Assembly (NCBI GenBank): GCA_016182295.1
Contig: JACOXP010000005.1
Coordinates: 4,926-68,925 of the forward strand
Length of the DNA: 64,000 nucleotides
DNA from: Candidatus Harrisonbacteria bacterium
GTDB lineage: Bacteria > Patescibacteriota > Minisyncoccia > UBA6257 > WO2-44-18
Reading direction: 5' to 3'
Positions 1 to 64,000 of this stretch are shown one piece after another. The notes under the pieces are model-generated. The model was not told the DNA's origin. It saw only the letters and a program-made list of their open reading frames with translations, and searched no databases. Each line of letters starts with the position of its first letter. Positions within the stretch are counted from its first letter, which is position 1. The position numbers were made by a program, and so were the translations under genes.

Positions 1-250
1 CGTGCACCTCTTCTTTAACAACGTCTTCCAGAAGTTTGGAAAAATCCGGTTTGGTCGTGAGTTGGACTTTATTTTCGTGTTCGGTAAGAAATAACCCCCT
101 TTGTTCATTGGTTAATTCTTCACCCAGCGATTTTATCGTTTTTCGGATCTCTTCCTCGCTGGTCTTAAGCAGTTTGGCGATTTTTTTTATTTCCAGCGGT
201 TCGCCGTATATAAAAAGGAATGCCTCTAATTTTGCCGAAAGGTTTTTATT
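1..250 (-). CDS. scpB: Segregation and condensation protein B (ScpB), N-terminal part; gene continues beyond window start
   Basis: Reverse-strand translation starts MNKNLSAKLEAFLFIYGEPLEIKKIAKLLK... (the ScpB LEALLF..GEPL motif). It lies directly downstream of scpA with a 4-nt overlap, the canonical scpA-scpB order. Confidence 0.6.
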
Positions 251-252
251 CA

Positions 253-963
253 TTAGTGTTTGTGAATTAAGATATCGCTGAAACTTTCTTTTTGCTCGAC
301 ATGAATAATTTTATCTTTGAGAAGGTGAAGCACCGCCAGAAAAAGAACGATAGCTTCGGTTCTGGATTTCTTTTGCGACAAAGTTTGGAAACTATGGCTT
401 CCGGATTCTTTAAATCTATTTAACAACTCTTCTATTTTTTGTTCAATACTGATAACGGCCGTTTTAATTTTTTGCTGTTCCGGAATCAGCGCCTGAAGAG
501 CCGCGGCCAAACCCCTTACCGCTTGCGATAAATCACTGACTTTCAGGCCTGGCGGCGGATAAAAAACAGCCGCGTCCCCAAGAGATAACAGCAACGGCCG
601 CCCATAAGAAATTCTATTTTTATCCCAGAGATTTTTAAGATGCTCGCCGGCTATTTTGAATTCTTTATAAATTTTTAATCGTTCTTCGAGATCGTGAATT
701 TCGGTTTCTTCTTCTTTCGTAAGCTCCAGCATCGGCAGCAGCACTTTTGATTTTATTAAGACCAATTTCGCCGCTACCACAAGAAAATCGGCTAGAATCG
801 AGGGCGAATATTGCTCCCCGAGTTTTTTAATGTAATTTAAAAAATCGGCGGTAACCTCCGCCAAGTTAACCTGGGTTATTTCCAGGTGTTTTCCCTCGAT
901 TAATTGGAGTAATTTGTCGAGCGGGCCGGTAAATTGGCCGGTTTTTACTTCATAACGATTCAT
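253..963 (-). CDS. scpA: Segregation and condensation protein A (ScpA)
   Basis: 236 aa; N-terminus FTGPLDKLLQLIEGKHLEI matches the ScpA family; followed by scpB. Confidence 0.8.
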   Translation of the reverse strand: MNRYEVKTGQFTGPLDKLLQLIEGKHLEITQVNLAEVTADFLNYIKKLGEQYSPSILADFLVVAAKLVLIKSKVLLPMLELTKEEETEIHDLEERLKIYKEFKIAGEHLKNLWDKNRISYGRPLLLSLGDAAVFYPPPGLKVSDLSQAVRGLAAALQALIPEQQKIKTAVISIEQKIEELLNRFKESGSHSFQTLSQKKSRTEAIVLFLAVLHLLKDKIIHVEQKESFSDILIHKH

Positions 964-2194
964 AGTAGATTAACGCTTCTTTAGTATAAACATTTGATGG
1001 ATTCCAAATCATCCAGCCGTCGTAATATTGAGGAGCGTTGGTGGCCGCCTCATCCCAGGCGTTAATCTGCGCTTTTACTTTTTCCGCGTCGTAATTTGCT
1101 CCCAAATCGAAATCCTGCAGCCAAGGACGGAATTTAGCAATAGGTGGCAGCGGCGTTGAAGTTCCATATTCTTCCAGAAGATTTGCTTCATAAATTTTCG
1201 CTCTGTAGAGAGCCGTATCCATTGAGTATTTCACAACTTCGTAAGGATGCTCCGCTGGATTTTGAAAACCGATAAAAGTTTTAGCGTAGTGCGAGGGATA
1301 AACCATCGGCGCGATTACGTCAAAATACGGCAAAGCGAATTCCAAATGCTGGCCTATCCCAAGTCCGTCGGTGTTGACCGTTACCAAACCGAAGAGGTCA
1401 GCGGAAATTTTTTCATCCGGCAACCGCCAGCGCATATACTTGAAAAAGTCCCGCATCACGTGGATTTTTAAAGTTTTTTCGTCCCAAAACGGATAGCTAA
1501 TGTCTTTTACGTTTCCGTCTGAAGCAAAACGGATGTAATCAAAATTAATTTCGTCGAAGCCGCGATTAACTATTTCTTCGGCAATGTCCAGATTATAGTC
1601 CCAAACTTCTCTGGAAGACTGATCCATCCAGGTTAGGCCTTTAAAATCTTTCCAAACCGCGCCGGTGGATGAGCTATGAAGCGCCAGATCCGGCCTCGCG
1701 ATCGCGTATCGCTGATCTTGGAAAGCGGAAATTCTGCCAATGATATAAATGTCTTCGTCGTGCAAACGTTTTATTAATTTATTAAGATTGGGAATTCTAA
1801 GTTCGACGGCGTCGTATTTTTTCGGTAATTCCAAATCCGTGTTGTAAACGATATAGCCGGAATAATCTTTGATATCTATAACGATGGCGTTCAACTCCGT
1901 TTGTTTGATGAGATTAATCAGATAATTTAATTTTTTTTCGTTGGACGCCGACCAGCTGGTCGCGTAAACGGCTTTTACAATTTCCGGCGGATTTTCCAGC
2001 GGTTTTTGCGGTTCGATATCCGTATTGGTTGGAGGAATAATTTTTGGTTCTGTTTCAACCGTTATGCTAGTAGCCTCGGCGACGGCTTTTGGAGAATCAA
2101 CGTTAATGGTTACCGGTTGTTGTATAAACCAAAAAACGCCGATTCCGGCACCGGCAATAATTAAAAAAAGGGCGAACCGGCCAACACTAAACAT
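950..2194 (-). CDS. Membrane-anchored putative glycoside-hydrolase-like (TIM-barrel, DUF4015-like) protein
   Basis: 414 aa; N-terminal TM helix then a soluble domain rich in aromatic and acidic residues, resembling hypothetical glycosyl hydrolase-like proteins. Assignment from recall only. Confidence 0.35.
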   Translation of the reverse strand: MFSVGRFALFLIIAGAGIGVFWFIQQPVTINVDSPKAVAEATSITVETEPKIIPPTNTDIEPQKPLENPPEIVKAVYATSWSASNEKKLNYLINLIKQTELNAIVIDIKDYSGYIVYNTDLELPKKYDAVELRIPNLNKLIKRLHDEDIYIIGRISAFQDQRYAIARPDLALHSSSTGAVWKDFKGLTWMDQSSREVWDYNLDIAEEIVNRGFDEINFDYIRFASDGNVKDISYPFWDEKTLKIHVMRDFFKYMRWRLPDEKISADLFGLVTVNTDGLGIGQHLEFALPYFDVIAPMVYPSHYAKTFIGFQNPAEHPYEVVKYSMDTALYRAKIYEANLLEEYGTSTPLPPIAKFRPWLQDFDLGANYDAEKVKAQINAWDEAATNAPQYYDGWMIWNPSNVYTKEALIYYESL

Positions 2195-2218
2195 CTTATT
2201 ATTATCTTAAGCCGAAAC

Positions 2219-2247
2219 TTGCTTAAAATCCAATTTTTTGTTACAAT
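2219..2247 (+). promoter_or_regulatory. Sigma70-like promoter (TTGCTT-N17-TACAAT) upstream of the NUDIX gene; RBS GGAGGTG at 2274-2280
   Basis: -35 TTGCTT at 2219-2224, 17-nt spacer, -10 TACAAT at 2242-2247; ATG at 2282. Confidence 0.4.
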
Positions 2248-2281
2248 CCGGACACAAGTTTCTTTGAAATTACGGAGGTGA

Positions 2282-2728
2282 ATGATGAAGAAAAGAGTGG
2301 TAATTCGGTTGTGGGACGGAGGACGCGAACATGTTTTGATGTTGTTGCGCGAGTCAAAAGACGGTGTTTATAAACACCGCAATCATCGCAAATTGTGTTG
2401 GGTTTTGCCCCAAACGAAGATTCTGCAGTTTGAAAGTCCGCGCGAAGCGGCGATGCGAGCGCTAGAGGAAATGGGCGTGGGAGCCGCGGTAAAAGAGACT
2501 CATTCCGACGTTATCTATACGGATGACAAGGAAGTGTTTCTCTTCGATGCTTATAATTCCGGCCAGCTTCCTCAAAAACTGGGCCATGATATTTTGACGA
2601 GCAATTGGGTTTATGTAAATTGGCTGATTCCCGGTCACCCGACTTACGGCCGCTTCCAGGGCTATCACATCTCAAGACGGCAAATTAGGGACTATATACT
2701 CAGAGAAACCCTCACAGCCCCCCAATAA
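2282..2728 (+). CDS. NUDIX family hydrolase
   Basis: 148 aa; Nudix-box-like segment ...QFESPREAAMRALEEMGV... (G-x5-E-x7-REuxEExGu pattern). Confidence 0.5.
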   Translation: MMKKRVVIRLWDGGREHVLMLLRESKDGVYKHRNHRKLCWVLPQTKILQFESPREAAMRALEEMGVGAAVKETHSDVIYTDDKEVFLFDAYNSGQLPQKLGHDILTSNWVYVNWLIPGHPTYGRFQGYHISRRQIRDYILRETLTAPQ

Positions 2729-2741
2729 GGGGCTTTTTTTG
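2717..2741 (+). terminator. Rho-independent terminator (GCCCC-loop-GGGGC + T7)
   Basis: Hairpin gcccc/ccaataa/ggggc followed by ttttttt immediately after the NUDIX stop. Confidence 0.6.
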
Positions 2742-2788
2742 TTGGCTTTGTCTTTGCGAAACAACCGAAAAATTTATAGAATAAGGGC

Positions 2789-3901
2789 ATGGCACTGGCA
2801 ATCTACAGGAAATACCGCCCTAAAAGCTTTGGTGAATTTTTAGGCCAAAGAGAAATTTCGGAAGTTTTGAAAAACGCCGCCCGGCAAAACCGGCTGGCTC
2901 ACGCTTATCTTTTCTGCGGACCCCGCGGCACCGGAAAGACGACCGCCGCCCGCCTTCTCGCCAAGCTTGCTAATTGCCTGACTCGCAAGACCGATTCCAG
3001 TTTTCATCAAAAAGGCGAACCTTGTAATTATTGCGTCCACTGTTCCGATATTGATGCCGGAAAAGCGCTGGATGTCATAGAAATCGACGCCGCTTCCAAC
3101 CGCGGCATTGACGAAATCCGCAACCTCAAAGAAGGCATTCGCCTTTCCCCGGCCGTCCACGATCACAAAGTAGTTATCATTGACGAAACCCACATGCTCA
3201 CCAAGGAAGCGTTCAACGCGCTTTTGAAAACTTTGGAAGAGCCGCCGGCTCACGCGATTTTAGTGCTGGCGACCACCGAATATGAAAAAGTGCCGCCGAC
3301 AATTTCTTCCCGCTGTCAGAGATTCTATTTCCGCAAGCTCCCGGTTGAAGAAATAAAATCAAAATTAAAAAGGATCGCCCTTGCTGAAAAAATACAGGCC
3401 ACTGACGAAGCGCTGGAATTGATTGCTTCGGCAGCCGAAGGAAGTTTACGCGATGCCGAATCTCTCTTTGATCAGATGGCTTCTTTTTCCGGCAGTATAG
3501 ACGCCGAAGCGGTTGAAAAAAATCTCGGCCAGGTGGGCCTGGCAAGGATCGTTACGCTCGCCGGTCACATTTTTGAAAATAATCTTTCCGCCGCGCTTCA
3601 ATATATCGGGAAATTAAACGAGGGCGGCTACAATGTCGTTGATCTCAACAAAGAGCTTATTCACTACTTGCGGCGGGTTATCAGTTTGAAAGTTGATCCA
3701 AATTTGGCGACGCTTTTTGAACGGCAATTTACCGCTAAAGATTTAGACCAATTAAAAAAACACGGCGAACTGGTTGATATGAATAAACATATTAATCTTC
3801 TGCGGTCGCTGATTCGCGCTTACAGCGAGATGCGTTATAGTCCTTTCGCTTCCGTGCCATTGGAAATCGCCATAATTGAAAATCTCCAGAAAAAGGAGTA
3901 A
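2789..3901 (+). CDS. dnaX: DNA polymerase III subunit gamma/tau (short form)
   Basis: 370 aa; YRPKSF..GQ, Walker A GPRGTGKTT, zinc-finger cysteines CNYCVHC, SRC motif. Confidence 0.85.
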   Translation: MALAIYRKYRPKSFGEFLGQREISEVLKNAARQNRLAHAYLFCGPRGTGKTTAARLLAKLANCLTRKTDSSFHQKGEPCNYCVHCSDIDAGKALDVIEIDAASNRGIDEIRNLKEGIRLSPAVHDHKVVIIDETHMLTKEAFNALLKTLEEPPAHAILVLATTEYEKVPPTISSRCQRFYFRKLPVEEIKSKLKRIALAEKIQATDEALELIASAAEGSLRDAESLFDQMASFSGSIDAEAVEKNLGQVGLARIVTLAGHIFENNLSAALQYIGKLNEGGYNVVDLNKELIHYLRRVISLKVDPNLATLFERQFTAKDLDQLKKHGELVDMNKHINLLRSLIRAYSEMRYSPFASVPLEIAIIENLQKKE

Positions 3902-3922
3902 AATGTAGAAAATTCCCAACCT

Positions 3923-3947
3923 TCCGGGATCGTCTAATGGTAGGACG
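3923..3947 (+). pseudogene. 5' fragment (acceptor + D-arm, 25 nt) of a tRNA-Gln gene, identical to the first 25 nt of tRNA-Gln(TTG) at 17766
   Basis: tccgggatcgtctaatggtaggacg is identical to 17766-17790. The matching 3' part lies about 360 nt downstream (4309-4352). Confidence 0.5.
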
Positions 3948-4005
3948 AGTCCCTTGCTAAAATATTAATCTCAACCGCGGCGGTGCAAATTTTAGTGAAT
4001 TGAGC

Positions 4006-4076
4006 TGGGGGATCGTCTAATGGTAGGACGCATGGCTCTGAACCATGAAGTCTAGGTTCGACTCCTGGTCCCCCAG
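4006..4076 (+). tRNA. tRNA-Gln (anticodon CTG)
   Basis: Cloverleaf: acceptor tggggga/tccccca, D-stem gtct/ggac, anticodon stem catgg/ccatg with loop ctCTGaa, T-arm ctagg-ttcgact-cctgg, discriminator g. It is flanked by a 9-bp inverted repeat (3997-4005 / 4076-4084) that extends the acceptor stem to 16 bp. Confidence 0.85.
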
Positions 4077-4308
4077 CTCAATTCATTTATTCAGCGCTAG
4101 GCGCGACGACGAAGACGTAAAACTTTACGCCGAGGAGGAGCAACGACGCGATGGAATAAAATTTGCCCGCCCCTTCGGGTTGTTGGCAAAATGGCGTCTC
4201 GACTCGAGGCTCATCCTCGGAGTAGAGTCTACACCTTCGGATTCGCTCCTTCGCGAGACATCCATTTTGCCTAACAACGCGGCGAGAGCTAATATTTTGG
4301 CAAGGGAC

Positions 4309-4352
4309 CTGCTCTGAACCATGAAATTGGGGTTCGATTCCCTGTCCCGGAA
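4309..4352 (+). pseudogene. 3' fragment of a tRNA-Gln gene (anticodon loop of CTG type + T-arm/acceptor of TTG type)
   Basis: ctgctctgaaccatgaaattggggttcgattccctgtcccggaa. The last 24 nt differ by 1 nt from the 3' end of tRNA-Gln(TTG) at 17766-17836. No 5' partner within 80 nt; the partner is at 3923-3947. Confidence 0.5.
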
Positions 4353-4356
4353 CAGA

Positions 4357-4575
4357 TCAAAACTTAACCGGCAGTTGAAGCGCGAAACCAATGGCTATTA
4401 AAAGCAGACCGAAGAGTCCGAATTTTTGTTCTCTTTTCATCTGCGAGAAAACCTTATCGTCTATTTTGTGCTCGCGCCAAAAACGATAATGGACAGCGAT
4501 TGCCATATAACCAACCAGGAGTTTCCCCAAAGTATCGATAAAGAATCCGATTGAAGCTAGTAGTTCTAAACTCAT
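4357..4575 (-). CDS. Small two-TM membrane protein (hypothetical)
   Basis: 72 aa, two hydrophobic helices; compact spacing before the GT-C genes. Confidence 0.3.
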   Translation of the reverse strand: MSLELLASIGFFIDTLGKLLVGYMAIAVHYRFWREHKIDDKVFSQMKREQKFGLFGLLLIAIGFALQLPVKF

Positions 4576-4609
4576 AATACTTATGTTAATTTTACCTTAT
4601 TAACTTCCT

Positions 4610-6109
4610 ATGAAGCAAAACCTTCTTTGGGTAATCGCGATTTTTGTTGTTTTTGCTGCTGCTTGGCATTTTGGCAATCCCAATATCGCCGATCCGGACA
4701 GTTTCTTTTACATGGGGCTGGCTTCTTGGCATCGGGAAAGCGGAGTTTTGGCCAACGATTTTCCCTGGATATATCACTCCGTCGTTCGCGAGCTTTCCGC
4801 TTCGCTTTGGTATGGTTTTGGCGTTTTTTTAATCCCGTTTTCTTTATTAAGCATTCCTTTTTGGAGTATCAAAATCGCGGGCGTTCTTTTAACCGCGGCG
4901 GCGCTTTTTTCGATTTACTGGGTGTGTAAAAAATTCGGTTTCCGCTGGCCGGCATTCTGGCCATTCCTGGCTTTTTTTGCCGCCCCCAACTCTCTCTTTC
5001 ATTTTCTAATGGTCAGGCCGCAGACAATTTCGCTGATTTTGGCGCCCTTGTTGTTTTATTTTCTTTTACGTCGGTCGTTTTGGGGCATCGCGCTTACTTC
5101 TTTTGGCATCGTCTGGTTTCATTTTAACTTTGCCTGGCTCCCAGTTTTAATTTTTGCCGTCATTAAATTTTACTCGCTTCTTTTTGAGAAAAAAATTGTT
5201 TTAAAAGAAGGTTTGACTTTGCTGGCCGGTCTGTTGTTGGGTTGGCTTTTGCGGCCGGAACCAATCGCTGCCGCCAAGCTTTTTTATATTCAGGTCTTCC
5301 AGCAGATTTTTGAAAAATCCGGCGGTTTGCCGCTGATCTTTGGCGCGGAAAATTATCCTTTAAGCGCCGAGATTCTTTTCACCAATTTCTTGGTGTTTCT
5401 CGTTCTTTGGGTGGCCGGAACGTTTTTTATAAGCAAAACAGCGATGGAAAAAAGAATGCTGATTTTTTGCGGCTTAACCATTTCTTCCATTTTCTTTTTG
5501 ATTTCCATTATTGTGGCGAGGCGAGCATACGACTTCTGGATCATTTTCGGAGTTATTTTTCTCGCTGCCGTTTTTTCCTTCATCGAAGGCAGACAAGTTC
5601 GGCAAGCGGTAGCCTACGTGTTGGGCGGCATTCTTGTTTTTTTGATTTTATTTTCCGGCGTTAAGACCGGTATCAGTTTGGCTAACCAGGGGCACTCGCC
5701 GACAAATTTGAAAGAAGTTTCCCTTTGGCTGAAGGAGAACAGCCAACCTGGGGAAATCGTTTTTAATCTTCACTGGGCGGATTTTTCACCGCTGTTTTAT
5801 TGGAATCGCCAGAATTATTACACTTTCGGTCTCGATCCGATTTTTGCGTACGCCTATAACCCGTCGCTTTATTGGAAATTTCATTACCTTTCCATCGATC
5901 AAGTGACTAAAAAAACTTGCGGCGCTGAAGCCTGCACCCGGGAGCAATTGGAAGATACTTATGAGGTTTTGGTTCGCGATTTTAACGCTAAGTACGTATT
6001 GCTTACCAAAGATGAAAACCCAGCCGTTGATTTTTGGATTAGCGGAGATGATCGTTTTCAGAAAGTATTCGAGACGGATAACGAGAAAATTTACCTCATC
6101 CAAGAATGA
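4610..6109 (+). CDS. GT-C fold polytopic membrane glycosyltransferase (PMT/ArnT/STT3-like), paralog 1
   Basis: 499 aa, about 12 predicted TM segments followed by a ~130-aa soluble C-terminal domain. First-loop motif ADPDSFFYMGLASW (D-x-D-x-aromatic). Translationally coupled to paralog 2. Confidence 0.5.
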   Translation: MKQNLLWVIAIFVVFAAAWHFGNPNIADPDSFFYMGLASWHRESGVLANDFPWIYHSVVRELSASLWYGFGVFLIPFSLLSIPFWSIKIAGVLLTAAALFSIYWVCKKFGFRWPAFWPFLAFFAAPNSLFHFLMVRPQTISLILAPLLFYFLLRRSFWGIALTSFGIVWFHFNFAWLPVLIFAVIKFYSLLFEKKIVLKEGLTLLAGLLLGWLLRPEPIAAAKLFYIQVFQQIFEKSGGLPLIFGAENYPLSAEILFTNFLVFLVLWVAGTFFISKTAMEKRMLIFCGLTISSIFFLISIIVARRAYDFWIIFGVIFLAAVFSFIEGRQVRQAVAYVLGGILVFLILFSGVKTGISLANQGHSPTNLKEVSLWLKENSQPGEIVFNLHWADFSPLFYWNRQNYYTFGLDPIFAYAYNPSLYWKFHYLSIDQVTKKTCGAEACTREQLEDTYEVLVRDFNAKYVLLTKDENPAVDFWISGDDRFQKVFETDNEKIYLIQE

Positions 6110-7647
6110 ACAAGAAATTATTACTTTCAATTCTTGTAGTCATAGCGGTTGCCTTTGCCCTTCACGCGAGCATTCCCGGAATTCCGGATACGGACGCTTT
6201 TTATCACATTCGCCATTCCTGGCTTTACCGCGCCGGCGGTATTTTCCAATCCAGCTTCCCGTGGACTCAATATTCGGTCATCAACCAATACTCCGCGGAT
6301 ATCTGGTACGGATTTCATATTTTAATAATCCCCTTCACGTTTTTTAGCGATCTTATCAAGGGAATGACAACCGGCGGATTTGCGGTAAATTTGGCGGCGG
6401 TTTTTCTGGTCTTCGCCGCTTTATCAAGGTTAAAAGTAAAATGGCCGCTTTTTTGGACTTTTCTTTTCTGGTTCGCTTCGGCTGATGTTTTATTCCGCTT
6501 GACGATGTTGCGCCCTCACCCGCTTTCGATGGGGCTTAGTTTGATTATTTTTGCTTACTTAGCCACGCCGAGAACCAAGTATACTTTGCCGATTATCTTT
6601 TTTTCCGCGGCGACTATTTCGTGGATACACCTTTCTCTTTCCTGGCTGCCGATTTTGGTTGGCCTTGCTGTCGCCGGTGTCGCCATTCTAAAAAAGGAAA
6701 TTCAGCCGATAAAAAACGCGCTTCTCATAATCCCCGGAATTTTATTGGGGTGGGTTCTGCGTCCCAATTTTTTAGGAGCGGCAAAGATTGCTTATATTCA
6801 GGTTGTCCAGCTTGTCGTGGAGAAACAGTTTGGCGCCGAGTTTCTTCGCTTTGGCCGAGAGTTGCGCCCGTTCGTCTTTGAAAACTTCGCCGATCAATTG
6901 GTGCCGATTTCTGTTTTAATGACGCTGGGAATTTGCCTGATTTTCTGGAAAGTTTTTTTAAAAAAAATTAAAACCGCGACGGCTACTTGGGCCAGTCTGG
7001 GATTGGCGGTTTTGTTTTTCACGCTGGCTTTTACTTTGGCTCGGCGCGCCAACGATATTTTTATCGGTTTTGCCGCGATTTTTCTGGGGCTATTATTCAC
7101 GGAATTATTTATGGAAAAACGTCTGTTTACGGCAAAGTGGGTAATGCCGGTATTGACCACGACCGTTGCCATCATTTTAGTAGCGATGCCGATTAAAAAT
7201 ATTTATCGTTTCGGAACTTACCTTCAAAATGTTTTCGATCCGCAAAGATTTAGCGAGGCTTCCAAATGGCTGATTAAAAATTCCCAGCCGGGCGAAATCG
7301 TGTTCAGTCCGAATTGGGATCGTTTTGGGCCGCTGTTTTTCTGGAATTGGCAAAATTATTACATCAACGGCATGGATCCCATTTTTGAATTTGCTTACGA
7401 TCAATCGCTTTATTGGAAAACTCATTTTCTTTCCGTTGATCAAGGAGCCGCGATCACTTGCGGTATGGTTCGTTGCAGAGCTGGCGAAGCCGAGGACACA
7501 CATTTGGTTCTGAAACGAGATTTCAAAGCGTCATACATCATAGTTGAAAAAACGCGCAGTCCGAGGTTATATGAATATGTGGCAAAAACTGATGGTTTTA
7601 AGAAGGTCTTTGAAACTGTTTCGGAAGGAGTGTTTAAAATATTATGA
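6106..7647 (+). CDS. GT-C fold polytopic membrane glycosyltransferase, paralog 2
   Basis: 513 aa; same architecture. First-loop motif IPDTDAFYHIRHSW. The C-terminal domain motif NSQPGEIVF...W.RFGPLF.WNWQNYY is shared with paralog 1. Confidence 0.5.
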   Translation: MNKKLLLSILVVIAVAFALHASIPGIPDTDAFYHIRHSWLYRAGGIFQSSFPWTQYSVINQYSADIWYGFHILIIPFTFFSDLIKGMTTGGFAVNLAAVFLVFAALSRLKVKWPLFWTFLFWFASADVLFRLTMLRPHPLSMGLSLIIFAYLATPRTKYTLPIIFFSAATISWIHLSLSWLPILVGLAVAGVAILKKEIQPIKNALLIIPGILLGWVLRPNFLGAAKIAYIQVVQLVVEKQFGAEFLRFGRELRPFVFENFADQLVPISVLMTLGICLIFWKVFLKKIKTATATWASLGLAVLFFTLAFTLARRANDIFIGFAAIFLGLLFTELFMEKRLFTAKWVMPVLTTTVAIILVAMPIKNIYRFGTYLQNVFDPQRFSEASKWLIKNSQPGEIVFSPNWDRFGPLFFWNWQNYYINGMDPIFEFAYDQSLYWKTHFLSVDQGAAITCGMVRCRAGEAEDTHLVLKRDFKASYIIVEKTRSPRLYEYVAKTDGFKKVFETVSEGVFKIL

Positions 7648-8330
7648 ACAATAAATTATCAGTAGTGATTCCAACTTTTAACGAAATAAAAACACTGCCA
7701 TCCGTAATTGAAAAGGTGTTAGCTCAGAAACCGGCGGAAATTATCATTGTGGATGATTGTTCGACTGATGATACTTGGAAATTTCTTTCCAATTTGAAAA
7801 ATAAGTCAATTAAAACCTTTCGACACAAAGAAAATTCTGGAAAAGGAGCAGCCGTTCGTACTGGTATACAAAAAGCCACCGGGACAATTCTTATTATTCA
7901 GGATGCCGACTTAGAGTACGATCCTTCAGAATACGCCAAAGTATTAAAGCCAATTTTAGATGATAGGGCCGATGTTGTTTATGGGTCGCGTTTTGTAGGT
8001 CCGGAACCGCATCGAATTCATTATTTTTGGAATTTTGTTGGTAATCGTTTTTTAACAACGTTGACAAACTTGTTTGCCAATCTCAATTTATCAGATATGG
8101 AAACTGGCTGTAAGGCGTTTCGTAAGGAAGTGTTTGACTCAATAAATCTCACCGAAAACGATTTTGGGTTCGAACCGGAAGTAACCATTAAGCTTGCCAA
8201 ACAAGGTTACCGTTTTTATGAAGTCGGAATTTCCTATCACGGCCGCAGTTATAAAGAAGGCAAAAAAATCCGTTGGACCGACGGCGTTAAAGCTGTTTGG
8301 GTTATAGTAAAACACGGTCTTTTCTCGTAA
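7644..8330 (+). CDS. GT2 polyprenol-phosphate (dolichol-phosphate mannose synthase-like) glycosyltransferase
   Basis: 228 aa; VVIPTFNE, IIVDDCSTD, DADLEYDP motifs typical of Dpm1/GtrB-like GT2. 4-nt overlap with the upstream GT-C gene. Confidence 0.8.
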   Translation: MNNKLSVVIPTFNEIKTLPSVIEKVLAQKPAEIIIVDDCSTDDTWKFLSNLKNKSIKTFRHKENSGKGAAVRTGIQKATGTILIIQDADLEYDPSEYAKVLKPILDDRADVVYGSRFVGPEPHRIHYFWNFVGNRFLTTLTNLFANLNLSDMETGCKAFRKEVFDSINLTENDFGFEPEVTIKLAKQGYRFYEVGISYHGRSYKEGKKIRWTDGVKAVWVIVKHGLFS

Positions 8331-8334
8331 TAAA

Positions 8335-8367
8335 ATCCCCCGATTACTTTGCCGGGGGATCTTTTTT
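8335..8367 (+). terminator. Rho-independent terminator after the GT2 gene
   Basis: atcccccg...cgggggat hairpin followed by tttttt. Confidence 0.6.
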
Positions 8368-8499
8368 GTTCTGGTTTTTTGCTTGAGCAATTTGAAGCGA
8401 CCAGTAAATAAATATAGCAATGATGCAAAGCGTGAAAACAACTCTTAGGGTCAGCCCATCCATGCCCGATTCCTTAAAAAGTGCCGAGGTTATTATAAC

Positions 8500-8532
8500 A
8501 AAAACCCGCCCTCTTTTGGAGGGCGGGTTTTT
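8500..8532. terminator. Bidirectional intrinsic terminator (A5-cccgccctc-tttt-gagggcggg-T5), likely terminating rnpB on the minus strand
   Basis: Perfect 9-bp GC stem flanked by an A-run and a T-run, 30 nt downstream (minus strand) of the rnpB 3' end. Confidence 0.5.
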
Positions 8533-8565
8533 GACGCCCTCCGTCGCATTAAGCGGCGGAGGGCA

Positions 8566-8911
8566 AAGCCGGTAGTTCGTAAGCCGGATTCTGTAACCCA
8601 GATTGAACATCGGGGCGACAACCATTTATCTAAGCGGCACACCGGATTTACGGTTCGGCCTTGCACCCGGTAAGGATTTAGCCGTTTCACCTCCGCCTTT
8701 TATCCCCATAGCGGAGTTGGACCTTCTACGTTGGGATCGGGTCCGCCTGATCCTTTCGAATCAAGCCGTCACTGTTCGCACCTCTACATTACTGTCGGCA
8801 GCCACTACAGCTGCTACCGCGCTGCTACCCACGCCAATGGCGGGGCAGGGGTGTCCGGACTTTCCTCCCTTCGAATTTAATCGAAAAGCGATTGTCTGAA
8901 CTACCGGCTTG
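8566..8911 (-). ncRNA. rnpB: RNase P RNA (bacterial type A), rnpB
   Basis: Minus strand contains GGAGGAAAGTCCGGAC (P4 5' strand, revcomp of 8848-8868) and ACAGAATCCGGCTTA (P4 3' strand, revcomp of about 8574-8590). P1 is formed by AAGCCGGTAGTTC (5' end) and GAACTACCGGCTT (3' end). Length about 345 nt. The six-frame ORFs here (8344-8625, 8493-8690, 8603-8899, 8761-8943) are spurious. Confidence 0.8.
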
Positions 8912-8920
8912 TTTACTGTA

Positions 8921-9355
8921 TCACAAATTAGCTTTTTTATCAAGTGCCTGATTTACCAACTTGTCAGCTTCCTTATTTTTCTCTCGCGGAATATGTTTAA
9001 ATTCCACGTTTTTAAAATCCAACTTTAAATTCCAGATCTCCAACCAAAGCGGCTGAAGACCCTCGTCTTCAATTTTGTAGACACCAGTCAATTGCCGCAT
9101 TAAAAGTTCGCTATCCATATAACAGACAACTTCGGTTTGTTTGGCTTTTGCTTTACCGATTAACGCCTTTGCTTTTTTTAAGGCGAAAGCCAATGCTTTA
9201 TACTCGGCGACATTATTGGTTGTTTCGCCGATATATTCGCCATATTTTTTACCGCCAACCACCGCGCCGATAGCCGCCGGTCCGGGATTTCCCCGCGCTC
9301 CCCCGTCCGTATAAATTTCCAATTTTTTATTATCGTTGCCAAAAAGTGTTTTCAT
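8921..9355 (-). CDS. rnhA: Ribonuclease HI
   Basis: 144 aa; IYTDGGARGNPGPAAIGAVV and the EYKALAFAL segment typical of RNase H. Confidence 0.8.
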   Translation of the reverse strand: MKTLFGNDNKKLEIYTDGGARGNPGPAAIGAVVGGKKYGEYIGETTNNVAEYKALAFALKKAKALIGKAKAKQTEVVCYMDSELLMRQLTGVYKIEDEGLQPLWLEIWNLKLDFKNVEFKHIPREKNKEADKLVNQALDKKANL

Positions 9356-9373
9356 TTTATATACACAAGTAGA

Positions 9374-10228
9374 TTAGTTTTTGATTATTTTCCACGGTTT
9401 TGGTTTATTAATAGGAAAAGAAAAGCCCGCTGCCGGTTTATGTCCTCCCCCGCCATAGCGGGCGGCAATTTTGGAAACATCAACTTTGCCGTTAGAGCGT
9501 AGAGAAATCCTAAGCGCGCCGGATTTCTCGCTCCAAACAAGAGCTATTGGAGGTTTTTTCTTGACTAATTCGGCTCCAACCTCCGAATGAAGAACCGGTG
9601 AGTTAACCGCTAATATTTTGCGGCCAGCGAATTTTACCGTTTCCGCGCCCTTCAAAAGCCGTTCGATCATCTCCTTTTCATATCTGAGCAATAAACCACC
9701 CTTCTCAAAATAACTTCGGCGGCGTTTTGAATTTTCCAAATCTCGCGCAATCTTATCAAAATTTTTGAAGTTTAAATCGATCATTTGCACGTAGGCAGTC
9801 AACTCTTTAGTTCCGGGAACTTTAAATTTCCAAAGATCTAAATCCTGGATGTGCCGAGTTAAGCGGGGCACTTTTTTATTCGGATGAAAATATTGCCAAG
9901 CGATCATAGCTCCGGATTTATTTAATTCATAGACGTATTCATGAGCCATCTTCGTTGATTTTTTGGCGGAAACATGATGATCCAGAGCTATCACTTTTTT
10001 ATTTTCCCGGACAATTTTTTGCATCAACGGTTCTTTAAAAGAAAAATCAACGACATATATTTCTTTGCCCTTAAGGCCGGACGGTAAAGAATCCCCGTGC
10101 TTTAATCCGTAGTAATCGGCTTTGTTGCCGAATTTTTTCCAAGCTGCCCAGCCACCCCCCGTCCCGTCCATGCACTCACCGTGATATAAAATAACTATTT
10201 TTTTAGACATGTTTTTTAAGTATTTCAA
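9374..10228 (-). CDS. DHH/DHHA1 phosphoesterase (NrnA-like oligoribonuclease/pAp phosphatase)
   Basis: 284 aa; DHH motif (ALDHHVS) and DHHA1 GGGH..AAG near the C-terminus. Confidence 0.6.
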   Translation of the reverse strand: MKYLKNMSKKIVILYHGECMDGTGGGWAAWKKFGNKADYYGLKHGDSLPSGLKGKEIYVVDFSFKEPLMQKIVRENKKVIALDHHVSAKKSTKMAHEYVYELNKSGAMIAWQYFHPNKKVPRLTRHIQDLDLWKFKVPGTKELTAYVQMIDLNFKNFDKIARDLENSKRRRSYFEKGGLLLRYEKEMIERLLKGAETVKFAGRKILAVNSPVLHSEVGAELVKKKPPIALVWSEKSGALRISLRSNGKVDVSKIAARYGGGGHKPAAGFSFPINKPKPWKIIKN

Positions 10229-11177
10229 CGCCGGGCAATTTTTTACCGGCCAGCATTTCCAGCATCGCGCCTCCTCCGGTTGATAGAAAATCGATTTTCT
10301 TTTCGAGACCGAGGTGTTTAATCAATTGCGTCGTTTCTCCTCCACCGGCCACTGAAAATGCTTTACTGGCGGCAATGATATGCGCGAGAGCGATTGAGCC
10401 GGCGGCATATTTAGGATTTTCAAAATTTCCAATCGGACCGTTCCAAATCACGGTTTTCGCTCTCCGAATAACTTCTTTATACTCTATTATCGTCAATGGG
10501 CCAACGTCATAGGCCCACTTTTTCTCCCCGACCCAATCAATTGGCCGAACTAATTTTGATGATTTTGGAATTTTAGAATTGTTTAAAATACTGCTTCCAA
10601 GAAGAACTTTATTGGTTTTTGGCAGCAGATATTTGATTACGGGCAATTTATCCTCAATTTTACTACCGCCGAAAATCAGCACTAAGGGACGTTTCGGCTT
10701 TTTCATAACTTTAGAAAGCACCCCAATTTCTTTTTTTAAAAGCAAGCCCATTGAAGAAGGAAGCAGTGTGGGAAGCTGGGTAATGGAGGCATTTTTTCTG
10801 TGCGAGACCGCGAAGGCGTCATTTATATACCGGTCGCCAAGACGAGCTAATTTTTTGGCAAATTGCAGATCGTTCTTTTCTTCGCCCGGCCAAAATCTCA
10901 AATTTTCCAAGAGAAAAATCCGGCCGGCCGGCAACTTTTCAGGAATTTTTTTAAGAAAAACAACCTTTTGCCGAAGATGGTGCCGGAGAAACGGCAAAAA
11001 TTCTTTCAGACTCAATTTAGAGTTATTTTTCCCGTCAGGACGCCCGCGGTGGCTTAAAATTACTACTTTTGCCCCCCCTTTGCGCAATAATTGTTCAATA
11101 GTCGGTAAAGAGGCTTCCAAACGGAGCGCGTCTTTAGCGCTTTCAACATTAAAATCAACTCTCACGAGATAAGTCAT
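10203..11177 (-). CDS. pgk: Phosphoglycerate kinase (compact form)
   Basis: 324 aa; VRVDFNV...KVVILSHRGRP at the N-terminus and GGGETTQ...STGGGAMLEMLAGKKLPGV at the C-terminus. Confidence 0.8.
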   Translation of the reverse strand: MTYLVRVDFNVESAKDALRLEASLPTIEQLLRKGGAKVVILSHRGRPDGKNNSKLSLKEFLPFLRHHLRQKVVFLKKIPEKLPAGRIFLLENLRFWPGEEKNDLQFAKKLARLGDRYINDAFAVSHRKNASITQLPTLLPSSMGLLLKKEIGVLSKVMKKPKRPLVLIFGGSKIEDKLPVIKYLLPKTNKVLLGSSILNNSKIPKSSKLVRPIDWVGEKKWAYDVGPLTIIEYKEVIRRAKTVIWNGPIGNFENPKYAAGSIALAHIIAASKAFSVAGGGETTQLIKHLGLEKKIDFLSTGGGAMLEMLAGKKLPGVEILKKHV

Positions 11178-11212
11178 TTCAATAATTATAGCATTTAGTT
11201 AAAATTAGGATA

Positions 11213-12475
11213 ATGCCGGAAAAACAACATATTGTGATTTTGGGAGCCGGGTTCGGGGGTTTAAGGGCCGCTCTTTCTCTTTCTAAAAAAATCCGCAAAG
11301 GTAAACTCAACGCGGAAATTTCCTTAATAGATCGCAATGCTTACCATACTTACACCCCCACTTTATATGAAGCGGCAACCACCTCGAAAGAAACCGCTAA
11401 TTATCTACAAATTAAAGAAATTGTAACTTTTCCAATCGAGGAAATTATCAAAAAAACGGGAATTAATTTTATCGAAGACGAAGTGGAGAAACTTGATCTG
11501 GTCGGCGGCGACATTCATTGCGCCGGAGGCCGCAAATTAAATTTTGATTATTTAGTCCTCGCCTTAGGTTCGGAGCCGCATCATTTTGGAATCCAAGGTT
11601 TGCGGGAACACGCCTTGAATCTAAAAACTTTTTTAGACGCTATCAAAATTCGGGATCGAATTTGGGAATTGGCCGAGAGCGGTCAGCAAACTTTTCGGAT
11701 TATCGTCGGAGGCGGCGGTTCCACCGGGGTGGAACTTGCCGGAGAAATTCAGGGCTGGCTTTGCGAATTAAAAGAAGAATTCCATGAATGCGCGACTAAA
11801 GTTACGATCGTTGAGGCGGCGCCGACGATTCTTGCCGGATTTCCGGAAAAAATTGTTGAAGCGGCCCGCAAAAGAATCGGTGATTTAGGAGTGGAAGTTT
11901 TAGTCAGCGAAGCTATCGCCAAAGCCGACGCCGAAAAAATTACGCTCCAAAGCGGCAGAGAAATGCGTTATGACATTCTTGTTTGGACCGGTGGTGTTAA
12001 GGCCTCAAGTTTAATGGGCTCTCTGCCTTTGAAAATGGAAAAACGAGGACGCGTTGAGGTAGTTAGCGCAATGGAATGCTTGCCGCAAAGTCCCGACCTG
12101 AAACTTTATGGGAAAATTTACGGAATTGGCGACGCTGTTTGTTTTTATGATCCGGCAAGCGGCAAACCAATTCCCGGAGTCGCCAGAGCGGCCATTTCCC
12201 AGGCCGATATTGTAGTTAATAATATCGTCAACGATCTTAAAGGCGGCAAAAAGCATAGGCAATATAAACCGTTTGCTTACCCCTACATAATTCCGATTGG
12301 GGGGAAATGGGCAATAGCCAAAATAGGACCCCTGATTATTTCCGGATTTTTGGGCTGGATTTTAAAAGGACTGGTTGAAATCAATTATCTTTTATCAATT
12401 ATGCCGCTTGGTAAAGCGCTGCGAATATGGCTTAAGGGTCTTAGAATTTTTATTCAAAACGATCGTTTGGGTTAA
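11213..12475 (+). CDS. FAD-dependent pyridine nucleotide-disulfide oxidoreductase (type II NADH dehydrogenase-like)
   Basis: 420 aa; HIVILGAGFGGL dinucleotide-binding motif and a second GGGSTGVE Rossmann motif. Confidence 0.7.
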   Translation: MPEKQHIVILGAGFGGLRAALSLSKKIRKGKLNAEISLIDRNAYHTYTPTLYEAATTSKETANYLQIKEIVTFPIEEIIKKTGINFIEDEVEKLDLVGGDIHCAGGRKLNFDYLVLALGSEPHHFGIQGLREHALNLKTFLDAIKIRDRIWELAESGQQTFRIIVGGGGSTGVELAGEIQGWLCELKEEFHECATKVTIVEAAPTILAGFPEKIVEAARKRIGDLGVEVLVSEAIAKADAEKITLQSGREMRYDILVWTGGVKASSLMGSLPLKMEKRGRVEVVSAMECLPQSPDLKLYGKIYGIGDAVCFYDPASGKPIPGVARAAISQADIVVNNIVNDLKGGKKHRQYKPFAYPYIIPIGGKWAIAKIGPLIISGFLGWILKGLVEINYLLSIMPLGKALRIWLKGLRIFIQNDRLG

Positions 12476-12569
12476 TTTTGTTCGATAATAATCGGCGATT
12501 TTTTTACTTCGCCTCGGATTAAATAACCTAGTCCAAAGGCAAGCGTCGTAATAAGCGTGATCAAAATAA

Positions 12570-12598
12570 TTGACTTTAAATTATTCATAGCGTAATAT
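12570..12598 (+). promoter_or_regulatory. Sigma70-like promoter TTGACT-N17-TAATAT upstream of rpmA
   Basis: -35 at 12570-12575, -10 at 12593-12598, ATG at 12612. Confidence 0.45.
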
Positions 12599-12611
12599 AT
12601 AACACAATACT

Positions 12612-12884
12612 ATGGCGCATACAAAAAGCGGCGGGTCTACAGACCTGGGCCGCGATTCAAGATCAAAACGACTTGGCATTAAGATTAACGACGGAGAAGC
12701 CGCTAAAACCGGCGAAATTATTATCCGCCAAAGAGGTACTCATTATATTCCGGGTCAAAATGTCGCCCGCGCCGGCGATGACACGCTTTACGCGATGAAG
12801 TCCGGCGTTGTTAAATTTGTTTCCGGAAAAAAGGCCCGTTTTGACGGATCTCGGCGTTTTATAAAGATCGTAAAAGTACTTTAG
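12612..12884 (+). CDS. rpmA: 50S ribosomal protein L27
   Basis: [24 protein letters not shown]... canonical L27 N-terminus. Confidence 0.9.
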
Positions 12885-13284
12885 CTTTTCCCCTTATCCC
12901 CCTTCCGAATTTTACGGCGATTACGTGTTCTCCCAAAGAACGAAGCGGATGTTTGAGATCCGCTTCCGCGTTTTCATAGCCCCTTTCCGCGAGGGCTTTT
13001 TCGATTTCTCCGGCGCCGACTGATCCGAAAACCTCGCCTTTTTTGCCGGTTTTGACGAAAAATTCGAAGACCTCGATTTTTAAAGCGTCAACGCGGTTTT
13101 TATAACTATCAAAGGTTTCCGCTTCCTTTTTATCAAAATTTTCTTTGATCGCCAATGCTTTTTGATCTGCCGGGATCGCTTTTTTTCCGGGAAATAAAAA
13201 ATTCCTGGCGTAACCGTCGCTCACGTTTTTTATTTCCATTTTTCTTCCCAAACCGCGAACGTCTTGAAGAAGAAGCACCCGCAT
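12859..13284 (-). CDS. rplI: 50S ribosomal protein L9
   Basis: [32 protein letters not shown] canonical L9. Confidence 0.85.
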
Positions 13285-14516
13285 TATTGATTTGAAGCCA
13301 CGACTTCTTCTTTTAATACCTCGAAAGCTTTAGAAAGTTGGGTATCGTTGCCGGCCGTAATATCTTCTTCGGTTAATTTAATTTCAAAATCAGGAGTAAG
13401 GCCATCTTTTTCAATTTCGTGGCCAGCGGGAGTAACCCACTTGGCAATGGTTATTTTCAAACTGGAATTATCTTTCAGTTTTTCCAGAGTTTGTACCGTG
13501 CCTTTTCCGAAGGTTTGTTCACCGATAAGTTTAATGCCGCGGACATCCCTCAAAGCGCCGGCCAAAATTTCTGAAGCGGAAGCCGATCCCCCGTTAACTA
13601 AAATCACAGTTGGAAAGTCCTTTAGAGCGGCGTTGCCGCGGGCGTAAAAATCTGTTTTCGGCCGGTCTCGGAAAACCTCGCTGACCACCAAACTTTCTTT
13701 AGGCAAGAACAGACCGGCCAGGTCAACGGCGATTTCCAGAAAGCCGCCGGGATTATTGCGCAGATCTAGCACTATGCCGTCAACTCCTTTGGCCAACCCC
13801 TCCACCAACGCTTTTTGAAATTGAGAAGGGGCATTCTCGTTAAATGAATAAAGCCTAATATGGAGAAGATTGTCTTTAATATCCCAATCAGCGGTTGGTA
13901 CACGAATTTCATCGCGAATAATAGTAATGTCTTTAGTGGTTTCCCAACCGACCCGCAGAATAGTTAAAGTCACCGCCGTGCCGATCTCTCCACGAATTTT
14001 TTTAACAGCCTCGTTAATGTCCAGACCGTCCGTTGATTCATCGTCCACTTTTAGAATGAAATCTTTCGGCAATAAACCGGCTTTTTCCGCCGGGGATTCT
14101 TTAAGCGGAGCAATAACCATTAATTGATCGTCGCGAATTCCGATTTCCGCTCCGATGCCACCAAAGCGGCCAGTTACGTCTTCCTCGAATTTTTTGGCGT
14201 CAGGCGGAGGAAAAAATACCGTGTGCGGATCGTTAAAAGAATCAGCCAGACCGGCGACGGCGCCGTAAACCAAATTCTGCTCGGTTATTTCATCGCCGTT
14301 AATGTGCTGGCTGATTAGCTTTTCCCAGGCCTGCCAAAAAACTCCAAAATCGGCCCGAATATCCGGATCATCGAGATTTGTAATACCCTTGACGGTAATC
14401 ACTTTTGGGTCCTGTTGACCAAAGCGAAAACCAACGTAAAACGACCCGCCAGTCGCTAAAACCGCGACTACTATTCCAATTACAAGAATCTTCACAAAAC
14501 CTAATTTATTCATCAA
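13284..14516 (-). CDS. ctpA: Carboxyl-terminal processing protease (S41 family) with PDZ domain
   Basis: 410 aa; N-terminal TM helix, PDZ region, [14 protein letters not shown] catalytic Ser motif. Confidence 0.85.
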
Positions 14517-14527
14517 GGTATATCTAT

Positions 14528-15091
14528 TTATTTAACAAAATCCGCGGAAGAAAGTAAAGAATATTCGGCGCCGGGACGCTGCAGCCTGGATTCCATAAGG
14601 TCTAATGATACTGCCCAGAAAGCTTTCTCAAATTTTCTTTCAATGGTCGGCAAACTGTCCAGCGATCCGGATTGAAAACGCGCCAGAGTTAAATGGGCGT
14701 TGAAACGGCGATATTCTTGTCGAAAATTAACCCCTTTTTTCTTTAAAATATTTTCCAAACTTAATTTTATTTTTCCTAACCGATCCGATGTTTCTGGATC
14801 GGAAGCCAGCCAAATCATTCTTGGGGATTTTCCCACCGGACCGTAGATGATTTTTTCAAAGCGAATTTCCGGCGCTTCCAGCTCAGATGTCACTTCTTCG
14901 ATCGCCTCGCTTATCATATTTACGTTGTTATCGTCTTGATAGGCTAAAAAAGAAATAGTCAGATGCCAATTATAAGGAGAAACAAAACGCACGCCGTATT
15001 CAAATAACGGTTTTAGCTCCTCGACTGATTTGATGAGAGCCGTTTTAATTTCTTTCGGTAGATTAATGGCCACAAAAACTCTTTTTCGCAT
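14528..15091 (-). CDS. thpR: RNA 2',3'-cyclic phosphodiesterase (2H family, ThpR/LigT)
   Basis: 187 aa with two H-x-T-x motifs (WHLTISF and AHLTLARF). Confidence 0.75.
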   Translation of the reverse strand: MRKRVFVAINLPKEIKTALIKSVEELKPLFEYGVRFVSPYNWHLTISFLAYQDDNNVNMISEAIEEVTSELEAPEIRFEKIIYGPVGKSPRMIWLASDPETSDRLGKIKLSLENILKKKGVNFRQEYRRFNAHLTLARFQSGSLDSLPTIERKFEKAFWAVSLDLMESRLQRPGAEYSLLSSADFVK

Positions 15092-15109
15092 CGATGTTAT
15101 AATACTAAC

Positions 15110-15391
15110 ATGCGTTCAATTGGTGAAAATCGCGGGGAATATCTCGAAGAGCTTAAACGTCGTTCCGAAGAGGCCAGGGTTTCTAAATCATATCAACTAA
15201 TTGGTTTGGAGGTTGCCAAGCTTCTTGGGGACTGGAAACACAAAGCCCTTTATATTAAGCTTGCCAAACAGTACGGGGAGGGGCGTCTAATGGAGGTTGC
15301 CAAACGGGTGGCGGAGCGCGACGAAGTTAAAAACAAAGGCGCTTATTTTATGAAGGTCTTTCATGTCGAAAATAGTAACTACAGCAAATAA
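15110..15391 (+). CDS. Hypothetical protein
   Basis: 93 aa, charged, no recognisable motif; overlaps the def start. Confidence 0.3.
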   Translation: MRSIGENRGEYLEELKRRSEEARVSKSYQLIGLEVAKLLGDWKHKALYIKLAKQYGEGRLMEVAKRVAERDEVKNKGAYFMKVFHVENSNYSK

Positions 15392-15845
15392 AAAAGACGA
15401 AAAGTTTCTCAGGCGGCCAACCGCTTCTTTTGATTTTTCCAAGCATAAAAAATCCGAAATTCGGCAATTAATAAAAGACATGCGGACCACGATGCAAAAA
15501 GCTGACGGTATTGGTTTAAGCGCCAATCAGATCGGTTTAAACACAAAAATCTTCGTGGCAAAAGTTGAAAATAAATTCTACACTCTGTTTAATCCGGAAT
15601 TCATCCAAATTTCCAAAGAAACGTCGGATATAGATGAGGGTTGTCTCAGTATCCCGGGAGTTTTTGGCATGGTGGAAAGACCGGCGAAAGTCACCATTAA
15701 GGGTTTAGACGCGAACGGAAAGACGGTGAAAATCAAGGCCTGGGGCCTTCTAGCGCGGGTTTTTCAGCATGAAATGGATCACCTTAACGGGAGGTTATTT
15801 ATTGATAGAGCGAAAACTGTGCAGAAATTAGAATCTAGGAACTAA
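15363..15845 (+). CDS. def: Peptide deformylase
   Basis: GIGLSANQIG, EGCLSIPG and HEMDHLNG motifs. Confidence 0.9.
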   Translation: MSKIVTTANKKDEKFLRRPTASFDFSKHKKSEIRQLIKDMRTTMQKADGIGLSANQIGLNTKIFVAKVENKFYTLFNPEFIQISKETSDIDEGCLSIPGVFGMVERPAKVTIKGLDANGKTVKIKAWGLLARVFQHEMDHLNGRLFIDRAKTVQKLESRN

Positions 15846-15857
15846 TATCTAGAAGAC

Positions 15858-16682
15858 ATGAAATATGTATTTTTTGGTACGCCGGAATTTGCGGCGATAA
15901 TTCTTGAAAAATTAATTAAAGCCGGTATGCCGCCGGCAGTTGTTGTTTGTAATCCAGATCGTCCTGTTGGCAGGGAAAAGATACTCACCCCCCCGCCAGC
16001 CAAATTTTCCGCCGAAAAATATAATATACCAATTCTCCAACCAGAAGTTTTAGATTCTAGATTCCAGCTTCTAGATTCTAGCTTCGATTTCTTCGTGGTA
16101 GCGGCTTATGCCAAAATTCTGCCGAAAGAAATTATTGAACTTCCCCGTCTCGGGACAATGGGCGTTCATCCTTCGCTTCTTCCTAAATATCGAGGCGCAA
16201 CGCCGATTCAGAGCGCGATTCTGGCTGGTGAGAAAGAAACCGGCACGACGATCTTCTTACTTGACGAAAAAGTGGATCATGGACCTATGTTGGTCACTGG
16301 CCAATTGGATATAACCACTAGTGATAATTATGAAACTCTATTAAAAAAACTTGCGGAACTGAGCGGCGACTTACTTATTAAAACGCTGCCGCAATTTATT
16401 GCCGGAAAAATGAAACCGATTCCGCAAGATGAAACCAAAGCGACGTATACGAAGAAATTTACAACTGAAGACGCCAAAGTGGATTTAGAAAAAGATGATC
16501 CGGAAATGATTTTACGAAAAATTCGAGCGTTGAATCCGGAACCCGGAGTTTTTGCCCTGAGCCAGTCAAAGGGTGGACTAAAAAGAACCAAAATTTTAGA
16601 CGCGGATTTAAAAGACGGTAAAATCCATCCAACAAAAATCCAAATTGCTGGCAAAAAACCTACTTTAAACCGTATTCTTTGA
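15858..16682 (+). CDS. fmt: Methionyl-tRNA formyltransferase
   Basis: MKYVFFGTPEFA.., HPSLLPKYRGATPIQ; follows def as in most bacteria. Confidence 0.9.
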   Translation: MKYVFFGTPEFAAIILEKLIKAGMPPAVVVCNPDRPVGREKILTPPPAKFSAEKYNIPILQPEVLDSRFQLLDSSFDFFVVAAYAKILPKEIIELPRLGTMGVHPSLLPKYRGATPIQSAILAGEKETGTTIFLLDEKVDHGPMLVTGQLDITTSDNYETLLKKLAELSGDLLIKTLPQFIAGKMKPIPQDETKATYTKKFTTEDAKVDLEKDDPEMILRKIRALNPEPGVFALSQSKGGLKRTKILDADLKDGKIHPTKIQIAGKKPTLNRIL

Positions 16683-17253
16683 TGATTTTATTAGCGAAGT
16701 CCCAGTTGAGGTTTTTAAAAAAGGAATTGATGTAATCTTTGCGATTTACTCCGTAATCCATAAAATAAGCGTGCTCGTAAACATCAAGCACGACTAAAGG
16801 AATCGCTCCCCAAACGGCGCCAACATTATGAGCATCCGCGCCATAGTTATGGAGTTTTTTGTCTTTGTAATCGTAGGCAAGCACCCCCCAGCCGCGAGCG
16901 GCAATGCCGGTAGCGATCATGTCAACCTTCCAGACGTCTAAAGAACCGAAGTCCCGCTCAATCATTTTAACCAAGTCCCCTTTTGGCTTTCCATCGCCGC
17001 CGAGATGGCCAAAATAAACTTCGTGGAGCTTCATTCCATTGACGGCAAAAGTTTCCTGGCGTTTCAACTCGCCGATGTAGCTAAACACGCCGTTGGCTTC
17101 CGATTTGTCGGCGGTTTCGAGTTTTAATTGGATTTCGTTAGTCTTTTTAACGTAGCCCTCGTAAAGTTTTACGTGCTCCGCGAGCATTTTAGCGCTCATT
17201 CCATCGAGCCCTTTTTCAAAATTAAACTTTTCCGGAGCGAAATCCTTCCTCAT
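16660..17253 (-). CDS. sodA: Fe/Mn superoxide dismutase
   Basis: 197 aa; the C-terminal ...YEHAYFMDYGVNRKDYINSFFKNLNWDFANK matches the Fe/Mn SOD signature. Confidence 0.85.
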   Translation of the reverse strand: MRKDFAPEKFNFEKGLDGMSAKMLAEHVKLYEGYVKKTNEIQLKLETADKSEANGVFSYIGELKRQETFAVNGMKLHEVYFGHLGGDGKPKGDLVKMIERDFGSLDVWKVDMIATGIAARGWGVLAYDYKDKKLHNYGADAHNVGAVWGAIPLVVLDVYEHAYFMDYGVNRKDYINSFFKNLNWDFANKIIKEYGLK

Positions 17254-17259
17254 TTACAT

Positions 17260-17727
17260 TTACTTGCTGGTATAAGTGAGAACTATTTGCTGGCCGTCTG
17301 ACAAAATTAGCTCTCCTATTTCCGAATAAGGAATGTCGTTGACCGTCAGGATTAAATTGTATCCTTCCTTCTCAATGGGGTTATTCCAAGCTGTAAAAAA
17401 GTCTTTCAAGCGAAAGATTTTGCCTGATTCAGTGGACTCAACATGAATTGTGCCGGTTGTATCATGAGTATGAATTTCCGCCATACAGCCGGTTACAACG
17501 CCAACATTGGAATGGATGGTTTCCTCAATGCCGTCCACTAAAACGGTTATATGCGGATGAAAGTGTTGACTGAGATTAGCGTGGCCGTTGAGACAGGCAA
17601 TGCCAGTGTCTTTTAAGCTTGCGAGATAGGGAGCGTTTGGATTATTAATTCGCGGCAAAAGGAAAAGCCCGCCAAGCACAACCGCCAGGCCGACAGCAAC
17701 TAAAACTTGAGTTCGTTTGCCAGACAT
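17260..17727 (-). CDS. His-rich secreted hypothetical protein
   Basis: 155 aa; signal/TM segment; multiple His clusters (HFHPH, HTHDTTGTIH). Immediately upstream of and co-directional with sodA. Confidence 0.35.
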   Translation of the reverse strand: MSGKRTQVLVAVGLAVVLGGLFLLPRINNPNAPYLASLKDTGIACLNGHANLSQHFHPHITVLVDGIEETIHSNVGVVTGCMAEIHTHDTTGTIHVESTESGKIFRLKDFFTAWNNPIEKEGYNLILTVNDIPYSEIGELILSDGQQIVLTYTSK

Positions 17728-17765
17728 ATGATTTTTAGTATAATATATTCAGACAAAAACATCAA

Positions 17766-17836
17766 TCCGGGATCGTCTAATGGTAGGACGTCTCCCTTTG
17801 GAGGAGAAAATCGGGGTTCGAATCCCTGTCCCGGAA
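17766..17836 (+). tRNA. tRNA-Gln (anticodon TTG)
   Basis: Acceptor tccggga/tcccgga, D-stem gtct/ggac, anticodon stem tctcc/ggaga with loop ctTTGga, T-arm cgggg-ttcgaat-ccctg, discriminator a; no encoded CCA. Confidence 0.85.
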
Positions 17837-17879
17837 CATCGAATAAATTGGTATCCTTGAAACAGAAAGGGATTCCTCC

Positions 17880-17895
17880 TCCCTGTCCCGGAACA
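17880..17895 (+). repeat. Direct repeat of the last 16 nt of tRNA-Gln(TTG) (tccctgtcccggaaca), 43 nt downstream of the tRNA
   Basis: Exact 16-nt copy of 17821-17836. The preceding 10 nt also resemble the T-loop region. Confidence 0.6.
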
Positions 17896-17904
17896 AAATA
17901 TAAA

Positions 17905-18813
17905 CTAAATTTTAAGGTAACGGCGGACGGCGATTGTCGCCGAAATCGAACCCAGAAGTATTCCGAAAGCGAGGTTATAGGTTAGAAATTGAGGCCAGCG
18001 ATCAAAGAAATAGGCCGTCAGAGAAAGCTCCGGAATGAAAACATCCGCGTACGGAGCCGCCAGTATTATAATCGGACTGGCAATCAACAAACTGATGACG
18101 CCTCCAAGTAAGCCATAAATGATTCCCGCCACCACGTAAGGCCCGTGTATGAATTTATTGGCCGCTCCCACTAAACGCATAATTCCTATTTCTTCGCGGT
18201 TTGAGTAAATAACCAGCCGAATCGTGTTGAAAGTTACCAAAATCGCCACCAGGGAAAGAAATATGGTTACCGCGAGACCGGTGTTGCGAATGGTGTCTAT
18301 AATGCGCGCCAAGCGCTCGATAGCCAAACGTGTCTGGGTATAATTTACTTTATCAATAATGTCAGAGAGATTTTCAGTGGTTAAGTATTCAGCAATGTTG
18401 GCATATTGGTCGGGATTTCGAGCTTTGATATTAAGCGAAGCAAGCAGCGGATTTGATTGAAGCTCTTCCAACGCTTGTTGAATAGTTGGATCATCTTTGT
18501 GCTGATCTTTGAAAATCGAAAGCGCTTTATCCTGCGAAACATATTCTATCGCTTTTACCTCCGGTAATTTTTCCATCACGCGCGCCAATTCAAGAATTTG
18601 ATCTTCCGGCGCTTCTGATTTGAAATACACGCTGATGTCTATTTTGTCTTGGAGCGAAGCGGTCGCCGTGTTAGCAGCGACTCCGAAAACCAAAAGGCCA
18701 TTGAACACCAACAGCGCCAACACCAAAACAGATATCGTTGTAGCCGAAAGAAGCGCGTTGCGAGAGAAATTTTGAAAACCGAATTTTAATATTCTAAAGA
18801 ATGTAGTGGCCAT
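17905..18813 (-). CDS. ftsX: Cell division permease FtsX
   Basis: 302 aa; four TM segments with a large periplasmic loop; directly downstream of ftsE. Confidence 0.8.
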   Translation of the reverse strand: MATTFFRILKFGFQNFSRNALLSATTISVLVLALLVFNGLLVFGVAANTATASLQDKIDISVYFKSEAPEDQILELARVMEKLPEVKAIEYVSQDKALSIFKDQHKDDPTIQQALEELQSNPLLASLNIKARNPDQYANIAEYLTTENLSDIIDKVNYTQTRLAIERLARIIDTIRNTGLAVTIFLSLVAILVTFNTIRLVIYSNREEIGIMRLVGAANKFIHGPYVVAGIIYGLLGGVISLLIASPIIILAAPYADVFIPELSLTAYFFDRWPQFLTYNLAFGILLGSISATIAVRRYLKI

Positions 18814-19474
18814 GTTCCGCGTCGTTTATTAGTTTACCACCTTTAAGGGTGACAACACGACGTTTTAATTTATTGACTATGTCTCGACTGTGGGTGGCTA
18901 AGATTACCGTGGCGCCGAGTTCCTCGTTAATTTTTAAAAGTAAATTAATAATATCTTCAGCGTTTTCATGATCCAAGTTGCCGGTTGGTTCGTCGGCCAC
19001 AACGACCGATGGTCTGTGAATCATCGCTCTGGCAATCGCGACCCGTTGTTTCATTCCGCCGGAAAGTTCGTGGGGAAAATAACTTTGATTATCCGCCAAA
19101 CCAACCAAATCGAGCATTTGCGGGACCAGCTCTTCAATTTCCCACTGCGCTCGCCCCTCAACTTCCAAAGCAAAAGCGACATTTTCGTAAGAAGTTTTAG
19201 TGGGCAGTAATTTAAAATCTTGGAAGACCACCCCGACTTTTTTTCTTAAAGCGGGCATTTCTTCGGGTTCTAGTTTATTAACTTCATAGGGACCAAAAAT
19301 CACCCTGCCTTTCTGCGGCCGATCCTCGCCTATTAAAAGCTTAACGATGGTTGACTTCCCCGCTCCGGAAGGGCCGGTGAGAGAAACAAATTCGCCCGGC
19401 GAGATTTTAAAGCTTACGTTTTCAAGGACGGGTTTACCGTTATAAGACTTAGTGACGTTGTGAAAAGCTATCAC
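18794..19474 (-). CDS. ftsE: Cell division ATP-binding protein FtsE
   Basis: Walker A GPSGAGKST, ABC signature LSGGMKQR, Walker B VVVADEPTGNLD. Confidence 0.9.
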   Translation of the reverse strand: MIAFHNVTKSYNGKPVLENVSFKISPGEFVSLTGPSGAGKSTIVKLLIGEDRPQKGRVIFGPYEVNKLEPEEMPALRKKVGVVFQDFKLLPTKTSYENVAFALEVEGRAQWEIEELVPQMLDLVGLADNQSYFPHELSGGMKQRVAIARAMIHRPSVVVADEPTGNLDHENAEDIINLLLKINEELGATVILATHSRDIVNKLKRRVVTLKGGKLINDAEHGHYIL

Positions 19475-19522
19475 GGCAATGAGTAAATGTTATCTTTTCC
19501 AATTGAAGGCACGACCTTGCCA

Positions 19523-20248
19523 TTATAATTGTAACTCGGCTTCGATGAATTTGTCTAAATCCCCTTCTAAAACCTTGTCCGGCTGGCTGGATTCCGCGCC
19601 CGTCCGATGATCTTTAACTTTTTTGTAAGGGTTGAGGACGTAAGAACGAATTTGACTTCCCCATTCCGGCTTAACTTTGGTTCGAAGCTCGGAAAGCTCT
19701 TTTTTCTGACCGGCAATCATCAGAGTTTTTAATTTTGATTTTAAAAGTGACATAGCTTTTTCTTTATTTTGCGGTTGGGAACGCTCTGACTGAGAAGCGG
19801 CGGCTATACCTGTCGGCAAATGGACAATTCTTACGGCAGTTTCCCTTTTATTTACATTTTGTCCGCCCGGACCGCTGGATCTAGAGGTCTCAATTTTTAA
19901 ATCCTCCGGCGGAATTACCACATCCCTATGTTCGATGTCCTGAAAAATTGGCACAACCTCAACGAGCGCAAAAGAAGTATGACGCAATTTTTTGGCCGAA
20001 AAAGGAGAAATTCTGACTAAGCGGTGCACCCCCATTTCATTTTTGAGAGTTCCGTAAGTAAAATCGCCGCGAATTTCCATTCCGCGATCTTCGGTCGCCA
20101 CCACTTTCCAGCCGCGTTTTTGAACGTATTTAAAATACATTCTAAAAAGCATATTCGCCCAATCTTTGGCGTCTTCGCCGCCAACACCCGCGTAAATAGT
20201 CAGGTGCGCTGGTCCTTGATCGTATTTCCCGCTTAACGCTTTAAACAT
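19523..20248 (-). CDS. prfB: Peptide chain release factor 2 homolog lacking the N-terminal domain 1
   Basis: 241 aa; SPF codon-recognition motif (RISPFSAKKLRHTSF) and GGQ motif (GPGGQNVNK). It begins at the position equivalent to about residue 120 of E. coli RF2. No upstream frame and no CTT-TGA frameshift site. Confidence 0.7.
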   Translation of the reverse strand: MFKALSGKYDQGPAHLTIYAGVGGEDAKDWANMLFRMYFKYVQKRGWKVVATEDRGMEIRGDFTYGTLKNEMGVHRLVRISPFSAKKLRHTSFALVEVVPIFQDIEHRDVVIPPEDLKIETSRSSGPGGQNVNKRETAVRIVHLPTGIAAASQSERSQPQNKEKAMSLLKSKLKTLMIAGQKKELSELRTKVKPEWGSQIRSYVLNPYKKVKDHRTGAESSQPDKVLEGDLDKFIEAELQL

Positions 20249-20720
20249 ATTTTTTATAGATTATATCGTCCCCGGCGTTTTTGCCATATAAATCGTCCTT
20301 TCCGGAAATTTGATAATGATTTTTAGTCAAGAAATAACGAATCGATAAATTCTTTGATTTAGCGTCGCATAAAATAAACTTTGACCGAAATTCTCTAACG
20401 CCTTCCGTTTCCGAATTACGCAAAAGGAAACTTGCTATATAGCGGCCCCGTTTATCGGGCCGTACGGTAAGATTTTTAATTTCCAAAGCGTCCGGATGCC
20501 GCTTATGTTTTTGATAAATCGTTACGCCGACGATTTCTTTATTTTCAACAGCGACTAAGGCGCGTTTGGATTCTTTTTTTAATTCCGTATGGACTTTTTG
20601 CGCCCAATCAAAAAAATCAGGATAATCATTCTGGGGAATCCAAAGCCGCGGACCCAAAAGATAACTGATGACCTCATCTATTTTTGAAGCAGGATAATCA
20701 TTTGTGAAGACGAAATTCAT
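20241..20720 (-). CDS. GNAT family N-acetyltransferase
   Basis: Motif A-like VRPDKRGRYIASFLL. Start taken at the ATG (MNFVFT...) rather than the upstream GTG, which would overlap tRNA-Thr. Confidence 0.5.
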   Translation of the reverse strand: MNFVFTNDYPASKIDEVISYLLGPRLWIPQNDYPDFFDWAQKVHTELKKESKRALVAVENKEIVGVTIYQKHKRHPDALEIKNLTVRPDKRGRYIASFLLRNSETEGVREFRSKFILCDAKSKNLSIRYFLTKNHYQISGKDDLYGKNAGDDIIYKKYV

Positions 20721-20723
20721 TTG

Positions 20724-20795
20724 AGCCACCTCTCGGATTTGAACCGAGGACCTTTCCCTTACGAAGGGACTGCTCTGCCGCTGAGCTAAGGTGGC
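20724..20795 (-). tRNA. tRNA-Thr (anticodon CGT)
   Basis: Minus strand gccacct...aggtggc acceptor, D-arm gctc/gagc, anticodon loop ttCGTaa, T-arm ctcgg-ttcaaat-ccgag. Confidence 0.8.
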
Positions 20796-20839
20796 AACGC
20801 ATTATATTTTGCCAGGTTTTGAAGTAATTTGCAAAAAGT

Positions 20840-20910
20840 TTTATCTCGGAGCGGGCGAGGAGAATCGAACTCCCGTCCGTTGCTTGGGAAGCAACCGTAC
20901 TACCACTGTA
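20840..20910 (-). tRNA. tRNA-Gly (anticodon CCC)
   Basis: Minus strand gcgggcg/cgcccgc acceptor, anticodon stem gttgc/gcaac with loop ttCCCaa, T-arm gggag-ttcgatt-ctcct. Confidence 0.85.
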
Positions 20911-20921
20911 CTACGCCCGCA

Positions 20922-21497
20922 TTAGTCAGAGCTTAGCTTACCTTTATTCCAATTAAATTCCGGCGTCAAGAGAATAACAGAAGCGTTTTTTGCTGTTTCC
21001 GCAAGCCATTCTTCCAAAATTTTTCCCTCGGAAGAAAACTGATTTTCTAAAATTTCCCGTTCCGCCCTAGGCACTAGAATTAATTTTTCGAATTCGGCCA
21101 ACTCCAAACCATAAAGCAGTTTAGCCGCTTCCTCAATTTTTGATAAATCCCCGCTGTTATTTAAACGTTCTTGAATTAAAACCGAAAGCTGTCCGCCAAT
21201 TTGTTTATTTAATTCTTGTCGTATGAGGGTTTTTTCAATAATGTCCTGCAGGGAAGCCCGCCTCAACTCCTTTTTGAAGTTATTGCTTTTCACGTTGATT
21301 CCGTTTTGCTCAGCTAAAATACGCGAATAGTATTGATAAGCCACGATAAATTCGCGATCCAAAGACCGGGCGATGATAATTTGAGAATTTACAATCGCCA
21401 CCGGGTAGTATCCCGATCGAACCACAAAATAACTTGCGAGACCGACAAAAATTAAAGCTAGAAAACCGATAACAAATTTGTTTAGCTGATCTTTCAT
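20922..21497 (-). CDS. Membrane-anchored hypothetical protein (SurA N-terminal domain-like chaperone)
   Basis: 191 aa; N-terminal TM then helical domain; weak resemblance to SurA_N/PpiD-like proteins. Confidence 0.3.
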   Translation of the reverse strand: MKDQLNKFVIGFLALIFVGLASYFVVRSGYYPVAIVNSQIIIARSLDREFIVAYQYYSRILAEQNGINVKSNNFKKELRRASLQDIIEKTLIRQELNKQIGGQLSVLIQERLNNSGDLSKIEEAAKLLYGLELAEFEKLILVPRAEREILENQFSSEGKILEEWLAETAKNASVILLTPEFNWNKGKLSSD

Positions 21498-21503
21498 AAT
21501 GGG

Positions 21504-21761
21504 TTATTGAATTTTAATAAGAGTTTCGCCGGGACGTTTATAGTCGAATTTTGATTTTAATTCCTTTTCCAGATTTTCCGGAACGGAATAATATTCCAGA
21601 TCATCTTTAAGTTGTTGATTTTCGGTCCGCAGGGCCCCCAGTTCATTTTTGGCGTTTTCTAAAATATCCGCCAGAGACAAGTTATTCATATAAGTGCGAA
21701 CTAACTGAACGCTTAAAAAACCGAAAATCACCATTACCGCCAACCAGACAATCCACCGCAT
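21504..21761 (-). CDS. Septum formation initiator (FtsB/DivIC-like)
   Basis: 85 aa; single TM followed by a coiled coil (LRTENQQLKDDLEYY). Confidence 0.45.
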   Translation of the reverse strand: MRWIVWLAVMVIFGFLSVQLVRTYMNNLSLADILENAKNELGALRTENQQLKDDLEYYSVPENLEKELKSKFDYKRPGETLIKIQ

Positions 21762-21773
21762 AATTTTATTCTA

Positions 21774-23549
21774 CTACTTCTTTAATAATTCCTTAAATAC
21801 GTGAGCGGGAATTTTAATTTGCGATTTTTCCGCCATTGCTTTAAGTTTTTTCTTGCCTTTTTGCTGTTTTTTCCAAAGCTTCATTTTTCGAGTGCGGTCT
21901 CCGCCGTAAAGATAGCCGGTTACGTCCTTTTTGAGCGCCGGGACGTTTTCGCGAGCAATAATTCGCCCGCCGGCGGTTACTTGAATCGCCTGCATAAATT
22001 GCTGGCGGGGCAAGAGATTTTTCAATGTTTCAGCGGTGAATCGTGCTTCTCGCTCAATGTCTTTTTTGGGCAAAATCCTGGTTAATCCGGGCACCACTTG
22101 CCCAGCCACCACAACTTCTACTTTTGCTAGATCGGCTCGTTCATAACCGGATATTTCGTAATAGAACGAAGCAAAGCCCTGCGAAATTGATTTTAATTTA
22201 TCGTCAAAGTCCCGGATTAGATCGGCCAGCGGCAATTTCGCTCGAACCAACATCTTGTTTTTAAATGTTTCGGTTGTTAAGTCGGAAATTCTAAAAATTT
22301 CTTTAAGTTGCAAAATTCCGCCGAGATATTGAGGTGGTGTGACAATTTCTATTTTCGTAACCGGCTCTTCTACCTGGTTGTATTCGTTGGGAAAATCTTT
22401 TGGGTTAGTAATTAAGACGCCGTCAACTTTGTAAGCCACTGATGGGAAGCTATGAACAGTAGATATTTGGAATTCCTTTTCCAGCCGTTCCGCGGTGATC
22501 TCAAAATGGAGCCTTCCCAGAAATCCACCCTTAAATCCTCTACCCAAAACTTCGCTGGAATCCGCTTCGAAGGTTAGCGCCGAGTCAGTCAATTTTAATT
22601 TTCCAAGCGCCTGTTTGAATTCGTCGTAATTATCGGTCTCTTCCGGATAAAAAGACACGAACACAACTGGTTTTGGTTCCTGATACCCCGGCAAGGCTTT
22701 CTCTTTTGAGTTTTGGAGAATGAGGGTGTCCCCGATTTTTAGCTGGTCTGGGTTTTTAATGCCGGTAGCGATATAGCCGATCATTCCTTCGCCGATTTCT
22801 TGGCAAGTTTTAAAAGCCGGAGCGAAATAACCAATTTCTTTTGCCTTTGCTCTGGCTTCAGTAGCGAGAAAACCGACATCGTCATTAGTTTTAAAACTTC
22901 CGTTGAAAACACGGATAAAAGCGATAATGCCCTTATGTTCGTCGTACAAGGAATCAAAAACAAGCGCGCGGGAATGATTCTTGATCGGTGAACCGTAATT
23001 GAGATTTTTCGGAGGAGGAATTTCGCGAACAATTGTTTCTAAAAGTTCGGGGACTCCATCGCCGGTTTTTCCGGAAACCTTCAATATTTTTTCAGGTTCG
23101 ATGTTTAATAATTCGGCTAAATCGCCGATGCTATTTTCTATTTGCTCGGGAGCGGCGACATCAATTTTATTAACGGCCCCGATAATCTTCAGCCCTGATT
23201 TTTTCGCGGATTCAAAATTCGCGAGCGTTTGCGCTTGAATGCCTTGGGTTGCGTCAACGAGCAGTACCGCGCCTTCAACAGCCGCCAGCGCTCGCGAGAC
23301 CTCGTAGGCAAAATCCGAGTGGCCCGGCGTGTCTATTAAATTTAAAATGTAGTTTTTATATTTCATTCGGACCGGGGCCATTTTAATAGTTATGCCGCGT
23401 TCTCGTTCAAGTTCCAATTGGTCAAGGTATTGCGGTTTCATCAGTCGTTTTTCGACAGTGCCAGTGCTTTCCAAAAGCCGATCGGCGAGAGTCGACTTTC
23501 CATGATCAACGTGGGCAGTTATGACGAAGTTTCTGATATTTGAGTCCAT
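21774..23549 (-). CDS. lepA: Elongation factor 4 (LepA)
   Basis: 591 aa; AHVDHGKST, DTPGHSDF and a LepA-type C-terminal domain. Confidence 0.9.
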   Translation of the reverse strand: MDSNIRNFVITAHVDHGKSTLADRLLESTGTVEKRLMKPQYLDQLELERERGITIKMAPVRMKYKNYILNLIDTPGHSDFAYEVSRALAAVEGAVLLVDATQGIQAQTLANFESAKKSGLKIIGAVNKIDVAAPEQIENSIGDLAELLNIEPEKILKVSGKTGDGVPELLETIVREIPPPKNLNYGSPIKNHSRALVFDSLYDEHKGIIAFIRVFNGSFKTNDDVGFLATEARAKAKEIGYFAPAFKTCQEIGEGMIGYIATGIKNPDQLKIGDTLILQNSKEKALPGYQEPKPVVFVSFYPEETDNYDEFKQALGKLKLTDSALTFEADSSEVLGRGFKGGFLGRLHFEITAERLEKEFQISTVHSFPSVAYKVDGVLITNPKDFPNEYNQVEEPVTKIEIVTPPQYLGGILQLKEIFRISDLTTETFKNKMLVRAKLPLADLIRDFDDKLKSISQGFASFYYEISGYERADLAKVEVVVAGQVVPGLTRILPKKDIEREARFTAETLKNLLPRQQFMQAIQVTAGGRIIARENVPALKKDVTGYLYGGDRTRKMKLWKKQQKGKKKLKAMAEKSQIKIPAHVFKELLKK

Positions 23550-23572
23550 ATTGGTATAATATAAAGTAACTT

Positions 23573-25876
23573 ATGCAAACAGGCGAGGTAAAGCTGGCTA
23601 GAACCCTTGGTTTAGGATCTATCGTATTGCTAGGCATCGGAGCTCTGTTGGGAGGCGGTATCTTTACCCTTTTGGGTCCCGCTGCCGGTCTGGCTGGTCC
23701 CGGCCTTTTTTTAGCAATGATTTTAGGCGCTGGAGTCGCCTTTTTAAACTTGCAAATGTATATCGCTTTGGGCACCACCTTTCCGGAGGCCGGCGGCGGA
23801 TATCTTTGGGTGCGTAAGGGTCTTGGAAACTTTCAAGGTTTTCTTGCTGGTTGGATGAGCTGGTTCGCTCATACCGCCGCGGCTGGATTATATGCTTTAA
23901 GTTTTGGGTTTTACGCCAAGGAAGTCGCCATTTTAATTTCTTCAGAAGTTTTATCATCCGGATTACCTTGGGAAAAAATCTTTTCCGTGGCGGTAGTTAT
24001 TTTATTTGGATACATTCATTGGCGCGGCGCCAAAACCAGCGGCATTACCGGGAATGTAATAGCTATTTTACTTTTAATAGTGCTTGGACTTTTTGTGATT
24101 TTTGGTAGTTTAAAAATGATTTCGGATCCGGTGCCAACATCAGAAAATTTCATGCCTCTTTTACCGTCCGGAATTTTAGGAATTATCGCCGCGGCCAGTT
24201 TTTTTTACATCGCTTTTGAAGGTTCGGAGATTCAAGTGCAAGCTGGCGAAGAAACCCGAAATCCCCAAAGGACAATCAAACGGGGACTTTTTTACTCTTG
24301 GGGAATAGTCAGCGCCTTGTATATCTTAATTTCTATAGTAATTATTGGCGCGACTCGCGATGGAGGCCCCGTTTACCAGGTACTTTCCGGTTGGGGTGAA
24401 GGCGCTGTTGCGCTTTCCGCCCAAACTTTTATGCCATTGGGCCGATTTATTTTAATAATCGGTGGTCTGTTTGCAAACCTAGCGGCTCTCAACGCGACCA
24501 TTTATTCTTCAAGTCGTGTTTCTTTCGCGTTAGCCAGGGATAAAAATATTTGGTCAAAATTAGCCGAGATTCATTTAAAAAATCTTACCCCGTACCTCGC
24601 TGTCATTATTTCATCGCTGTTGATAATAGCGATGGTGATTTTTTTGCCGATTTTCAGCGTCGCTAGCGTTGCCAGTTTGCTGTTCATTCTTCTTTTTATG
24701 CAGCTTAATATCGCCGGCATTCGTATTCATTACAAATGGCCGGATATCAAATGGTATTATAAAATACCGTTTTTTCCGGTCATTCCACTGGTTGCTGTTG
24801 TTATTTATGGTTTGCTTGCCCTAACAATGCTCCAAGTTAATTTTATTGCTTGGATTGTTGCTATTTTTTGGCTGCTTATCGGTTTTATTAATTATTTTGC
24901 GTATGCCGACACGGTTAGTCGTGAAGAATTTGAAACCAGTATTGTCTATGAAGAAACTGTCAGGATTGGGCCAAAAAAAGGCAAAAGAATTCTTTTGCCG
25001 CTTGCCCCGTATCTCACAGAGGAAGAAATAAAAAATTTAAGCGAAATGGCTTTTTCTCTCACGAGCAAGTTTGACGGCGAATTAGTCATAGTAAGAATTC
25101 ATGAAATTCCTCACGCTTTACCGCTGGATCAGTCAACGCTTAATCAAAAAACTATCGAGGATGAGAAAAAACTTTTTGAAAAATTGGAAGATTGGGTCAA
25201 GGAATACAACGACAAGACCGGACCGGAGATAAAAGACATAAATTTTCATAGTTTAATTTTAGTCGGTCGAGATATTGTAGATGTGATCTTAGACACTATC
25301 AAGCAAGAAGAATGCGATATGCTGATTTTAAATTGGTACGGATACACGCAAACTAAGGGAGTTATTTTGTCTAGTAAAATTGACCGAATTTTGCGGGAAT
25401 CGGAATGCGATCTTTTGGTTATTAAAGATCCCCAGCCGCCAAAATCGATACTTATCGCCGCCCACCCGTCCGCGGGTAGCCCCTATTTAGATCTTATCGG
25501 CGCTTTGGCAAACGGCATCTCCGTTTTTTATAAAGCAAAACTCAAATTATACAGCATGATTCCCGGTAATATCCCGTCATATTTCAAACCCAATCCCACT
25601 GAAATTCTCAAGGCCCTAAAACTCAAGAAAAAAGATTTTGACGAAGTTGATATCGTCGGAGGCAAATCCATTGCCACCGGCATCCTTGAAAAAGCGAAGG
25701 AAAACGACCTGATTATTATTGGTTCGGCGCGCCCGAGATTTCTTTCGGAATTTAAGTTGGGTGGAGTCGCGGAAACTTTGGCTAAACACGCTACCAGTTC
25801 TCTCCTAATTGTCAGGGGTCACGAAGGAGCCGCTGAAGCGTTTATTAAAAGAATGCTAATGAAATTGCGGCCATAA
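23573..25876 (+). CDS. APC-family amino acid permease fused to tandem universal stress protein (UspA) domains
   Basis: 767 aa; about 12 TM segments with N-terminal GSIVLLGIGALLGGGIF; C-terminal 300 aa with two Usp-like alpha/beta units. Confidence 0.7.
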   Translation: MQTGEVKLARTLGLGSIVLLGIGALLGGGIFTLLGPAAGLAGPGLFLAMILGAGVAFLNLQMYIALGTTFPEAGGGYLWVRKGLGNFQGFLAGWMSWFAHTAAAGLYALSFGFYAKEVAILISSEVLSSGLPWEKIFSVAVVILFGYIHWRGAKTSGITGNVIAILLLIVLGLFVIFGSLKMISDPVPTSENFMPLLPSGILGIIAAASFFYIAFEGSEIQVQAGEETRNPQRTIKRGLFYSWGIVSALYILISIVIIGATRDGGPVYQVLSGWGEGAVALSAQTFMPLGRFILIIGGLFANLAALNATIYSSSRVSFALARDKNIWSKLAEIHLKNLTPYLAVIISSLLIIAMVIFLPIFSVASVASLLFILLFMQLNIAGIRIHYKWPDIKWYYKIPFFPVIPLVAVVIYGLLALTMLQVNFIAWIVAIFWLLIGFINYFAYADTVSREEFETSIVYEETVRIGPKKGKRILLPLAPYLTEEEIKNLSEMAFSLTSKFDGELVIVRIHEIPHALPLDQSTLNQKTIEDEKKLFEKLEDWVKEYNDKTGPEIKDINFHSLILVGRDIVDVILDTIKQEECDMLILNWYGYTQTKGVILSSKIDRILRESECDLLVIKDPQPPKSILIAAHPSAGSPYLDLIGALANGISVFYKAKLKLYSMIPGNIPSYFKPNPTEILKALKLKKKDFDEVDIVGGKSIATGILEKAKENDLIIIGSARPRFLSEFKLGGVAETLAKHATSSLLIVRGHEGAAEAFIKRMLMKLRP

Positions 25877-26193
25877 AAAAATCGCCCCCGATTAGGAGCG
25901 ATTTTTTAACTTATTGGCCGTCGGACGTACAGACCGCGCAGTTGGTGCAGTCCATCTTGATGGGAGTCGATAAAACCCCCAGGGTTAAAGCTGTCCAGAA
26001 CCAGGCCAATGGCTCCAGTCCCAAAACGAGCTGTTTTCCAATAATTCCAATCCAAGCAAGGACTAACGATACGACAGCAACCAGCCAGAGCCCTTTCCAA
26101 AGCCAACATTTTAAGTGCCTCTTCATTAAAATAATGGATATCAATTTAACGACCTTTAGTCGATACAATAATTATAGCAAATCGGTTTCAAAA

Positions 26194-26664
26194 TTAATTC
26201 CTTTCGTCCTCGGCGTATAGAAATTCAAAATCGATTTTTTTGTATTCGAAAAGCTCTTCTCGTTTAAAAAATCTTTTAATTTCCTCCTCGGGACTTTCCG
26301 ATGGATCGGAAGCATGTACTAAATTGGCTTGCTGACTCATTCCGAAATCGCCTCTAATAGTGCCGGGGTCCGCTTCATATCCTCTGGTTTGGCCAACGAT
26401 ATAGCGCACTGTCGAGACCGCCTTAATGCCGGAAAGCGCCATAGCAATGACCGGAGAAGATGACATAAACCGTTTTAAGCCGGCAAAAAACGGCTTATCG
26501 GCGTATTTGCCATAATGTTCTTTTAAAAGTACGTCATCCAAGCGCACCATCTTCATTCCGATGATTTTCAAACCTTTGCGCTCAAATCTCGTGACAATTT
26601 CGCCTAAAAGGTTGCGCTGTAACGCGTCCGGTTTTATTAAAACTAACGTTCGTTCCTCCTTCAT
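26194..26664 (-). CDS. ndk: Nucleoside diphosphate kinase
   Basis: ERTLVLIKPDALQRNLLGEIVTRFERKGLKI; active-site His region NLVHASD. Confidence 0.9.
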   Translation of the reverse strand: MKEERTLVLIKPDALQRNLLGEIVTRFERKGLKIIGMKMVRLDDVLLKEHYGKYADKPFFAGLKRFMSSSPVIAMALSGIKAVSTVRYIVGQTRGYEADPGTIRGDFGMSQQANLVHASDPSESPEEEIKRFFKREELFEYKKIDFEFLYAEDERN

Positions 26665-28034
26665 TTAATTGATTTTATATGTAACTCTTTTAGTTGTTTT
26701 TCGTCAACTTCCGAAGGCGCCTCTGTCATAAGGTCGCGCGCGTCGCCCGTTTTTGGAAAAGCGATAACCTCTCGGATATTCGGTTCACCGAGCAAAATCG
26801 TCATTAATCTATCAAATCCAATGGCGGCGCCTCCATGCGGTGGAACACCAAATGAAAACGCTTCAATCATATGACCGAATTTTTCCATAATTTCTTTTTC
26901 TTTATAACCAAGCAGCGAAAAAGCTTTTTTTAAAAGTTCCGGTTTGTGATTACGAATACTGCCGCCGGCAATTTCAAAACCATTAAGCGCAAGATCGTAT
27001 TGATGAGCTAGTATTTCCTTCAAATCCTTTGCTTTATCGGGAAGATTCTCTTGAGGCATTGAAAAGGGGTTATGCCCAAAATCCCATTTTTTCGCTTTTT
27101 CGTCATACTCATAAAACGGGAAATCCGTTATCCAAACAAAAGCAAGCTCATTCCGATCATTTTTGTCTTTTCGCAAATCCGGTTTATCGGTTTGATATTT
27201 CTCCATAGCCTCTTTATGGGTTAAGCGCGGAAATGGGATTTTGGTAATTTTTTTCTCCGGCCAAACTTCTTTGACGAGATTAATCATCGCGCCCTCCACG
27301 AATTCCAAAACATCGTCGCGTTCAACAAAGCTCATTTCTAAATCGATTTGGGTAAATTCCGGCTGGCGATCGCCACGGGTGTCCTCGTCGCGGAAACAAC
27401 GCGCTAATTGGAAATATCGTTCGAGGCCGGCGACCATCAACAATTGTTTGTATTGCTGGGGCGCTTGCGGCAGGGCGTAAAATTTTCCCGGATACAACCG
27501 AGACGGCACTAAATAATCACGAGCGCCTTCCGGAGTGGATTTACCCAAAATCGGCGTTTCCACTTCTACGAAGTCGTGTTTTTTAAAATAAGTATTAATA
27601 AATTCTAAGGCCCGGCTTCGTGTTCGAATATTTTTCTGCATCCGAGGACGACGTAAATCGAGATAACGGTATTTCATCCTAACCTCTTCGCCGATTTCTT
27701 TCCCGTCGGTATCAACGGCAATCGGCGGCGTTTGAGATTCTGATAGCACTTCCAGTTCTTCGGCTGAAATCTCAATTTTCCCGGTTGGTAAATCAGGATT
27801 AACCATATTTTCTGGCCTCTTGGCAACTTTACCGATAATTTTGACTACCCACTCCGGCCGCAACTTGTCCCCTTCTTTTTGCATTTTTCCGGCAAATACC
27901 GCTTGAATCAAACCGGATCGATCTCGCAAGTCAATAAAAATAATTTTGCCGTGGTCTCGTCGCGCGTGCACCCACCCGCAAATTTCTATTTTTTCACCTT
28001 CTTTTTTTGCAGTTTCCGCGATTAAGGTTCGCAT
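26661..28034 (-). CDS. aspS: Class II aminoacyl-tRNA synthetase, most likely aspartyl-tRNA synthetase (compact, archaeal-like length)
   Basis: 457 aa; OB-fold N-terminus CGWVHARRDHGKIIFIDLRD; class II motif 3 GVPPHGGAAIGFDRLMTIL. AsnRS cannot be excluded. Confidence 0.65.
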   Translation of the reverse strand: MRTLIAETAKKEGEKIEICGWVHARRDHGKIIFIDLRDRSGLIQAVFAGKMQKEGDKLRPEWVVKIIGKVAKRPENMVNPDLPTGKIEISAEELEVLSESQTPPIAVDTDGKEIGEEVRMKYRYLDLRRPRMQKNIRTRSRALEFINTYFKKHDFVEVETPILGKSTPEGARDYLVPSRLYPGKFYALPQAPQQYKQLLMVAGLERYFQLARCFRDEDTRGDRQPEFTQIDLEMSFVERDDVLEFVEGAMINLVKEVWPEKKITKIPFPRLTHKEAMEKYQTDKPDLRKDKNDRNELAFVWITDFPFYEYDEKAKKWDFGHNPFSMPQENLPDKAKDLKEILAHQYDLALNGFEIAGGSIRNHKPELLKKAFSLLGYKEKEIMEKFGHMIEAFSFGVPPHGGAAIGFDRLMTILLGEPNIREVIAFPKTGDARDLMTEAPSEVDEKQLKELHIKSIK

Positions 28035-28038
28035 TAGG

Positions 28039-28917
28039 TTAATTATAATAAATTTTTAATTTTAGTCCATCAAAGATTGCTTTAATCGTCCCATTTAAAT
28101 CGGTTCGGAAAATCTGCGAGCCGACATCGGCTAGTCGATTCAAGGCGGCGTTTGTTGGGTGGCCATAGCTATTTTTACCGACGCCAATTACAGAAATTGA
28201 CGGGTTAACACCGCGTAAAAATTCGTTATTACTGGAATATTTCGATCCGTGATGCGCCACCTTTAAGATTTGCGCTGAAAGATCGTATTTACGGGCAAGT
28301 TGATTTTCAACGTCAAAACCGATATCGGCGGTATAAAGCGCCCGTAAGCCGCCCCGCTCTAAAAGCAAAACAATCCCAGAATCATTTATCGCTTTCTCTG
28401 GAGAAGGCGTTCTGCTTGGAGACAGGACTGAAATAACGGCAGTTTCATAAACAATTTTATCACCTTCACGCGAAATAAGCGTTTTGATTTCTTTCTCCTT
28501 CACTATCTTTTCAAAGTCACCCCAAGCGGTAGCTTTTCCGGAGCGGCCGTTAGTAATCACCGCGCCAACCTCATAAGTGCGTAGAACGTCAATTAATCCG
28601 CCAAAATGGTCAAAATCCGGATGAGTAACGATAATCAAGTCAATATAACGATCTTGCGGCGCCAGAGCTTTCGCGAGCTCCGTTAAAACTTTGGGGCTTC
28701 TCCCGCCGTCAATTAAAATTTGGACATCCCCGGGCAAATTAATCATCTGGCTGTCTCCCTGACCAACGTCAAAAAACCAAAGCTCTAAATTCTCTGCGCC
28801 ATTATTGAACAAAATCACGTACCAAATAAACCCATTCGTCGCCGCCAGAATTAATAAGCTTGAATAAAAATATTGATTGTTCTTCATATAACAACACTTG
28901 TAGGGCCGATCGGCCAT
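28039..28917 (-). CDS. comEC: ComEC/Rec2 C-terminal metallo-beta-lactamase domain protein
   Basis: 292 aa; HPDFDHFGG and VAHHGS MBL motifs; N-terminal TM. Confidence 0.7.
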   Translation of the reverse strand: MADRPYKCCYMKNNQYFYSSLLILAATNGFIWYVILFNNGAENLELWFFDVGQGDSQMINLPGDVQILIDGGRSPKVLTELAKALAPQDRYIDLIIVTHPDFDHFGGLIDVLRTYEVGAVITNGRSGKATAWGDFEKIVKEKEIKTLISREGDKIVYETAVISVLSPSRTPSPEKAINDSGIVLLLERGGLRALYTADIGFDVENQLARKYDLSAQILKVAHHGSKYSSNNEFLRGVNPSISVIGVGKNSYGHPTNAALNRLADVGSQIFRTDLNGTIKAIFDGLKLKIYYN

Positions 28918-28929
28918 TGAGGTGTAATA

Positions 28930-30264
28930 TTATAGAAATTGGATTATTTTTGCAAAAAGATTTATAACTCCTAATTCGTAACCAAGGAAGATGCTGGTTG
29001 GAAAACTCAATAACCAGGATAGATGATATGAGATGGCGGCGGAGAAGGCGGTGAAAAATCCGAGGGTCATAGTAATTGGAACAAATTCTAAGACCAAAAT
29101 ATTAGTTATTAAACTCATTGGAGAAAAATAACCGAAGTGATAAAGCGCCAGTGGCAAAACGGCAACTTGGGCTGAAGTAGTTGTTAAAAAATGCTCGCGC
29201 CAGTTAAAAATTCCCGGTTTTTCGGTAAATTTCAGCCATTTTTGCAAATAAGGCCTAAAATAACTGATTCCCAAAAGCGCGGCGAAAGAAAGTTGAAATC
29301 CAATGTCGAAAACAAGGACTTTTGGATTCAAGATCACCATAACAAGAGCCGCGGCGGCGATAGCATTTCGAAGGTAATATATCCGCTTGAATTGGTCGGC
29401 AAATAGCAAAATCATCGCCATAATTGCCGCTCGCACAACTGAAGCCTCGGCTCCAGTCATAATGACAAAACTTAAGATAAATAAAATACTGATAAGCAAC
29501 CGCCATTTTTTAGTAAACCACCAAAGGCCCAGAATCGCCCCCAAACTTACCGTAATAACAGTAATATTGTATCCGGACAGAGCGACCAGATGCGTTGTTC
29601 CCGTAAGGCGCATGTTTTCCTTGAATTCGTCGGAAAACTCAGCTGTGGAGCCGAGCGTTAGACCGGAAAGAAACGCCGCTTTTTCAAGAGGTAAAACTTT
29701 CCGATAGCTTTCTTCAAAATATTCTTTAACGCTAAAGAGAGCCGCTTTAATCGGCGATCCCTGATTTTTAGCGATAAGTTCGATTTTGGGGAAACTCACC
29801 AGACCGGCAATCCCTTCTTTAGAAAAATACCCTTGCCATTCCGGATTAATTTTTTCAATAATGCCTTCAACTTGAACCCGATCGCCATAATCAAATTTTG
29901 GATACCGACCGGCGGTAATTTGCAGACGTTCGGCGCTTTCGATAACCAACTTTTGGCTATTAAGCCGTTGTTCAGCCTCGACAATTATTCCGGTAATTTT
30001 CACTTTCTGCCCGAAAGGAACATCCCCGGGATTATTCATTACGTCAAAAATAAAGTAATACCCCGCGCCCAAAAACATTACCAAAACAATGAACACCGCT
30101 CCGTAGGGCAGCGTTTGACGATAAAAGAAAGCAATCGAAAAAATTAATAGAATTACGACGGTTGTGATGAAGCGCGCTTGTTCAAAACCGATCGCGATAC
30201 TCGCGATAAAAACGCCTGCCAGAAAAAAGCAGGTCGTCCAAAAGAAAATTTCGTGTAACTTCAC
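28930..30264 (-). CDS. comEC: ComEC/Rec2 competence membrane channel domain (DUF4131 + competence domain)
   Basis: 444 aa; polytopic; OB-like DUF4131 N-terminal region, then a multi-TM competence domain. Confidence 0.7.
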   Translation of the reverse strand: MKLHEIFFWTTCFFLAGVFIASIAIGFEQARFITTVVILLIFSIAFFYRQTLPYGAVFIVLVMFLGAGYYFIFDVMNNPGDVPFGQKVKITGIIVEAEQRLNSQKLVIESAERLQITAGRYPKFDYGDRVQVEGIIEKINPEWQGYFSKEGIAGLVSFPKIELIAKNQGSPIKAALFSVKEYFEESYRKVLPLEKAAFLSGLTLGSTAEFSDEFKENMRLTGTTHLVALSGYNITVITVSLGAILGLWWFTKKWRLLISILFILSFVIMTGAEASVVRAAIMAMILLFADQFKRIYYLRNAIAAAALVMVILNPKVLVFDIGFQLSFAALLGISYFRPYLQKWLKFTEKPGIFNWREHFLTTTSAQVAVLPLALYHFGYFSPMSLITNILVLEFVPITMTLGFFTAFSAAISYHLSWLLSFPTSIFLGYELGVINLFAKIIQFL

Positions 30265-31289
30265 TTGGCGGATTTTATCACACCGCCGCCCAACATCAAG
30301 CCTTTTTTATCGTAAATTACAGCCGATTGGCCCTCGGCTACGAATTTTATCGGTCGGCTAAAAATTAACTTTTTACCGTCGAACCCCGCTTTTTCAAGCG
30401 GTTGACGATAACGAACCCGCGCGTAAACCAATTTCGGGGATTTTCCAGTCAGATTAATATTAGTTAACCCAACCTCTTTTTTATAAAGAGCCGGGTTCTT
30501 TTCTCCCTCGGCGACAATAACCGTGTTTTTTTTGATATCTTTGCCAGCCACGTAAAGCGGTTTTTCATATCCGCCGATGCCGAGGCCGTGGCGCTGACCG
30601 ATAGTGTAATAAAAGGCGCCGCGATGTTCGCCTATTACACTTGTTTGCCGATCGGCAGACAAGTGTAATATGGGACCGGGTTTTTCTGGAATATATTTTT
30701 TGAGAAAATCCAATAAAGTAACTTTCCCCAGAAAACAGATACCCTGCGAATCTTTTTTAGCGGCGTTATGCAGGGAAAATTTAACCGCCAGTTTACGCAC
30801 TTGAGATTTTTTATAGTCACCGATCGGGAAAAGACAGTGTTGAATTTGGTTCGGTTTTAGCGTCCATAAAAAATAAGACTGATCTTTATTGCTGTCTTTG
30901 GCGGTGAAAAGTTTTTTACCAATTCGACGAACATAATGGCCAGTTGCCACGAAATCCGCCCCCAGCTCCATCGCCTTTTTGTAAAATAATCCGAATTTAA
31001 TTTCCTGATTGCACATCACATCTGGATTTGGAGTAATCCCCTTTTTGTAGCCATCAATCATATATTGGACAACTTTATCTTTGTATTCTTTTTCAAAATC
31101 AAAAGCATAAAAGGGAATGCCGAGATGTTCGGCCGCCCGGCGGGCGTCTTCGGCGTCTCCGGCGGCGCACCCGTCCACGTTGAAGCATTTTAGATGGATT
31201 CCGACAACGTCAAACCCCCGCTTTTTCAAAAGCGCCGCTGTTACGGAAGAATCTACCCCACCTGACATCCCAATAAATACTGTTTTCAT
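30261..31289 (-). CDS. mnmA: tRNA-specific 2-thiouridylase MnmA
   Basis: PP-loop IGMSGGVDSSV; catalytic Cys region GICFLGK. Confidence 0.9.
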   Translation of the reverse strand: MKTVFIGMSGGVDSSVTAALLKKRGFDVVGIHLKCFNVDGCAAGDAEDARRAAEHLGIPFYAFDFEKEYKDKVVQYMIDGYKKGITPNPDVMCNQEIKFGLFYKKAMELGADFVATGHYVRRIGKKLFTAKDSNKDQSYFLWTLKPNQIQHCLFPIGDYKKSQVRKLAVKFSLHNAAKKDSQGICFLGKVTLLDFLKKYIPEKPGPILHLSADRQTSVIGEHRGAFYYTIGQRHGLGIGGYEKPLYVAGKDIKKNTVIVAEGEKNPALYKKEVGLTNINLTGKSPKLVYARVRYRQPLEKAGFDGKKLIFSRPIKFVAEGQSAVIYDKKGLMLGGGVIKSAK

Positions 31290-31589
31290 TGAACATATTA
31301 TGCAACAATTTTATTATTTTTGCAAAATTTGACTAAAAAGTAATAGTTTGTTATTCTCAACTCAGAACATTTTTAAGGAGAAGGTTGTGAAAAAAGCCGG
31401 GAAGAAGCTCAGTCTTTGCTGACACTCGGGCAGTTGTCCCGAGGTTTCGGTCGAAGCCTCAACGGGAATGGTGGTCATCACCGATGACAATCTTCCGGGT
31501 AAGCTGCGCATGATCAAGCTTACCAAGAAACAATTCCTCCGCCTTCTCAAAGAAGGCGGGAATTTCATCGAGGGTAGGTAAATTTTTAA

Positions 31590-31618
31590 GGCCTCCGACT
31601 CAAAGTCGGGGGCCTTTT
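31590..31618 (+). terminator. Rho-independent terminator upstream of efp
   Basis: ggcctccgac-tcaaa-gtcgggggcc hairpin followed by tttt. Confidence 0.5.
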
Positions 31619-31650
31619 CAAAAACTATTTTTTATAGTAACTTTCACTCA

Positions 31651-32226
31651 ATGCTTTCATACAATGAATTAAAAAGAGGGGCAATTTTTGTGTTAGACGG
31701 ACAGCCGCACGAAGTTTTGGAATACGAATTTTTGCGGATGCAACAAAGAAAACCGGTAGCTAAAACCAAGATTAAAAACCTGATAACAGGCAAAATAGTC
31801 GAGCGGTCTTTTCATCAAAACGAATCTTTTGAAGAGGCCGACATCCAAAAAGAGGAGATAAAATACTTATATAACAATCGCGGTCAAGTTTGGTTTTGCG
31901 CGAAAGACAATCCAGCCCAAAGATTTCAGATTCAGGAAGAAATTATCGGTTCCGCCAGCCAATTTTTAAAAGCCAATTCTTTGGTGATCGCGTTGAAATT
32001 TGACGAAAAAATAATCGGCATTCGTCCGCCAATCAAAGTAGACCTTAGGGTAAAAGAAGCCCCGCCAGGATTTAAGGGCGATACCGCTACCGGCGGCACC
32101 AAGCCAATTACTTTAGAAACCGGCGCTATAGTCAACGCTCCGCTTTTTATTAATACCGGGGATACTATAAGGGTCAATACTGAAACCGGTGAATACGTGG
32201 AACGCGTCGAAAAATCCAAGGAGTAA
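31651..32226 (+). CDS. efp: Elongation factor P
   Basis: 191 aa; MLSYNELKRGAIFVLDGQPHEVLEYEF... canonical EF-P. Confidence 0.9.
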   Translation: MLSYNELKRGAIFVLDGQPHEVLEYEFLRMQQRKPVAKTKIKNLITGKIVERSFHQNESFEEADIQKEEIKYLYNNRGQVWFCAKDNPAQRFQIQEEIIGSASQFLKANSLVIALKFDEKIIGIRPPIKVDLRVKEAPPGFKGDTATGGTKPITLETGAIVNAPLFINTGDTIRVNTETGEYVERVEKSKE

Positions 32227-32228
32227 AG

Positions 32229-33698
32229 TTATTCCTGTTTTTCTTTGTGAAGCGATTCGTTAATCGCTTTTTTTAATTCATCCACGTTTATTTTAGCTTT
32301 TGGTTTTTCAAAACGTGGACGTTCCGGGCGCGGCTGATCGAATTTCGGGCGTAAAACCTCCTCCATCGGCCGTTCATTTCTCCTAAGACGTTTTTCTTGC
32401 ATTACTTCCCCAACGGTCGGTTGCCACTCCTCGGCGATTTTTTTGGCAACAACTGATACCGGCGTGGCGTAATGCCGCCTGGTGTAATCTATAATTTCTT
32501 CACGACTTGACGCGGTAGGCGGCGTTAACGGCCCAATACCCACCGCGGAAAACGGACGCGAAGAAACGCCGTCAATCATCAATTTAATGTAACAATGAGC
32601 TTTTGGCAGGTTGACGATATCTTGAATGACAAATTCCGGCATTAATTCTTTTTCCAGAAATTCGGCGTCTTCCGCGCCGACCCGGAAAGTTACCAAGGTG
32701 CCGACGTTGCCGAAAACCGCGTCGCGCACCTTGGTATTAAATTCATGGATAAGTTGCCTGATATATTGGTGAGCTAAGATCAAACATAAACGGTATTTTC
32801 TGGCCTCTGACAAAATATTAGCAAAGGAATCGGTCGCGAAATTCTGAAATTCGTCAACGTAAAGATAAAAATCTTTACGGTCTCTCTCCGGAAGGTCTAC
32901 CCGGGACATTGCCGCCAGCTGGAGTCGAGTGATAATCATTGACCCAAGTAAAGCGGAGTTGTCTTCGCCAATTTTACCTTTAGATAAATTAAAAATAAGT
33001 ATTTTTTGATCATCCATCGCTTTGCGCAAATTCAAAGCGGAGCGCGATTGGCCTAAAATATTTCTTACTAACGGGTTAGCGACGAATTGGCCGATTTTGT
33101 TTTGAATGGCGGCGGTCGCTTCGGTTTCGAATTTCTGCGCGTAGCGGGCAAATTCATTAACCCAAAAACCTTTAATAACGGGATCTTGCAGTCGATCTAC
33201 CAATCCTTTTCTATACTCTTTATCGGATAATAACCGCATTACTCCCAAAATAGTTGAATCGGGGAATTCTAATAAAGTTAATAAAGCGTTATTTAAAATA
33301 TATTCCATTCTCGCGGACCAAACATCCGGCCAGATCTTTTTAAAAACACCCATCAAGCCGGAAGCTATTAAATGGCGGAATTCACCCCCCACTTTTTCTA
33401 ATGGGTTGAAAGCTATCGGGTGATTAATATCGGCAGGGTCAAAATAAACCGTATCTTTCACCCTTTCCGGCGGTATAAAATCGAGAATTTTATCGGCAAG
33501 ATCGCCGTGAGGGTCAACCACCGCCACCCCGTGGCCGGCTTTAATATCGGCAACTATCATATTCTCCAGCATCGTTGTTTTACCCATGCCGGTTTTACCG
33601 ATCAGATACATATGTCGGCGACGATCGTCGATTTTAATGCCGAATTTTTTGCTTTGTCCTCGGAAACTAACTAGTCCGAAATAATTTACATCAGCCAT
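32229..33698 (-). CDS. P-loop NTPase of the VirD4/TraG/HerA (FtsK-HerA superfamily, AAA_10/DUF87-like) type
   Basis: 489 aa; Walker A GKTGMGKTT, Walker B YLYVDEFQNF, sensor LILAHQ; Lys/Arg/Glu/Pro-rich C-terminal tail. Confidence 0.55.
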   Translation of the reverse strand: MADVNYFGLVSFRGQSKKFGIKIDDRRRHMYLIGKTGMGKTTMLENMIVADIKAGHGVAVVDPHGDLADKILDFIPPERVKDTVYFDPADINHPIAFNPLEKVGGEFRHLIASGLMGVFKKIWPDVWSARMEYILNNALLTLLEFPDSTILGVMRLLSDKEYRKGLVDRLQDPVIKGFWVNEFARYAQKFETEATAAIQNKIGQFVANPLVRNILGQSRSALNLRKAMDDQKILIFNLSKGKIGEDNSALLGSMIITRLQLAAMSRVDLPERDRKDFYLYVDEFQNFATDSFANILSEARKYRLCLILAHQYIRQLIHEFNTKVRDAVFGNVGTLVTFRVGAEDAEFLEKELMPEFVIQDIVNLPKAHCYIKLMIDGVSSRPFSAVGIGPLTPPTASSREEIIDYTRRHYATPVSVVAKKIAEEWQPTVGEVMQEKRLRRNERPMEEVLRPKFDQPRPERPRFEKPKAKINVDELKKAINESLHKEKQE

Positions 33699-33699
33699 A

Positions 33700-34947
33700 T
33701 TATTCTACCGGCAATCCCGCTGGCGGCTCGCCCTTCTTTGCCCCCAAACGCCTCAAAAGCGGCGCTTCGACTACCAGTGACGGGAAATGATATATGGTGG
33801 CCAATTCTTCAACGTTTAAAACGGAAGTTTTTCTCGGCCAATACATTCTCCGATAAGATTCAAAAAGTCGCCTTTTTCTAAACCAAAGCCGGCGTTGCTT
33901 TAAAAGTTTAAGGTTGCCGCGCACAATCGTCATGGTTTTAATATTCGGACGAAACCCGTTGAGGTCTTGAGTGGTGAACTGATGAAAAGTAGACATCACC
34001 GCCGCGATATTAGAACGGGTAAAACTGTTGCGCTTATCTATATAGAGAAAACGAATATTGGTTTTAAAACCGAGTCGGCTGATTTTTTTCTCAATCGCTT
34101 CCACAGCGCTTAACTCCCCTTTAGTCATGTGGAAAAGAAGGCTTTGCGCCTCCCTTTCTTCTTTCTTGGATTCCTCCCAAACAGGATGTTGCCCAGCGGC
34201 AAAGATCAAATTTTTAACGAATTCCCAAACAGCGTCGAAAAAATTTTTCGGGGCCGCTTTTTTACGCCCGATCAATTTATCACGAAGGGCTTCGCCTTCT
34301 TTTTTCCACGCGTCGTCAGTTGGGCTGACCATTATTTGAATCCAAATCGCTTCGTCATTTTTCAGTTTAGACATCACCTCTGTGATAGCGGCAATAGGAT
34401 CTAAGCGCTTTTCTTCCTGGGCGTTTTCAAAATGTTCATAAGTCTGAATTGGATATGGATTCGCTTTTATCAGGTGATAATCTGTTCCCCAAACATCGTA
34501 AACCTTGTTTGGCAATGTTTTGGGCATTAAATTCATGTAATCTTCCGCTTCGTGAACTTCCGCGTCTGGATATTGGGCGTAAATAGCCGATTCAAGGATA
34601 TCCCGCCATTGGGCGGGGGTGCGGACATAAAAATGAACCCCGCCGGCAAATCCAACAAGCTCAAAGGCCACCCAATCCTCGAATAAACGGCCCTCTAGAT
34701 ATTTTTCAAAAAGTTTGAAACCAAAAGAATAAATTCCATAAACAGCGGAAAAAATCTGCTCCATCGCCTTGGGAGTTTTTTCAATACCGGCCGGAATTTT
34801 AATTTCCAAAAGCACCCACTTTATGCTTCGGAGATATTTTATAAAGACGTGATACTTCCAAAATTTCCAAAAAACGAACATTAAGGCAAGCGGCAATACA
34901 ATCCACCAAACCGCCGCGAAAACCGAGATAACGCTATTTAAAATCAC
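33700..34947 (-). CDS. Membrane-anchored hypothetical protein, partner of the upstream ATPase
   Basis: 415 aa; one or two N-terminal TM helices then a large soluble domain; 1-nt gap to the ATPase gene suggests translational coupling. Confidence 0.35.
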   Translation of the reverse strand: MILNSVISVFAAVWWIVLPLALMFVFWKFWKYHVFIKYLRSIKWVLLEIKIPAGIEKTPKAMEQIFSAVYGIYSFGFKLFEKYLEGRLFEDWVAFELVGFAGGVHFYVRTPAQWRDILESAIYAQYPDAEVHEAEDYMNLMPKTLPNKVYDVWGTDYHLIKANPYPIQTYEHFENAQEEKRLDPIAAITEVMSKLKNDEAIWIQIMVSPTDDAWKKEGEALRDKLIGRKKAAPKNFFDAVWEFVKNLIFAAGQHPVWEESKKEEREAQSLLFHMTKGELSAVEAIEKKISRLGFKTNIRFLYIDKRNSFTRSNIAAVMSTFHQFTTQDLNGFRPNIKTMTIVRGNLKLLKQRRLWFRKRRLFESYRRMYWPRKTSVLNVEELATIYHFPSLVVEAPLLRRLGAKKGEPPAGLPVE

Positions 34948-34954
34948 TAGTTAA

Positions 34955-35950
34955 TTATACCAAAGTGGTATAACGGCCGTCACCAAGACGTTTAAAATGC
35001 TTTCGGTTCTGAAGATTGATTAAAATAGTGTTTTCTTTAAAGATTCTCTGCTTCATAACTAAATTAATAACTTCCCGAGAAGAAAGCGGACCGTCCTTTT
35101 TCAAAAAGTGAGAGATAAGTTCTTTAGCGGTCCCCGCGACAACGCCAAACTCGCTTAAAGTATAGGTGCCCTTTCCAACCAAAACAAACTTTTTATCTTT
35201 GATCAGCTCGTTGTGGATAGTCGGAGCGTGGGTTTTTTTACCCCGAATTTCAGAGACTAATCTGGCGATTTCCGTAAAATGCAGAGGGCGCTTTTCTTTC
35301 TTCAAAATTAAATAGGCCCAATCTCGGGCGGTTTTCGGGTTAATTTCCGTCCATTCGGCAAGGCCAATACTGCCATAAACATTGGTAGTGATATTTTTGG
35401 AAATAGACGCGTAATTGCGGGCAACGCCGTCGCTCACCCCGGAATTTCTGGCGGCGGCTACAAAGGTGGTGGAAAAGTCGTCACGATCGGCGTTTTTTAG
35501 AACGTAGGAAACAAAAGATAAGGCTTTTTTCTTTCCATCGTCACCGATGTGCCAAAAAGCGTGAGTGTCTTTCCCGTCGTTGGCATATTGAAAAGAATCG
35601 CAGATTTCAAGTAAAAACTTAACTCGATTTTGAGCGTTAGCTCCGGCCAATTCTTCTATCAGCAAATCCTCGCGCTTGGTTCCGCCGGAATTTTTTAAAA
35701 TTTCATTGACGGCTTTTTTGAATCCGGAAAATTCATCGCCATTGGCGTTGGTTTTAGCTACTTTAATAGCGGTGGATTCGATTTGACGAATTCGTTCGCG
35801 GGTTAAGCTGTATTTTGATCCTAATTCAGCAAGGGTCAGGGATTCAGTTTTACCAAGACCATACCGCCCTTCCAAAACTTCTTTTTGACGAGAAGTCAGC
35901 CCGGTTAAGCAGGTTTTGATCAGCGAATTGATTTTGTTGTTATCCAACAT
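34955..35950 (-). CDS. DNA-binding protein with N-terminal sigma-70 region-4-like HTH and C-terminal HARE-HTH-like domain
   Basis: 331 aa; TSRQKEVLEGRYGL...TLAELGSKYSLTRERIRQIESTAI resembles sigma70 region 4; C-terminal FTEIARLV...HNELIKDKKFVLVGKGTYTLSEFG resembles the HARE-HTH of RpoE delta. Confidence 0.4.
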   Translation of the reverse strand: MLDNNKINSLIKTCLTGLTSRQKEVLEGRYGLGKTESLTLAELGSKYSLTRERIRQIESTAIKVAKTNANGDEFSGFKKAVNEILKNSGGTKREDLLIEELAGANAQNRVKFLLEICDSFQYANDGKDTHAFWHIGDDGKKKALSFVSYVLKNADRDDFSTTFVAAARNSGVSDGVARNYASISKNITTNVYGSIGLAEWTEINPKTARDWAYLILKKEKRPLHFTEIARLVSEIRGKKTHAPTIHNELIKDKKFVLVGKGTYTLSEFGVVAGTAKELISHFLKKDGPLSSREVINLVMKQRIFKENTILINLQNRKHFKRLGDGRYTTLV

Positions 35951-35972
35951 GTTAAGCTCAATGCTACCATAT

Positions 35973-36833
35973 TTAACGCCAGATTGTCAACAATGGGCTG
36001 GCAAGAAAAATCGATGAGTAAGTGCCGACCAAAGTACCCGCTAAAATCACTATCAAAAAGTTTTGCAGGTTAACTGGCCCAAAAAACAGGAGGGCGATGA
36101 TCGCGATAACCAGAGTTAAGGATGTATTAATGGATCGGGAAAGAGTTTGATTTACGCTCGCGTTGACTAAGTTGTTAAAATCCCCAGCCCCTTTGGAATT
36201 TTTAATATTTTCCCTAATACGATCAAAAACAACAATTGTGTCATGAACAGAGAACCCCATTACTACCAAAATAGCTACGACAAAATTAGTATCTATTTCG
36301 GCTCCGATGAAATAACCGAGCAGAGCGAAAAGCCCCGCTGGTATAACAGCGTCGTGGAATAAAGTCACCAAAGCGATAATCCCATATTTCCAAGAACTAA
36401 CCGGCTTTGAAACCTTGCGAAAAGCGAAAGCCACATAAATGGAAATCAACGCCAATACCAAACCAAAAGCCCAAATCGCCTTTCGACGAAGTTCATTTCC
36501 GATCACCGGGCCTATATTCTGAAATTGCAATTCTTCCAATTCTCCCACTGAACGAAATTCCGACAATAGCGATTCTTTTGCGGCTTCATCAAGCTCTTTA
36601 AGCCGAATCAAAAAGACGCCATTTTCTTGAGGAATGACCGTTCCTTCGCTCGCAATAACCGCCAACCTTTCCTGAGACGGCGCTTCTCCGAAGAATTTTA
36701 TTTGCCAGGCAACGCCGCCGGCAAAATCTATTCCCGGTTTAAGGCCAAAGAACAGGATGCTCGCCAAGCTGGCTAACGCGAGAAGCGCTGATAAGGTTAT
36801 AAAAATATGTTTTTTGCCGATAATGTTAAGCAT
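35973..36833 (-). CDS. secF: Protein translocase subunit SecF
   Basis: 286 aa; six TM segments; follows secD with an 8-nt overlap. Confidence 0.85.
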   Translation of the reverse strand: MLNIIGKKHIFITLSALLALASLASILFFGLKPGIDFAGGVAWQIKFFGEAPSQERLAVIASEGTVIPQENGVFLIRLKELDEAAKESLLSEFRSVGELEELQFQNIGPVIGNELRRKAIWAFGLVLALISIYVAFAFRKVSKPVSSWKYGIIALVTLFHDAVIPAGLFALLGYFIGAEIDTNFVVAILVVMGFSVHDTIVVFDRIRENIKNSKGAGDFNNLVNASVNQTLSRSINTSLTLVIAIIALLFFGPVNLQNFLIVILAGTLVGTYSSIFLASPLLTIWR

Positions 36834-38073
36834 GATTTTTAATAAATAGTCGTAACATTACTCTGGTAACCGTAATCGCGCTGAACATGCTGATAAGAAC
36901 GCCGATTAAAAGCGCTAACGCGAATCCTCTCACGAAACTGGACGTCAAATAGTAAAGAATGACCGATGTGATAATAGTAGTGATGTTGGAATCGCGAATG
37001 GACGGCCAGGCGCGTTTGAATCCTTCCTCTAGGGAGGTCGCCAAACTAATGCCTTTCGCTATTTCTTCTTTGGAGCGAGCGAAAATCAAAATGTTGGCAT
37101 CCACCGCCATGCCAATCGACAATATAAATCCGGCTATTCCGGCCAAAGTCATCGTAATTCCAAAAAGCTTAAAAACAGAAACTGTAAAAATAACATAAAA
37201 GATTAAGGCCAAAGCGGCGACGTATCCCAAGCGGCGATAATAAATAATCATAAAAAGAATAATAGCCAGCGTTCCCAATGCTCCGGCAGTGATAGCTTTA
37301 TTCAAAGAGTCAGTCCCCAAAGTCGCGCCAATGGTCTGCTCGCTAATTATATGGATTGGGGCCGGAAGAGCGCCGGCATTAAGCAACTGGGCCAATCGCT
37401 TCGCTTCGTTAAAATCGAAACCGCCGGAAATTTGAGCGTTGCCACTGGGGATTTTTTCTTGCACTACCGGCATTGAAATTAATTCATCATCAAGAAAAAT
37501 AGCCAGGGGTTCGCCCACATTTTTTTCCGTAAGTTCGGAAAAAATCGCGCCGCCTTCGCTGTTAAATTGAATGGAAATAACCGGTTCGTTTGTGGTCGGA
37601 TTGGTTGTTACCACGGCGCGCTGGAGATATTTTCCAGTCAAAGTGGTCTTTTTAAAATCCAGTTGCGCCTCTTCTCCCTCACCGATCGCTTCAACTTCTC
37701 GAAAATCAAGCAAAGCCGTGCGGCCAATCAGGCGAATTGCTTCGGCGGTGTCTTTAATCCCAGCCAATTCCACTATGATTTGGTGGGAATCCCCCTGAAC
37801 AGCGGTAGTTACCCTGGGTTCGCTGACGCCGAAAACATTTACCCGCCTTTCCATCACGTCGCGCAGTCCGGCTAAAACAGAGTCCTGGTCCGCCGGAGCC
37901 ACTTCCGACATATCAACTTCATAAATTAAGTAGCTTCCACCCACCAGATCTAGGCCAAGACGCCAAGGCAAAACAATGCCACCAAGCCCTTTTGGATAAA
38001 CAAAAAACGCGGCTCCGACAAACAGGAAAGCAATTAGAAGAAAAAGAAGTAAATTTTTCGTTGCGGAATTCAT
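36826..38073 (-). CDS. secD: Protein translocase subunit SecD
   Basis: 415 aa; N-terminal TM, periplasmic domain, C-terminal six-TM bundle. Confidence 0.85.
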   Translation of the reverse strand: MNSATKNLLLFLLIAFLFVGAAFFVYPKGLGGIVLPWRLGLDLVGGSYLIYEVDMSEVAPADQDSVLAGLRDVMERRVNVFGVSEPRVTTAVQGDSHQIIVELAGIKDTAEAIRLIGRTALLDFREVEAIGEGEEAQLDFKKTTLTGKYLQRAVVTTNPTTNEPVISIQFNSEGGAIFSELTEKNVGEPLAIFLDDELISMPVVQEKIPSGNAQISGGFDFNEAKRLAQLLNAGALPAPIHIISEQTIGATLGTDSLNKAITAGALGTLAIILFMIIYYRRLGYVAALALIFYVIFTVSVFKLFGITMTLAGIAGFILSIGMAVDANILIFARSKEEIAKGISLATSLEEGFKRAWPSIRDSNITTIITSVILYYLTSSFVRGFALALLIGVLISMFSAITVTRVMLRLFIKNHA

Positions 38074-38140
38074 TAATGAATTACTGAAAAATTGCTTTTA
38101 ACTATAATATTAAAAAATGGTTTTGACAATGCGTATAAAA

Positions 38141-38172
38141 AAATGAGCCCCAAGTGGTTGTTACCACAAGGG
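38141..38172 (-). terminator. Intrinsic terminator downstream of the GC-rich islet (minus strand)
   Basis: gagcccc...ggggctc imperfect hairpin, followed on the minus strand by atttttttat. Confidence 0.45.
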
Positions 38173-38190
38173 GCTCGGTTGATGATGAGC

Positions 38191-38682
38191 TTAGCTCGCC
38201 ACACACTTATAGACGCAGAATGGCATGAGCGAGAGAATGAGCTCTCGCTTGCGCCATGCCTTGCGAGACCGAACCCGGTCTTGCGTGGAGTCGGAGCAGA
38301 ACCAGGAATCCTCCGGATACTGCTCGATTTCCTTACAGGCATGAATTTCGATTCCCGCTCCGGCTTCGCGAACGGCTTGCTGAACATCTCGCAGAGCGCG
38401 CCAAAGATGCGGTTTGGCGGCTACGACCCACAACTCGGTGAGTCCGTGTCGCTCCGCCCACCGAACGGTTCCTCGCGCGATGCGCAAAGTCGGCGGTGGA
38501 TTTCCGGGATCTTCTTGCGTGTACTCCACTTGAATACTTTGCTCGACGTGAATATCGAGCTGGGTGTACACCGGAGCATTTAACTCCTGCGCCTTCTTCG
38601 CAACGATTTCGGCGATACGCCGATTGGAGCGAATCGTCCACGGCGCTCCAAAAGCGAACGCGACAATACCCGGGATTTTCAA
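38191..38682 (-). CDS. Hypothetical Rossmann-like protein, possibly nucleoside 2-deoxyribosyltransferase-like; encoded in GC-rich foreign DNA
   Basis: 163 aa; the N-terminus IVAFAFGAPWTIRSNRRI resembles the FGAGWF.DRQN start of N-deoxyribosyltransferases (from memory). Local GC is about 55-60% versus about 40% in the flanks. Confidence 0.3.
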   Translation of the reverse strand: MKIPGIVAFAFGAPWTIRSNRRIAEIVAKKAQELNAPVYTQLDIHVEQSIQVEYTQEDPGNPPPTLRIARGTVRWAERHGLTELWVVAAKPHLWRALRDVQQAVREAGAGIEIHACKEIEQYPEDSWFCSDSTQDRVRSRKAWRKRELILSLMPFCVYKCVAS

Positions 38683-38883
38683 GCTTCACCTCCTAATGTA
38701 TTGGGTTAGAAAAGAGCCGATTCTTGACTGCCGAAATCGTAACATATATCCTCCATTTTGTAAAGGGATAACAAAAATTAAAAAAACCCGCCAGAGCTCC
38801 GAAAGGAGATGGCGGGTCAGTGATATCCGAGGTTCAGATCCCGAATCCAGGTTCGTCCCAGGCGTCGAAGATGTTTTTCCTCG

Positions 38884-39519
38884 TTATTGATTGGCGGGAT
38901 CACAGTTGTGACGCTCGATGTTGTGGCCGTTCTTATCAAATACTTCCGTAAACGACCCGCCATCGACTGAATAGCCGTAACCACCCTGATACCAGCCAAA
39001 AGTGGCGGAGACAGCCCCACACTGATTGCAGCGCTCCAACCGTTCCAAGATTGTCTGGGTATGATATTCTCTCGGGTCACCCTTGATAATTTTATCCACG
39101 GCTTGTTTAATCTCTGGTTCAAGCGTCGTGATTACCGGTACACATTCTGTGAAGGCGTTGTGCGCTTCGATGGCCTTGAGTTTTAGTACTCCTGCCGCTT
39201 CTTCTCCACAGTTGATGATCTCCATCTTTTGTACACGTGGAAGATGGAACACTGAACCGATTGTCTCACCGTGATACTTTTCAAGGCAAAACGCGGCGAT
39301 CTCCGCGCGATAGGCAAGGGATTCTTCCGTATCTCCCGCGAGCAAGCCCCATGCCTTACCTTGATCCTCAACTCGTTTGGCGTTTCTCGCATAACGACGT
39401 TCGTCGCCGCGAAGTCGTTCTGCCTCGATGAGTAGTGCTTCGAATCTTTTGTCCATTGCGACCCCCTTTTCAATTGTTTTGGTGCTGATTTTGGCGAGCG
39501 AATCAGGTGAAAAACCCAA
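38884..39519 (-). CDS. Hypothetical Cys-containing protein encoded in GC-rich foreign DNA
   Basis: 211 aa; five Cys including CNQCG and HNCDP; no recognisable family; same high-GC codon usage as its neighbour. Confidence 0.3.
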   Translation of the reverse strand: MGFSPDSLAKISTKTIEKGVAMDKRFEALLIEAERLRGDERRYARNAKRVEDQGKAWGLLAGDTEESLAYRAEIAAFCLEKYHGETIGSVFHLPRVQKMEIINCGEEAAGVLKLKAIEAHNAFTECVPVITTLEPEIKQAVDKIIKGDPREYHTQTILERLERCNQCGAVSATFGWYQGGYGYSVDGGSFTEVFDKNGHNIERHNCDPANQ

Positions 39520-39602
39520 TCCTACTAACTCGTCAAATCCGCACTGATATTACACGAATAAACTCCTTTGTCAAGCGAAAACGGAAATCGAAAGTCAGAT
39601 TT

Positions 39603-39676
39603 TGGTGCCCCCACATGGAATCGAACCATGGTCAACTGCTTAAAAGGCAGCTGCTTTACCATTAAGCTATGGGGGC
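39603..39676 (-). tRNA. tRNA-Lys (anticodon TTT), CCA encoded
   Basis: Minus strand gccccca/tgggggc acceptor, anticodon stem gctgc/gcagt with loop ctTTTaa, T-arm catgg-ttcgatt-ccatg, 3' acca. Confidence 0.85.
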
Positions 39677-39722
39677 GTCTTTCGCTTATTTTAATACAAA
39701 ACCCCCGCTTTGACAAATTACT

Positions 39723-40820
39723 TTATTCTATTTCCCGCTCAAGATCCTCTAAAATTTTTTTGGCTTTGGCGTTGAGTCTTTTGGGAGCGCGGACCTCCCA
39801 TTCAACATAAAGATCGCCGCGGCCGCGGCCTCCGAACTTAGTCATTCCTTCTCCGGAAATTTTTACGCGTTCCCGCAAATCCACTCCCGCCGGAATCACC
39901 ATAAAAACTTTATTGCCGCTGATAGTCGGTATTTCAATTTTTTTCTCCAATAACACATCCAACAAGTCAATCTCTTTTTTTACAAAAAGGTCGTCATTAA
40001 ATCGTTTAAAAATTTTATGATCGGCTATTTTTATCCTAAGATAAAGGTCGCCTGGCTCCGCTCCCCGCTCTCCGGCATCTCCCGCTTTGGGAATTTTAAT
40101 AAGTTGATCATTGGCTACTCCGGGAGCGATTGTTATTTTAATTTCTTTGGAAACCTTTACTCTTCCGGTTCCGGAACACTCTCGGCAGGGTTTTTTGGGA
40201 ATTTGACCGCTACCCGAACATTTCGGGCAAGTTTTTACCTGGGAAATATTTCCGAAAAAAGTGCTTCGGGATTCCCGAATTTCCCCCCGCCCGCTGCAAG
40301 TCGAGCATTCGCTGACGCCTTCAGAAGCAAAATACCCCAGGCCGGAGCATTGGCCGCAGGAAGTAAAAACTTTAACTTTAATATTTCGATCAATGCCGCG
40401 AAAAGCTTCCTCAAAAGTAATTTCTTCAACAACCTCTAAATCAGAACCGCGATTATAACTTTTTCGTTTTCTGACTCCCAATCCCTCAAAAAACGCGTCG
40501 AAAATATCGCTGATATTGCCAAGATCCTCCGCGTTGCTCGGATCGAAGCCAAAACCAAACTCAAAATTTCCGAAGGGGTTATCCCCGCCGGGAGAAGGTC
40601 CGCCTCCGGCGGAAAAAACCCGCCCAAAGCGGTCGTATTGCGATCGTTTTTCTTTATTGGAGAGGACCTGATAGGCCTCGTTAATTTCTTTAAATTTTTC
40701 AGAATTTCCACCGGCTTTGTCCGGATGATGTTGGTGAGCCAATTTACGGTAAGCTCGCTTGATGTCGTCTTCCGTAGCGCCCTTACCGACACCAAGAATT
40801 TGGTAATAATCTTTAGGCAT
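39723..40820 (-). CDS. dnaJ: Chaperone DnaJ
   Basis: J-domain YYQILGV...HPDK, G/F region, four CxxCxGxG zinc-finger repeats. Confidence 0.9.
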
Positions 40821-40835
40821 TATCTAAATATTTTT

Positions 40836-41759
40836 TTACTCTAATACTATAACAGTTTTGCTCTTACTCTGCAATTCAATCCGGCAAAAATTCATTGCCA
40901 ACAGTAATTGATAGAGCAGAACCGCCAGAGCGATTGCCAACCAATTAATAATAATTAACAAAAATTTAGCCATTAAGAAAATCAAAAACCCAACGCCTAT
41001 TAAAGTCAGATTTCTCGCAAAAGGCGTTAAGGCAAGCAATCTTCCGACAGTGGCGCGGTAAAAAATATCCAATAAACTATCGCTGGTTTTCGCGGGTACA
41101 CCGGTCAAGTTTCCAAAAACTTCGCTAAGACGCGAGGCCGATTCCGAAATAAATTCATTTTTAGTGGCTTGCGAAGCGTTAGCCAGCTCTTCTGGAAGAA
41201 GCGCCGCGGCAATTTCAGTTATTGATTTTTGAATTGAAAACCCGGGAATATAACCGGCCGCGATTGGCTCCGCCGGTTTAATTATTATGGAAAGAGTTTC
41301 TTTGACTGACGTTGGATCGCTTAAATTAAAAGACCCGAGATAGGCGATGATCGCGAAAAGAGCAATTGCGGAAGAAGCGGGACCTAAAATAGCGAGACCA
41401 GTTTTGGTAAATTTTATTTCCAAACTATTTTTTAACTCAAGACGGCCTCGATAATATCCCCACAAAAGAAGAATCGAAAAAATGCTCATAGCGGTTATGG
41501 AAACTGTTGAAAATGGCGCGCCCGAGGAAACACCCACCGCTATAGCGGAAAAGATAATAATTAAAAATTTCGGAAAGAAAATATCCAATAATAAAGTTTG
41601 AATAAGAAAAATACTTAGAAATAAAGCTCCGGCCAAAGCCAAAAATATTAAAGAAATTAAACTGCCGTCAGCGACAAAGTTCCTAAAAGCTAATCCAAAA
41701 ATAATCGCGGCGATTATCGAAACCGCTCCCAAAATGATTGTTTTAAGGTCTCGGCTCAT
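40836..41759 (-). CDS. Polytopic membrane protein (hypothetical), inserted between dnaK and dnaJ
   Basis: About 307 aa from the internal Met ([13 protein letters not shown]...). The longer six-frame ORF would overlap the dnaK 3' end by about 100 nt. Confidence 0.4.
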
Positions 41760-43587
41760 TATTATTTTTGTGCATGGTCTGGCCGATTTTTTGGATCTCT
41801 GCTGATAAATCGGCCGCGGCGGCGCGAATCGCCGCCAAATCCGCTCCATCTTTTACCGCTTTAAGAGCTTCGATTTTTTTAGTAACCGTTTCTTTTACGT
41901 CGGCAGGCGCTTTATCACCAGCGTCCTTCAAAGATTTTTCCGAAACGTAAACAAGATTTTCGGCGTTGTTTCGCGCTTCCGCGAGATCTTTCTTCTGCTT
42001 GTCTTCGTTGGCGAATTTTGCCGCCTCGGATTTTAAGCGCTCAATTTCTTCTTTAGACAAAGAGGTGGTAGCCTCGATTTTAACCGATTGTGACTTTCCG
42101 GTAGTTTTGTCTTTGGCGGAAACATTAAGAATGCCGTTAGCGTCAATATCGAAAGTAACCTCAACCTGCGGCGTTCCCCGCGGAGCCGGCGGAATGCCGT
42201 CTAAAATGAAACGAGCGAGGGTTTTATTATCAGTCGCCATTGGGCGCTCACCTTGCAAAATATGAATTTCCACAGATGGCTGATTGTCTGAAGCGGTGGA
42301 AAAAACTTGGCTTTTAGCGGTGGGGACGGTGGTGTTTTTTTCGATAATTTTAGTGAAAACACCGCCGAGAGTTTCAAGACCGAGAGAAAGCGGGGTTACG
42401 TCCAGCAAAAGCACGTCTTTGACGTCTCCCTGGAGAATACCCGCCTGAATCGCCGCTCCCATCGCTACCACTTCGTCCGGGTTTAGGTTTTTATGAGGTT
42501 CTTTGCCGAAATACTTTTTTACCGCTTCTTGAATCGCCGGCATCCTGGTTTGACCGCCAACTAATACAATTTCGTTAATGTCAGAAGGAGGGAACTTTGC
42601 TTCTCGAATTGTTTGGCCAAGAATTTCGACGGACCGATCTATTAACTCGCGCACTAATTCTTCAAGCTTCGCTCGGGAAAGTTTCATCAGAAAATGTTTG
42701 GGACCAGAAGCGTCGGAACTGACATAGGGCAGGTTTATCTCGGTTTCAAAAGCGCCGGAAAGTTCGTGCTTCGCCTTTTCCGCCGCCTCCTTCAAGCGTT
42801 GAAGCGCCAAAGGGTCTTTGGCAAGATCAATCCCCGACTCTTTTTTATATTCGTTAACCAGATATTCAATAATTTTTTTATCAAAATCATCGCCGCCAAG
42901 ATGAGTATCGCCGCCGGTGGCTTTAACTTCTACCGTGTCGTCCCCAACTTCCAAGACGGAAACGTCAAACGTGCCTCCGCCAAGATCATAGACAACGATT
43001 CGCTCATCCTTCTTTTTATTTAGTCCGTAGGCAAGCGCGGCCGCTGTTGGCTCGTTTAAAATGCGGCGCACTTTAAGACCGGCGATTTCACCGGCGTTTT
43101 TAGTCGCCTGCCGCTGGCTGTCGTCAAAATAAGCCGGCACGGTAATGACCGCTTCCTCAATCTTTTCTCCTAATTTTGCCTCGGCGTCCGCTTTTAGCTT
43201 AGCTAAAACCATTGCTGAAATTTCTTCCGGCTTGTACCAGCGAGCTTGCCCTGAGCTCGTCGAGGGGTCTCCCATTTTCACTTCTACCCCGCCGCTTTCG
43301 GCCGCGCGGATTTCGTAAGGAAGCCAATTCTTATCGTGCTGAACTTCCGGATCGGTAAATTTCCGGCCAATCAAACGCTTCACGGAAAAAATGGTGTTCT
43401 TGGGATTTGTTATCGCCTGACGTTTCGCCAGAAGACCGACTAACCGCTCACCGGACTTGCTGATTGCCGCTATCGAAGGCGTAACTCTGGATCCTTCGGC
43501 GTTTTCTAAAATGCGAGGCCCGCCCGTTTCCGTAACGGCCATTTCTGAATATGTAGTTCCTAAATCTATGCCAATTATTTTGCTCAT
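41743..43587 (-). CDS. dnaK: Chaperone DnaK (Hsp70)
   Basis: 614 aa; [28 protein letters not shown] signatures. Confidence 0.95.
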
Positions 43588-43596
43588 TGCGTTTTT

Positions 43597-44061
43597 TTAT
43601 AAATTTTTAACTTTTGACCCTTTAGATATTTTAACACGACTTGGTCTTAAAACTCTTCCATTCAAGGCGTAACCAGCCAAAACTTCTTCTAAAATAACGT
43701 TTTGGGGCTGATCCGATTCAATCTCCTCAACGGATTCATGGTAAAGAGGGTCGAAGGTTTGGCCTTCGGAAATGGTAATTTTTTCTAAACCCTGCTTTTT
43801 CAAAATTCCTTCCAGCTGACTCTTAATCGCTAAAATACCAGCATCCTTGTTAGTTTTTTCAAACTCCGCCCAACTATCTAAAACCGGCAGAAATTCCAGT
43901 AAAAGGCCGGCGTTGGCGAATTTAACAAACTCCTCCAGACGTCTATTCTCGTCTTTTTGGTAGTTAATGAAATCCGCCTTCGCTCTTTTGAGTTCGTTAA
44001 GGTATTTGTCAGCAAGATTTTCTTCTGCCATTGAAGAATATTTTAAAAACTTTTTATACAA
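43597..44061 (-). CDS. grpE: Nucleotide exchange factor GrpE
   Basis: 154 aa; position upstream of dnaK; coiled-coil N-terminus and C-terminal beta domain. Confidence 0.8.
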   Translation of the reverse strand: MYKKFLKYSSMAEENLADKYLNELKRAKADFINYQKDENRRLEEFVKFANAGLLLEFLPVLDSWAEFEKTNKDAGILAIKSQLEGILKKQGLEKITISEGQTFDPLYHESVEEIESDQPQNVILEEVLAGYALNGRVLRPSRVKISKGSKVKNL

Positions 44062-44098
44062 TTGTCAACGACGACGCTTTCCGGTCTCTCGGACAACT

Positions 44099-44123
44099 AA
44101 AAAGCCCCACTAACGTGTGGGGC
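44099..44123 (-). terminator. Intrinsic terminator after the beta-rich secreted protein gene (minus strand)
   Basis: gccccac-loop-gtggggc hairpin with a T-run on the minus strand (A-run 44099-44103 on plus). Confidence 0.5.
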
Positions 44124-44141
44124 GGACGTGGAGTCCATCGG

Positions 44142-44930
44142 CTATTTCAAGCTAATGGATAATCCAATGCCGATCATCAATCGGCTTTCTTCCTCAACCT
44201 GCTGGTAGTAATTCAGAGTTGAAAGAAGAGCAACTTGATTCCAAAGCGGATAGGTTGCTTCCGCGCGGAGGCCAAGGCGGCGATTTTCTGAACTTATTTG
44301 GACATACGGCTCCAGATCCAGTCGGAAATCCCCGCACCTGAATTTAGCTTCACAGCTAAATTCATAATTGGCCGTGTCTTCCCCCCCGATAAAATAACCT
44401 CGGGGGAAATACCGATCTTTGACCTCGATTGGATCAGTGTTGTTTAAAAACAATTTTGATCCGAAAGCAAGATCGATACCGAATTTCTCAACGCCAAGCT
44501 TTGCGCAACGCCACTCCGCGAAGAGCCAGTCCTGAAATCGGCCATTTTCGCCCTTGGTCATCAGATCGTCAGCCGGCGTCCGTTTGTCGGCGTTATGCCA
44601 GCTGTGATGACCCAAGCCGACTGACCAAGTTTCGATAACCGCCAGATCGAGAATGGCAAACGCGCCGGCGCGGGATACCTTGTTGTCATTCGACGCCCAA
44701 ATATAAGGTTCCAGATTGAGCTTCAGCCAATCCGTGAACTTCACATCGGCATCGAGCGCGACTCGGTAATCCGCCGACTCATCGTGATTTTTGTAAACTA
44801 ACCGGATATATTCCGGTTCGTTGTTTATCACGAAGCGTTCGATTTTCAAATCGCCGGAGATTTTCCAGTCCTGAGCGCGGGCAACGGCCGAGAAAAGAAA
44901 GCAGAAAAAAACCACCGGTAAGTTTCGCAT
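44142..44930 (-). CDS. Secreted beta-strand-rich protein (porin/beta-barrel-like), hypothetical
   Basis: 262 aa; cleavable-looking signal peptide (VFFCFLFSAVARAQD); alternating hydrophobic patterns and many Tyr/Trp/Gly; GC above the local average. Confidence 0.35.
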   Translation of the reverse strand: MRNLPVVFFCFLFSAVARAQDWKISGDLKIERFVINNEPEYIRLVYKNHDESADYRVALDADVKFTDWLKLNLEPYIWASNDNKVSRAGAFAILDLAVIETWSVGLGHHSWHNADKRTPADDLMTKGENGRFQDWLFAEWRCAKLGVEKFGIDLAFGSKLFLNNTDPIEVKDRYFPRGYFIGGEDTANYEFSCEAKFRCGDFRLDLEPYVQISSENRRLGLRAEATYPLWNQVALLSTLNYYQQVEEESRLMIGIGLSISLK

Positions 44931-44999
44931 TTTCCATCTCCTTATTAAAAATGTTTAAGGTACTGGCAAACTGTACCTTATTTTTGCTAAAAAGTCAAG

Positions 45000-45893
45000 T
45001 TAATCCCCAAAGTCAGCGCAGAGGACCCTAATACTGGGCGTAGCGGTTGAGCAACCTACACTATTTCCAGTATTTACTCCAGTACCTGACCATCCGCCAA
45101 GACAGATAGCGGTAAGAGAAAGCGCTTGACAAGCCGCCGTTCCGCCTTGACCAAGACCGGCCGATGATCCTACATTAGTAAAAATTGAAACTGATCCATT
45201 AACACCACTGATTTTTCTGACAACTAATTGATTAGCTCCGTTTCCGGCAATTTCCAACGCGCCAATCATTGGAGTTACGCTGACCGGGCCAATACCTATA
45301 AAACCGGAGCTAGTTATTGTAAATGGTAACAATCCGTTGCTACCGAACTGCACCTTTCCCGCTTCTAGATTAACAATTTTGGTGTCATTTCTTTCCTGAA
45401 GTATTCTTAAACCATCATTACCGGTAGAACCGGATATGGTATTTGTAACTCTTACTCCAGCCGTATCGCTATCCGTAGAATTTATTGTTAGTTTATCCGT
45501 GGGCAACCCCCCAATTCCTACACTAGCCCCATCTACAGTTAACGCGTCATCGCCCATTAATATAATACGGGCATCATAATCAGAAGAATTATCGTTGCTA
45601 AAATCTACATAAGGAGTACCGCCGGAACCGCCTAGCTCAATGGACGCTCCCTGATCTATTTTTAAACTACCTCGAGTGCCCCATCGTGTGTCTCCGCCAA
45701 CATGAAGTTTGGCATCCGGGATAGCAATTCCGATTCCAACATTACCCGCGGAAACTGTAATTGCTCCGGATCCTCCGGGTGGATTCTGGTTGGGATTCGT
45801 CCATCCAAAAACAAGATCCGTTATCAGCCAACCGGCAAAAAACAAAGCTACGATGTTTGTCCAGAAAAGAGGTTTTTTAATCAGATTTGTCAT
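45000..45893 (-). CDS. Membrane-anchored Gly/Ser/Thr-rich fibre-like surface protein (paralog A)
   Basis: 297 aa; N-terminal anchor KKPLFWTNIVALFFAGWLI; repeated motif GNVGIGIAIPDAKLHVGG reminiscent of tail-fibre/beta-helix repeats. Confidence 0.4.
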   Translation of the reverse strand: MTNLIKKPLFWTNIVALFFAGWLITDLVFGWTNPNQNPPGGSGAITVSAGNVGIGIAIPDAKLHVGGDTRWGTRGSLKIDQGASIELGGSGGTPYVDFSNDNSSDYDARIILMGDDALTVDGASVGIGGLPTDKLTINSTDSDTAGVRVTNTISGSTGNDGLRILQERNDTKIVNLEAGKVQFGSNGLLPFTITSSGFIGIGPVSVTPMIGALEIAGNGANQLVVRKISGVNGSVSIFTNVGSSAGLGQGGTAACQALSLTAICLGGWSGTGVNTGNSVGCSTATPSIRVLCADFGD

Positions 45894-45905
45894 AAGTTAA
45901 TTAAA

Positions 45906-46904
45906 TTAATTACAGAACACAAAACTTCCTGGCCCGCCAGGACCAACAAACCACTGATTTGACGTCAACTCACTAGAAGAATCCTCCTGTAGTATGGTAA
46001 CAGCACTAGTTGAACGCATAAGTATTGCGACGCCATCACTTGAACCATTTACACCAAAGTCAATAAAGTCTCCAAAAGAATCAGGTTCGCTTGCCCAGCC
46101 CACAACACGATTATCCGAGGAACGTTGGTATATGTTAGCCATCGCATACCCCGTGCCGGTATTGGGTACAAACACCGCTGTACAAATAGAATCTAAACAT
46201 TGAGAAGGGACAGCAACAGCGCTATTAGCAGCGGCCGCAACAATCACGCACGCTGAAGTATTATCAACACCGTCAGATATTCCTGGTGGAACATTTTTTA
46301 ACCTTGTCCACTCGAGAGGGTTACTTACCAAGTTGATTGTGCCCGGAGTATTAATTGAAACGCCTTGGCGCCACAGATCTCCGGCGTTAATATTACCAGT
46401 AACATCAAGCTTTGTCCCAGGAGCAGTGTTGCCAATTCCCACATTAGTTCCATTATCGAAAATTTGAGAATTCCCAAGGGTGGTGGCGGCAGTAAATTTG
46501 GAAATGAAATTCGTCGTGCCGCTGCCGCCAATAGCGCCTCCGCTTGGGGAGGCGCAATCTAGAGAAGAAGAATTAAGGCCCGTAACAAACTGGCCGCCAG
46601 CGCAGTCGGACGGCAAACTAGTCAAACGTGGCCATGGCACAGAACCGGCAACCAGGGCTCCGGTCCAACTAACGTTCCCGCTAATTTTTAACTTCGCGGA
46701 CGCGTCCGGTAAAGCCCCGATTCCTACATTACGGCTAGCGTCTACGGTAATAGCGGCGGATCCGTCCGGCGGTGGTACTACCGGATTGTTCCACCCCAAA
46801 ACTAAACTTGCTATCAGCCAACCGGCAAAAACCAAAGCAAAAATATTTGTCCAAAAAAGCGGTTTTTTTAATAACTGAATCATACTATAATCAAAGTATA
46901 GCAA
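45906..46904 (-). CDS. Membrane-anchored fibre-like surface protein (paralog B)
   Basis: 332 aa; same N-terminal anchor motif and NVGIGNTAPGTKLDV repeat; C-terminal part Cys-containing and divergent from paralog A. Confidence 0.4.
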   Translation of the reverse strand: MLYFDYSMIQLLKKPLFWTNIFALVFAGWLIASLVLGWNNPVVPPPDGSAAITVDASRNVGIGALPDASAKLKISGNVSWTGALVAGSVPWPRLTSLPSDCAGGQFVTGLNSSSLDCASPSGGAIGGSGTTNFISKFTAATTLGNSQIFDNGTNVGIGNTAPGTKLDVTGNINAGDLWRQGVSINTPGTINLVSNPLEWTRLKNVPPGISDGVDNTSACVIVAAAANSAVAVPSQCLDSICTAVFVPNTGTGYAMANIYQRSSDNRVVGWASEPDSFGDFIDFGVNGSSDGVAILMRSTSAVTILQEDSSSELTSNQWFVGPGGPGSFVFCN

Positions 46905-46942
46905 TTCTAGATTCTAGTTTCTAGTTTCTGGGTTTTGCTGGT

Positions 46943-47851
46943 ATGTGGATAACTAAATCACCGAAAATAACCTGGATCGACATTCTGAAACCCACAAAAG
47001 CCGACATCGATTTTCTCAAACAACAGCACAATTTTCACCCGATCATCCTTGACGAACTGCTCCACCTTTCCAATCGCTCCCGAGTGGAGTTCTATCAAGA
47101 TTATCTTTACCTCACTTACCATTTTCCTATTTACGACAGATCAATAAAAACTTCCCGCCGGGCCGAAGTTGACTTTTTAATTACTAAAGAAAAAATAATT
47201 ACCGTCCATTACGAAGATCTTGAAGCGATCGATACTTTCGCGCGCGCCATCAACAATAACGCGCATTTTAAAGCCAGAGCGACGCAAGACAGCGCCCGCG
47301 TTGTTTATTATATTATTCAGGAAATAATCCAATTTTCTTTGCATCAACTTCGCCACGTTGAAGATAATATAAGAAAAATCTCCCAGGAAATCTTTAAAGG
47401 ATACGAAACTCAACTTTTAGAAAAAATTTCTTACGCCAAACGGGAAATCTTGGATTTTAATGTTACCAGCGCGCCGCAAAAAATCTTATTGGAATCTTTG
47501 CTGGATGTTGGCAAGAAATTTTGGGGTGAAGAAGAACGAATTTATTTTGCCGATTTGGTCGGTGATTATTCCAAACTTACCCAACAAGTAGAAAATTATC
47601 GCGCTACCATTGAAGCGCTGGAAAGCACCAATGGCCAGCTATTAAACGCCAAAACCAACAGAGTAATGCAGCGTTTCACCATTCTCGCTTTTCTGACCTT
47701 CCCGATATTTCTATTCGTGTCGCTGGCCGAAGTAGAATTTATCAACACTTTTATCGCGGAAAATCCACTGCGCTTTTGGTCTATCTTGATCGGTGTAATT
47801 GTATTAGTATTTTCTTTAATAGCGATATTTAAGAAAAAGGGGTGGCTTTAA
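46943..47851 (+). CDS. CorA-like divalent cation transporter (no canonical GMN motif)
   Basis: 302 aa; CorA-like cytoplasmic domain and two C-terminal TM helices, but the loop reads ...LAEVEF... instead of YGMNF. Confidence 0.6.
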   Translation: MWITKSPKITWIDILKPTKADIDFLKQQHNFHPIILDELLHLSNRSRVEFYQDYLYLTYHFPIYDRSIKTSRRAEVDFLITKEKIITVHYEDLEAIDTFARAINNNAHFKARATQDSARVVYYIIQEIIQFSLHQLRHVEDNIRKISQEIFKGYETQLLEKISYAKREILDFNVTSAPQKILLESLLDVGKKFWGEEERIYFADLVGDYSKLTQQVENYRATIEALESTNGQLLNAKTNRVMQRFTILAFLTFPIFLFVSLAEVEFINTFIAENPLRFWSILIGVIVLVFSLIAIFKKKGWL

Positions 47852-47852
47852 A

Positions 47853-49244
47853 ATGTTGATATATAATACTTTATCCGGACAAAAAGAAAATTTAGAGAAG
47901 GCAAGCATCAATAAAAAAATTAGGTTGTTTGTCTGCGGCCCGACCGTTTATGATTATGCCCATATTGGCAACGCCCGCACCTATATTGCTTTCGATATAA
48001 TCGTCCGCTGGCTTCGCAAATCCGGCTGGAAAGTTTATTATCTTCAGAATATCACCGACATTGATGATAAAATTATCCGCCGCGCGGCCGAGGAAAACAT
48101 CTCTCCAGAAACGCTTGCAAGAAAATACGAAAAAATTTATTTATCCGATATGAAAACGCTCGGCATAAAATCAGTCACTAAATACGCCCGCGCGACTGAT
48201 CACATCAGGCAAATTATCAGGCAAATCCAAGCTCTTATTAAAAACGGCAACGCGTATGAAATTTCCGGCGATGGAATTTATTTCGATATTTCAACTTTCG
48301 CCAGCTATGGAAAACTTTCCAGACGCACCACCGAACAAGCGGAGGATTCCATCTCCCGCATAGATGAGAGTGTTAATAAAAAAAATAAAGGCGATTTCGC
48401 TCTTTGGAAACTAACGCGATCCGAAAAGCCTGCCTGGGATTCTCCTTGGGGACCGGGCCGGCCCGGCTGGCACATTGAAGATACTGCCATCACCGAACAT
48501 TATTTCGGTTCGCAATATGAAGTCCACGGCGGCGCTGTCGATTTAAAATTTCCTCACCACGAAGCGGAAATCGCCCAGCAAGAATCGGCTTCCGGAAAAT
48601 CCCCCCTCGCCAAAATCTGGATGCATACGGGGTTTCTGCTCGTAGGCGGAAAAAAAATGGCCAAAAGCGCCGGTAATTTCATCACCGTCAGAGATTTTTT
48701 AAAAAAATATCCCGTTTCAATTTCCCGTTACTTAGTCGCCGTCCATCATTATCGTTCCCCCATGGACTACTCCGATAAGCTTGCCCAACAAGCGGAGTCC
48801 GCCATCGACAATCTTTCCCAATTTGTTGCCAAACTTTCACTTGTGTACCGTGACGGCCGTCAAGAAACACAAGTAAAGGAGGATTTGCGAAAAGCCGGTG
48901 AAAGTTTTGAAACGGCAATGAACGATGACTTTAACACTCCGGAAGCGTTAGCGGCTATTTTTATCCTAGTTAACGAATTTCAAAAAAATTTCTGGGATCT
49001 CGGGAAAGCCGGCGCTAAAAAAGTTAAGAAATTTATAAAAGAGCGGCTTAACGATCTCGGTATCGAGCTTTTTTTACCAAAAGTTCCCTTTAAAATAAAG
49101 CAGATTGCCAAAAAACGGGAGTTATTCAGAGTTAATAAACAATTTGTTCAATCGGACAACTTGCGAAAAGAGATAGAACGGTTAGGATATGGGGTAGAAG
49201 ACACTCCAGCCGGACCGTTCTTATGGCCAAAAGGGAAGGATTAA
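47853..49244 (+). CDS. cysS: Cysteinyl-tRNA synthetase
   Basis: HIGNARTY (HIGH), KMAKS (KMSKS), Cys-binding GPGRPGWHIEDTA region. Confidence 0.9.
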   Translation: MLIYNTLSGQKENLEKASINKKIRLFVCGPTVYDYAHIGNARTYIAFDIIVRWLRKSGWKVYYLQNITDIDDKIIRRAAEENISPETLARKYEKIYLSDMKTLGIKSVTKYARATDHIRQIIRQIQALIKNGNAYEISGDGIYFDISTFASYGKLSRRTTEQAEDSISRIDESVNKKNKGDFALWKLTRSEKPAWDSPWGPGRPGWHIEDTAITEHYFGSQYEVHGGAVDLKFPHHEAEIAQQESASGKSPLAKIWMHTGFLLVGGKKMAKSAGNFITVRDFLKKYPVSISRYLVAVHHYRSPMDYSDKLAQQAESAIDNLSQFVAKLSLVYRDGRQETQVKEDLRKAGESFETAMNDDFNTPEALAAIFILVNEFQKNFWDLGKAGAKKVKKFIKERLNDLGIELFLPKVPFKIKQIAKKRELFRVNKQFVQSDNLRKEIERLGYGVEDTPAGPFLWPKGKD

Positions 49245-50578
49245 AATTACCACCGCAAAATATTGACGCCGAACAGTCAGTTCTCGGTTCTTTAATGGTT
49301 GATAAAAACGCGATTATTCAAGTGGCGGATGTTTTGCGTCCCAATGATTTTTATCACCCTCAAAACTCGGCGATCTACGAAGCAATTCTTAGTCTTTTTG
49401 AAAAAAGAAGACCGATTGATATTTTAAGCGTTACCACTGAATTAAAAGAGCGCAATATTTTAAAAGAAATTGGCGGATCGACTCATTTGAGTAAGTTGGT
49501 GGAAATGGTTCCGTCGGCGACTCACGTTCTTCACTATGCCAAAATGGTGCGGGACAAAAAAATTCTACGCGACCTCATCGCTACCTCCGCCGAAATTTCT
49601 GAAAAAGCATTCAACCCCGACGGAGAGCTTGACGAAACTCTTGACGAGATAGAACAGAAAATTTTCGCCATATCTCAACATTCTGTCCAGCAAAAGTTCA
49701 CTTTGATTAAAGAAGAACTTCCCAAGGCTTACGAACGTCTGGAAAAAATGCACAGCGGCGAACGGCCGCTTGGCGGAATTGGAACCGGTTTTTCAAAACT
49801 TGATTTTTATCTTTCCGGCCTTCGGAATTCCGATATGGTGGTCGTGGGCGCCCGCCCGTCGCTGGGTAAAACTTCTTTTGTTTTGGATATAGCCCGCCAC
49901 GCCGCTGTCAAAGAGCAAAAATCGGTTGGCGTCTTTTCGCTGGAAATGTCCAAGGATCAAATTATTGATCGTATTATCGCCGCTGAAGCGGAAGTGCCGC
50001 TTTCCACTTTGCGTACCGGCCGGGTCAAAAACGATACTGATTTTGAGTTGGTTCAGCGAGCTCTTGATTCTCTTTCCCGGGCGCCTCTTTTTATAGACGA
50101 CACGCCATCACCGAACGTTCTTCAAATGCGCTCCATGGCCCGAAGATTACAGGCGGAGCACGGTCTTGATCTTTTGATTGTCGACTATCTCCAACTGATT
50201 CAACCGAAGACCGGTTCCGACAATATAGTTCAGCAAATTACCGAAATTTCCCGCAATATCAAAGGACTTGCCCGCGAACTTAACGTGCCGATTATAGCCG
50301 TTTCCCAGCTTTCCCGAGGCGTGGAGCAAAGAGAAATTAAAATCCCCCGCCTTTCCGATCTTCGCGAATCCGGCTCCATCGAACAAGACGCGGACGTCGT
50401 TTTGTTTTTATATAGAAAAGATCGCGATAAATTAAGTCCCAGCCCGGAAGAACAAGGGATGGCCGAAATTATCATCGCCAAGCATCGCAACGGCCCGCTT
50501 GGCAGCGTTCAGCTTAAGTTTGATGAGCAAAAAACCACTTTCCGAAACCTAGACACCACCCACACCAATGTTGCCTGA
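49223..50578 (+). CDS. dnaB: Replicative DNA helicase DnaB
   Basis: 451 aa; N-terminal DnaB domain; Walker A GARPSLGKTSF; RecA-like core. Confidence 0.9.
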   Translation: MAKREGLKLPPQNIDAEQSVLGSLMVDKNAIIQVADVLRPNDFYHPQNSAIYEAILSLFEKRRPIDILSVTTELKERNILKEIGGSTHLSKLVEMVPSATHVLHYAKMVRDKKILRDLIATSAEISEKAFNPDGELDETLDEIEQKIFAISQHSVQQKFTLIKEELPKAYERLEKMHSGERPLGGIGTGFSKLDFYLSGLRNSDMVVVGARPSLGKTSFVLDIARHAAVKEQKSVGVFSLEMSKDQIIDRIIAAEAEVPLSTLRTGRVKNDTDFELVQRALDSLSRAPLFIDDTPSPNVLQMRSMARRLQAEHGLDLLIVDYLQLIQPKTGSDNIVQQITEISRNIKGLARELNVPIIAVSQLSRGVEQREIKIPRLSDLRESGSIEQDADVVLFLYRKDRDKLSPSPEEQGMAEIIIAKHRNGPLGSVQLKFDEQKTTFRNLDTTHTNVA

Positions 50579-51137
50579 TCCAATTAGAAAATTCGTCGAA
50601 ATTTTCGCCAAATTGCCCGGTATTGGCCCCCGCCAAGCAACTCGTATAGCTTTTCATATGGCTAACCAAGGCAAAAATTCCGTTTCCGAAGCGGCTAAAG
50701 CGGTTGCCGGCCTCGGAAACCTCTCAGTTTGCGCTTCCTGTTTTACCGCGACTCTGGCAAACAGCGTTTGCGCTGTTTGCTCCAACCCAAAACGCAATCC
50801 TAAAATTATAGCCGTGGTTGAAAAAGAAACGGATTTGACGTCCATAGAAAAAACCGGCAAGTTCGAAGGCCGTTATTTAGTTCTGGGCGAACTTAAAAAA
50901 GACGGTATTTTAAATGAAATGCAAAAATTGCGTCTAAAAACTCTTAAAAATGCCGATGAAATAATCATTGCCATTAATCCGACAACTTATGGAGATATTA
51001 ACGCTGAGATAATTTCCCAGGAATTAAAAAATTCTTCTAAAAAACTGACTCGACTGGGACGCGGTATTCCGACCGGCGGCGAAATAGAGTTTGCCGATGA
51101 AGCAACTTTGGAATCGGCGCTTGAACACCGAAAATAA
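50568..51137 (+). CDS. recR: Recombination protein RecR
   Basis: LPGIGPRQATRIAFH HhH motif, C4 zinc finger (CASCFTAT...CAVC), Toprim domain. Confidence 0.9.
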   Translation: MLPDPIRKFVEIFAKLPGIGPRQATRIAFHMANQGKNSVSEAAKAVAGLGNLSVCASCFTATLANSVCAVCSNPKRNPKIIAVVEKETDLTSIEKTGKFEGRYLVLGELKKDGILNEMQKLRLKTLKNADEIIIAINPTTYGDINAEIISQELKNSSKKLTRLGRGIPTGGEIEFADEATLESALEHRK

Positions 51138-51163
51138 TCCCCCGATATCGGGGGATTATTTTA
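51137..51163. terminator. Bidirectional intrinsic terminator shared by recR (+) and rplU (-)
   Basis: Perfect palindrome aatcccccgatatcgggggatt flanked by an A-run and a T-run; both stop codons lie within or next to the stem. Confidence 0.6.
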
Positions 51164-51464
51164 TTCCGGTAATTTCTACTTCGGTAAAATACTGTCGATG
51201 TCCCTTTTTCTTTCTTTCTCTGGTTTTGGAATGATATTTAAAAACTATAATTTTTTTACTTCTTCCCTGTTTGAGAATTTTGGCGGATACTTTAGAGCCG
51301 GCAATATAAGGGGTGCCGATTTTCACATTTTCGCCGTCCGCGAGCAATAAAACTTTATCGAAATCCAAAACGTCACCGTTGTTGGTTTCCAATTTCTCTA
51401 TTTTCACTTTTTGGCCGGGGGCAACCTTGTATTGTTTCCCGCCAGTTTCAATAACCGCAAACAT
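51156..51464 (-). CDS. rplU: 50S ribosomal protein L21
   Basis: MFAVIETGGKQYKVAPGQKVKIEKL canonical L21. Confidence 0.9.
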   Translation of the reverse strand: MFAVIETGGKQYKVAPGQKVKIEKLETNNGDVLDFDKVLLLADGENVKIGTPYIAGSKVSAKILKQGRSKKIIVFKYHSKTRERKKKGHRQYFTEVEITGIK

Positions 51465-51467
51465 ATT

Positions 51468-51785
51468 TTAATTGCTACTGATGATAACACCTATGGCCAT
51501 TAAAATCAATAAGGAAATAACCGCGGTAGAAAAAGAAATCAAGTTAGCTATAAATTGACTTCTTTTTTTTAAAGATAACGCCAGTACTAAATTAATGAAG
51601 AAAATAGCCCCTCCGGTAATTAGAATGGAAAGAGCGTCCCATTTGGATCCCAAGAAATTGATTCCCCGAAAAACGTCTATCCCAACAATTAAAAAATTGC
51701 CAGCATCATTGAAATTAAGGTAAAATAAGACAGCCGCTAGCGCCAACAGCGTGAAACTAAGAAAAAAAACTGGCTTTATCAACAT
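51468..51785 (-). CDS. Small three-TM membrane protein (hypothetical)
   Basis: 105 aa, hydrophobic; upstream of rplU on the same strand. Confidence 0.3.
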   Translation of the reverse strand: MLIKPVFFLSFTLLALAAVLFYLNFNDAGNFLIVGIDVFRGINFLGSKWDALSILITGGAIFFINLVLALSLKKRSQFIANLISFSTAVISLLILMAIGVIISSN

Positions 51786-51822
51786 TAAGTTTCAGTATAT
51801 CTTTAAAACAATCAAAGTAAAC

Positions 51823-52926
51823 ATGCGTATTGCTTATTTTATCGGAACGCTTAAAAAAGGAGACGGGGTCGCTAGAGTAGTGACCACGCTTGCCAGAGAG
51901 GCTCAACAAAGAGGCGTCGAAAGCGTTATCGTTACTGGTTTTGTGGAGAGCCAGTCTATTTCCCCGGTGCCCACGATATTAATCCCATCCGTAAAATTTC
52001 CTCTTTACAAGGAATATAAACTTCCTCTGCCCGGAATGGGCGGTTTTGAAAAAAAATTAAAAGAATTTAATCCGGATGTAATTCATATTCACAGTCCGGA
52101 TACGATAGCTTTCGCGGCTGCGAAATACGCAAAAAAATATAATGTGCCTATTTTCGCCACTCATCACACGGACTTTTCCCGCTATCTTTCTTACTATCAT
52201 ATCAATTTTCTCAATCCGGTTCTTTGGGCCATACTTCGCAGACTGTATTCGAAGGTAAGGATGGTAACCGTGCCATCCGATTGGACCAATCAAGATCTTA
52301 ACAATCATGGCATCAGAAACGTGACTACGGTTCCATGGGGAGTGGACTTTAAAAGTTTTGCCCCGTCGTTCCGAAGCGAACAGTGGCGTAAAAGTATTCT
52401 GAAACGCGGCGAACAGAAAATACTTGTATCAGTTTCAAGATTAACCTGGGAAAAAGATTTAAAAACATTAGCCGAAGCTTATAAGCTTTTACAGTCAGCC
52501 GGCAAAAAATTTCAAATGGTAATCGCTGGCGATGGTCCGGCTCGCAAAGAGTTTGAAGAAATGATGCCGGGGGCAGTTTTTTTGGGATATATTGACAAAG
52601 AAAAACTGTCCGAAGTTTTTGCTTCTTCGGATATTCTTCTTTTTCCATCCAGCACAGAAACTTTCGGCCAAGTTACTTTGGAGGCTATGGCCTCCGGCGC
52701 GGTTCCAGTAGTAGCTGATCAGGGCGGATCAGCGACGATAGTTGAAAACGGAAAAAACGGCCTCATTGCTCAAACTAAAAACCCGCAGAGTTTTTGTGAA
52801 AAAACACTGAATTTGCTTAATGATGAAAATCTTCTCAACAAAATGAAGAAGGCGGGATTGAAGTCCGCTAAACGTTATTCTTGGCCAAAAGTTTTAGACC
52901 AAATATTTGAGATATATAGAAATTAG
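51823..52926 (+). CDS. GT4-family (GT-B) glycosyltransferase
   Basis: Start at the internal Met MRIAYFIG; C-terminal E-x7-E-like region FGQVTLEAMASGAVPVV. Confidence 0.7.
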   Translation: MRIAYFIGTLKKGDGVARVVTTLAREAQQRGVESVIVTGFVESQSISPVPTILIPSVKFPLYKEYKLPLPGMGGFEKKLKEFNPDVIHIHSPDTIAFAAAKYAKKYNVPIFATHHTDFSRYLSYYHINFLNPVLWAILRRLYSKVRMVTVPSDWTNQDLNNHGIRNVTTVPWGVDFKSFAPSFRSEQWRKSILKRGEQKILVSVSRLTWEKDLKTLAEAYKLLQSAGKKFQMVIAGDGPARKEFEEMMPGAVFLGYIDKEKLSEVFASSDILLFPSSTETFGQVTLEAMASGAVPVVADQGGSATIVENGKNGLIAQTKNPQSFCEKTLNLLNDENLLNKMKKAGLKSAKRYSWPKVLDQIFEIYRN

Positions 52927-54083
52927 ATATCGAACTTTTTCACAAGTTCGTAAAAAATCGCTTTATCATTAACCTTGACCGGCTCGCCCGGCGGAACTTC
53001 GATATTGAATGGGTTAACCAAAGCCCCGAATTTGTGAATTTCATAGTGCAGATGCGGCCCGGTTGATTCTCCGGTAGAACCGACGTAACCGACCACCTGC
53101 CCCTGTTTAACTTTGGCGCCGACGCGAATACCTTTAGCCAAGCTTTGAAAATGACCGTAACGGCTACTGTACATTTCATTATGACGGACTAAAACCGATA
53201 TTCCGTACGGTCCGTTCCAACCAGCTTGAACCACCGTGCCATCACCAATGCTAACGGCGGGTGTGCCCGCGGGAGCGGCGTAATCAATTCCCCGATGAGG
53301 CGCCACTTTTTTTGTAACAGGATTAAAACGCGCGTAACTGAACCCGGAGCTAATATACCTATACTGAAGTGGCGCTTTCAAAAATTGTTTCTGCAATGCC
53401 TCGCCGTTTTCATCATAATGCCCTCCTTCGCTGTTTTCACTCTCAAACCAATATCCTTTGTAAACCGCTCCGTCATTAGTGAAACGAGCGGCTAAAATAT
53501 AGCCGGGCATTACATACTTGCCATCGAGCCAACGCTCTTCATAAATCGCCTCAAAGCTATCGCCCACTCGGATATCAGCAACAAAATCCACTTGCCAGGC
53601 AAACATTTCCGCGAGCGCCAAAGCAAGTCGCTCGTCGTAACCTTTATCTATTAAGGTTTGGTAAAGCGATGTCTCGATAACTCCGCTGACTTTGCCTTCC
53701 TTAATTTCATAGGCGATGGTTTCCCGAACCGCTTCCCATTGGCCGTTTTTATATTCGGCGATTAATTGCTCCTCGCTGTTGATTGAATAAGTTAACTTTT
53801 TCAAATTGCCGCCACTGATTGTGTCGTAAATTAACGCCAAGTCGCGGCCGCTGATGATTTTTCTAAAATCGTATTTTTCATCGGCGGCTGAAAGAATGCC
53901 TTCAACGGTGCCGTCCTGAGCGCCAACGCGGCGAATTATCTCCCCGAAAGTAATTCCTTCGGGAACTTGCAGACGAAGAGCGCGCTCCGAGGGGATTTCC
54001 GGGGTTGGAAGATTGACGTACCAAATCAAAATGCCGCCAACCAAGAATGCTCCTAAAAACAAAACTCTGCGCAAAAACCTCAT
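52923..54083 (-). CDS. M23 family metallopeptidase (cell-wall endopeptidase) with signal anchor
   Basis: HRGIDYAAPAGTPAVSIGDG and GPHLHYEI motifs (HxxxD / HxH). Confidence 0.8.
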   Translation of the reverse strand: MRFLRRVLFLGAFLVGGILIWYVNLPTPEIPSERALRLQVPEGITFGEIIRRVGAQDGTVEGILSAADEKYDFRKIISGRDLALIYDTISGGNLKKLTYSINSEEQLIAEYKNGQWEAVRETIAYEIKEGKVSGVIETSLYQTLIDKGYDERLALALAEMFAWQVDFVADIRVGDSFEAIYEERWLDGKYVMPGYILAARFTNDGAVYKGYWFESENSEGGHYDENGEALQKQFLKAPLQYRYISSGFSYARFNPVTKKVAPHRGIDYAAPAGTPAVSIGDGTVVQAGWNGPYGISVLVRHNEMYSSRYGHFQSLAKGIRVGAKVKQGQVVGYVGSTGESTGPHLHYEIHKFGALVNPFNIEVPPGEPVKVNDKAIFYELVKKFDI

Positions 54084-54110
54084 TGCTCCCTATACTAACC
54101 CAAACTTTGA

Positions 54111-55349
54111 TTATTCTACAATAATCGTTCCTTTTGCTGATGGACCAAGGTGATTGTGGTAGTTAATAGTGCCCGATTCGGTAAAGGTAAACTTATAAGC
54201 CCCGCCTGGTTCTAAACGTCCTGATTCAAAAGCTGGGAAACTGGTGTGCACCGGGTGCGGATCGGAAGCGATCCACATTGGCCCGGGACCATTGTTTACA
54301 AAAGTAAGCTCATCCCCAATTTCCACTCTCATGGTTGTTGGAGTAAAAACACCGCTTTTAAAAGTAACTAGGTTATCCTCTACGCTCTCTTCTTTCTGAC
54401 CCTCTCCGTTTAAATGCAATTCCGCTTTCACGGCAACTTCAACTTTTGCTTCTTGGGCTTCGCGGTGAGCTTCCTGAAAGATTCGAAATGCTTCGGCGTA
54501 AGCCCCGGTTTCCATTTTTAACTTTCCTTCCGCGACTAAATCCTCCGCTTTTTTCAATTTCGTTTCAGCGGCGGATTTTACCTCGGCGCTTACTTCTGAT
54601 TTAGCGATAAACTCGCGAACCTCAGAAATTTTCTTCTCGGTCGCTTTCAATTTCCCCTCAGCGGCTGTTTGGGATTCTGGATTAGAAAGCTTGGATTCCA
54701 CTTCCGCTCTTATACCGGCGGTTTTAACAGCGTGGGTTTTAATCTTTTCCGCAAGCAGTTCAACTTCACCATTTTCGGTTTCGGAAATCCTTGCTAAAAT
54801 CTTCGCGTGAGCGTTGATCGCGGTCTCCAGGCCGGAAATTACTTCCGCGGCCGCTTGAATTTTATCATTAGCTTCAAGTTCGGCGATTCTTTCTTCAACA
54901 CGCTTGGCAAACTCCTCGAACCTTTCTTCCAGACGCTCCCGTTTTTCCATATCAAGCTCGCCTTTCGCCGCTAATTTTTCGGCTTCTTCAAGGCGGCGTT
55001 CGGCTCGGCGCGCTTCCCATTGGGCTTTTGCTTCGGCGGAAACAGACAAGGCCGATCTTACTTCCTCGTTAATATTCACTTTAATGTTATAAAGAACGTC
55101 GCCGGGCAGGGCGTTTTCAGCCGCTAACGACACTCCGCCTCCGACCAGCGCGCTAATTACTAATACTGCTGCGATTATTGGCATAAATTTTAAATAATAA
55201 TTATTATAATTAAACGACTTTTGTAATACCTGACGACTGGTATCTTTTAATCTTACAATGCTTTCTAAGTTTTGACGAATATGGTTTTTCTCCACAGCCT
55301 CCAAATGGATATTTTTCGCTTTATTAAAAAATTTTTCTAGATTATTCAT
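54111..55349 (-). CDS. Putative anti-sigma factor: TM + DUF5667-like coiled-coil region + C-terminal cupredoxin-like domain
   Basis: 412 aa; LPGDVLY motif after the TM; long Ala/Glu/Lys-rich helical region; C-terminal beta domain ...GGAYKFTFTESGTINYHNH...GTIIVE. Overlaps the ECF sigma gene by 8 nt. Confidence 0.45.
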   Translation of the reverse strand: MNNLEKFFNKAKNIHLEAVEKNHIRQNLESIVRLKDTSRQVLQKSFNYNNYYLKFMPIIAAVLVISALVGGGVSLAAENALPGDVLYNIKVNINEEVRSALSVSAEAKAQWEARRAERRLEEAEKLAAKGELDMEKRERLEERFEEFAKRVEERIAELEANDKIQAAAEVISGLETAINAHAKILARISETENGEVELLAEKIKTHAVKTAGIRAEVESKLSNPESQTAAEGKLKATEKKISEVREFIAKSEVSAEVKSAAETKLKKAEDLVAEGKLKMETGAYAEAFRIFQEAHREAQEAKVEVAVKAELHLNGEGQKEESVEDNLVTFKSGVFTPTTMRVEIGDELTFVNNGPGPMWIASDPHPVHTSFPAFESGRLEPGGAYKFTFTESGTINYHNHLGPSAKGTIIVE

Positions 55350-55848
55350 TGAATATTTCTTTAATTTGTTTTAACCCTCGGTGCAATCTTACGGAAATGT
55401 TATTCTCGCTTTCTCCGGTTATTTCAGAAATCTCTTTCGGAGTCAGATCGTCAATATATTTCATCAAAACAACGTCTCGATATTTCGGATCCAATTTTTC
55501 GATAATTTTTAATATTCCCGCGGCTTCCGTATTCGCGATTATTCGTGAATCCGCGTTGGCGCTCATAACATCAAAACCGTTTTCTTCCCGCATTTTATCA
55601 AGCGAAACGGGTTTTTTACGGCGCGATTCATCAATGATTAAATTGTTGGCCACTTTATATAAAAAGGCTCTGGCGTTGCTGAATTTTCCTCCACGAGCGG
55701 CGTATTCCAGAGTTTTGGTAAAAGTTTCCTGAGTTAACTCTTTAGCCCGTTCCCGATCGAAAATTCTAAAATAGCAATGCCGAAAAATGGCATCCGCAAA
55801 TTCATCGTAAACCTTCATAAATTGAGTGTTTGCGTCCAATGGGTCCAT
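55342..55848 (-). CDS. ECF-type RNA polymerase sigma factor (sigma-70 family)
   Basis: 168 aa; region 2 (DANTQFMKVYDEF...FRHCY) and region 4 (LTPKEISEITGESENNISVRLHRGLKQI). Confidence 0.85.
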   Translation of the reverse strand: MDPLDANTQFMKVYDEFADAIFRHCYFRIFDRERAKELTQETFTKTLEYAARGGKFSNARAFLYKVANNLIIDESRRKKPVSLDKMREENGFDVMSANADSRIIANTEAAGILKIIEKLDPKYRDVVLMKYIDDLTPKEISEITGESENNISVRLHRGLKQIKEIFNE

Positions 55849-55935
55849 CCTATCTGACGTAATAATTAACCTGATCTTACGTCGTAAATCAAGGCATTAA
55901 ATATAACCCATATGGGCAATAAATTATACCCCGTA

Positions 55936-55964
55936 TTGACATAAAAATTCTGTTGTATTATAAT
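55936..55964 (+). promoter_or_regulatory. Consensus sigma70 promoter TTGACA-N17-TATAAT, 7 nt upstream of the ATG (probable leaderless mRNA)
   Basis: -35 at 55936-55941, -10 at 55959-55964, ATG at 55972; no Shine-Dalgarno sequence between. Confidence 0.5.
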
Positions 55965-55971
55965 ATCTCCT

Positions 55972-57207
55972 ATGAAAAAAGTTGTTATCTGGGGCGTGTT
56001 TTTGGGCTTTGTTGCGGGGAATTTAGTTTTTATTGGTATTTCTGAAGCTAATTTTGGCTTTGGAAATCCTCCTACCTGGGTCAGTAACCAGCCCACTTAC
56101 TTTACAGTTCGCAGCGGCGACACTCTGCAATTCGAAGTTAAAGCCGTTGATTCTAATAATAAAACAATTACTTACGGAGTTGATCGGCTTCCGTTTGGAG
56201 CTACCCTTGAAAAATCCAGTGGCGCTTTTAAATGGACTCCCTCCACCGGCCAAATCGGTAACCATTATATGCAATTTAACGCCACCAATGGCGAGGGTTT
56301 CACTTACATTACCATCAGCATTTCGGTAATTAAGGCGTCTCCTGATACCAGCTCAACTCAGGTTACTATCACTCCAAGCGTTACTCCGGTCCCCAATTAC
56401 AACAGCGCGCCGTTTTTCGTCGGATTTAACCCGTCAACTATCGGGCAGGTTAATCAGCTTTATACTTTTGACGTAAACGCCAGTGACGTTAACAACGATT
56501 TTCTTACTTATCTTTTGCTGACTTCTCCGAACGGAATGTTTATAAATCGAACCACTGGCTATATCGCCTGGGTTCCTGTCACGGAACAAGTCGGTTTGAA
56601 CACTGTTACCGTCGGGGTTTCTGATGGGAAAACCACTACTTCCCAAAGTTATCAAGTTCAGGTTTCCGCCGCGGAAATTTTACCGCCTCCCCCGGTCGTA
56701 ACTATTACACCCCCCGTTTCTTCTCCGATTAATGAACGGCCAGCTGAAACTAAATTAATAATTTCCAATTTAAAAATTGAAAGCGGTGAAAACGGCGAAG
56801 TCATTGTTTCTTGGACAACTAATATTCCGTCTCGCGAGCGAGTAATTTGGGGCAAAGAATCTCAAACGGATCGCGCCAATAATATCTATAATTACCAAAA
56901 CGCCACCCAGGAATCTACTTCTCTCGCCACCGAACATCGAGTAAACATCGGCGCGATCGATCAGGAAATAATTTATTATCTTCGCGCGGTAGCTAAAACT
57001 GATCGGCAAATCGCCATCAGTCGGGAAATCGCTTTTGTTCAGTTGGATGAAGGCCGCGTCGTGGGAAATTTTGGAGTCGCCAATCTTTTCGCCTTTCTTG
57101 GAGATCTAATCGCCAGTCCGCTTTTCCTTTTCTTGCTGGTTCTGGCTTTGATAATAATGGTCTATCTCCAGAAACGGAAAATTAAACGCTTAAACTCTCC
57201 CCTCTAA
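55972..57207 (+). CDS. Secreted, C-terminally anchored protein with tandem Ig-like (putative Ig / cadherin-like) domains
   Basis: 411 aa; signal peptide; repeated ~90-aa beta-rich modules (YTFDVNASD..., TVTVGVSDGKTT...); C-terminal TM followed by basic residues. Confidence 0.45.
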   Translation: MKKVVIWGVFLGFVAGNLVFIGISEANFGFGNPPTWVSNQPTYFTVRSGDTLQFEVKAVDSNNKTITYGVDRLPFGATLEKSSGAFKWTPSTGQIGNHYMQFNATNGEGFTYITISISVIKASPDTSSTQVTITPSVTPVPNYNSAPFFVGFNPSTIGQVNQLYTFDVNASDVNNDFLTYLLLTSPNGMFINRTTGYIAWVPVTEQVGLNTVTVGVSDGKTTTSQSYQVQVSAAEILPPPPVVTITPPVSSPINERPAETKLIISNLKIESGENGEVIVSWTTNIPSRERVIWGKESQTDRANNIYNYQNATQESTSLATEHRVNIGAIDQEIIYYLRAVAKTDRQIAISREIAFVQLDEGRVVGNFGVANLFAFLGDLIASPLFLFLLVLALIIMVYLQKRKIKRLNSPL

Positions 57208-57213
57208 CGCGTT

Positions 57214-57243
57214 AAAACTCCCGTCTTGCTAGACGGGAGTTTT
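57214..57243 (+). terminator. Rho-independent terminator after the Ig-like protein gene
   Basis: ctcccgtc-ttgcta-gacgggag hairpin followed by tttt. Confidence 0.6.
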
Positions 57244-57366
57244 AATTTACAATTAGAAAGACCGGTGCTTAAAAAAGTTGAGATTAAAAAACAAATAAAA
57301 CCAGGCGAATTTCTTAAATTCGTTCCCCCGCGACAAAAGACGGAGCTTTTGCGAGCCGTCAAAAAA

Positions 57367-58518
57367 ATGCGCGGCAAAAGAGTGGTTCATATAAACGCCA
57401 CCAGCGTTGGCGGTGGCGTGGCCGAGCTTCTCCAAAGTTTGATTCCCTATCTTCGCTCTCTGGGCATCCAAAGTGATTGGTACGTTATTGACCCAAAAGC
57501 CGGCAGCAAATTTTTTACCACCACTAATAAAATCCATAACGCGCTTCAGGGAGCGGCCATTAAATTTTCCAAAAGTGAGTGGTCAAATTACGAAAGAGTA
57601 AATCGTCTCATTGCCGAGGATTTGGAAAAAATCGACTGCGACGTAATTGTGATTAACGATCCCCAGCCACTTCTTTCCGGATTTCTTGCTCATCGCAATA
57701 AACACAAAATTTATTTTAGCCATATTGACACTTCTTCCGCCTATCCCCGCGCTTGGAAGAAAGTGGAGCCGATTATCAGCAGTTATCACCGAATTGTTTT
57801 CAGCAATCGGGATTTCGTTCACGGCAGTTTACCGAAACAACGAATTAAAGTTTTTACTCCGGCGATCGATCCGCTCGCTCCAAAACAAACTATTGTCCCG
57901 AAAAACAAAGCCCGCGCTTATCTTAAAAAACACGGCGGCATACCGATAAATTGCCCGTTGATAGTTCAAGTATCACGATTTGATATTTGGAAAAACCCCC
58001 TGGGTGTTATTCAGGCCTTCCGTTTGGTTCAGCAAACTTATCCGGAAGCTCGCTTAGCTCTCGTTGGCTTCAACGAAGCTAAGGATAATCCGGCGGCGGA
58101 AGCGGTTTATAAAGACATTGAGGCGGTGGCGAAAAAAGACCCGAAAAGTTTTTTATTTTTTAATCCTAAAGGAAAAAACGTCTCTGAATTTACAGTTATG
58201 GCGCAGAATGCCGCCGATGTTATGGTGCAAAATTCCACCAAAGAGGGTTTTGGATTAGTAGTTTCGGAAGCGATGTGGAAACGCCAGCCGGTAATCGGCG
58301 GACCGGCTTCCGGAGTGCGAGCGCAGGTTAAAAACGGAAAAAACGGATTTATTGTAAAAACTCCGGAACAGTTGGCTCAAAAAATAATTTGGATGCTTAG
58401 GAATCCGGTCGCTAAAAAGAGGATGGGTGAAACCGCTCGTAGAGTTGTGGCCGAGCAATTTCTTTTTCCAAGATTGTTACTTGACCACCTTAAGCTTTAT
58501 CAATCCTGCCTGCGGTAA
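57367..58518 (+). CDS. GT4-family (GT-B) glycosyltransferase
   Basis: Start placed at the internal Met (MRGKRVVHINATSVGGG). The longer ORF from 57226 would begin inside the upstream terminator hairpin. C-terminal EGFGLVVSEAM motif. Confidence 0.65.
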   Translation: MRGKRVVHINATSVGGGVAELLQSLIPYLRSLGIQSDWYVIDPKAGSKFFTTTNKIHNALQGAAIKFSKSEWSNYERVNRLIAEDLEKIDCDVIVINDPQPLLSGFLAHRNKHKIYFSHIDTSSAYPRAWKKVEPIISSYHRIVFSNRDFVHGSLPKQRIKVFTPAIDPLAPKQTIVPKNKARAYLKKHGGIPINCPLIVQVSRFDIWKNPLGVIQAFRLVQQTYPEARLALVGFNEAKDNPAAEAVYKDIEAVAKKDPKSFLFFNPKGKNVSEFTVMAQNAADVMVQNSTKEGFGLVVSEAMWKRQPVIGGPASGVRAQVKNGKNGFIVKTPEQLAQKIIWMLRNPVAKKRMGETARRVVAEQFLFPRLLLDHLKLYQSCLR

Positions 58519-58542
58519 TTTTAATTTTGCTATAATTGGCCT

Positions 58543-59010
58543 ATGGCAGAAAATCCTCCTTCGCCGACCGAAAAAAAGACCAAAGAAGTGGTAGAAAAGG
58601 CGGCTGAGAAACTCCAAATTCCGTTGCCAACCGGCCGCGGCCCGCTGATTTTAAAATTAATAGCTCTTTTGAATTTGGCCGGCGGCCTTGGCATCACCGG
58701 CAGCGTACTTGCCGACGTGGCAACTACCGAAATGGTTAATATAGTCGTTTATCTAGTTCGCCTGCTAGTCGGTCTTTTAGCGATAGCGGTCGCTTACGGA
58801 ATTATCCAGAAAAAGCTTTGGTCACCCTGGCTTTACGCGGGCGTTGTTTTGATTGGTTTATTCACCAATCCGCTTTTAGCCATCGTTCCAGCGATAGTAA
58901 CAATCTATATTTTTACTCAACGAGATTACTTCGGACTCCCACCGTTTAAAGAACAGGTGGCGCGAATTCAAAGATGGATTAAAAATCTCTTTTCTAGTAA
59001 AGGGCTTTGA
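58543..59010 (+). CDS. Membrane protein (hypothetical)
   Basis: 155 aa; three or four TM helices. Confidence 0.3.
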   Translation: MAENPPSPTEKKTKEVVEKAAEKLQIPLPTGRGPLILKLIALLNLAGGLGITGSVLADVATTEMVNIVVYLVRLLVGLLAIAVAYGIIQKKLWSPWLYAGVVLIGLFTNPLLAIVPAIVTIYIFTQRDYFGLPPFKEQVARIQRWIKNLFSSKGL

Positions 59011-59767
59011 TTCCGGCTATATCTCCGGCGTTAAGGTCCCGCTTTTTAATTTCTCCTTCGGAAGCAAAACGAAACATGGTTTCTTCGACACAAGAGTCGG
59101 AAGGATGGCCCATTCCCGCGGCGTGGCCAACTTCGTGAACGGCAATATTAAGGAAGTCCATTTTGCCAGCAACTCCGGAAGCGTCAACGCTCCAGCTAAA
59201 ATCCACGTCGTCAAAAACCATATCCCATTCCACTAATTCTCTTTGAAACGGCGGGCCACTGAATATTCCCCAAACGATAGTGACCGCGATCGCGCCTGGA
59301 TCAGAAACATTAGCAAAAAGAAACTCATTTTTACCGTCGGGGGCGATGAAATCGGCTCCGTCAACAACACCGATGGATTCGACTCCAAAGATATCGGCGG
59401 CAACCTCTGAATCCCATGTTTCCAAAGCGGTGGAAAGAAGACTGTGAACGCTTGAACTAGCTAGTCCTTGGGTGTTAGAAGAATCAACTAAATAATCTTC
59501 GGTGAGCTTCCAATTGGCTCCTTTGGATAAATAAGCGTAACAGGTGGAACCGGCCTCGCCTCCGGGCCCCCCGGTATGATTAGGTCGGTGATGATAACCG
59601 CGTTTATAGTGGATAATTTTAAAACCCTCGACTTTTTTACCGGTTTGGCGATCGAACGCTTCGCCCAGCGGAACTATGACCGAATGGTCCACGTCCGGCT
59701 TAGCAAACGCCGGCGCTACTGAGATCGCAACCGCGACCGTAACTATTAAAGAAATTATTTTATTCAT
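58994..59767 (-). CDS. Secreted zinc metalloprotease of the metzincin type (HExxHxxGxxH)
   Basis: 257 aa; signal peptide; HEVGHAAGMGH zinc-binding motif. Confidence 0.7.
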   Translation of the reverse strand: MNKIISLIVTVAVAISVAPAFAKPDVDHSVIVPLGEAFDRQTGKKVEGFKIIHYKRGYHHRPNHTGGPGGEAGSTCYAYLSKGANWKLTEDYLVDSSNTQGLASSSVHSLLSTALETWDSEVAADIFGVESIGVVDGADFIAPDGKNEFLFANVSDPGAIAVTIVWGIFSGPPFQRELVEWDMVFDDVDFSWSVDASGVAGKMDFLNIAVHEVGHAAGMGHPSDSCVEETMFRFASEGEIKKRDLNAGDIAGIKALY

Positions 59768-59801
59768 ATTAGTAAAGATTATAGCACATCAAATAGTTGT
59801 C

Positions 59802-59874
59802 AACCCCGCACCTATCCGAGACTCACGGCTCGTCACCTCGCCGAAGGCGGTAGTGGTCTCGGATAGGTGCGGGG
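59802..59874. repeat. Inverted repeat: 20-bp perfect GC-rich arms (59802-59821 / 59855-59874) around a 33-nt GC-rich loop
   Basis: ccccgcacctatccgagac / gtctcggataggtgcgggg. The loop contains a secondary cgcc-gaag-gcgg hairpin. Lies between the lexA-like stop and the metalloprotease start. Confidence 0.6.
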
Positions 59875-59892
59875 TCAACCTCCGCCCATCCA

Positions 59893-60528
59893 TTAATTTG
59901 ATTTTTTAATAACGTAAATCGCTTTGCCACTGACGTAATAGCTTTCGCTGGGATCTATATAGATCGGTGGGTAGCTATCAGTTGATTCGGCAAGAAGCAT
60001 AATAATTTTATTTTTAATATCCCGAAAGAATCGTTTGATATTCGCGACATTGTCGATAATGGAGAGCACGTAATCGCCGTTTTGGGGAGTTTTCTGCCTC
60101 GGATCGACAATAACAAAATCGCCCTCTTCGATACTGCGTCCGTTGATTTTAGCTCTGTTCATGGAATTACCGAATGCTCGAATCGCGAAAAAATCGCCAA
60201 TGGCCTTAAGCCCTAAAACTTTCCTAGAAATTTTCAAATATCCCTCGATGTTTTCCTGGGCAAAGATTCTAGCCGGACCGCAATTAGCCGCGCCGATGAT
60301 AGGAACTGACACAATGGACGATCCGTCGGATTTGCCCTGTTTGAGTACCGTTATCGCCTTAGCGTCCCAATTAATCGCGATTAGGCCTTTCTTTTCCAAT
60401 TGCAAAATATGATGCTTTATTTTTTGCGGATATTTTTCACCGACCATTTTGGCAATTTTGCGAAGACTGGTTTCGGAAAAATTTATCTTGCCAAGCAATT
60501 TATAAAGTTTAAGTTGTAAATCTTTCAT
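59893..60528 (-). CDS. LexA-like transcriptional repressor (S24 peptidase family)
   Basis: 211 aa; N-terminal wHTH; C-terminal S24 domain with the Ser motif GNSM and downstream Lys; Ala-Gly-like cleavage region GAANCG. Confidence 0.65.
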   Translation of the reverse strand: MKDLQLKLYKLLGKINFSETSLRKIAKMVGEKYPQKIKHHILQLEKKGLIAINWDAKAITVLKQGKSDGSSIVSVPIIGAANCGPARIFAQENIEGYLKISRKVLGLKAIGDFFAIRAFGNSMNRAKINGRSIEEGDFVIVDPRQKTPQNGDYVLSIIDNVANIKRFFRDIKNKIIMLLAESTDSYPPIYIDPSESYYVSGKAIYVIKKSN

Positions 60529-60651
60529 ATTTAAATTTTAGAACAGCCGTCGAGGGTGTCAAGTTTAGTTATCCACAGATTCATTCACAATCATACGCTA
60601 TTGACGGGGAAAGCGCTTTCCAGAATAGTATTTTCTCTGTACAATTTATCT

Positions 60652-61338
60652 ATGCCTCAAATTCCGAAATTTCTTTTTAAAAACGACACCCGCGATGATT
60701 TGGTGATCGCCCCGGCTCTTTTCATAATTGATGCCCAAAATTGCTTTATTAGTCCCAAAGGATCATACGGAGAAATGGGATTTGAAACAAAAAAGTATGA
60801 AACCGCGGTGCCGACAATGGCTAACGCCGTCAAAAAGGCCCGCCGACTGGGAATGCCGATTTTCTTTTCAAAGGCGGTGCGGGAGGCCTCTGGCCTTGAT
60901 AATTTGGACCGAGTCCATAAAATCCTCCCCAAAGCAAGAAGAGAACGTATTCGCCGCACCCCGCTTTGTGTAAGGGGGACGTGGGACAGCGAGATAATCA
61001 AGGAAATCACCGCCGACCCCCAAAAAGATTACATAGTGGAAAAACGACGGGATTCCGCTTTTTATGGAACGGAGTTAGAGGTCTGGTTGAAAGCTCTGGG
61101 TATTGATACTTTGGTTTTTGCCGGAATAGACACCGCCATTTGCGTGGAGTCAACCCTTCGGGACGCTTTTAATGTAGGATATGACGTTATTCTTCTATCC
61201 GACGCTACCGCTTCTCTCAATACCAGCCATTACAGCGGCACTCTGGAAAAAGTCGGCGCAAATTTCGGATTGGTTATGACGACGGATGCATTTTTCGCCA
61301 AATTGAAAAAAAATGAAGATAAGAAAGGCAACGGCTAG
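60652..61338 (+). CDS. Isochorismatase-family cysteine hydrolase
   Basis: Start at the internal Met MPQIPKF; LFIIDAQNCF, KAV and DTAICVEST catalytic-triad regions. Confidence 0.65.
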   Translation: MPQIPKFLFKNDTRDDLVIAPALFIIDAQNCFISPKGSYGEMGFETKKYETAVPTMANAVKKARRLGMPIFFSKAVREASGLDNLDRVHKILPKARRERIRRTPLCVRGTWDSEIIKEITADPQKDYIVEKRRDSAFYGTELEVWLKALGIDTLVFAGIDTAICVESTLRDAFNVGYDVILLSDATASLNTSHYSGTLEKVGANFGLVMTTDAFFAKLKKNEDKKGNG

Positions 61339-61771
61339 AGATACGTTGGCGATTATCGCTTTAATGAAACAATTAATCGACGAACATCGCCGATCGGATA
61401 AATACTATAAGCCGTTTTCTTTATATCGGGGATTGCCGGAATATGTCCAAAAAGCAATCCGCGACTCAAAAAAACTTTTACTCACGGCGGAAATGGATAA
61501 GAAAATTGTCGGTTACCTGCTAGTCGCCATAGAGCCGGCCCCGTTTTATTCGTCAGAGAAAAAAATCGGCGTCATCGCGGACACCGTTGTTTCTAAAAAA
61601 TATCGCCGTCAAGGTATCTTGAAAAAAATGTTTCTTCAAGCTCAAAAATGGCTTCGCGGCAAAAAAATCCGCTATTTTGAGTTATCAGTCGACGCCCGCA
61701 ATAAAAGCGCCGTAAGGTCCTGGAAAAAACTAGGGTTTTCGAACTACAAACTGCGTCTTCGCAAGGCGTAG
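61313..61771 (+). CDS. GNAT family N-acetyltransferase
   Basis: 152 aa; motif A RRQGILKKMF; 26-nt overlap with the upstream gene. Confidence 0.65.
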   Translation: MKIRKATARDTLAIIALMKQLIDEHRRSDKYYKPFSLYRGLPEYVQKAIRDSKKLLLTAEMDKKIVGYLLVAIEPAPFYSSEKKIGVIADTVVSKKYRRQGILKKMFLQAQKWLRGKKIRYFELSVDARNKSAVRSWKKLGFSNYKLRLRKA

Positions 61772-62886
61772 CCACGCAAATGCCTGAAGGCCTTGGCTTG
61801 TCTTATAATCACTTCTTCGATCCTCGCTTGGGATAACTTGGCAACGTGGTGATAAAAAGTCATAAAACGAACAAGTAGCAAGGCTCTCAAAACCGCCAAC
61901 TCTCTTGCCTTAAGCGGTTGGTTTTTATTTAAAAATTCATAGATAATTTGGGCCCAAAGCTCCGAAGAAAGATGGAAATTCTTTCCAGAAACAATTTTTG
62001 CTCCATCAAACATTGTTTCTATTTCTTTTTTATTCGCCTTGTATTCTTTTAACGCTTCTTTTTTCATTTTTTTGTAATTAAAATAAAGTTCCGGGGGCGG
62101 CGGCAAAAGATCCGGCATATGAAAAATTTTGGTAGCTCCGGTTTTTAAGTTTCTTTTTTGCCAATAACGCCGGTTTTTCGCCAATTGGCGAAAAAGAGAA
62201 TCCGCCACTTCAATTATCATATTGTGAAGTTTCGGCGCCGACGGCTTATGGGATTTTATTCCAAGAAAAGTTTCCGCGAAACGGCAATTGCTAAAAATGC
62301 TCTGGGTAACCATATAAATATCCACGCCGTATTTATAAGCGCTCGGATACCATTTGTTTTTCAAGAAAGCTTTATAAGCTTTTGGCGAAACCGCTATTTC
62401 ACCGGCCAACGGCTGTCGAAGATTTCGCAAAAGAAGACCATAAAGAACCGGGAAAATAAAATGATTGGTAATAGCGCCGTCGAATTTATTACGAAGGTAA
62501 ACAGGTAAAACGTGATCATATCCTTTTAAAACGGGATCGATCAGCCGCTTGACCCATTCCGGCGAAGCGCTTTTAACATCCCCGTCAATAAAAGCGACCG
62601 CGCGGGCTTTATTTCTTTTAGCGTAACGAAAAACCTCCAAAAGATTAGCGCCCTTTCCTTGATGATCGTCGGATTGTTTAGCCGTGGATATATACACTTT
62701 TTTGGACTCTGTTGAGGTTTGTAAAAAAGCGCCCTTGGTATCGTCTTTTGAGCGACTGTCGGCGTTAATAATAATAGTTTCGTAATTTTTAAAATATCGG
62801 CGCAACCCTTTATCAATGATTACCGTGAGTGATTTGATATTGTCGGCCTCGTTTAAAGTAGGTATGCCAAAAACGATTTTTTGCAT
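61744..62886 (-). CDS. GT2-like glycosyltransferase (GT-A fold) with C-terminal extension
   Basis: 380 aa; FGIPTLNEADNI, IINADSRSKDDT, AFIDGD (DxD) motifs. Confidence 0.5.
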   Translation of the reverse strand: MQKIVFGIPTLNEADNIKSLTVIIDKGLRRYFKNYETIIINADSRSKDDTKGAFLQTSTESKKVYISTAKQSDDHQGKGANLLEVFRYAKRNKARAVAFIDGDVKSASPEWVKRLIDPVLKGYDHVLPVYLRNKFDGAITNHFIFPVLYGLLLRNLRQPLAGEIAVSPKAYKAFLKNKWYPSAYKYGVDIYMVTQSIFSNCRFAETFLGIKSHKPSAPKLHNMIIEVADSLFRQLAKNRRYWQKRNLKTGATKIFHMPDLLPPPPELYFNYKKMKKEALKEYKANKKEIETMFDGAKIVSGKNFHLSSELWAQIIYEFLNKNQPLKARELAVLRALLLVRFMTFYHHVAKLSQARIEEVIIRQAKAFRHLRGYALRRRSL

Positions 62887-62900
62887 ATTACTTTATATTA

Positions 62901-62938
62901 TCAAAAACCCCCGGACAAAAGACCAGGGGGGTTTTTGA
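62901..62938. terminator. Bidirectional intrinsic terminator (aaaaaccccc...ggggggttttt)
   Basis: GC hairpin flanked by A- and T-runs between the DUF378 gene stop and the GT2 gene start. Confidence 0.5.
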
Positions 62939-62952
62939 TAAAAGGTGAACGC

Positions 62953-63225
62953 CTAGGCAGATTGCCCGCCTTTTACGCATTCCTTGCAGCGCTTTTTGTG
63001 CGAAGCAAGCTCGTAAAGAGCCGAAACGCCAACTAAAATATAGATGATTTTAGAAACGGTCGCTTCCATTCCGCCAAAAAGTTGGCCGATTTCCCAATTG
63101 AAAAGGGCTAAAACCAGCCAATTCAATCCACCGACGACTAGAAGTAAAAATGCAATTTTGTGCATAGAATTTTTATATGATGTTTGGTTTTTCGACCTTT
63201 TTATCGGTTTTATATAATTATACAT
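62953..63225 (-). CDS. DUF378-family small membrane protein
   Basis: 90 aa; MHKIAFLLLVVGGLNWLVLALF... two TM helices typical of DUF378. Confidence 0.55.
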   Translation of the reverse strand: MYNYIKPIKRSKNQTSYKNSMHKIAFLLLVVGGLNWLVLALFNWEIGQLFGGMEATVSKIIYILVGVSALYELASHKKRCKECVKGGQSA

Positions 63226-63245
63226 TGAGTTATAATTTGAACATA

Positions 63246-63944
63246 ATGACTATCCACAGGGAGAAACACATTTTGCTGGGTAGATACCTTAAAGATATCG
63301 TTTTTGCCGCCAATGACGGCATTGTGACCACTTTCGCGGTCGTCGCGGGAGTAGTTGGAGCGGCTCTTTCGCCGGTTGTTATCCTAATTATTGGTTTCGC
63401 GAGCTTAATCGCCGATGGCTTTTCAATGGCTACCGGAAATTACCTCGGCAGTAAATCGGAAAAGGAGTTTTATCTTAAAGAAGAAGCCGTAGAAAAACGG
63501 GAAATTAAGGAAATTCCGGAAAAAGAATTGGAGGAAATCAGACGCATTCTTAAGCGTAAAGGATATGATGGAAAAAATTTGGAAGAAATGGTCCGGTTGA
63601 TTTCTTCAAACGAAAAATACTGGCTGGATTTTATGATGCATGAAGAAATCGGCCTGCTTACCCCGGAAGCTTACTCGCCTTTTGTAAGCGCAACCGCGAC
63701 CTTTGTCTCATTTATAGCCGCCGGCAGTCTGCCTTTATGGCCGTATGTGATATTCGGAGGCGATTCGGTTTTTACAATATCAGCGGTGGCCACCGGAGTA
63801 ACGCTTTTTATCGTTGGCGCCTTGAGGAAATTTTTTTCCAATCGCTCCTGGTTCGCTTCGGGAGTGGAAATGCTTTTAGTCGGCGGATCCGCGGCAACGC
63901 TTGCTTATTTTGCCGGTTTTTTCTTGCAATCTCTATTAAGTTAA
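63246..63944 (+). CDS. VIT1/CCC1-family iron/manganese transporter
   Basis: Start at the internal Met MTIHREKH; ANDGIVTTFAVVAGV N-terminal motif; C-terminal TM bundle. Confidence 0.65.
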   Translation: MTIHREKHILLGRYLKDIVFAANDGIVTTFAVVAGVVGAALSPVVILIIGFASLIADGFSMATGNYLGSKSEKEFYLKEEAVEKREIKEIPEKELEEIRRILKRKGYDGKNLEEMVRLISSNEKYWLDFMMHEEIGLLTPEAYSPFVSATATFVSFIAAGSLPLWPYVIFGGDSVFTISAVATGVTLFIVGALRKFFSNRSWFASGVEMLLVGGSAATLAYFAGFFLQSLLS

Positions 63945-64000
63945 ACCGCGTTGGCAATTTTTTTCCAAGTAAAGTGTTCGTAAACCCCAGACCATAAAAA

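Follow-up and report, generated by a model that had tools for sequence, protein, structure and literature searches.

A complete tRNA-Gln gene nested inside a broken one in a Harrisonbacteria genome: a putative nuclease-less, self-complementing cassette

How did a complete tRNA-Gln gene come to lie inside a broken one? Downstream of dnaX in a Candidatus Harrisonbacteria genome, two pieces of one tRNA-Gln gene flank a 360-nt insert that carries an intact tRNA-Gln(CUG). For the window (the whole 64-kb stretch of DNA analysed), an initial annotation had offered three origins for this arrangement: an intron, whether group I or novel, that also hosts a tRNA; a small insertion bounded by inverted repeats that disrupted the gene and delivered a replacement copy; or a recombination scar. 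The second is the best supported, by empty sites in relatives, by outer halves of native type and by an inner tRNA that resembles cassette-borne ones. The broken gene is laid out as follows.

3876 to 3904, + strand: promoter-like site, TTGAAA and TAAAAT separated by 17 nt (consensus scan, 10/12 matches)
3923 to 3947, + strand: outer tRNA-Gln 5' piece, with the acceptor 5' strand, D-arm and G26 (tRNA nt 1-26, which is 25 bases, as standard numbering omits position 17)
3948 to 4307, + strand: insert (cassette), 360 nt, between outer tRNA positions 26 and 27
4308 to 4353, + strand: outer tRNA-Gln 3' piece (nhmmer and alignment with the ortholog in L161)
4308 to 4312, + strand: native 5' anticodon-stem strand of the outer gene, CCTGC
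4311 to 4325, + strand: 15-nt patch in the outer 3' piece, CUG loop plus CCAUG
4328 to 4344, + strand: outer T-arm
4345 to 4351, + strand: outer acceptor 3' strand
4352, + strand: outer discriminator A

The 5' piece matches the start of the window's other tRNA-Gln gene (TTG anticodon, 17766-17790) at 25 of 25 positions, as originally noticed, and it is equally identical to relatives L161 and L170. A single base separates 4329-4352 from 17813-17836, again as first reported; the 3' piece had been taken to start near 4329, and its actual start is 4308. With a tRNA-Gln profile built for this analysis, nhmmer recovers both orphans, the 5' one at 3923-3955 (model 1-33, E 1.5e-4) and the 3' one at 4298-4353 (model 16-72, E 3.8e-7). 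Insert boundaries were set by alignment with the intact ortholog in L161 (GGACG/CCTGC), relative to which the host sequence is otherwise uninterrupted. Joined, the outer halves are 92% (65/71), 90% and 89% identical to L161, L164 and L170, respectively.

Three syntenic Harrisonbacteria-like genomes (L161, L169 and L170) retain an intact dnaX-linked tRNA-Gln(UUG) with no insert. Upstream, L161 has ScpA, DUF4015, NUDIX and dnaX genes as in the window; downstream, the two share a pair of large ORFs (499 and 513 aa in the window, neither with a Pfam match), and the intact tRNA gene of L161 lies between these and dnaX. In L169 and L170, tRNA-Gln immediately follows dnaX. By synteny and identity, the outer halves are thus orthologous to the intact tRNA-Gln(UUG) of these relatives, and insert-containing and insert-free alleles exist of one conserved target gene. 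The same insert was found in no close relative, the closest DnaX being 71% identical; closer relatives came from protein searches, and DnaX-seeded contig scans, dominated by the AAA+ motif, gave few. A retron or a guide RNA for a neighbouring nuclease was rejected as an identity for the insert, since the downstream ORFs have orthologs in L161, which lacks it. The promoter-like site overlaps the end of dnaX, and about 19 nt separate it from the start of the outer tRNA downstream. Both of its hexamers also precede the intact orthologous genes of L169 and L170, and it is probably the native tRNA-Gln promoter, which now would drive the whole nested unit.

The ancestral gene had been read as a second tRNA-Gln(CUG). 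That reading does not hold: the orthologs are UUG genes, and the native CCUGC strand persists at 4308-4312. The CUG character of the 3' piece lies in the patch, which is identical over 15 nt to inner positions 4035-4049, so that the sequence beside the insert is of inner, or donor, type while the outer T-arm and acceptor are still native. CCUGC opposes CCAUG in the outer anticodon stem and no pairing is possible. Three excision variants passed to ARAGORN return either nothing or a "tRNA-??? (ctga)" whose loop has 8 nt and whose stem contains two mismatched pairs, whereas the L161 control passes. Since its anticodon stem is unable to form, the outer gene is a dead shell, inactivated by the insert.

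The insert itself contains the following elements.

3949 to 3978, + strand: closing helix, 5' strand (19 bp, then 4 bp, then 4 bp in the minimum free energy (MFE) fold, paired with 4279-4308)
3979 to 3994, + strand: second helix, 5' strand (15 bp, one bulge; inverted repeat I6)
3995 to 4005, + strand: leader, paired with the trailer and lengthening the inner acceptor stem
4006 to 4077, + strand: inner tRNA-Gln(CUG), intact (ARAGORN tRNA-Gln(ctg); Rfam RF00005)
4078 to 4086, + strand: trailer, complementary to the leader (fold, inverted repeat)
4087 to 4156, + strand: side hairpin A, 3' arm, weakly paired, GC 0.54 (MFE fold)
4157 to 4171, + strand: second helix, 3' strand (MFE fold)
4172 to 4278, + strand: side hairpin B (MFE fold; inverted repeat I7)
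4279 to 4308, + strand: closing helix, 3' strand, whose final base, 4308, is C27 of the outer tRNA

ARAGORN and Rfam agree with the earlier call of a complete tRNA-Gln(CTG) at 4006. RF00005 scores 62.7 bits over 4006-4076 (gathering score 29), with all stems paired and no non-canonical pair flagged, and the molecule folds as a canonical cloverleaf of four stems with a 7-nt anticodon loop. The features of a tRNA-Gln are present (U1-A72, G73, CUG anticodon). The discriminator is G4076; C4077, counted by ARAGORN as the gene's last base, also pairs with the leader. On its predicted structure, the inner tRNA is the functional gene of the locus. The inverted repeat noticed around it is present and longer than first described, being perfect over 17 nt (3996-4012/4069-4085). 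The leader/trailer duplex of 10-12 bp, counted as 12 bp in the survey, is the longest such extension among 53 tRNAs surveyed; extensions of at least 8 bp occur in 3 of the 53, all of them inner tRNA-Gln genes (the others are in L081 and L172). The inner tRNA is 82% identical overall to the outer one, with differences in the acceptor, anticodon and T stems, and of the tRNAs compared, it comes closest to the inner one carried by the L175 cassette (61/72, 85%); that of L172 is 81% identical.

The locus is strongly structured: over 431 nt the fold reaches -195.4 kcal/mol, whereas shuffled sequences give -136.6 +/- 5.5 (z = -10.7). The insert is rod-like, and its long interrupted helix carries the inner tRNA at the tip, on a leader/trailer helix of roughly 57 interrupted base pairs with two side hairpins in the MFE fold. 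The bounding inverted repeat (I2) exists as annotated, though not at 9/10 bp: it spans 19 bp at 95% (3949-3967/4290-4308), and the sole non-Watson-Crick position is a G-U pair. A pattern search of the window for this repeat matches only its own two arms, with a chance expectation of 0.05. Near 22014, 13 nt agree with the closing-stem motif of the cassettes, but they fall within the lepA coding sequence and are attributed to chance. Side hairpin B has an interrupted 22-bp stem (4179-4201/4254-4278) with two small hairpins on it and holds both UUCG-containing strings, which are present as described. Side hairpin A has neither an Rfam match nor a homolog that could be found. The segment 4085-4300, called much more GC-rich than the genome, is moderately richer than the window (0.52 vs 0.44). 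Two spurious ORFs in the insert have no Pfam match, and the one searched, a 90-aa ORF spanning it, has zero homologs among 5.8 billion proteins.

The linkage of ffs to dnaX in many bacteria and the tRNA-like ends of tmRNA gave reason to consider known structured RNAs. SRP RNA, 6S RNA, RNase P and tmRNA were rejected for want of Rfam support; in addition, inspection by eye showed no conserved SRP domain IV motif, and there is no G3-U70 pair in the acceptor. A permissive cmscan of 3800-4500 (E<=10) returns the inner tRNA and two chance matches of the hairpin miRNA type only.

Nested tRNA-Gln loci of the same design occur in four other lineages of the Candidate Phyla Radiation (CPR, Patescibacteria), namely L081, L140, L172 and L175, in different genomic contexts. 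Their common layout runs from an outer 5' piece through one strand of a closing helix, an inner tRNA-Gln with paired leader and trailer and the other strand of the closing helix to an outer 3' piece.

L172: outer 5' piece 5581-5595, GIY-YIG ORF, inner tRNA 5860-5931, outer 3' piece 5987-6041
L175: outer 5' piece 1469-1483, GIY-YIG ORF, inner tRNA 1743-1814, outer 3' piece 1873-1924
L140: outer pieces at 2203 and 2681, with a GIY-YIG ORF and an inner tRNA-Gln(CUG) between them
L081: no ORF; insertion after nt 26, as in the window

In three of the four (L172, L175 and L140), a small GIY-YIG nuclease gene lies immediately 5' of the inner tRNA-Gln (Pfam PF01541, E 1e-16 to 1e-18). Insertion sites vary, from 26/27 in the window and L081 to the D-loop in L172 and L175 and a more 3' position in L140, and the shells of L081 and L140 are heavily decayed. 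The ORF of L172 has relatives in 208 protein clusters. In all 120 of the relatives listed, the ORF ends as an in-frame translation of a tRNA-Gln gene; among these 120, 41 run on into the 3' strand of the closing helix and 7 begin in the outer 5' piece. The CPR proteins are bare catalytic domains of roughly 80 aa with no obvious DNA-binding domain. Outside the tRNA, the window insert has zero sequence similarity to the GIY-YIG cassettes, so its link to the nuclease family is one of architecture alone. No GIY-YIG remnant was found in the insert or the 64-kb window, where tblastn with four GIY-YIG ORFs matches translated tRNA only. IMG/VR does not contain the junction motif of the GIY-YIG cassettes, and a protein-based scan of the same collection found ordinary tRNA-Gln genes only. 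Elements of another type, resembling the intervening sequences of 23S rRNA and carrying a four-helix-bundle ORF, adjoin tRNA-Gln in relatives L002 and L086.

Taken with the empty sites, these loci make it fairly probable that the window holds a nuclease-less member, or an architectural analogue, of a set of self-complementing cassettes that invade tRNA-Gln genes. Such cassettes would be selfish and would probably spread through nuclease-initiated double-strand-break repair, like free-standing homing endonucleases, the damage being neutralised by the supply of a replacement tRNA-Gln and not by splicing. The copy in the window may have lost its nuclease gene or never had one and would now be an immobile relic. 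The former tRNA promoter, which overlaps the end of dnaX, would drive transcription of the nested unit. RNase P, together with an activity that processes tRNA 3' ends, would then free the inner tRNA; RNase III could plausibly act on the long duplex, and the remainder is probably discarded. The CUG-type patch might have arisen through gene conversion by the inner copy or as the co-conversion tract of a donor allele, and intragenomic gene conversion accounts for it equally well. One point against the cassette reading is that purely DNA-level homing leaves the closing helix, found in every cassette, unexplained.

A precedent is the GIY-YIG homing endonuclease SegB of phage T4, which is encoded within a cluster of tRNA genes; the precedent includes co-conversion and the control of endonuclease translation by a hairpin (PMC2330249, PMC2988022). 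Like SegB of the T-even phages, the CPR cassettes place a small GIY-YIG gene in or among tRNA genes and have alleles with and without the insert; the sequence exchange flanking the insertion may be co-conversion, though intragenomic gene conversion fits equally well, and the closing helix of L175, which takes in the AUG of its nuclease ORF, buries the start region of the endonuclease in an RNA hairpin. Unlike them, a cassette sits inside its target tRNA gene and brings a full replacement copy, whereas Seg genes are intergenic and leave the target unbroken; moreover, the CPR proteins are bare catalytic domains of about 80 aa, putative as nucleases, and the window copy has none.

Integrative elements that target tRNA genes, such as prophages and islands, reportedly bring along a duplicate of the 3' segment that they displace, in an account attributed to Williams in 2002. 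They measure kilobases and encode an integrase, and the direct repeat that they create covers only the part of the tRNA lying downstream of the crossover. The cassettes share with them a tRNA gene target, compensation for self-inflicted damage and orphan fragments left behind. They differ in nesting a whole independent tRNA gene between the 5' and 3' pieces and in lacking an integrase: no ORF for one was found in the insert, and the order at the window locus (5' piece, full gene, 3' piece) is not the direct repeat of attL and attR. The window's other tRNA-Gln locus also bears an orphan 3' fragment (17881-17894), and that fragment fits the classical pattern of tRNA-targeting integrative elements. 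Intervening sequences of 23S rRNA, for their part, replace an rRNA hairpin loop and leave functional rRNA fragments. The window insert resembles them as a long near-perfect helix, and plausible RNase III substrate, in a structured RNA gene; it differs in that it sits in a tRNA, carries a tRNA and has a dead host gene.

Among other explanations, a local rearrangement without any mobile element, in which recombination between tandem or nearby tRNA-Gln genes, with inverted duplications from replication template-switching, left one intact gene flanked by fragments and a palindromic spacer, is unlikely. It can draw on two direct repeats as possible recombination substrates, one perfect over 22 nt in the D-arm region (3926-3947/4009-4030) and one of 38 nt at 82% in the 3' parts (4035-4072/4311-4348). 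The 15-nt patch shows sequence exchange between copies and is the one detail for which the recombination scar suggested in the initial annotation accounts. The orphan fragment at 17881-17894 gives a second tRNA-Gln locus with a similar remnant, and the insert's stems are almost all perfect Watson-Crick, as expected of young DNA-level palindromes. Against a scar, the inner tRNA is no copy of the outer at 82% identity and is nearer to the cassette-borne tRNAs of other lineages; simple unequal crossing-over is expected to yield tandem hybrids and not nesting; and the nested architecture recurs in four other lineages, in other contexts and with a nuclease gene.

A genuine intron or split tRNA is quite improbable. 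On this reading the insert would be removed, by RNase III, by RNase P and RNase Z acting on the embedded tRNA or by an unknown endonuclease and a ligase, and the halves would be joined or held base-paired by the closing helix, giving two tRNAs per locus. A closing helix in every nested locus does bring the outer halves together, in the manner of the complementary sequences of the Nanoarchaeum split tRNA genes. In L172 and L175, moreover, the joined halves pass ARAGORN as tRNA-Gln with every stem paired, and in L175 the inner and outer tRNAs differ by compensatory pair changes. However, after excision the outer D-loops of both lack the GG dinucleotide; inner and outer anticodons are identical in each, so that an outer copy would be redundant; the shells of L081 and L140 have decayed; and the joined halves of the window are never valid at any boundary tested, with the anticodon stem unpaired. 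Nor is there a ribozyme signature, with Rfam searched to E<=10 in the window and to E<=1 in L172, L140 and L081. Across 14 related loci, Rfam at E<=1 returns tRNAs and chance matches only.

Introns are unusually abundant in the tRNA genes of Patescibacteria (PMC13011429). The group I introns among them lie in the anticodon loop, between 33/34 and 36/37 with enrichment at 35/36, match RF00028, begin after U, end in G and self-splice to a valid tRNA (PMC13011429). The window insert shares their phylum and, as an interruption of a few hundred nucleotides, conceals a tRNA gene from standard finders (ARAGORN in intron mode, -i, reports the inner tRNA only); in contrast, it lies at 26/27, has no Rfam family, is rod-like and contains a tRNA, and its excision gives an invalid product. 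A group I intron was therefore rejected, there being no RF00028 match, a site outside the anticodon loop and no valid tRNA on excision; Rfam at the gathering threshold finds none in the whole window, and the rod-like structure leaves no room for a group I core. The intron of the initial annotation, whether group I or new, is unsupported at this locus on the same counts, with no Rfam match to E<=10.

The split and multi-intron tRNAs of archaea (Nanoarchaeum equitans, Caldivirga, Thermoproteales) have complementary flanks, need a bulge-helix-bulge and a splicing endonuclease, and yield a functional product. The nested loci are like them in the complementary sequences next to the halves and in non-canonical sites, including the junction of D-arm and anticodon arm, and unlike them in having a bacterial host, no bulge-helix-bulge and, in the window, an invalid joined product. 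The helix 3949-3967/4290-4308 is continuous, without the 3-nt bulges of that motif.

Equally improbable is a non-autonomous transposon (MITE) with its transposase elsewhere that landed in the tRNA gene by chance or preference and happens to carry a tRNA. The 19-bp terminal inverted repeats at 95%, the length of 360 bp and the lack of an ORF make the label "MITE-like" partly apt, but a target-site duplication is absent (the flanks GGACGA and CTGCTC hold no direct repeat) and the inverted repeats are nested through the whole element, not just terminal. No second copy was found in the window, in about 195 loci searched or in IMG/VR viral contigs; with as many as 3 mismatches allowed, and by blastn, the 64 kb of the window yielded neither a further copy nor a solo end. 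No MITE with a complete tRNA gene was found in the literature searched. Last, a chimeric join at the repeated tRNA-Gln D-arm is very improbable: the window comes from a metagenome-assembled genome and a 22-nt exact repeat is present, but k-mers used in assembly are typically longer than that repeat, the two outer halves agree with one another and with the syntenic ortholog, a mis-join could not create the nested self-complementarity of the insert, and the architecture recurs in independent assemblies, the L175-type locus being identical across the nested unit in eight from several datasets.

The self-complementing cassette may extend beyond this locus. As a tentative reading whose chances we put just short of even, CPR genomes harbor a class of selfish cassettes in tRNA-Gln genes that provide their own tRNA-Gln instead of splicing and leave the host dependent on it, the window holding a nuclease-less member. 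In most members of such a class, a minimal GIY-YIG nuclease may be encoded by an ORF that continues into the inner tRNA, and L140 and L081 may be Russian-doll shells left by repeated invasions. A search of the literature found no description of this cassette class, of nested tRNA genes like these or of the association between GIY-YIG genes and tRNA-Gln in CPR. In a bolder version, the closing helix of L172- and L175-type loci may allow the outer halves to be rejoined or to function as a two-piece tRNA; if true, that would amount to a novel type of tRNA intron or split tRNA in bacteria. The conserved closing helices raise the possibility that tRNA insertions in bacteria are removed without a ribozyme.

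Mobile elements in essential genes usually escape the consequences by splicing, as introns and inteins do, or by restoring a few displaced bases, as tRNA-targeting islands do. Here the element appears to bring a whole replacement gene, so that the host comes to rely on the tRNA of the invader while its own old gene persists as a fossil shell. Should the pattern prove general, this would be a new strategy among homing elements, and it would help to account for the frequent adjacency of tRNA-Gln and small GIY-YIG genes in CPR genomes. It would also mean that tRNA finders and gene callers mis-annotate such loci, calling ORFs through the tRNA and missing orphan halves, and that these loci preserve, in acceptor-stem variants nested in one another across lineages, a natural history of how tRNA genes were replaced one after another.

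The outer tRNA-Gln pieces reported in the initial annotation hold up: 3923-3947 is identical (25/25) to the 5' end of the tRNA-Gln(UUG) at 17766, and 4329-4352 differs at a single base from the 24 nt at the 3' end of that gene. A profile built from 16 tRNA-Gln genes recovers both orphan pieces (3923-3955 as model positions 1-33, E 1.5e-4; 4298-4353 as model positions 16-72, E 3.8e-7). The insert between them carries a complete, intact tRNA-Gln(CUG) at 4006-4077, called by ARAGORN and Rfam (62.7 bits) and bordered on both sides by a perfect 17-nt inverted repeat. The inverted repeat bounding the insert is longer than first described, at 19 bp and 95% (3949-3967 / 4290-4308), with no further site in the window (chance expectation 0.05). 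GC content at 4085-4300 exceeds that of the window, but the rise is modest (0.52 vs 0.44) rather than the marked enrichment originally claimed. The 431-nt locus has a predicted folding energy of -195 kcal/mol (z = -10.7 relative to dinucleotide-shuffled sequences); nearly all pairs are Watson-Crick, and a G-U pair is the lone flaw of the 19-bp helix. When the side hairpins are left out, the helix under the inner tRNA reaches ~57 bp.

Layers of the predicted fold, from the outside inward
3923-3929 / 4345-4351: outer acceptor stem, the outermost layer, with the outer D-arm next inward
3949-3978 / 4279-4308: closing helix (19 + 4 + 4 bp)
3979-3994 / 4157-4171: second helix (15 bp)
Leader/trailer duplex: adds 10-12 bp to the inner acceptor stem, with the inner tRNA at its tip
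4087-4156 and 4172-4278: two side hairpins that break up the 3' arm

The outer gene is a native tRNA-Gln linked to dnaX. The upstream dnaX (2789-3901) encodes a product with 100% identity to a Candidatus Harrisonbacteria MAG protein and only ~70% to its next relatives, and a tRNA-Gln directly 3' of dnaX is common in related Candidate Phyla Radiation (CPR, Patescibacteria) genomes, including L169 and L170, where the gene is intact. L161, which with these two makes up the closest syntenic relatives and likewise lacks the insert, shares the window's upstream order of ScpA, DUF4015, NUDIX and dnaX and has an intact tRNA-Gln(UUG) between dnaX and two large ORFs common to the window. Because these neighbouring ORFs are orthologous in L161, a role for the insert as RNA partner of a neighbour gene is ruled out. 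The L161 gene reads UCCGGGAUCGUCUAAUGGUAGGACG CCUGC CUUUGGA GCAGG AAAU CGGGGUUCGAUCCCCUG UCCCGGA AC; the window matches its initial 25 bases (tRNA nt 1-26) and, 360 nt further on, resumes with CCUGC (4308-4312), which is the native anticodon-stem 5' strand, so the insert sits exactly between G26 and C27. Once joined, the outer halves show 92% identity to L161, 90% to the related locus L164 and 89% to L170. A promoter-like TTGAAA-17-TAAAAT (3876-3904) also precedes the intact L169 and L170 genes, so the old tRNA promoter probably drives the nested unit, whose transcript would then be processed.

The architecture recurs together with a nuclease gene. All 53 tRNAs in the window and the fetched loci were compared for leader/trailer pairing; just three, each a nested tRNA-Gln gene, have an extension of at least 8 bp: the inner gene of the window and one each in L081 and L172. 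L172, whose DnaX is 68% identical to that of the window, carries a GIY-YIG ORF within its insert.

Features of the L172 nested locus
5581-5595: outer 5' piece TGGGGGATCGTCTAA
Following the outer 5' piece: closing-helix 5' strand, CTTGCCCCGCC
Between closing-helix 5' strand and inner tRNA: GIY-YIG ORF (PF01541, E 7e-17)
5860-5931: inner tRNA-Gln(UUG), then closing-helix 3' strand
5987-6041: rest of outer tRNA-Gln(UUG) (E 5e-11)

L175 (1469-1924; identical in seven further assemblies, L174 and L176-L181) follows the L172 plan, but its inner and outer anticodons are both CUG; its closing helix is 18 bp, with the nuclease start codon buried in it. In L172 (5581-6041) and L175, ORF and inner tRNA-Gln sit in the outer D-loop, the junction GTCTAA|CTTGCCCCGCC is conserved, and the ORF, with no stop ahead of the tRNA, reads through it. 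Pairing in the outer anticodon arm, T-arm and acceptor is still perfect. At these two loci a true intron or split tRNA may exist, as the joined outer halves still pass ARAGORN, although GG is missing from the outer D-loops and the inner and outer anticodons are identical.

Two further loci have decayed shells. In L081, which lacks an ORF, the inner tRNA-Gln directly follows the D-arm of a still recognisable outer tRNA-Gln, as in the window. A 9-nt direct repeat (AGTTTATCC, 2024-2032 and 2143-2151) surrounds this inner unit; it may have arisen by chance or mark the target-site duplication left by a secondary insertion. The L140 shell (2203-2703) encloses a GIY-YIG ORF and a tRNA-Gln(CUG). Its outer gene has been modified twice: the D-loop holds two cargo-less, GC-rich "solo" hairpins (CCCCGCCTAAGCGGGG at 2221, TCCCGCTGCGGCGGGA at 2237) resembling the closing helix of L172 and L175, and the ORF and tRNA lie further 3'. 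L140 could record successive invasions. The window inner tRNA is closest to cassette-borne inner tRNAs (L175 85%, L172 81%), with lower identity (71-79%) to native dnaX-linked genes. Across lineages, acceptor-stem types are nested in the pattern that successive replacement would produce.

Acceptor stems, inner inside outer
L081: UCCGGGG inside UGCGGGA
L172: UGCGGGA inside UGGGGGA
Window: UGGGGGA inside UCCGGGA

Relatives of the L172 ORF form 208 protein clusters. In all 120 clusters listed (P0121-P0240), the C-terminal tail ..AGSSNGRT..GSNPSPAAL is an in-frame translation of tRNA-Gln (~71 UUG, 45 CUG); 41 of these continue into ..FGGVK, the translated closing-helix 3' strand, and 7 start with ..DRLTCPAKF, the translated outer 5' piece and closing-helix 5' strand. 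Such translations indicate that a GIY-YIG/tRNA-Gln cassette inside the tRNA-Gln D-loop is widespread, and that gene callers systematically mis-annotate these loci. The wider family of ~80-aa GIY-YIG proteins comprises 1923 50%-identity clusters (E<=1e-3). N- or C-terminal tRNA read-through, typically ..VVGSIPTRSTK.. or ..VGSNPTLGT.. and not from tRNA-Gln alone, occurs in at least 20 of 148 representatives (P0241-P0388), which suggests that the family is generally associated with tRNA genes.

The favoured reading, held with moderate confidence, is that a cassette with a functional tRNA-Gln entered the native tRNA-Gln gene, which then decayed. Insertion would probably have started with a double-strand break in the intact gene, repaired from a cassette-bearing allele; counter-selection would have been escaped through self-complementation, not splicing. 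Such homing is proposed by likeness to free-standing GIY-YIG homing endonucleases, among which T4 SegB lies in a tRNA gene cluster; flanking sequence is co-converted in those systems, and hairpins control how the endonuclease is translated (PMC2988022, PMC2330249). The window insert, which may be homologous and not just analogous to the GIY-YIG cassettes, lacks a nuclease gene and is probably immobile. This model has weak points: no sequence similarity between window insert and cassettes was found beyond the tRNA, insertion sites vary (26/27, D-loop, further 3'), the cassette products are predicted nucleases consisting of a bare catalytic domain, and a purely DNA-level model leaves the closing helices unexplained. 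A MITE, as first suggested, would fit the terminal inverted repeats, but the insertion has no target-site duplication, and further copies were not found in the window, about 195 fetched loci or viral contigs; their absence is a weak point of the cassette model too.

The outer gene is dead in the window. After CCUGC it reads UCUGAACCAUGAAAU where L161-type sequence is CUUUGGAGCAGGAAAU; all of the four substitutions and one deletion are toward the inner tRNA, and 4311-4325 equals 4035-4049 over 15 nt without difference. This patch may reflect either gene conversion by the inner copy or a co-conversion tract arriving with the insert from a donor allele; a UUG gene locally overwritten is more parsimonious than the second CUG isoacceptor originally proposed as ancestor. 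A local recombination scar, also proposed at the outset, accounts for the patch, but leaves the recurrence and the foreign-type inner tRNA unexplained. The shell has lost its anticodon stem, CCUGC being unable to pair with CCAUG. When the insert is cut out in silico at three boundaries, ARAGORN either calls nothing or reports "tRNA-??? (ctga)", whose loop has 8 nt and whose stem is mismatched; it calls the L161 control as usual. Since joining the halves gives no tRNA, a genuine intron or split tRNA is untenable for the window. The group I introns recently described in Patescibacteria tRNAs interrupt the anticodon loop in every case, are recognised by RF00028 and leave a valid tRNA once spliced out (PMC13011429). 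The window insert has none of these three features, which leaves the intron option of the initial annotation unsupported; apart from two chance hairpin-type miRNA hits, the locus gave no Rfam match but the inner tRNA under permissive filters (E<=10), and the closing helix lacks a bulge-helix-bulge motif. An assembly artefact is unlikely because the locus is internally consistent and analogous loci occur in independent assemblies.

Other sites deserve mention. The tRNA-Gln(UUG) at 17766-17837 is intact, and 43 nt on its own 3' end is repeated (CCCTGTCCCGGAAC, 17881-17894; region 17766-17897) after a degenerate T-arm-like stretch. The fragment looks like an att-type duplication or a remnant of an older tRNA-Gln, and orphan tRNA-Gln pieces thus occur at both window tRNA-Gln loci. 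A 13-nt exact match to the closing-helix motif CTTGCCCCGCCAG (22002-22014, minus strand) falls within lepA (EF4) coding sequence and was judged chance. In Saccharibacteria-like relatives (L002 5150-5590, L086 4110-4565), an ORF that by eye we take to resemble the 23S-rRNA-IVS four-helix-bundle protein family lies between dnaX and tRNA-Gln with long inverted repeats on both sides; just these repeats remain in L092 and L084. L085 and L086 have a GIY-YIG ORF just 3' of tRNA-Gln, and L002, a Saccharibacteria MAG, has ~160 GC-rich nt directly 3' of it (5670-5830; no Rfam match at E<=1). Small selfish elements seem to have a hotspot at the dnaX/tRNA-Gln junction.

The literature searches turned up no description of a tRNA gene lying inside another of its own kind, nor of any GIY-YIG/tRNA-Gln association in CPR. 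Each component has precedent: nucleases of the homing type, the targeting of tRNA genes, and elements that make good the damage to their target. No precedent is known for combining them so that the disrupted gene encloses a complete replacement, along with a closing helix. Taken alone, the window locus is a nuclease-less relic, and its worth lies in exposing the family.

Follow-up and report, generated by a model that had tools for sequence, protein, structure and literature searches.

The gene for release factor 2 (prfB) commonly, though not universally, carries a CTT TGA site early in its coding sequence, at which a programmed +1 frameshift takes place. According to a survey of release-factor diversity, RF1 and RF2 are nearly absolutely conserved, and only ArfB and PrfH are presented as reduced bacterial forms (PMC6514570). 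In the literature searched, these two are the only natural relatives without domain 1, and both are accessory factors (PMC6514570). PrfH is characterized by altered recognition motifs, pairing with RtcB, sporadic horizontal transfer and a function in ribosome rescue and repair. Forms without domain 1 have also been constructed in the laboratory: according to the summary that PMC1586002 gives of the work of Mora et al. (2003), release by E. coli release factors without domain 1 stayed codon-specific in vitro, while a truncated RF1 was functional in vivo and supported growth. Domain 1 is the helical domain at the N-terminus, which interacts with the stalk and with the GTPase. The C-terminal domain of bL12 bridges domain I of RF1 to uL11, which aids binding and delivery of the factor (PMC6076264). 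A full-text literature search found no description of the loss of domain 1 in RF2 of the candidate phyla radiation (CPR).

Here we describe a prfB gene whose product lacks domain 1, identified in a 64-kb stretch of DNA (referred to below as the window, i.e. all of the 64,000 nucleotides that were analysed). We estimate the probability at about three in four that this short gene is a genuine, functional prfB of Candidatus Harrisonbacteria-type Parcubacteria/Paceibacteria, from which domain 1 and the frameshift site were deleted in the ancestor of the clade.

The gene (Table 1) runs from an ATG to a TAA stop codon and encodes a protein of 241 aa that had been described, in a sequence-only reading of the window, as an RF2-like protein without domain 1. 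Profile searches bore out this description. The PCRF profile of Pfam is matched only at positions 91-194 of 194, and the RF-1 (GGQ) domain is complete (126 bits, profile positions 4-116 of 116). The NCBIfam model of prfB (TIGR00020) gives a score of 317.8 bits and is matched at positions 107-352 of 353 only; its curated cutoff of 370 is not reached, as the protein lacks about 106 positions of the profile. When compared with an HMM of our own, built from 63 full-length RF2 proteins and comprising 365 positions, the short RF2 covers positions 114-360, so that the absent part corresponds to positions 1-113, i.e. about 110 residues. The start of the protein had been placed at about residue 120 of E. 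coli RF2. The absence of domain 1 from this start stood, and the residue number did not: residue 4 of the query is aligned to residue 118 of the solved E. coli RF2 (1gqe), and the protein therefore begins at about residue 115.

The alignment against the RF1, RF2 and ArfB families that the same reading had proposed as a check ranks RF2 first. In comparison with the 317.8 bits obtained for prfB, the RF1 (prfA) models give only 185 bits, and the ArfB model matches only residues 108-142, with 49 bits (cutoff 100). Among the PDB entries, the best matches are to RF2 (4e-63), with RF1 at 1.9e-45. RF1, PrfH and ArfB all score lower than RF2, and the protein is best identified as an RF2. The SPF and GGQ motifs, whose retention had been claimed, were read directly in the sequence, the former within GVHRLVRISPF...RHTSF (where RHTSF occupies residues 89-93) and the latter within GPGGQNVNK. 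S81, P82, F83 and the GGQ triplet are invariant in 66 aligned short forms, as well as in a mixed alignment of short and full-length proteins. The AF2 model of the short RF2 (pLDDT 78) finds its best matches in the compact RF2 structures 1gqe and 2ihr (TM 0.66-0.71 over the query), and the modelling shows that the protein is predicted to carry an RF2-like fold.

Table 1. Coordinates of the short prfB gene, its motifs and its neighbours, numbered from the first nucleotide of the window.
Feature	Position	Strand	Support and remarks
Short prfB (RF2 ortholog, domains 2-4, without domain 1)	19523..20248	-	Pfam, NCBIfam, own HMM, AF2 model
SPF codons (residues 81-83, RF2 stop-codon recognition motif)	20000..20008	-	Read in the sequence
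GGQ codons (residues 128-130, peptidyl-tRNA hydrolysis motif)	19859..19867	-	Read in the sequence
ftsE (ABC ATPase)	18794..19474	-	Pfam ABC_tran; 48 nt downstream of prfB
ftsX	17905..18813	-	Closes the conserved prfB-ftsE-ftsX block
GNAT acetyltransferase gene	20241..20720	-	Pfam Acetyltransf_1, E 1.8e-6; weak rimI-like match, below cutoff
tRNA-Thr (CGU)	20723..20795	-	Its place upstream of short prfB is conserved in the clade
tRNA-Gly (CCC)	20848..20920	-	Member of the conserved upstream block

The DNA upstream of the gene was searched for remnants of domain 1 and of the frameshift site. An in-frame TAA stop codon is located 4 codons 5' of the ATG, and stop codons are abundant in the other two frames. 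An HMM restricted to the domain-1 columns of the 63 full-length RF2 proteins, run with filters off at E<=10 against the six-frame translation of the 64-kb window, gave no match. The same model recognizes the upstream region of all full-length and all intermediate prfB genes among the loci listed (43/43 and 32/32, respectively; these classes are defined below), and that of none of the short ones (0/11). Inspection of the upstream frames, which had been recommended, thus revealed no domain-1 similarity, in-frame or frameshifted, in the window or at the 10 other short loci. The hexamer CTTTGA is absent from the 900 nt upstream of the short prfB, in agreement with the earlier claim that there is no CTT-TGA-C +1 frameshift site; the gene is therefore not a mis-called frameshifted prfB. 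A tblastn search of the 64-kb window detected no further release-factor paralog. The truncation of RF2 in the window is thereby confirmed.

The GNAT acetyltransferase gene that had been noted upstream does overlap the start of prfB with its stop codon, by 8 nt (ATGTTTAA), and its ORF has Pfam support, the GNAT matches being weak yet real and specific. Its start is more likely the ATG at 20720 than the listed GTG at 20729, since the latter is situated inside the tRNA-Thr gene. In the closest relatives examined (L088 and L089, with 88% and 84% identity), no gene is present between tRNA-Thr and prfB, and in L088 only 11 nt separate the end of the tRNA from the ATG of prfB. This indicates that the GNAT gene is a genome-specific insertion and that the overlap is incidental. 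A role of the acetyltransferase as a functional partner, which the overlap and the weak similarity to RimI might suggest, was rejected, given that the nearest relatives have no GNAT gene at this position. The same tRNA-Thr is found upstream of prfB in L088, L089, L004, L006, L007 and L008, and the directly upstream gene differs between loci: L004 has VIT1, L005 a divergently transcribed IleRS gene, L006 an amidohydrolase gene and L007 a gene with a SIS domain. Elsewhere in the window, a seeming gap at 40820-41743 was found to hold a membrane-protein ORF; Rfam found only tRNAs.

Downstream of prfB, the order prfB-ftsE-ftsX is common to short, intermediate and full-length CPR loci (the last represented by e.g. 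L009, L015, L033 and L034), and lepA and a divIC-like gene are often located upstream of prfB in CPR loci. The short gene occupies the prfB-ftsE-ftsX slot and is therefore a positional ortholog of prfB, not an added paralog.

The short form is not confined to this window but is shared with hundreds of related bacteria. An identical 241-aa protein is encoded on contigs from three independent SRA assemblies, and NCBI lists it, under a Candidatus Harrisonbacteria MAG, as a "PCRF domain-containing protein". The best 120 homologs among 5.8 billion proteins show 71-100% identity, are all 226-272 aa in length and belong to one clade, and none of them contains any of the domain-1 positions of the HMM. 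Relatives are therefore equally short, which was one of the points marked for checking, and of the two alternatives offered, the second, by which the lineage as a whole is marked by the short form, proved to be right. In total, more than 120 short orthologs were drawn from NCBI, JGI, ENA and Logan, many of them from contigs 50-240 kb long. When 66 short forms were aligned, 75 columns proved invariant, including SPF, RHTSF, GPGGQNV, GxQIRSYV and G197, and the Trp residue of the switch loop (W196) is conserved in at least 90% of them. Constraint was gauged by these invariant columns and not by dN/dS, because orthologs for which DNA is available share 63-80% protein identity, at which synonymous sites would be saturated. 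The alignments indicate that the short RF2 is clade-wide and under constraint.

A scan of GTDB species genomes yielded at least 80 loci, in which the sizes of the clades are those of samples. Classification by the positions of the full-length RF2 HMM (365 positions) that are kept distinguished three architectures. Full-length proteins (F; HMM about 20-362, about 340-370 aa) are present in CPR lineages, Chloroflexota and others, and account for 43 of the loci listed. Intermediate proteins (I; about 290-320 aa), found at 32 of the loci listed, have the DFWND helices (HMM 22-65) fused to positions 118-358, and their loci bear the labels Paceibacterota, Adlerbacteria, Taylorbacteria, Nomurabacteria and others. 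Short proteins (S; about 241 aa), represented by this window and its relatives, retain HMM positions 113-360 only. Among 1.84 billion cluster representatives, the nearest full-length RF2 is P0121 (347 aa, 64% identity), whose cluster bears Candidatus Wolfebacteria names.

In a neighbour-joining tree based on simple distances over domains 2-4, the main S group, including the RF2 of the window, forms one clade. Its sister group contains full-length proteins (the Wolfebacteria-type P0121, L009 and L010) together with the short L008 (Colwellbacteria) and L012, and the I forms constitute a separate large clade. Among the loci listed, CTT TGA is present in-frame at the expected place in 42 of the 43 full-length genes and in none of the 32 intermediate ones. 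Upstream of the short genes, CTTTGA occurs at one of 11 S loci (L007), where it lies inside the unrelated SIS-domain gene; it was rejected as a frameshift site and is regarded as a chance occurrence. Taken together, the architectures, the tree and the distribution of CTT TGA point to at least two reductions of domain 1 in this radiation, with the programmed frameshift gone each time.

The use of stop codons was analysed as well. In the window, 14 of 74 crude ORFs have TGA as their stop codon; some of these are 414-513 aa long and overlap the next gene by ATGA. The share of TGA among ORF stops is 15% at S-clade loci and 16% at I-clade loci, in comparison with 21% at full-length CPR loci (among the loci listed). 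Since TGA is still used as a stop codon, a factor reading UGA is still required. No RF1 gene was found within +/-10 kb of prfB across 86 related loci (about 1.3 Mb, among the loci listed).

The mechanism that we propose begins with a deletion in the ancestor of the clade, in which roughly 110 codons of domain 1 would have been removed and the CTT TGA +1 site situated within them lost too. Translation would now start at the Met located at the junction of domains 1 and 2 (MFKxLTGKYD). The decoding module formed by domains 2 and 4 would have been kept, with SPF, the GGxDA tip of alpha-5, RHTSF and the WG of the switch loop, as would the GGQ domain 3. The short RF2 would bind the A site at UGA or UAA and hydrolyse peptidyl-tRNA like canonical RF2. 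In doing so it would lack the contacts that domain 1 makes with the uL11/bL12 stalk and any interplay with RF3 that depends on domain 1, and its synthesis would not be autoregulated by frameshifting. We infer this mechanism from the position of the locus, the use of TGA, the AF2 fold and the published release activity of factors without domain 1. The short gene is probably the sole RF2 gene of the genome, termination at UGA and UAA in vivo is probably carried out by its product, and RF3 is presumably absent from the organism. The short RF2 most likely serves a large clade of Parcubacteria as the release factor in use at UGA and UAA, and these cells seem to manage with a stop-codon reader of two modules. 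A factor without domain 1 may be slower unless the ribosome is adapted to it, because the bridging of domain 1 to uL11 by bL12 helps delivery.

A broader view, to which we assign even odds, is that termination in a large part of the Paceibacteria would rely on a minimal class-I factor, from which domain 1 has been eroded repeatedly: in the clade with half of the domain, by full loss in the clade of the window, and possibly by a second, independent full loss in the Colwellbacteria-type pair L008/L012, the frameshift autoregulation being lost each time.

Several other explanations of the short gene were considered. The one that survives best, although we judge it unlikely, is that the gene encodes a specialised paralog derived from RF2, acting in ribosome rescue or stress in the manner of PrfH, and that a canonical full-length prfB is present elsewhere in the genome. 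The precedent of PrfH, a release-factor homolog that lacks domain 1 and has a specialised role (PMC6514570, PMC1586002), is in favour of this explanation, as are the names given by PGAP, which are merely "PCRF domain-containing" or "release factor-like". However, the short gene stands beside ftsE-ftsX exactly where sister CPR lineages have their full-length prfB, and SPF and the other decoding residues are unchanged, unlike those of PrfH. Moreover, the gene has no RtcB neighbour, and the PrfH model gives a score of 83 bits, below its cutoff of 166.65. In the tree, the short RF2 nests among the RF2 orthologs of the CPR instead of standing apart as a deep paralog.

It is less probable still that the gene has been split, with domain 1 encoded elsewhere as a separate small protein that associates in trans. 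The case that prompts this possibility is L087, in which a 63-aa ORF for the beginning of domain 1 is followed by an RF2 ORF of 245 aa, whose initial Met is the junction Met used by the short forms; gene finders can thus call separate pieces. L087 is, however, a contiguous full-length prfB of the Wolfebacteria type, interrupted in frame only once, by a TAA at codon 64, and has no relocated domain; it may be a snapshot of the onset of truncation or, alternatively, a sequencing error. Against a split gene also stands the lack of any domain-1 similarity in the 64-kb window and upstream of every short locus listed. In addition, a profile of CPR domain 1 matched only four of 5.8 billion proteins, in a search whose sensitivity is low for a poorly conserved coiled coil: three of the matches, one of which bears the annotation partial, come from contigs of only 770-3,327 nt, and the remaining one is the piece from L087.

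The weakest explanation is that a normal prfB has decayed into a pseudogene or has been distorted by errors of assembly or gene calling. It could appeal to the frameshifts and truncations that MAG assemblies can hold and to the score of the protein below the prfB equivalog cutoff, but has next to no likelihood and is effectively refuted already by the identical sequence in three independent assemblies, by the equal length of more than 120 orthologs from different databases, by the invariance of the functional motifs in the short forms and by the other real genes or tRNAs that occupy the upstream DNA.

If the short gene is indeed a genuine prfB, it departs from the near-universal three-part architecture of RF1 and RF2. 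The clade in which the only detectable RF2 ortholog is without domain 1 can be considered, beside the clade with half of this domain, as a natural experiment, which bears on the debated role of domain 1 in docking to the stalk, in coupling to RF3 and in controlling the transition from the compact to the open form. It also indicates that the frameshift autoregulation of prfB can vanish along with domain 1. Should the broader view of a minimal factor in Paceibacteria be true, the docking of domain 1 to bL12 and uL11 and the coupling to RF3 would be dispensable in vivo, and the stalk region of the CPR ribosome may have co-evolved; the natural variants would then provide ready material for settling the purpose of domain 1.

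There is also a practical implication, concerning annotation. The short RF2 falls below the naming cutoff for prfB, and automated surveys could therefore wrongly score such genomes as lacking RF2. In the CPR, true loss of RF2 marks the reassignment of UGA, and an absence of RF2 that has been scored by mistake thus matters when the genetic codes of these bacteria are inferred.

The short RF2 can finally be compared with the known systems. With canonical RF2 it shares domains 2, 3 and 4, the SPF, GGQ and RHTSF motifs and the W-G of the switch loop, and it is about 43-47% identical to the RF2 of B. subtilis, T. thermophilus and E. coli over the common region. It differs from canonical RF2 in lacking domain 1 and the CTT TGA programmed frameshift, in a deletion of 6 residues in a loop of domain 2, and in the sequence GGQNVNK in place of GGQHVN; the last two features are also found in the full-length Wolfebacteria form.

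The engineered E. coli RF1 and RF2 with domain 1 deleted of Mora, Zavialov, Ehrenberg & Buckingham (2003), as PMC1586002 and PMC6076264 summarize them, have the same decoding module and GGQ domain. These constructs were made in the laboratory in a host that has RF3, whereas the short RF2 is naturally fixed and conserved across a large uncultivated clade.

PrfH (RF-H, TIGR03072) is likewise a class-I release-factor homolog naturally without domain 1, in which a decoding-like domain and GGQ have been kept. In contrast to PrfH, the short RF2 has SPF and is inherited vertically in the prfB locus, and its 83 bits fall short of the PrfH cutoff of 166.65. RtcB is absent from the vicinity of the short prfB in all locus tables examined; in the window, the neighbours are the GNAT and tRNA genes upstream and ftsE-ftsX downstream. 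ArfB/ICT1 resembles the short RF2 in its GGQ domain, including a motif of the GPGGQNVNK type, but it has no decoding domains 2 and 4, which the short RF2 possesses, and uses a basic C-terminal tail instead.

The intermediate RF2 of other Paceibacteria (L014-L075) belongs to the same CPR radiation, is encoded at the same locus and has also lost the frameshift site. It differs from the short RF2 in that roughly the first 45 residues of domain 1, which form the DFWND helices, are retained and fused directly to domain 2, and in that it belongs to a separate clade.

An intermediate RF2 architecture, about 290-320 aa in length, was found in at least 32 GTDB loci (L014-L075; e.g. L014:1083-1820 and L045:10001-10723). 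In these proteins, which group as one large clade, domain 1 is reduced to its first ~45 residues (the DFWND helices, HMM positions 22-65), fused to domain 2. Among the matches listed, the CTT TGA frameshift site was present in none of the 32 loci.

Locus L087 contains a Wolfebacteria-type prfB gene (L087:4001-5071; 84% identity with P0121, a full-length RF2), which carries a single in-frame TAA (TTA to TAA) at codon 64, within domain 1. The gene is split by gene callers into ORFs of 63 and 245 aa, the latter starting at the Met of the domain 1/2 junction, a start point identical to that of the short-form proteins. The stop codon represents either a truncation caught in progress or a sequencing error.

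Two more RF2 genes lack domain 1 (L008:5667-6365 and L012:10001-10642, one of them labelled Colwellbacteria). In the distance tree they cluster with full-length Wolfebacteria-type genes, apart from the main short clade, which could reflect a second, independent loss of domain 1 or poor resolution of the tree. A further short-looking outlier (L013) is placed among non-CPR sequences.

The slot around tRNA-Gly, tRNA-Thr and prfB is occupied by a different small gene in each of five genomes (the window and the relatives' loci L088, L004, L006 and L007; see table), and looks like a local insertion hotspot. In three of them (the window, L088 and L007), a coding gene starts 2-11 nt past the 3' end of tRNA-Thr(CGU), with no obvious Shine-Dalgarno sequence. 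This combination suggests that these genes may be co-transcribed with the tRNA, and that their mRNAs would be near-leaderless once it is processed.

Features of the prfB loci and of the short RF2
Feature	Locus	Position	Remark
GNAT gene start after tRNA-Thr(CGU)	window	20718-20795	
prfB start after tRNA-Thr(CGU)	L088	5917-6003	
SIS-domain gene start after tRNA-Thr(CGU)	L007	935-1014	
GNAT gene in slot	window	20241-20720	
Putative GIY-YIG-like ORF in slot	L088	5626-5900	assigned by eye
VIT1 gene in slot	L004		upstream of prfB
Amidohydrolase gene in slot	L006		upstream of prfB
SIS-domain gene in slot	L007		upstream of prfB
Domain-2 loop deletion site	window	~20082-20096	short prfB residues 52-56
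GPGGQNVNK	window	19847-19873	short prfB residues 126-134

Elsewhere in the window, two big neighbouring ORFs (4610-7647; 499 and 513 aa, with an ATGA overlap at their junction) gave no Pfam matches at all, and are followed by a family-2 glycosyltransferase gene. Phosphoglycerate kinase (10206-11177) is apparently short (324 aa versus a 379-position profile). The gene for ribosomal protein bL9 (12862-13284) retains both domains, and the lineage is therefore not among the bL9-lacking CPR groups.

Residues H15, K28, P194 and K233 are specific to the short clade. Shared with the full-length Wolfebacteria form are GPGGQNVNK in place of the usual GGQHVN, and a 6-residue deletion in a loop of domain 2 (HMM 169-174; the 'EVAGIK' loop of E. 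coli RF2).

Follow-up and report, generated by a model that had tools for sequence, protein, structure and literature searches.

Introduction

VirB4, the type IV coupling proteins (T4CPs) and a family of phage proteins are the described systems closest to the gene pair analysed here, a membrane-anchored protein with the domain DUF8128 and a soluble P-loop ATPase, encoded side by side in a 64,000-nucleotide stretch of Candidatus Harrisonbacteria DNA (the window). VirB4, represented by TrwK of R388 and by the C-terminal domain (CTD) from Thermoanaerobacter pseudethanolicus (PDB 4AG5), places a VirB4-specific N-terminal fold ahead of a RecA-like ATPase and is attached to the membrane N-terminally, as in VirB3-VirB4; the pair is predicted to share both traits. 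It differs from VirB4 in being split between two genes, in bringing its own transmembrane (TM) helix, and in being encoded apart from VirB3, VirB6 and VirB8, while its ATPase aligns to TrsK over 302 columns but to TrsE over about 40. T4CPs (TrwB, VirD4 and TraD, and the Gram-positive CD1115 family, TrsK and PcfC) supply the best sequence matches to the ATPase, which in its model has a helical insertion in the ATPase domain. Like TraD and DotL, it ends in a long, disordered tail that carries a conserved motif of docking type, and its gene, as is often the case for T4CPs, lies far from virB4. The ATPase chain, however, has no TM domain of its own and no relaxase or type IV secretion system (T4SS) neighbourhood, and Southlakia can lose its counterpart of the pair but not its T4SS. 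We know of no T4CP with a VirB4-N-terminal-domain-like part such as the pair appears to possess.

The phage proteins (phrog_5156, phage G gp156, SPO1 gp27.4) belong to the same family as the pair and have the same domain order, with an xELxxxxHxP motif before the ATPase, but they are fused, lack an N-terminal membrane helix, and show only about 25-28% identity to the window proteins; phrog_5156 relatives occur in phage or plasmid-like modules beside VirB4-like, Replic_Relax or actin-like partition genes. TrsD/TrsE of pSK41/pGO1 and the TrsD-VirB4 pairs of Patescibacteria show that a VirB4 N-terminal part can have a gene to itself, placed immediately 5' of the one for the ATPase. Nevertheless, no sequence relation was detected between DUF8128 and TrsD, a 227-aa protein encoded within T4SS clusters, and the present ATPase is no orthologue of VirB4. 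In mycobacterial type VII secretion (ESX-3, ESX-5), EccE bears a much weaker likeness to DUF8128, has two TM helices, and belongs to another system with other partners.

Patescibacteria, which depend on host cells, may account for much of bacterial diversity. The only species of the phylum amenable to genetics cannot do without its type IV secretion genes, and VirB4 is present in 80% of Patescibacteria genomes, from which relaxases are almost absent. Of 3,035 genomes, 2,918 (96%) encode T4CP homologues, yet only 148 of 5,713 such homologues lie near virB4, and exaptation to another function has been raised by the authors of that survey (PMC12102498).

Results

Organisation of the locus

The two genes close a tight minus-strand string of five (secD-secF-SigHARE-DUF8128-ATPase; Table 1), in which secD and secF overlap by 8 nt, while gaps of 22 and 7 nt precede and follow the gene for SigHARE, a sigma-70 region 4 and HARE-HTH DNA-binding protein. 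The DUF8128 ORF opens with a GTG that is the first possible start past an in-frame TAA, and its junction with the ATPase gene reads GTA GAA TAA T ATG, a junction which would be the fission point of the proposed split motor discussed below. A promoter-like site just 5' of secD may be the operon promoter, a weak indication drawn from pattern matching alone. In the original prediction the ATPase was followed, after a 1-nt gap, by a 415-aa membrane protein; the spacer, the size and one TM helix stand, but the order is true in plus-strand coordinates only, since both genes lie on the minus strand, which puts the membrane protein upstream and the ATPase downstream. The surroundings otherwise agree with that account: an upstream sigma-r4/HARE-HTH neighbour (Pfam Sigma70_r4 46.8 bits; HARE-HTH 24.5 bits, slightly under the cut-off of 25.9), a comEC split into two ORFs about 2 kb from the ATPase, and no relaxase, VirB4 or other T4SS component among the window proteins scanned. 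Neither gene has a paralogue in the window. Five tRNAs, of no relevance to the pair, were all that scanning with Rfam and for tRNAs brought out there.

Table 1. Features of the DUF8128-ATPase locus, in window coordinates
Feature	Position	Strand	Basis or detail
secD	36826..38073	-	Pfam SecDF_P1_head, SecD_1st, SecD_SecF_C; heads the string
secF	35973..36833	-	Pfam SecD_SecF_C, 179.8 bits
SigHARE, 331 aa	34955..35950	-	Pfam
DUF8128 (PF26449) protein, 415 aa, membrane-anchored	33700..34947	-	ORF reading
VirB4-CTD/T4CP-like P-loop ATPase, 489 aa, soluble	32229..33698	-	ORF reading
Promoter-like site TTGTCA-17-TATAGT	38101..38129	-	consensus scan, 10/12 matches
DUF8128 single TM helix, residues 2-30, N-out/C-in	34858..34944	-	hydropathy
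DUF8128 motif EELATIYHFP, end of domain	33781..33810	-	E380, E381, L382, A383, T384, H387, P389 invariant in alignment
DUF8128 C-terminal linker KKGEPPAGLPVE	33703..33738	-	P409, L412, P413 invariant
Gene junction TAA-T-ATG, 1-nt spacer	33696..33702	-	direct reading
ATPase Walker A GKTGMGKTT, residues 34-42	33573..33599	-	G34, K35, G37, K40 invariant, 30 homologues
ATPase Walker B FYLYVDEFQNF, residues 277-287	32838..32870	-	D282, E283, F284, Q285, N286, F287 invariant, 30 homologues
ATPase EARKYR (residues 298-303) and LILAHQ (306-311; 32766-32783)	32766..32807	-	motif reading
ATPase tail helix motif	32244..32300	-	tail alignment, 30 homologues
comEC, Competence domain ORF	28930-30264
comEC, metallo-beta-lactamase domain ORF	28039-28917

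The DUF8128 protein

PF26449 is annotated on a 100%-identical homologue (P0001) and on all of 120 homologues among the matches listed, and the protein matched no other Pfam or NCBIfam family. Searches with the family were otherwise barren: its profile found nothing among PDB sequences (hmmsearch) even at an E-value of 10, hhalign found nothing against TrsD, TrsE, PrgJ or phage G gp155, PADLOC gave no match, and a literature search on the name 'DUF8128' found no papers. One hydrophobic segment spans residues 1-30, and a single TM-like segment is present in 33 of 38 homologues; across these 38, K+R averages 0.32 in the N-flank against 2.32 in the C-flank, a bias which, by the positive-inside rule, would place the globular domain in the cytoplasm. 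When the predicted model was submitted to Foldseek, the top 14 matches were TrwK chains (probability 0.90-1.00), and because no P-loop folds were among the matches, the likeness was assigned to the N-terminal domain of TrwK. The cytoplasmic domain is predicted to adopt a VirB4-N-terminal-domain-like fold, the likeness being one of structure alone and taken from a model.

The motif that ends the domain is kept in fused relatives, as KELSSIIHIP in a UGA-recoded protein (L093) and as VQEMSQFIHLP in phage G gp156. Residues 396-415 lack order in the model, and the linker KKGEPPAGLPVE is colinear with PAPAQIPTEG of a fused ORF (L088); on this sequence comparison, the linker is the counterpart of the inter-domain linker in the fused proteins.

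The ATPase

The original prediction rested on GKTGMGKTT, YLYVDEFQNF and LILAHQ in a 489-aa ATPase with a Lys/Arg/Glu/Pro-rich tail. We recovered each motif, (near-)invariant in 30 homologues, and counted 22 K/R, 18 D/E and 8 P in the last 95 aa; the proposed placement within the FtsK-HerA superfamily, on its VirD4/VirB4 branch, is likewise borne out, as the cut-offs of the Pfam T4CP families TrwB_AAD_bind, TraG-D_C and T4SS-DNA_transf are all exceeded. As in T4CPs, the nucleotide-binding domain is homologous to that of TrwB and carries both Walker motifs, the Walker B segment aligning to its TrwB equivalent and the EARKYR/LILAHQ segment to the RK...Q stretch of TrwB. Within the latter, E298, A299, R300, K301, Y302, H310 and Q311 are invariant (30 homologues), and the two motifs are candidates for an arginine finger and a sensor glutamine. 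Hydropathy detected no hydrophobic segment in the 489 aa, such that the sole membrane helix lies on the separate upstream DUF8128 protein rather than on the same polypeptide as in T4CPs, and neither virB4 nor a relaxase neighbours the gene among the window proteins scanned or in the gene order of 15-kb loci. NCBIfam CD1115 aligns over residues 22-346, but curated NCBIfam T4CP cut-offs are missed widely (SXT_TraD 54.8 versus 366 bits, CD1115 41 versus 250, TraD_Ftype 31 versus 521).

By sequence the ATPase does not belong to VirB4: TIGR00929 gives 11.8 bits where 643 are required, CD1110 and CagE_TrbE_VirB give no match, and neighbouring VirB3, VirB6 and VirB8 genes are absent. The predicted model has the fold of the VirB4 C-terminal ATPase domain, which outscores TrwB as a structural match; the helical inserts of the two differ, and that of the model, all-helical, occupies residues ~105-229, flanked by strands 83-86 and 233-237. 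The ATPase is, then, closest by sequence to T4CPs and, as modelled, closest by fold to the VirB4 CTD. Its Pro- and charge-rich tail is predicted to be disordered over residues ~428-470 (pLDDT < 50) and to end in a helix (472-487) bearing the motif KKKV[DN][IL]x[DE]L[RK]xA[LI]xxSL, here KAKINVDELKKAINESLHK, a candidate partner-docking peptide.

Fused relatives

Both halves match one profile, phrog_5156, DUF8128 at 76-355 (E 3.2e-17) and the ATPase at 406-806 (E 7.6e-61). Colinear fusions, in which the two parts follow in the same order on one chain of 825-906 aa, are found in Bacillus phage G gp156, SPO1 gp27.4 and the UGA-recoded relative. On gp156, hhalign places the DUF8128 profile at residues 30-321 (98% probability) and the ATPase profile at 373-782 (99.9%); on the UGA-recoded protein, a single 826-aa ORF, the corresponding spans are 34-393 and 393-821. 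The L088 ORF likewise has an in-frame DUF8128-ATPase junction, and the short fragments returned by a homology search seeded with that junction are UGA-recoded genes cut by code-11 gene calling. Gene gp156 adjoins a true VirB4-like gene, and gp27.4 a Replic_Relax nickase. We considered, and rejected, a functional tie to the sigma-like neighbour of a Pontibacillus homologue, as this proved to be a conventional sigma factor of r2+r4 type that has no relationship to SigHARE.

In Southlakia, SEML1_0293 (921 aa) has its ATPase domain from residue ~361-402 and is probably a DUF8128-ATPase fusion. It lies directly behind SEML1_0294, a SigHARE orthologue with the same domains which is essential by Tn-seq, as are the T4SS genes, whereas SEML1_0293 is non-essential. 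An obligatory part in the T4SS is hard to reconcile with this difference between SEML1_0293 and the T4SS genes.

Conservation in Patescibacteria

The profile search yielded 3,305 cluster representatives, and the best 150 of the 3,305 are all 270-551 aa long. In the split-form sample, drawn from Paceibacteria- and ABY1-type lineages, the ATPase is directly downstream of DUF8128 in 71 of 77 loci (absent from that position in 6), with a median spacer of 17 nt, spacers of at most 10 nt (overlaps included) in 26 and fusion in none. In 65 of 76 loci the gene immediately 5' of DUF8128 is that for SigHARE, and SecF is encoded on the same strand, at most 2.6 kb upstream, in 42 of 55 testable loci. Median identity across lineages is 60.8% for the ATPase, a level equal to that of AspRS and EF-P, against 51.7% for SecD. 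Much of Patescibacteria thus has the pair as part of its chromosomal core, passed on vertically and situated behind SigHARE and usually secDF; the proposal of a conserved ATPase-plus-membrane-partner pair is upheld by these loci and by the natural fusions, and the partner proved to be co-conserved.

Discussion

Two points extend beyond the original prediction, namely that the partner appears VirB4-N-terminal-domain-like, and that the two genes may encode halves of one protein. Because both halves share the phrog_5156 profile, colinear fusions exist and the pair is conserved, we consider it fairly probable that DUF8128 and the ATPase are the two halves of a single VirB4/VirD4-family motor after gene fission. 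DUF8128 would be the N-terminal half, comprising a single membrane anchor and a VirB4-NTD-like cytoplasmic domain, and the ATPase the C-terminal half, a RecA-like motor domain. The two would come together again, presumably forming a hexamer of VirB4/TrwB type that the DUF8128 helices tether to the inner membrane face, where ATP hydrolysis might drive a polymer or pass it to a membrane conduit while the conserved tail helix docks a partner. The cargo may be nucleic acid, handled much as coupling proteins handle it, although this is a guess and the least secure step. Such a motor might serve the monoderm-type type IV apparatus of the phylum or some other conduit, in an accessory and conditional capacity rather than as an obligatory core component.

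Whether the ATPase is instead a true T4CP of a T4SS encoded elsewhere, needed for substrate transfer, with DUF8128 replacing the T4CP TM domain and docking VirB3/VirB6/VirB8-type parts or VirB4, is a possibility that we entertain only tentatively. It accords with the scores for T4CP Pfam families, with the want of a recognisable coupling protein in Patescibacteria T4SS clusters, with the frequent remoteness of T4CP genes from virB4, with the VirB4-like and relaxase-type nickase neighbours of the fused phage G and SPO1 homologues, and with the near-universality of both VirB4 and T4CP homologues implied by their frequencies in the phylum; but the essential T4SS and non-essential SEML1_0293 of Southlakia, the rarity of T4CP homologues near virB4, conserved neighbours that are SigHARE and secDF rather than T4SS genes, the near-absence of relaxases, and scores below every curated NCBIfam T4CP cut-off all count against it. 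T4CP-type motors such as TrwB, and likewise FtsK, are DNA pumps, and this, together with the proximity of comEC, could recommend a cytoplasmic motor for ComEC nucleic-acid uptake, in a ComFA-like role as in Gram-positive competence, importing DNA for nucleotide auxotrophs. In Southlakia co-culture comEC and SEML1_0293 are both dispensable, dprA is five genes away, and the genome tables name neither ComFA nor ComEA. We nonetheless judge a ComEC motor unlikely: comEC lies within 7 kb in only eight fetched loci, mostly close relatives, a linkage far weaker than that to SigHARE or secDF and too weak to serve as the main clue; the Southlakia phenotypes differ, since SEML1_0293 reads drop about 4-fold over passages while comEC reads stay flat; and, to our knowledge, no competence system pairs a VirB4/VirD4-type motor with ComEC.

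The conjugation or T4SS remnant that had been envisaged, decaying from a conjugative or mobilisable element or a prophage, is largely refuted and strikes us as scarcely credible. ATPase homologues are admittedly common on plasmids (353 records) and in Bacillus phages (53 records), and fused relatives sit in plasmid-like modules; yet the ATPase is as conserved across lineages (~61% identity) as AspRS and EF-P, its catalytic motifs are intact and invariant, the locus occupies a housekeeping operon with housekeeping flanks in conserved order, base composition is unremarkable, the window showed neither an integrase or relaxase nor a repeat boundary, and 2.9 million viral contigs yielded just one fragment, on a chimeric contig. 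Hardly more plausible is the HerA-type anti-phage defence or DNA-end-processing module also proposed, for which DUF87 (28.3 bits), PADLOC mad8 (50 bits) and weak HerA and DndH matches on the ATPase could be cited. The HerA and DndH matches cover short parts, DUF8128 has no PADLOC match, no nuclease, Sir2, NurA or DUF4297 partner was found, and the pair, unlike defence islands, is near-universal, single-locus and syntenic. A membrane-anchored ATPase of the FtsK-HerA superfamily beside a winged-helix DNA-binding protein might also evoke a replacement for FtsK as septal chromosome pump; this is refuted for Saccharimonadia, in that Southlakia has, besides the non-essential SEML1_0293, an essential FtsK that is complete in its 4TM, alpha, beta and gamma parts. 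It is also very improbable for the pair itself, whose ATPase reaches 12.5 bits with Pfam FtsK_SpoIIIE, for which the cut-off is 24.

Returning to the split VirB4/VirD4-family motor, the VirD4-like orphan of 96% of genomes (PMC12102498) gains a defined anatomy, that of an ATPase with a DUF8128 subunit, fused or split, behind an essential SigHARE. DUF8128, a domain of unknown function, gains a structural hypothesis, and Southlakia offers a tractable setting for the pair, as SEML1_0293 can be disrupted. How VirB4 and coupling proteins are related has long been discussed, and the DUF8128-ATPase unit is a possible intermediate form between them. A bolder extension, to which we give little weight, is that the unit constitutes a third, new branch of the VirB4/VirD4 clade, uniting a VirB4 N-terminal domain with a coupling-protein-like motor in a domesticated, phylum-wide chromosomal machine, co-expressed with the essential SigHARE and moving nucleic acid across or at the membrane without conjugation. 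Were this true, the machine might have a role in the acquisition of host DNA or RNA by nucleotide-auxotrophic epibionts.

Gene organization and conservation

The ATPase gene and that of its membrane-protein partner close a string of genes, all on the minus strand, which begins with secD and secF and continues through SigHARE, a gene for a protein with sigma-70 region 4 and HARE-HTH domains. The original prediction placed the membrane protein downstream of the ATPase; as both genes lie on the minus strand, it is the upstream gene that encodes it. Past the end of the ATPase gene are a convergent efp, then mnmA and a two-ORF comEC, a two-part pattern also seen by tblastn in several related loci. 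The rest of the window encodes housekeeping functions (LepA, DnaB, CysRS, AspRS, and DnaJ), and contains no paralogue of either gene. Neither VirB4 nor a relaxase was found among the window proteins scanned against Pfam, in agreement with the earlier statement that relaxases are absent. A 'Candidatus Harrisonbacteria' MAG encodes a protein with 100% identity to the ATPase. The segment between tRNA-Lys and secD has a GC content of 0.48, vs ~0.43 elsewhere, and may be a small insertion beside the tRNA.

Features of the window, with positions, strands and annotation
Feature	Position	Strand	Remarks
secD	36826-38073	-	overlaps secF by 8 nt
secF	35973-36833	-	22 nt before SigHARE gene
SigHARE (331 aa)	34955-35950	-	Pfam sigma-70 region 4, 46.8 bits; HARE-HTH, 24.5 bits, slightly below cut-off
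DUF8128 protein (415 aa)	33700-34947	-	7 nt after SigHARE gene; GTG start, the earliest possible past an in-frame stop
ATPase (489 aa)	32229-33698	-	1-nt spacer after DUF8128 gene, junction TAA T ATG
comEC, ORF with DUF4131 and Competence domains	28930-30264	-	12 nt from the other comEC ORF
comEC, ORF with metallo-beta-lactamase domain	28039-28917	-
tRNA-Lys	39603-39676
Segment from tRNA-Lys to secD	38084-39600		overlapping ORFs, 163 and 211 aa; no Pfam or Rfam match
ORF (499 aa)	4610-6109	+	no Pfam match at E <= 0.001
ORF (513 aa)	6106-7647	+	adjacent to and overlapping the 499-aa ORF; no Pfam match at E <= 0.001

Scanning one genome per species yielded at least 595 loci, 80 of which were kept; these span a broad set of Paceibacteria- and ABY1-type lineages, among them Magasanik-, Uhr-, Kerfeld-, Morani-, Wolfe-, Lipton-, Yanofsky-, Sung-, Nealson-, and Niyogi-bacteria. 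The proposed pairing of ATPase and membrane protein is borne out by this neighbourhood check: in 71 of the 77 loci with downstream room, the next gene after DUF8128 encodes the ATPase and shares its strand. SigHARE is directly upstream of DUF8128 in 65 of 76 loci, and secF is upstream in 42 of 55. The spacer within pairs has a median of 17 nt, and is 10 nt or less (overlaps included) in 26. Because the position and orientation of the downstream efp, mnmA, and comEC differ among loci, the SigHARE-DUF8128-ATPase triad goes beyond inherited gene order. AspRS has a median identity of 62% to its window counterpart, followed by the ATPase (60.8%), EF-P (58%), SecD (52%), DUF8128 (38%), and SigHARE (35%). 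In Southlakia epibionticum, the SigHARE orthologue SEML1_0294 is encoded directly upstream of the motor counterpart SEML1_0293 (PMC10633639), and the linkage therefore reaches Saccharimonadia.

Six loci (L076, L084, L071, L032, L045, and L082) have DUF8128 with no ATPase downstream, on contigs that run on; these could reflect paralogy or genome rearrangement. The secDF-SigHARE-DUF8128-ATPase string typical of Patescibacteria also occurs on contigs deposited under Gammaproteobacteria, Binatia or Acutalibacteraceae names (L054, L056, L071, L075, L079, and L084, two of which have 63-65% GC), likely through mis-binning or generic naming.

The DUF8128 membrane protein

The 415-aa membrane protein belongs to Pfam PF26449 (DUF8128), a name which our literature search found in no paper. 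At 90% identity the family forms over 2,048 clusters, and a profile search returned 3,305 representatives at 50% identity, 1,053 of them below 1e-30. The protein has a single N-terminal hydrophobic helix, around which lysine and arginine average 0.32 in the N-flank and 2.32 in the C-flank (38 homologues); from these flank charges, the globular part should be cytoplasmic. The AlphaFold model (pLDDT 84, pTM 0.80) retrieved TrwK chains as its top 14 Foldseek matches (probability 0.90-1.00). As DUF8128 has no P-loop, and none of the RecA-like folds, of which the PDB holds thousands, is among its matches, we infer that the match to TrwK is with the VirB4-specific N-terminal domain, and that the modelled fold is VirB4 N-terminal-domain-like. 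None of the sequence methods used detected kinship between DUF8128 and VirB4.

One protein in two pieces

Both window proteins match a single 824-position PHROGs profile of unknown function, phrog_5156, with DUF8128 on positions 76-355 (E 3.2e-17) and the ATPase on positions 406-806 (E 7.6e-61). Members of this phage family are fused accordingly: in Bacillus phage G gp156 (825 aa), residues 30-321 match the DUF8128 profile (hhalign 98%, E 1e-13) and residues 373-782 match the ATPase profile (99.9%), and in SPO1 gp27.4 (906 aa) the matching residues are 23-305 (70%) and 419-796 (98.7%), respectively. Fusion is also found in a cellular sequence, L093 (GCA_037141395.1, 31.6% GC; ORF 6065-8545 in code 25), in which one frame of 826 codons, ten of them TGA, encodes a transmembrane segment, DUF8128 (residues 34-393) and the ATPase (residues 393-821), in that order. 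One of these TGA codons aligns to the invariant Gly203, and thus points to a UGA=Gly code, as in Gracilibacteria/Absconditabacteria-type lineages. The same in-frame junction is present on another contig, L092, and in L088, a fragment from IMG/VR. In the latter it reads ...EELATIYHFP...PAQIPTEGLYLGMSTYRG...RHMYIIGKTGTGKS, colinear with the window counterpart ...EELATIYHFP...PAGLPVE* / MADVNYFGLVSFRG...RHMYLIGKTGMGKT; the fission point thus corresponds to the inter-domain linker. SEML1_0293, at 921 aa with an ATPase domain from about residue 361-402 (Wang et al. 2023 supplement, PMC10633639), fits the fused form on the length and domain start in the published tables. No fusion was found among the sampled Patescibacteria loci (77 pairs). 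On these alignments, DUF8128 and the orphan type IV coupling protein (T4CP) make up a single protein, which some classes encode in split and others in fused form.

Some of these fused sequences are imperfectly represented. In public protein catalogues, the gene of UGA-recoded lineages exists as 85-253-aa fragments only, as a result of gene calling with code 11, and L092 is still broken even under code 25, probably through long-read indel errors. L088 (IMGVR_UViG_3300009537_000513) is a chimeric 'viral' contig, whose first ~470 bp (36-42% GC) bear the fused junction; the remainder (~60% GC) carries phage tail-like genes.

The family has many plasmid-borne members. Phage G gp156 (90859-93336) directly follows a VirB4-like ATPase, gp155 (NCBIfam CD1110, 174 bits), and gp27.4 in SPO1-like phages is flanked by an Alp7A-like actin partition protein on one side and a Replic_Relax nickase on the other, a plasmid-type module carried by lytic phages. 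On two Bacillaceae megaplasmids, of Pontibacillus sp. (NZ_CP062975.1, 4998-7455) and Priestia megaterium (NZ_CP045273.1), a DUF8128-like gene precedes an ATPase homologue; the tblastn alignment falls into three segments across 2.4 kb and includes an unannotated gap, which may be an intein, another insertion, or a sign of a pseudogene.

The ATPase

The Walker A (GKTGMGKTT), Walker B (YLYVDEFQNF) and sensor (LILAHQ) motifs read in the original prediction are located where it placed them, and vary little or not at all among 30 homologues. The ATPase passes the Pfam gathering cut-offs of TrwB_AAD_bind (57.3), TraG-D_C (36.6), T4SS-DNA_transf (30.2), and DUF87 (28.3); FtsK_SpoIIIE scores 12.5 bits against a cut-off of 24. 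It reaches no curated NCBIfam cut-off, the top models being SXT_TraD and the Gram-positive VirD4-like CD1115, and has no transmembrane segment. Fold comparison ranks the VirB4 C-terminal domain of T. pseudethanolicus highest (27.3; 328/374 residues aligned), followed by the DndH C-domain (26.0), TrwB (22.4), DotL (20.6), Cag-beta (19.5), HerA (19.1), EccC (about 16), TcpA (15.2), and FtsK (14.6). The ATPase profile aligns lengthwise with the T4CP TrsK (302 columns), but solely around the P-loop with two VirB4 proteins, TrsE and gp155 of phage G. Fold scores and profile alignments together place the ATPase in the VirB4/VirD4 clade, T4CP-like by sequence, and VirB4-like by fold to at least the same degree. 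The C-terminal tail, earlier described as charged and proline-rich, is indeed so; it varies in length, and contains a conserved short helix, KKKV[DN][IL]x[DE]L[RK]xA[LI]xxSL. Docking peptides of a similar kind occur in the tails of TraD and DotL.

Discussion

The unit would work like a VirB4/T4CP motor but is a member of neither family. Unlike T4CPs, the window ATPase lacks an N-terminal transmembrane domain, the genomic association of that family, and scores at curated cut-offs; unlike VirB4, the window proteins lack sequence membership and a VirB4 neighbourhood. Their true family is the uncharacterized phrog_5156/DUF8128-ATPase group. A survey of 3,035 Patescibacteria genomes reported VirD4-type T4CP homologues in 2,918 of them; of these 5,713 genes, only 148 were near virB4. 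VirB4 was present in 2,417 of the genomes and relaxases were present in 103, and the authors proposed that the T4CP was possibly exapted for another function (PMC12102498). The gene for TrsD, a protein similar to the N-terminal region of VirB4, is commonly found beside virB4 (PMC12102498), and thus sets a precedent for a VirB4-type N-domain split from its ATPase.

Transposon sequencing of Southlakia bears on the importance of the motor. The T4SS genes form an essential cluster in which the authors recognized no coupling protein; SEML1_0293 scored non-essential, but its read counts fell from 5817 to 2940 to 1372 with those of its neighbours flat, and SEML1_0294, annotated 'RpoS', is essential (PMC10633639). 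SigHARE might act as a phylum-specific factor of RNA polymerase, or partner the motor as a DNA-binding protein. Southlakia also has an essential second T4CP-like paralogue, SEML1_0142 (1,019 aa, annotated 'TraM recognition domain', P-loop at residues 381-800; PMC10633639), consistent with published numbers of about two such homologues per genome in Patescibacteria. Its N-terminal region spans ~380 aa, and the preceding SEML1_0141 is an essential 139-aa hypothetical protein. FtsK is complete and essential in Southlakia, and comEC and dprA are non-essential (PMC10633639).

The mechanism we propose builds on modelled domain folds together with invariant catalytic motifs, membrane topology, fusion and fission, operon-like packing, and phylum-level conservation. 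The DUF8128 and ATPase chains would reassemble as in the fused proteins, with the ATPase forming a ring like that of TrwB or VirB4, the DUF8128 helices tethering it to the membrane, and the VirB4-like N-terminal domain lying between membrane and ring, while the tail motif would dock a partner. Nucleic acid, handled in T4CP-like fashion, is the favoured cargo, given the coupling-protein-like contexts of fused relatives and the plasmid-borne members, and is the least secure step. The Tn-seq result for SEML1_0293 argues for an accessory rather than an obligatory role. Existing knowledge covered the ATPase annotation, the Pfam entry for DUF8128, and the occurrence of orphan T4CP homologues in Patescibacteria; so far as our searches show, what is new is the VirB4 N-terminal-domain-like fold predicted for DUF8128, the finding that it and the orphan T4CP are halves of one protein, split or fused by class, and the conserved SigHARE-DUF8128-ATPase unit.
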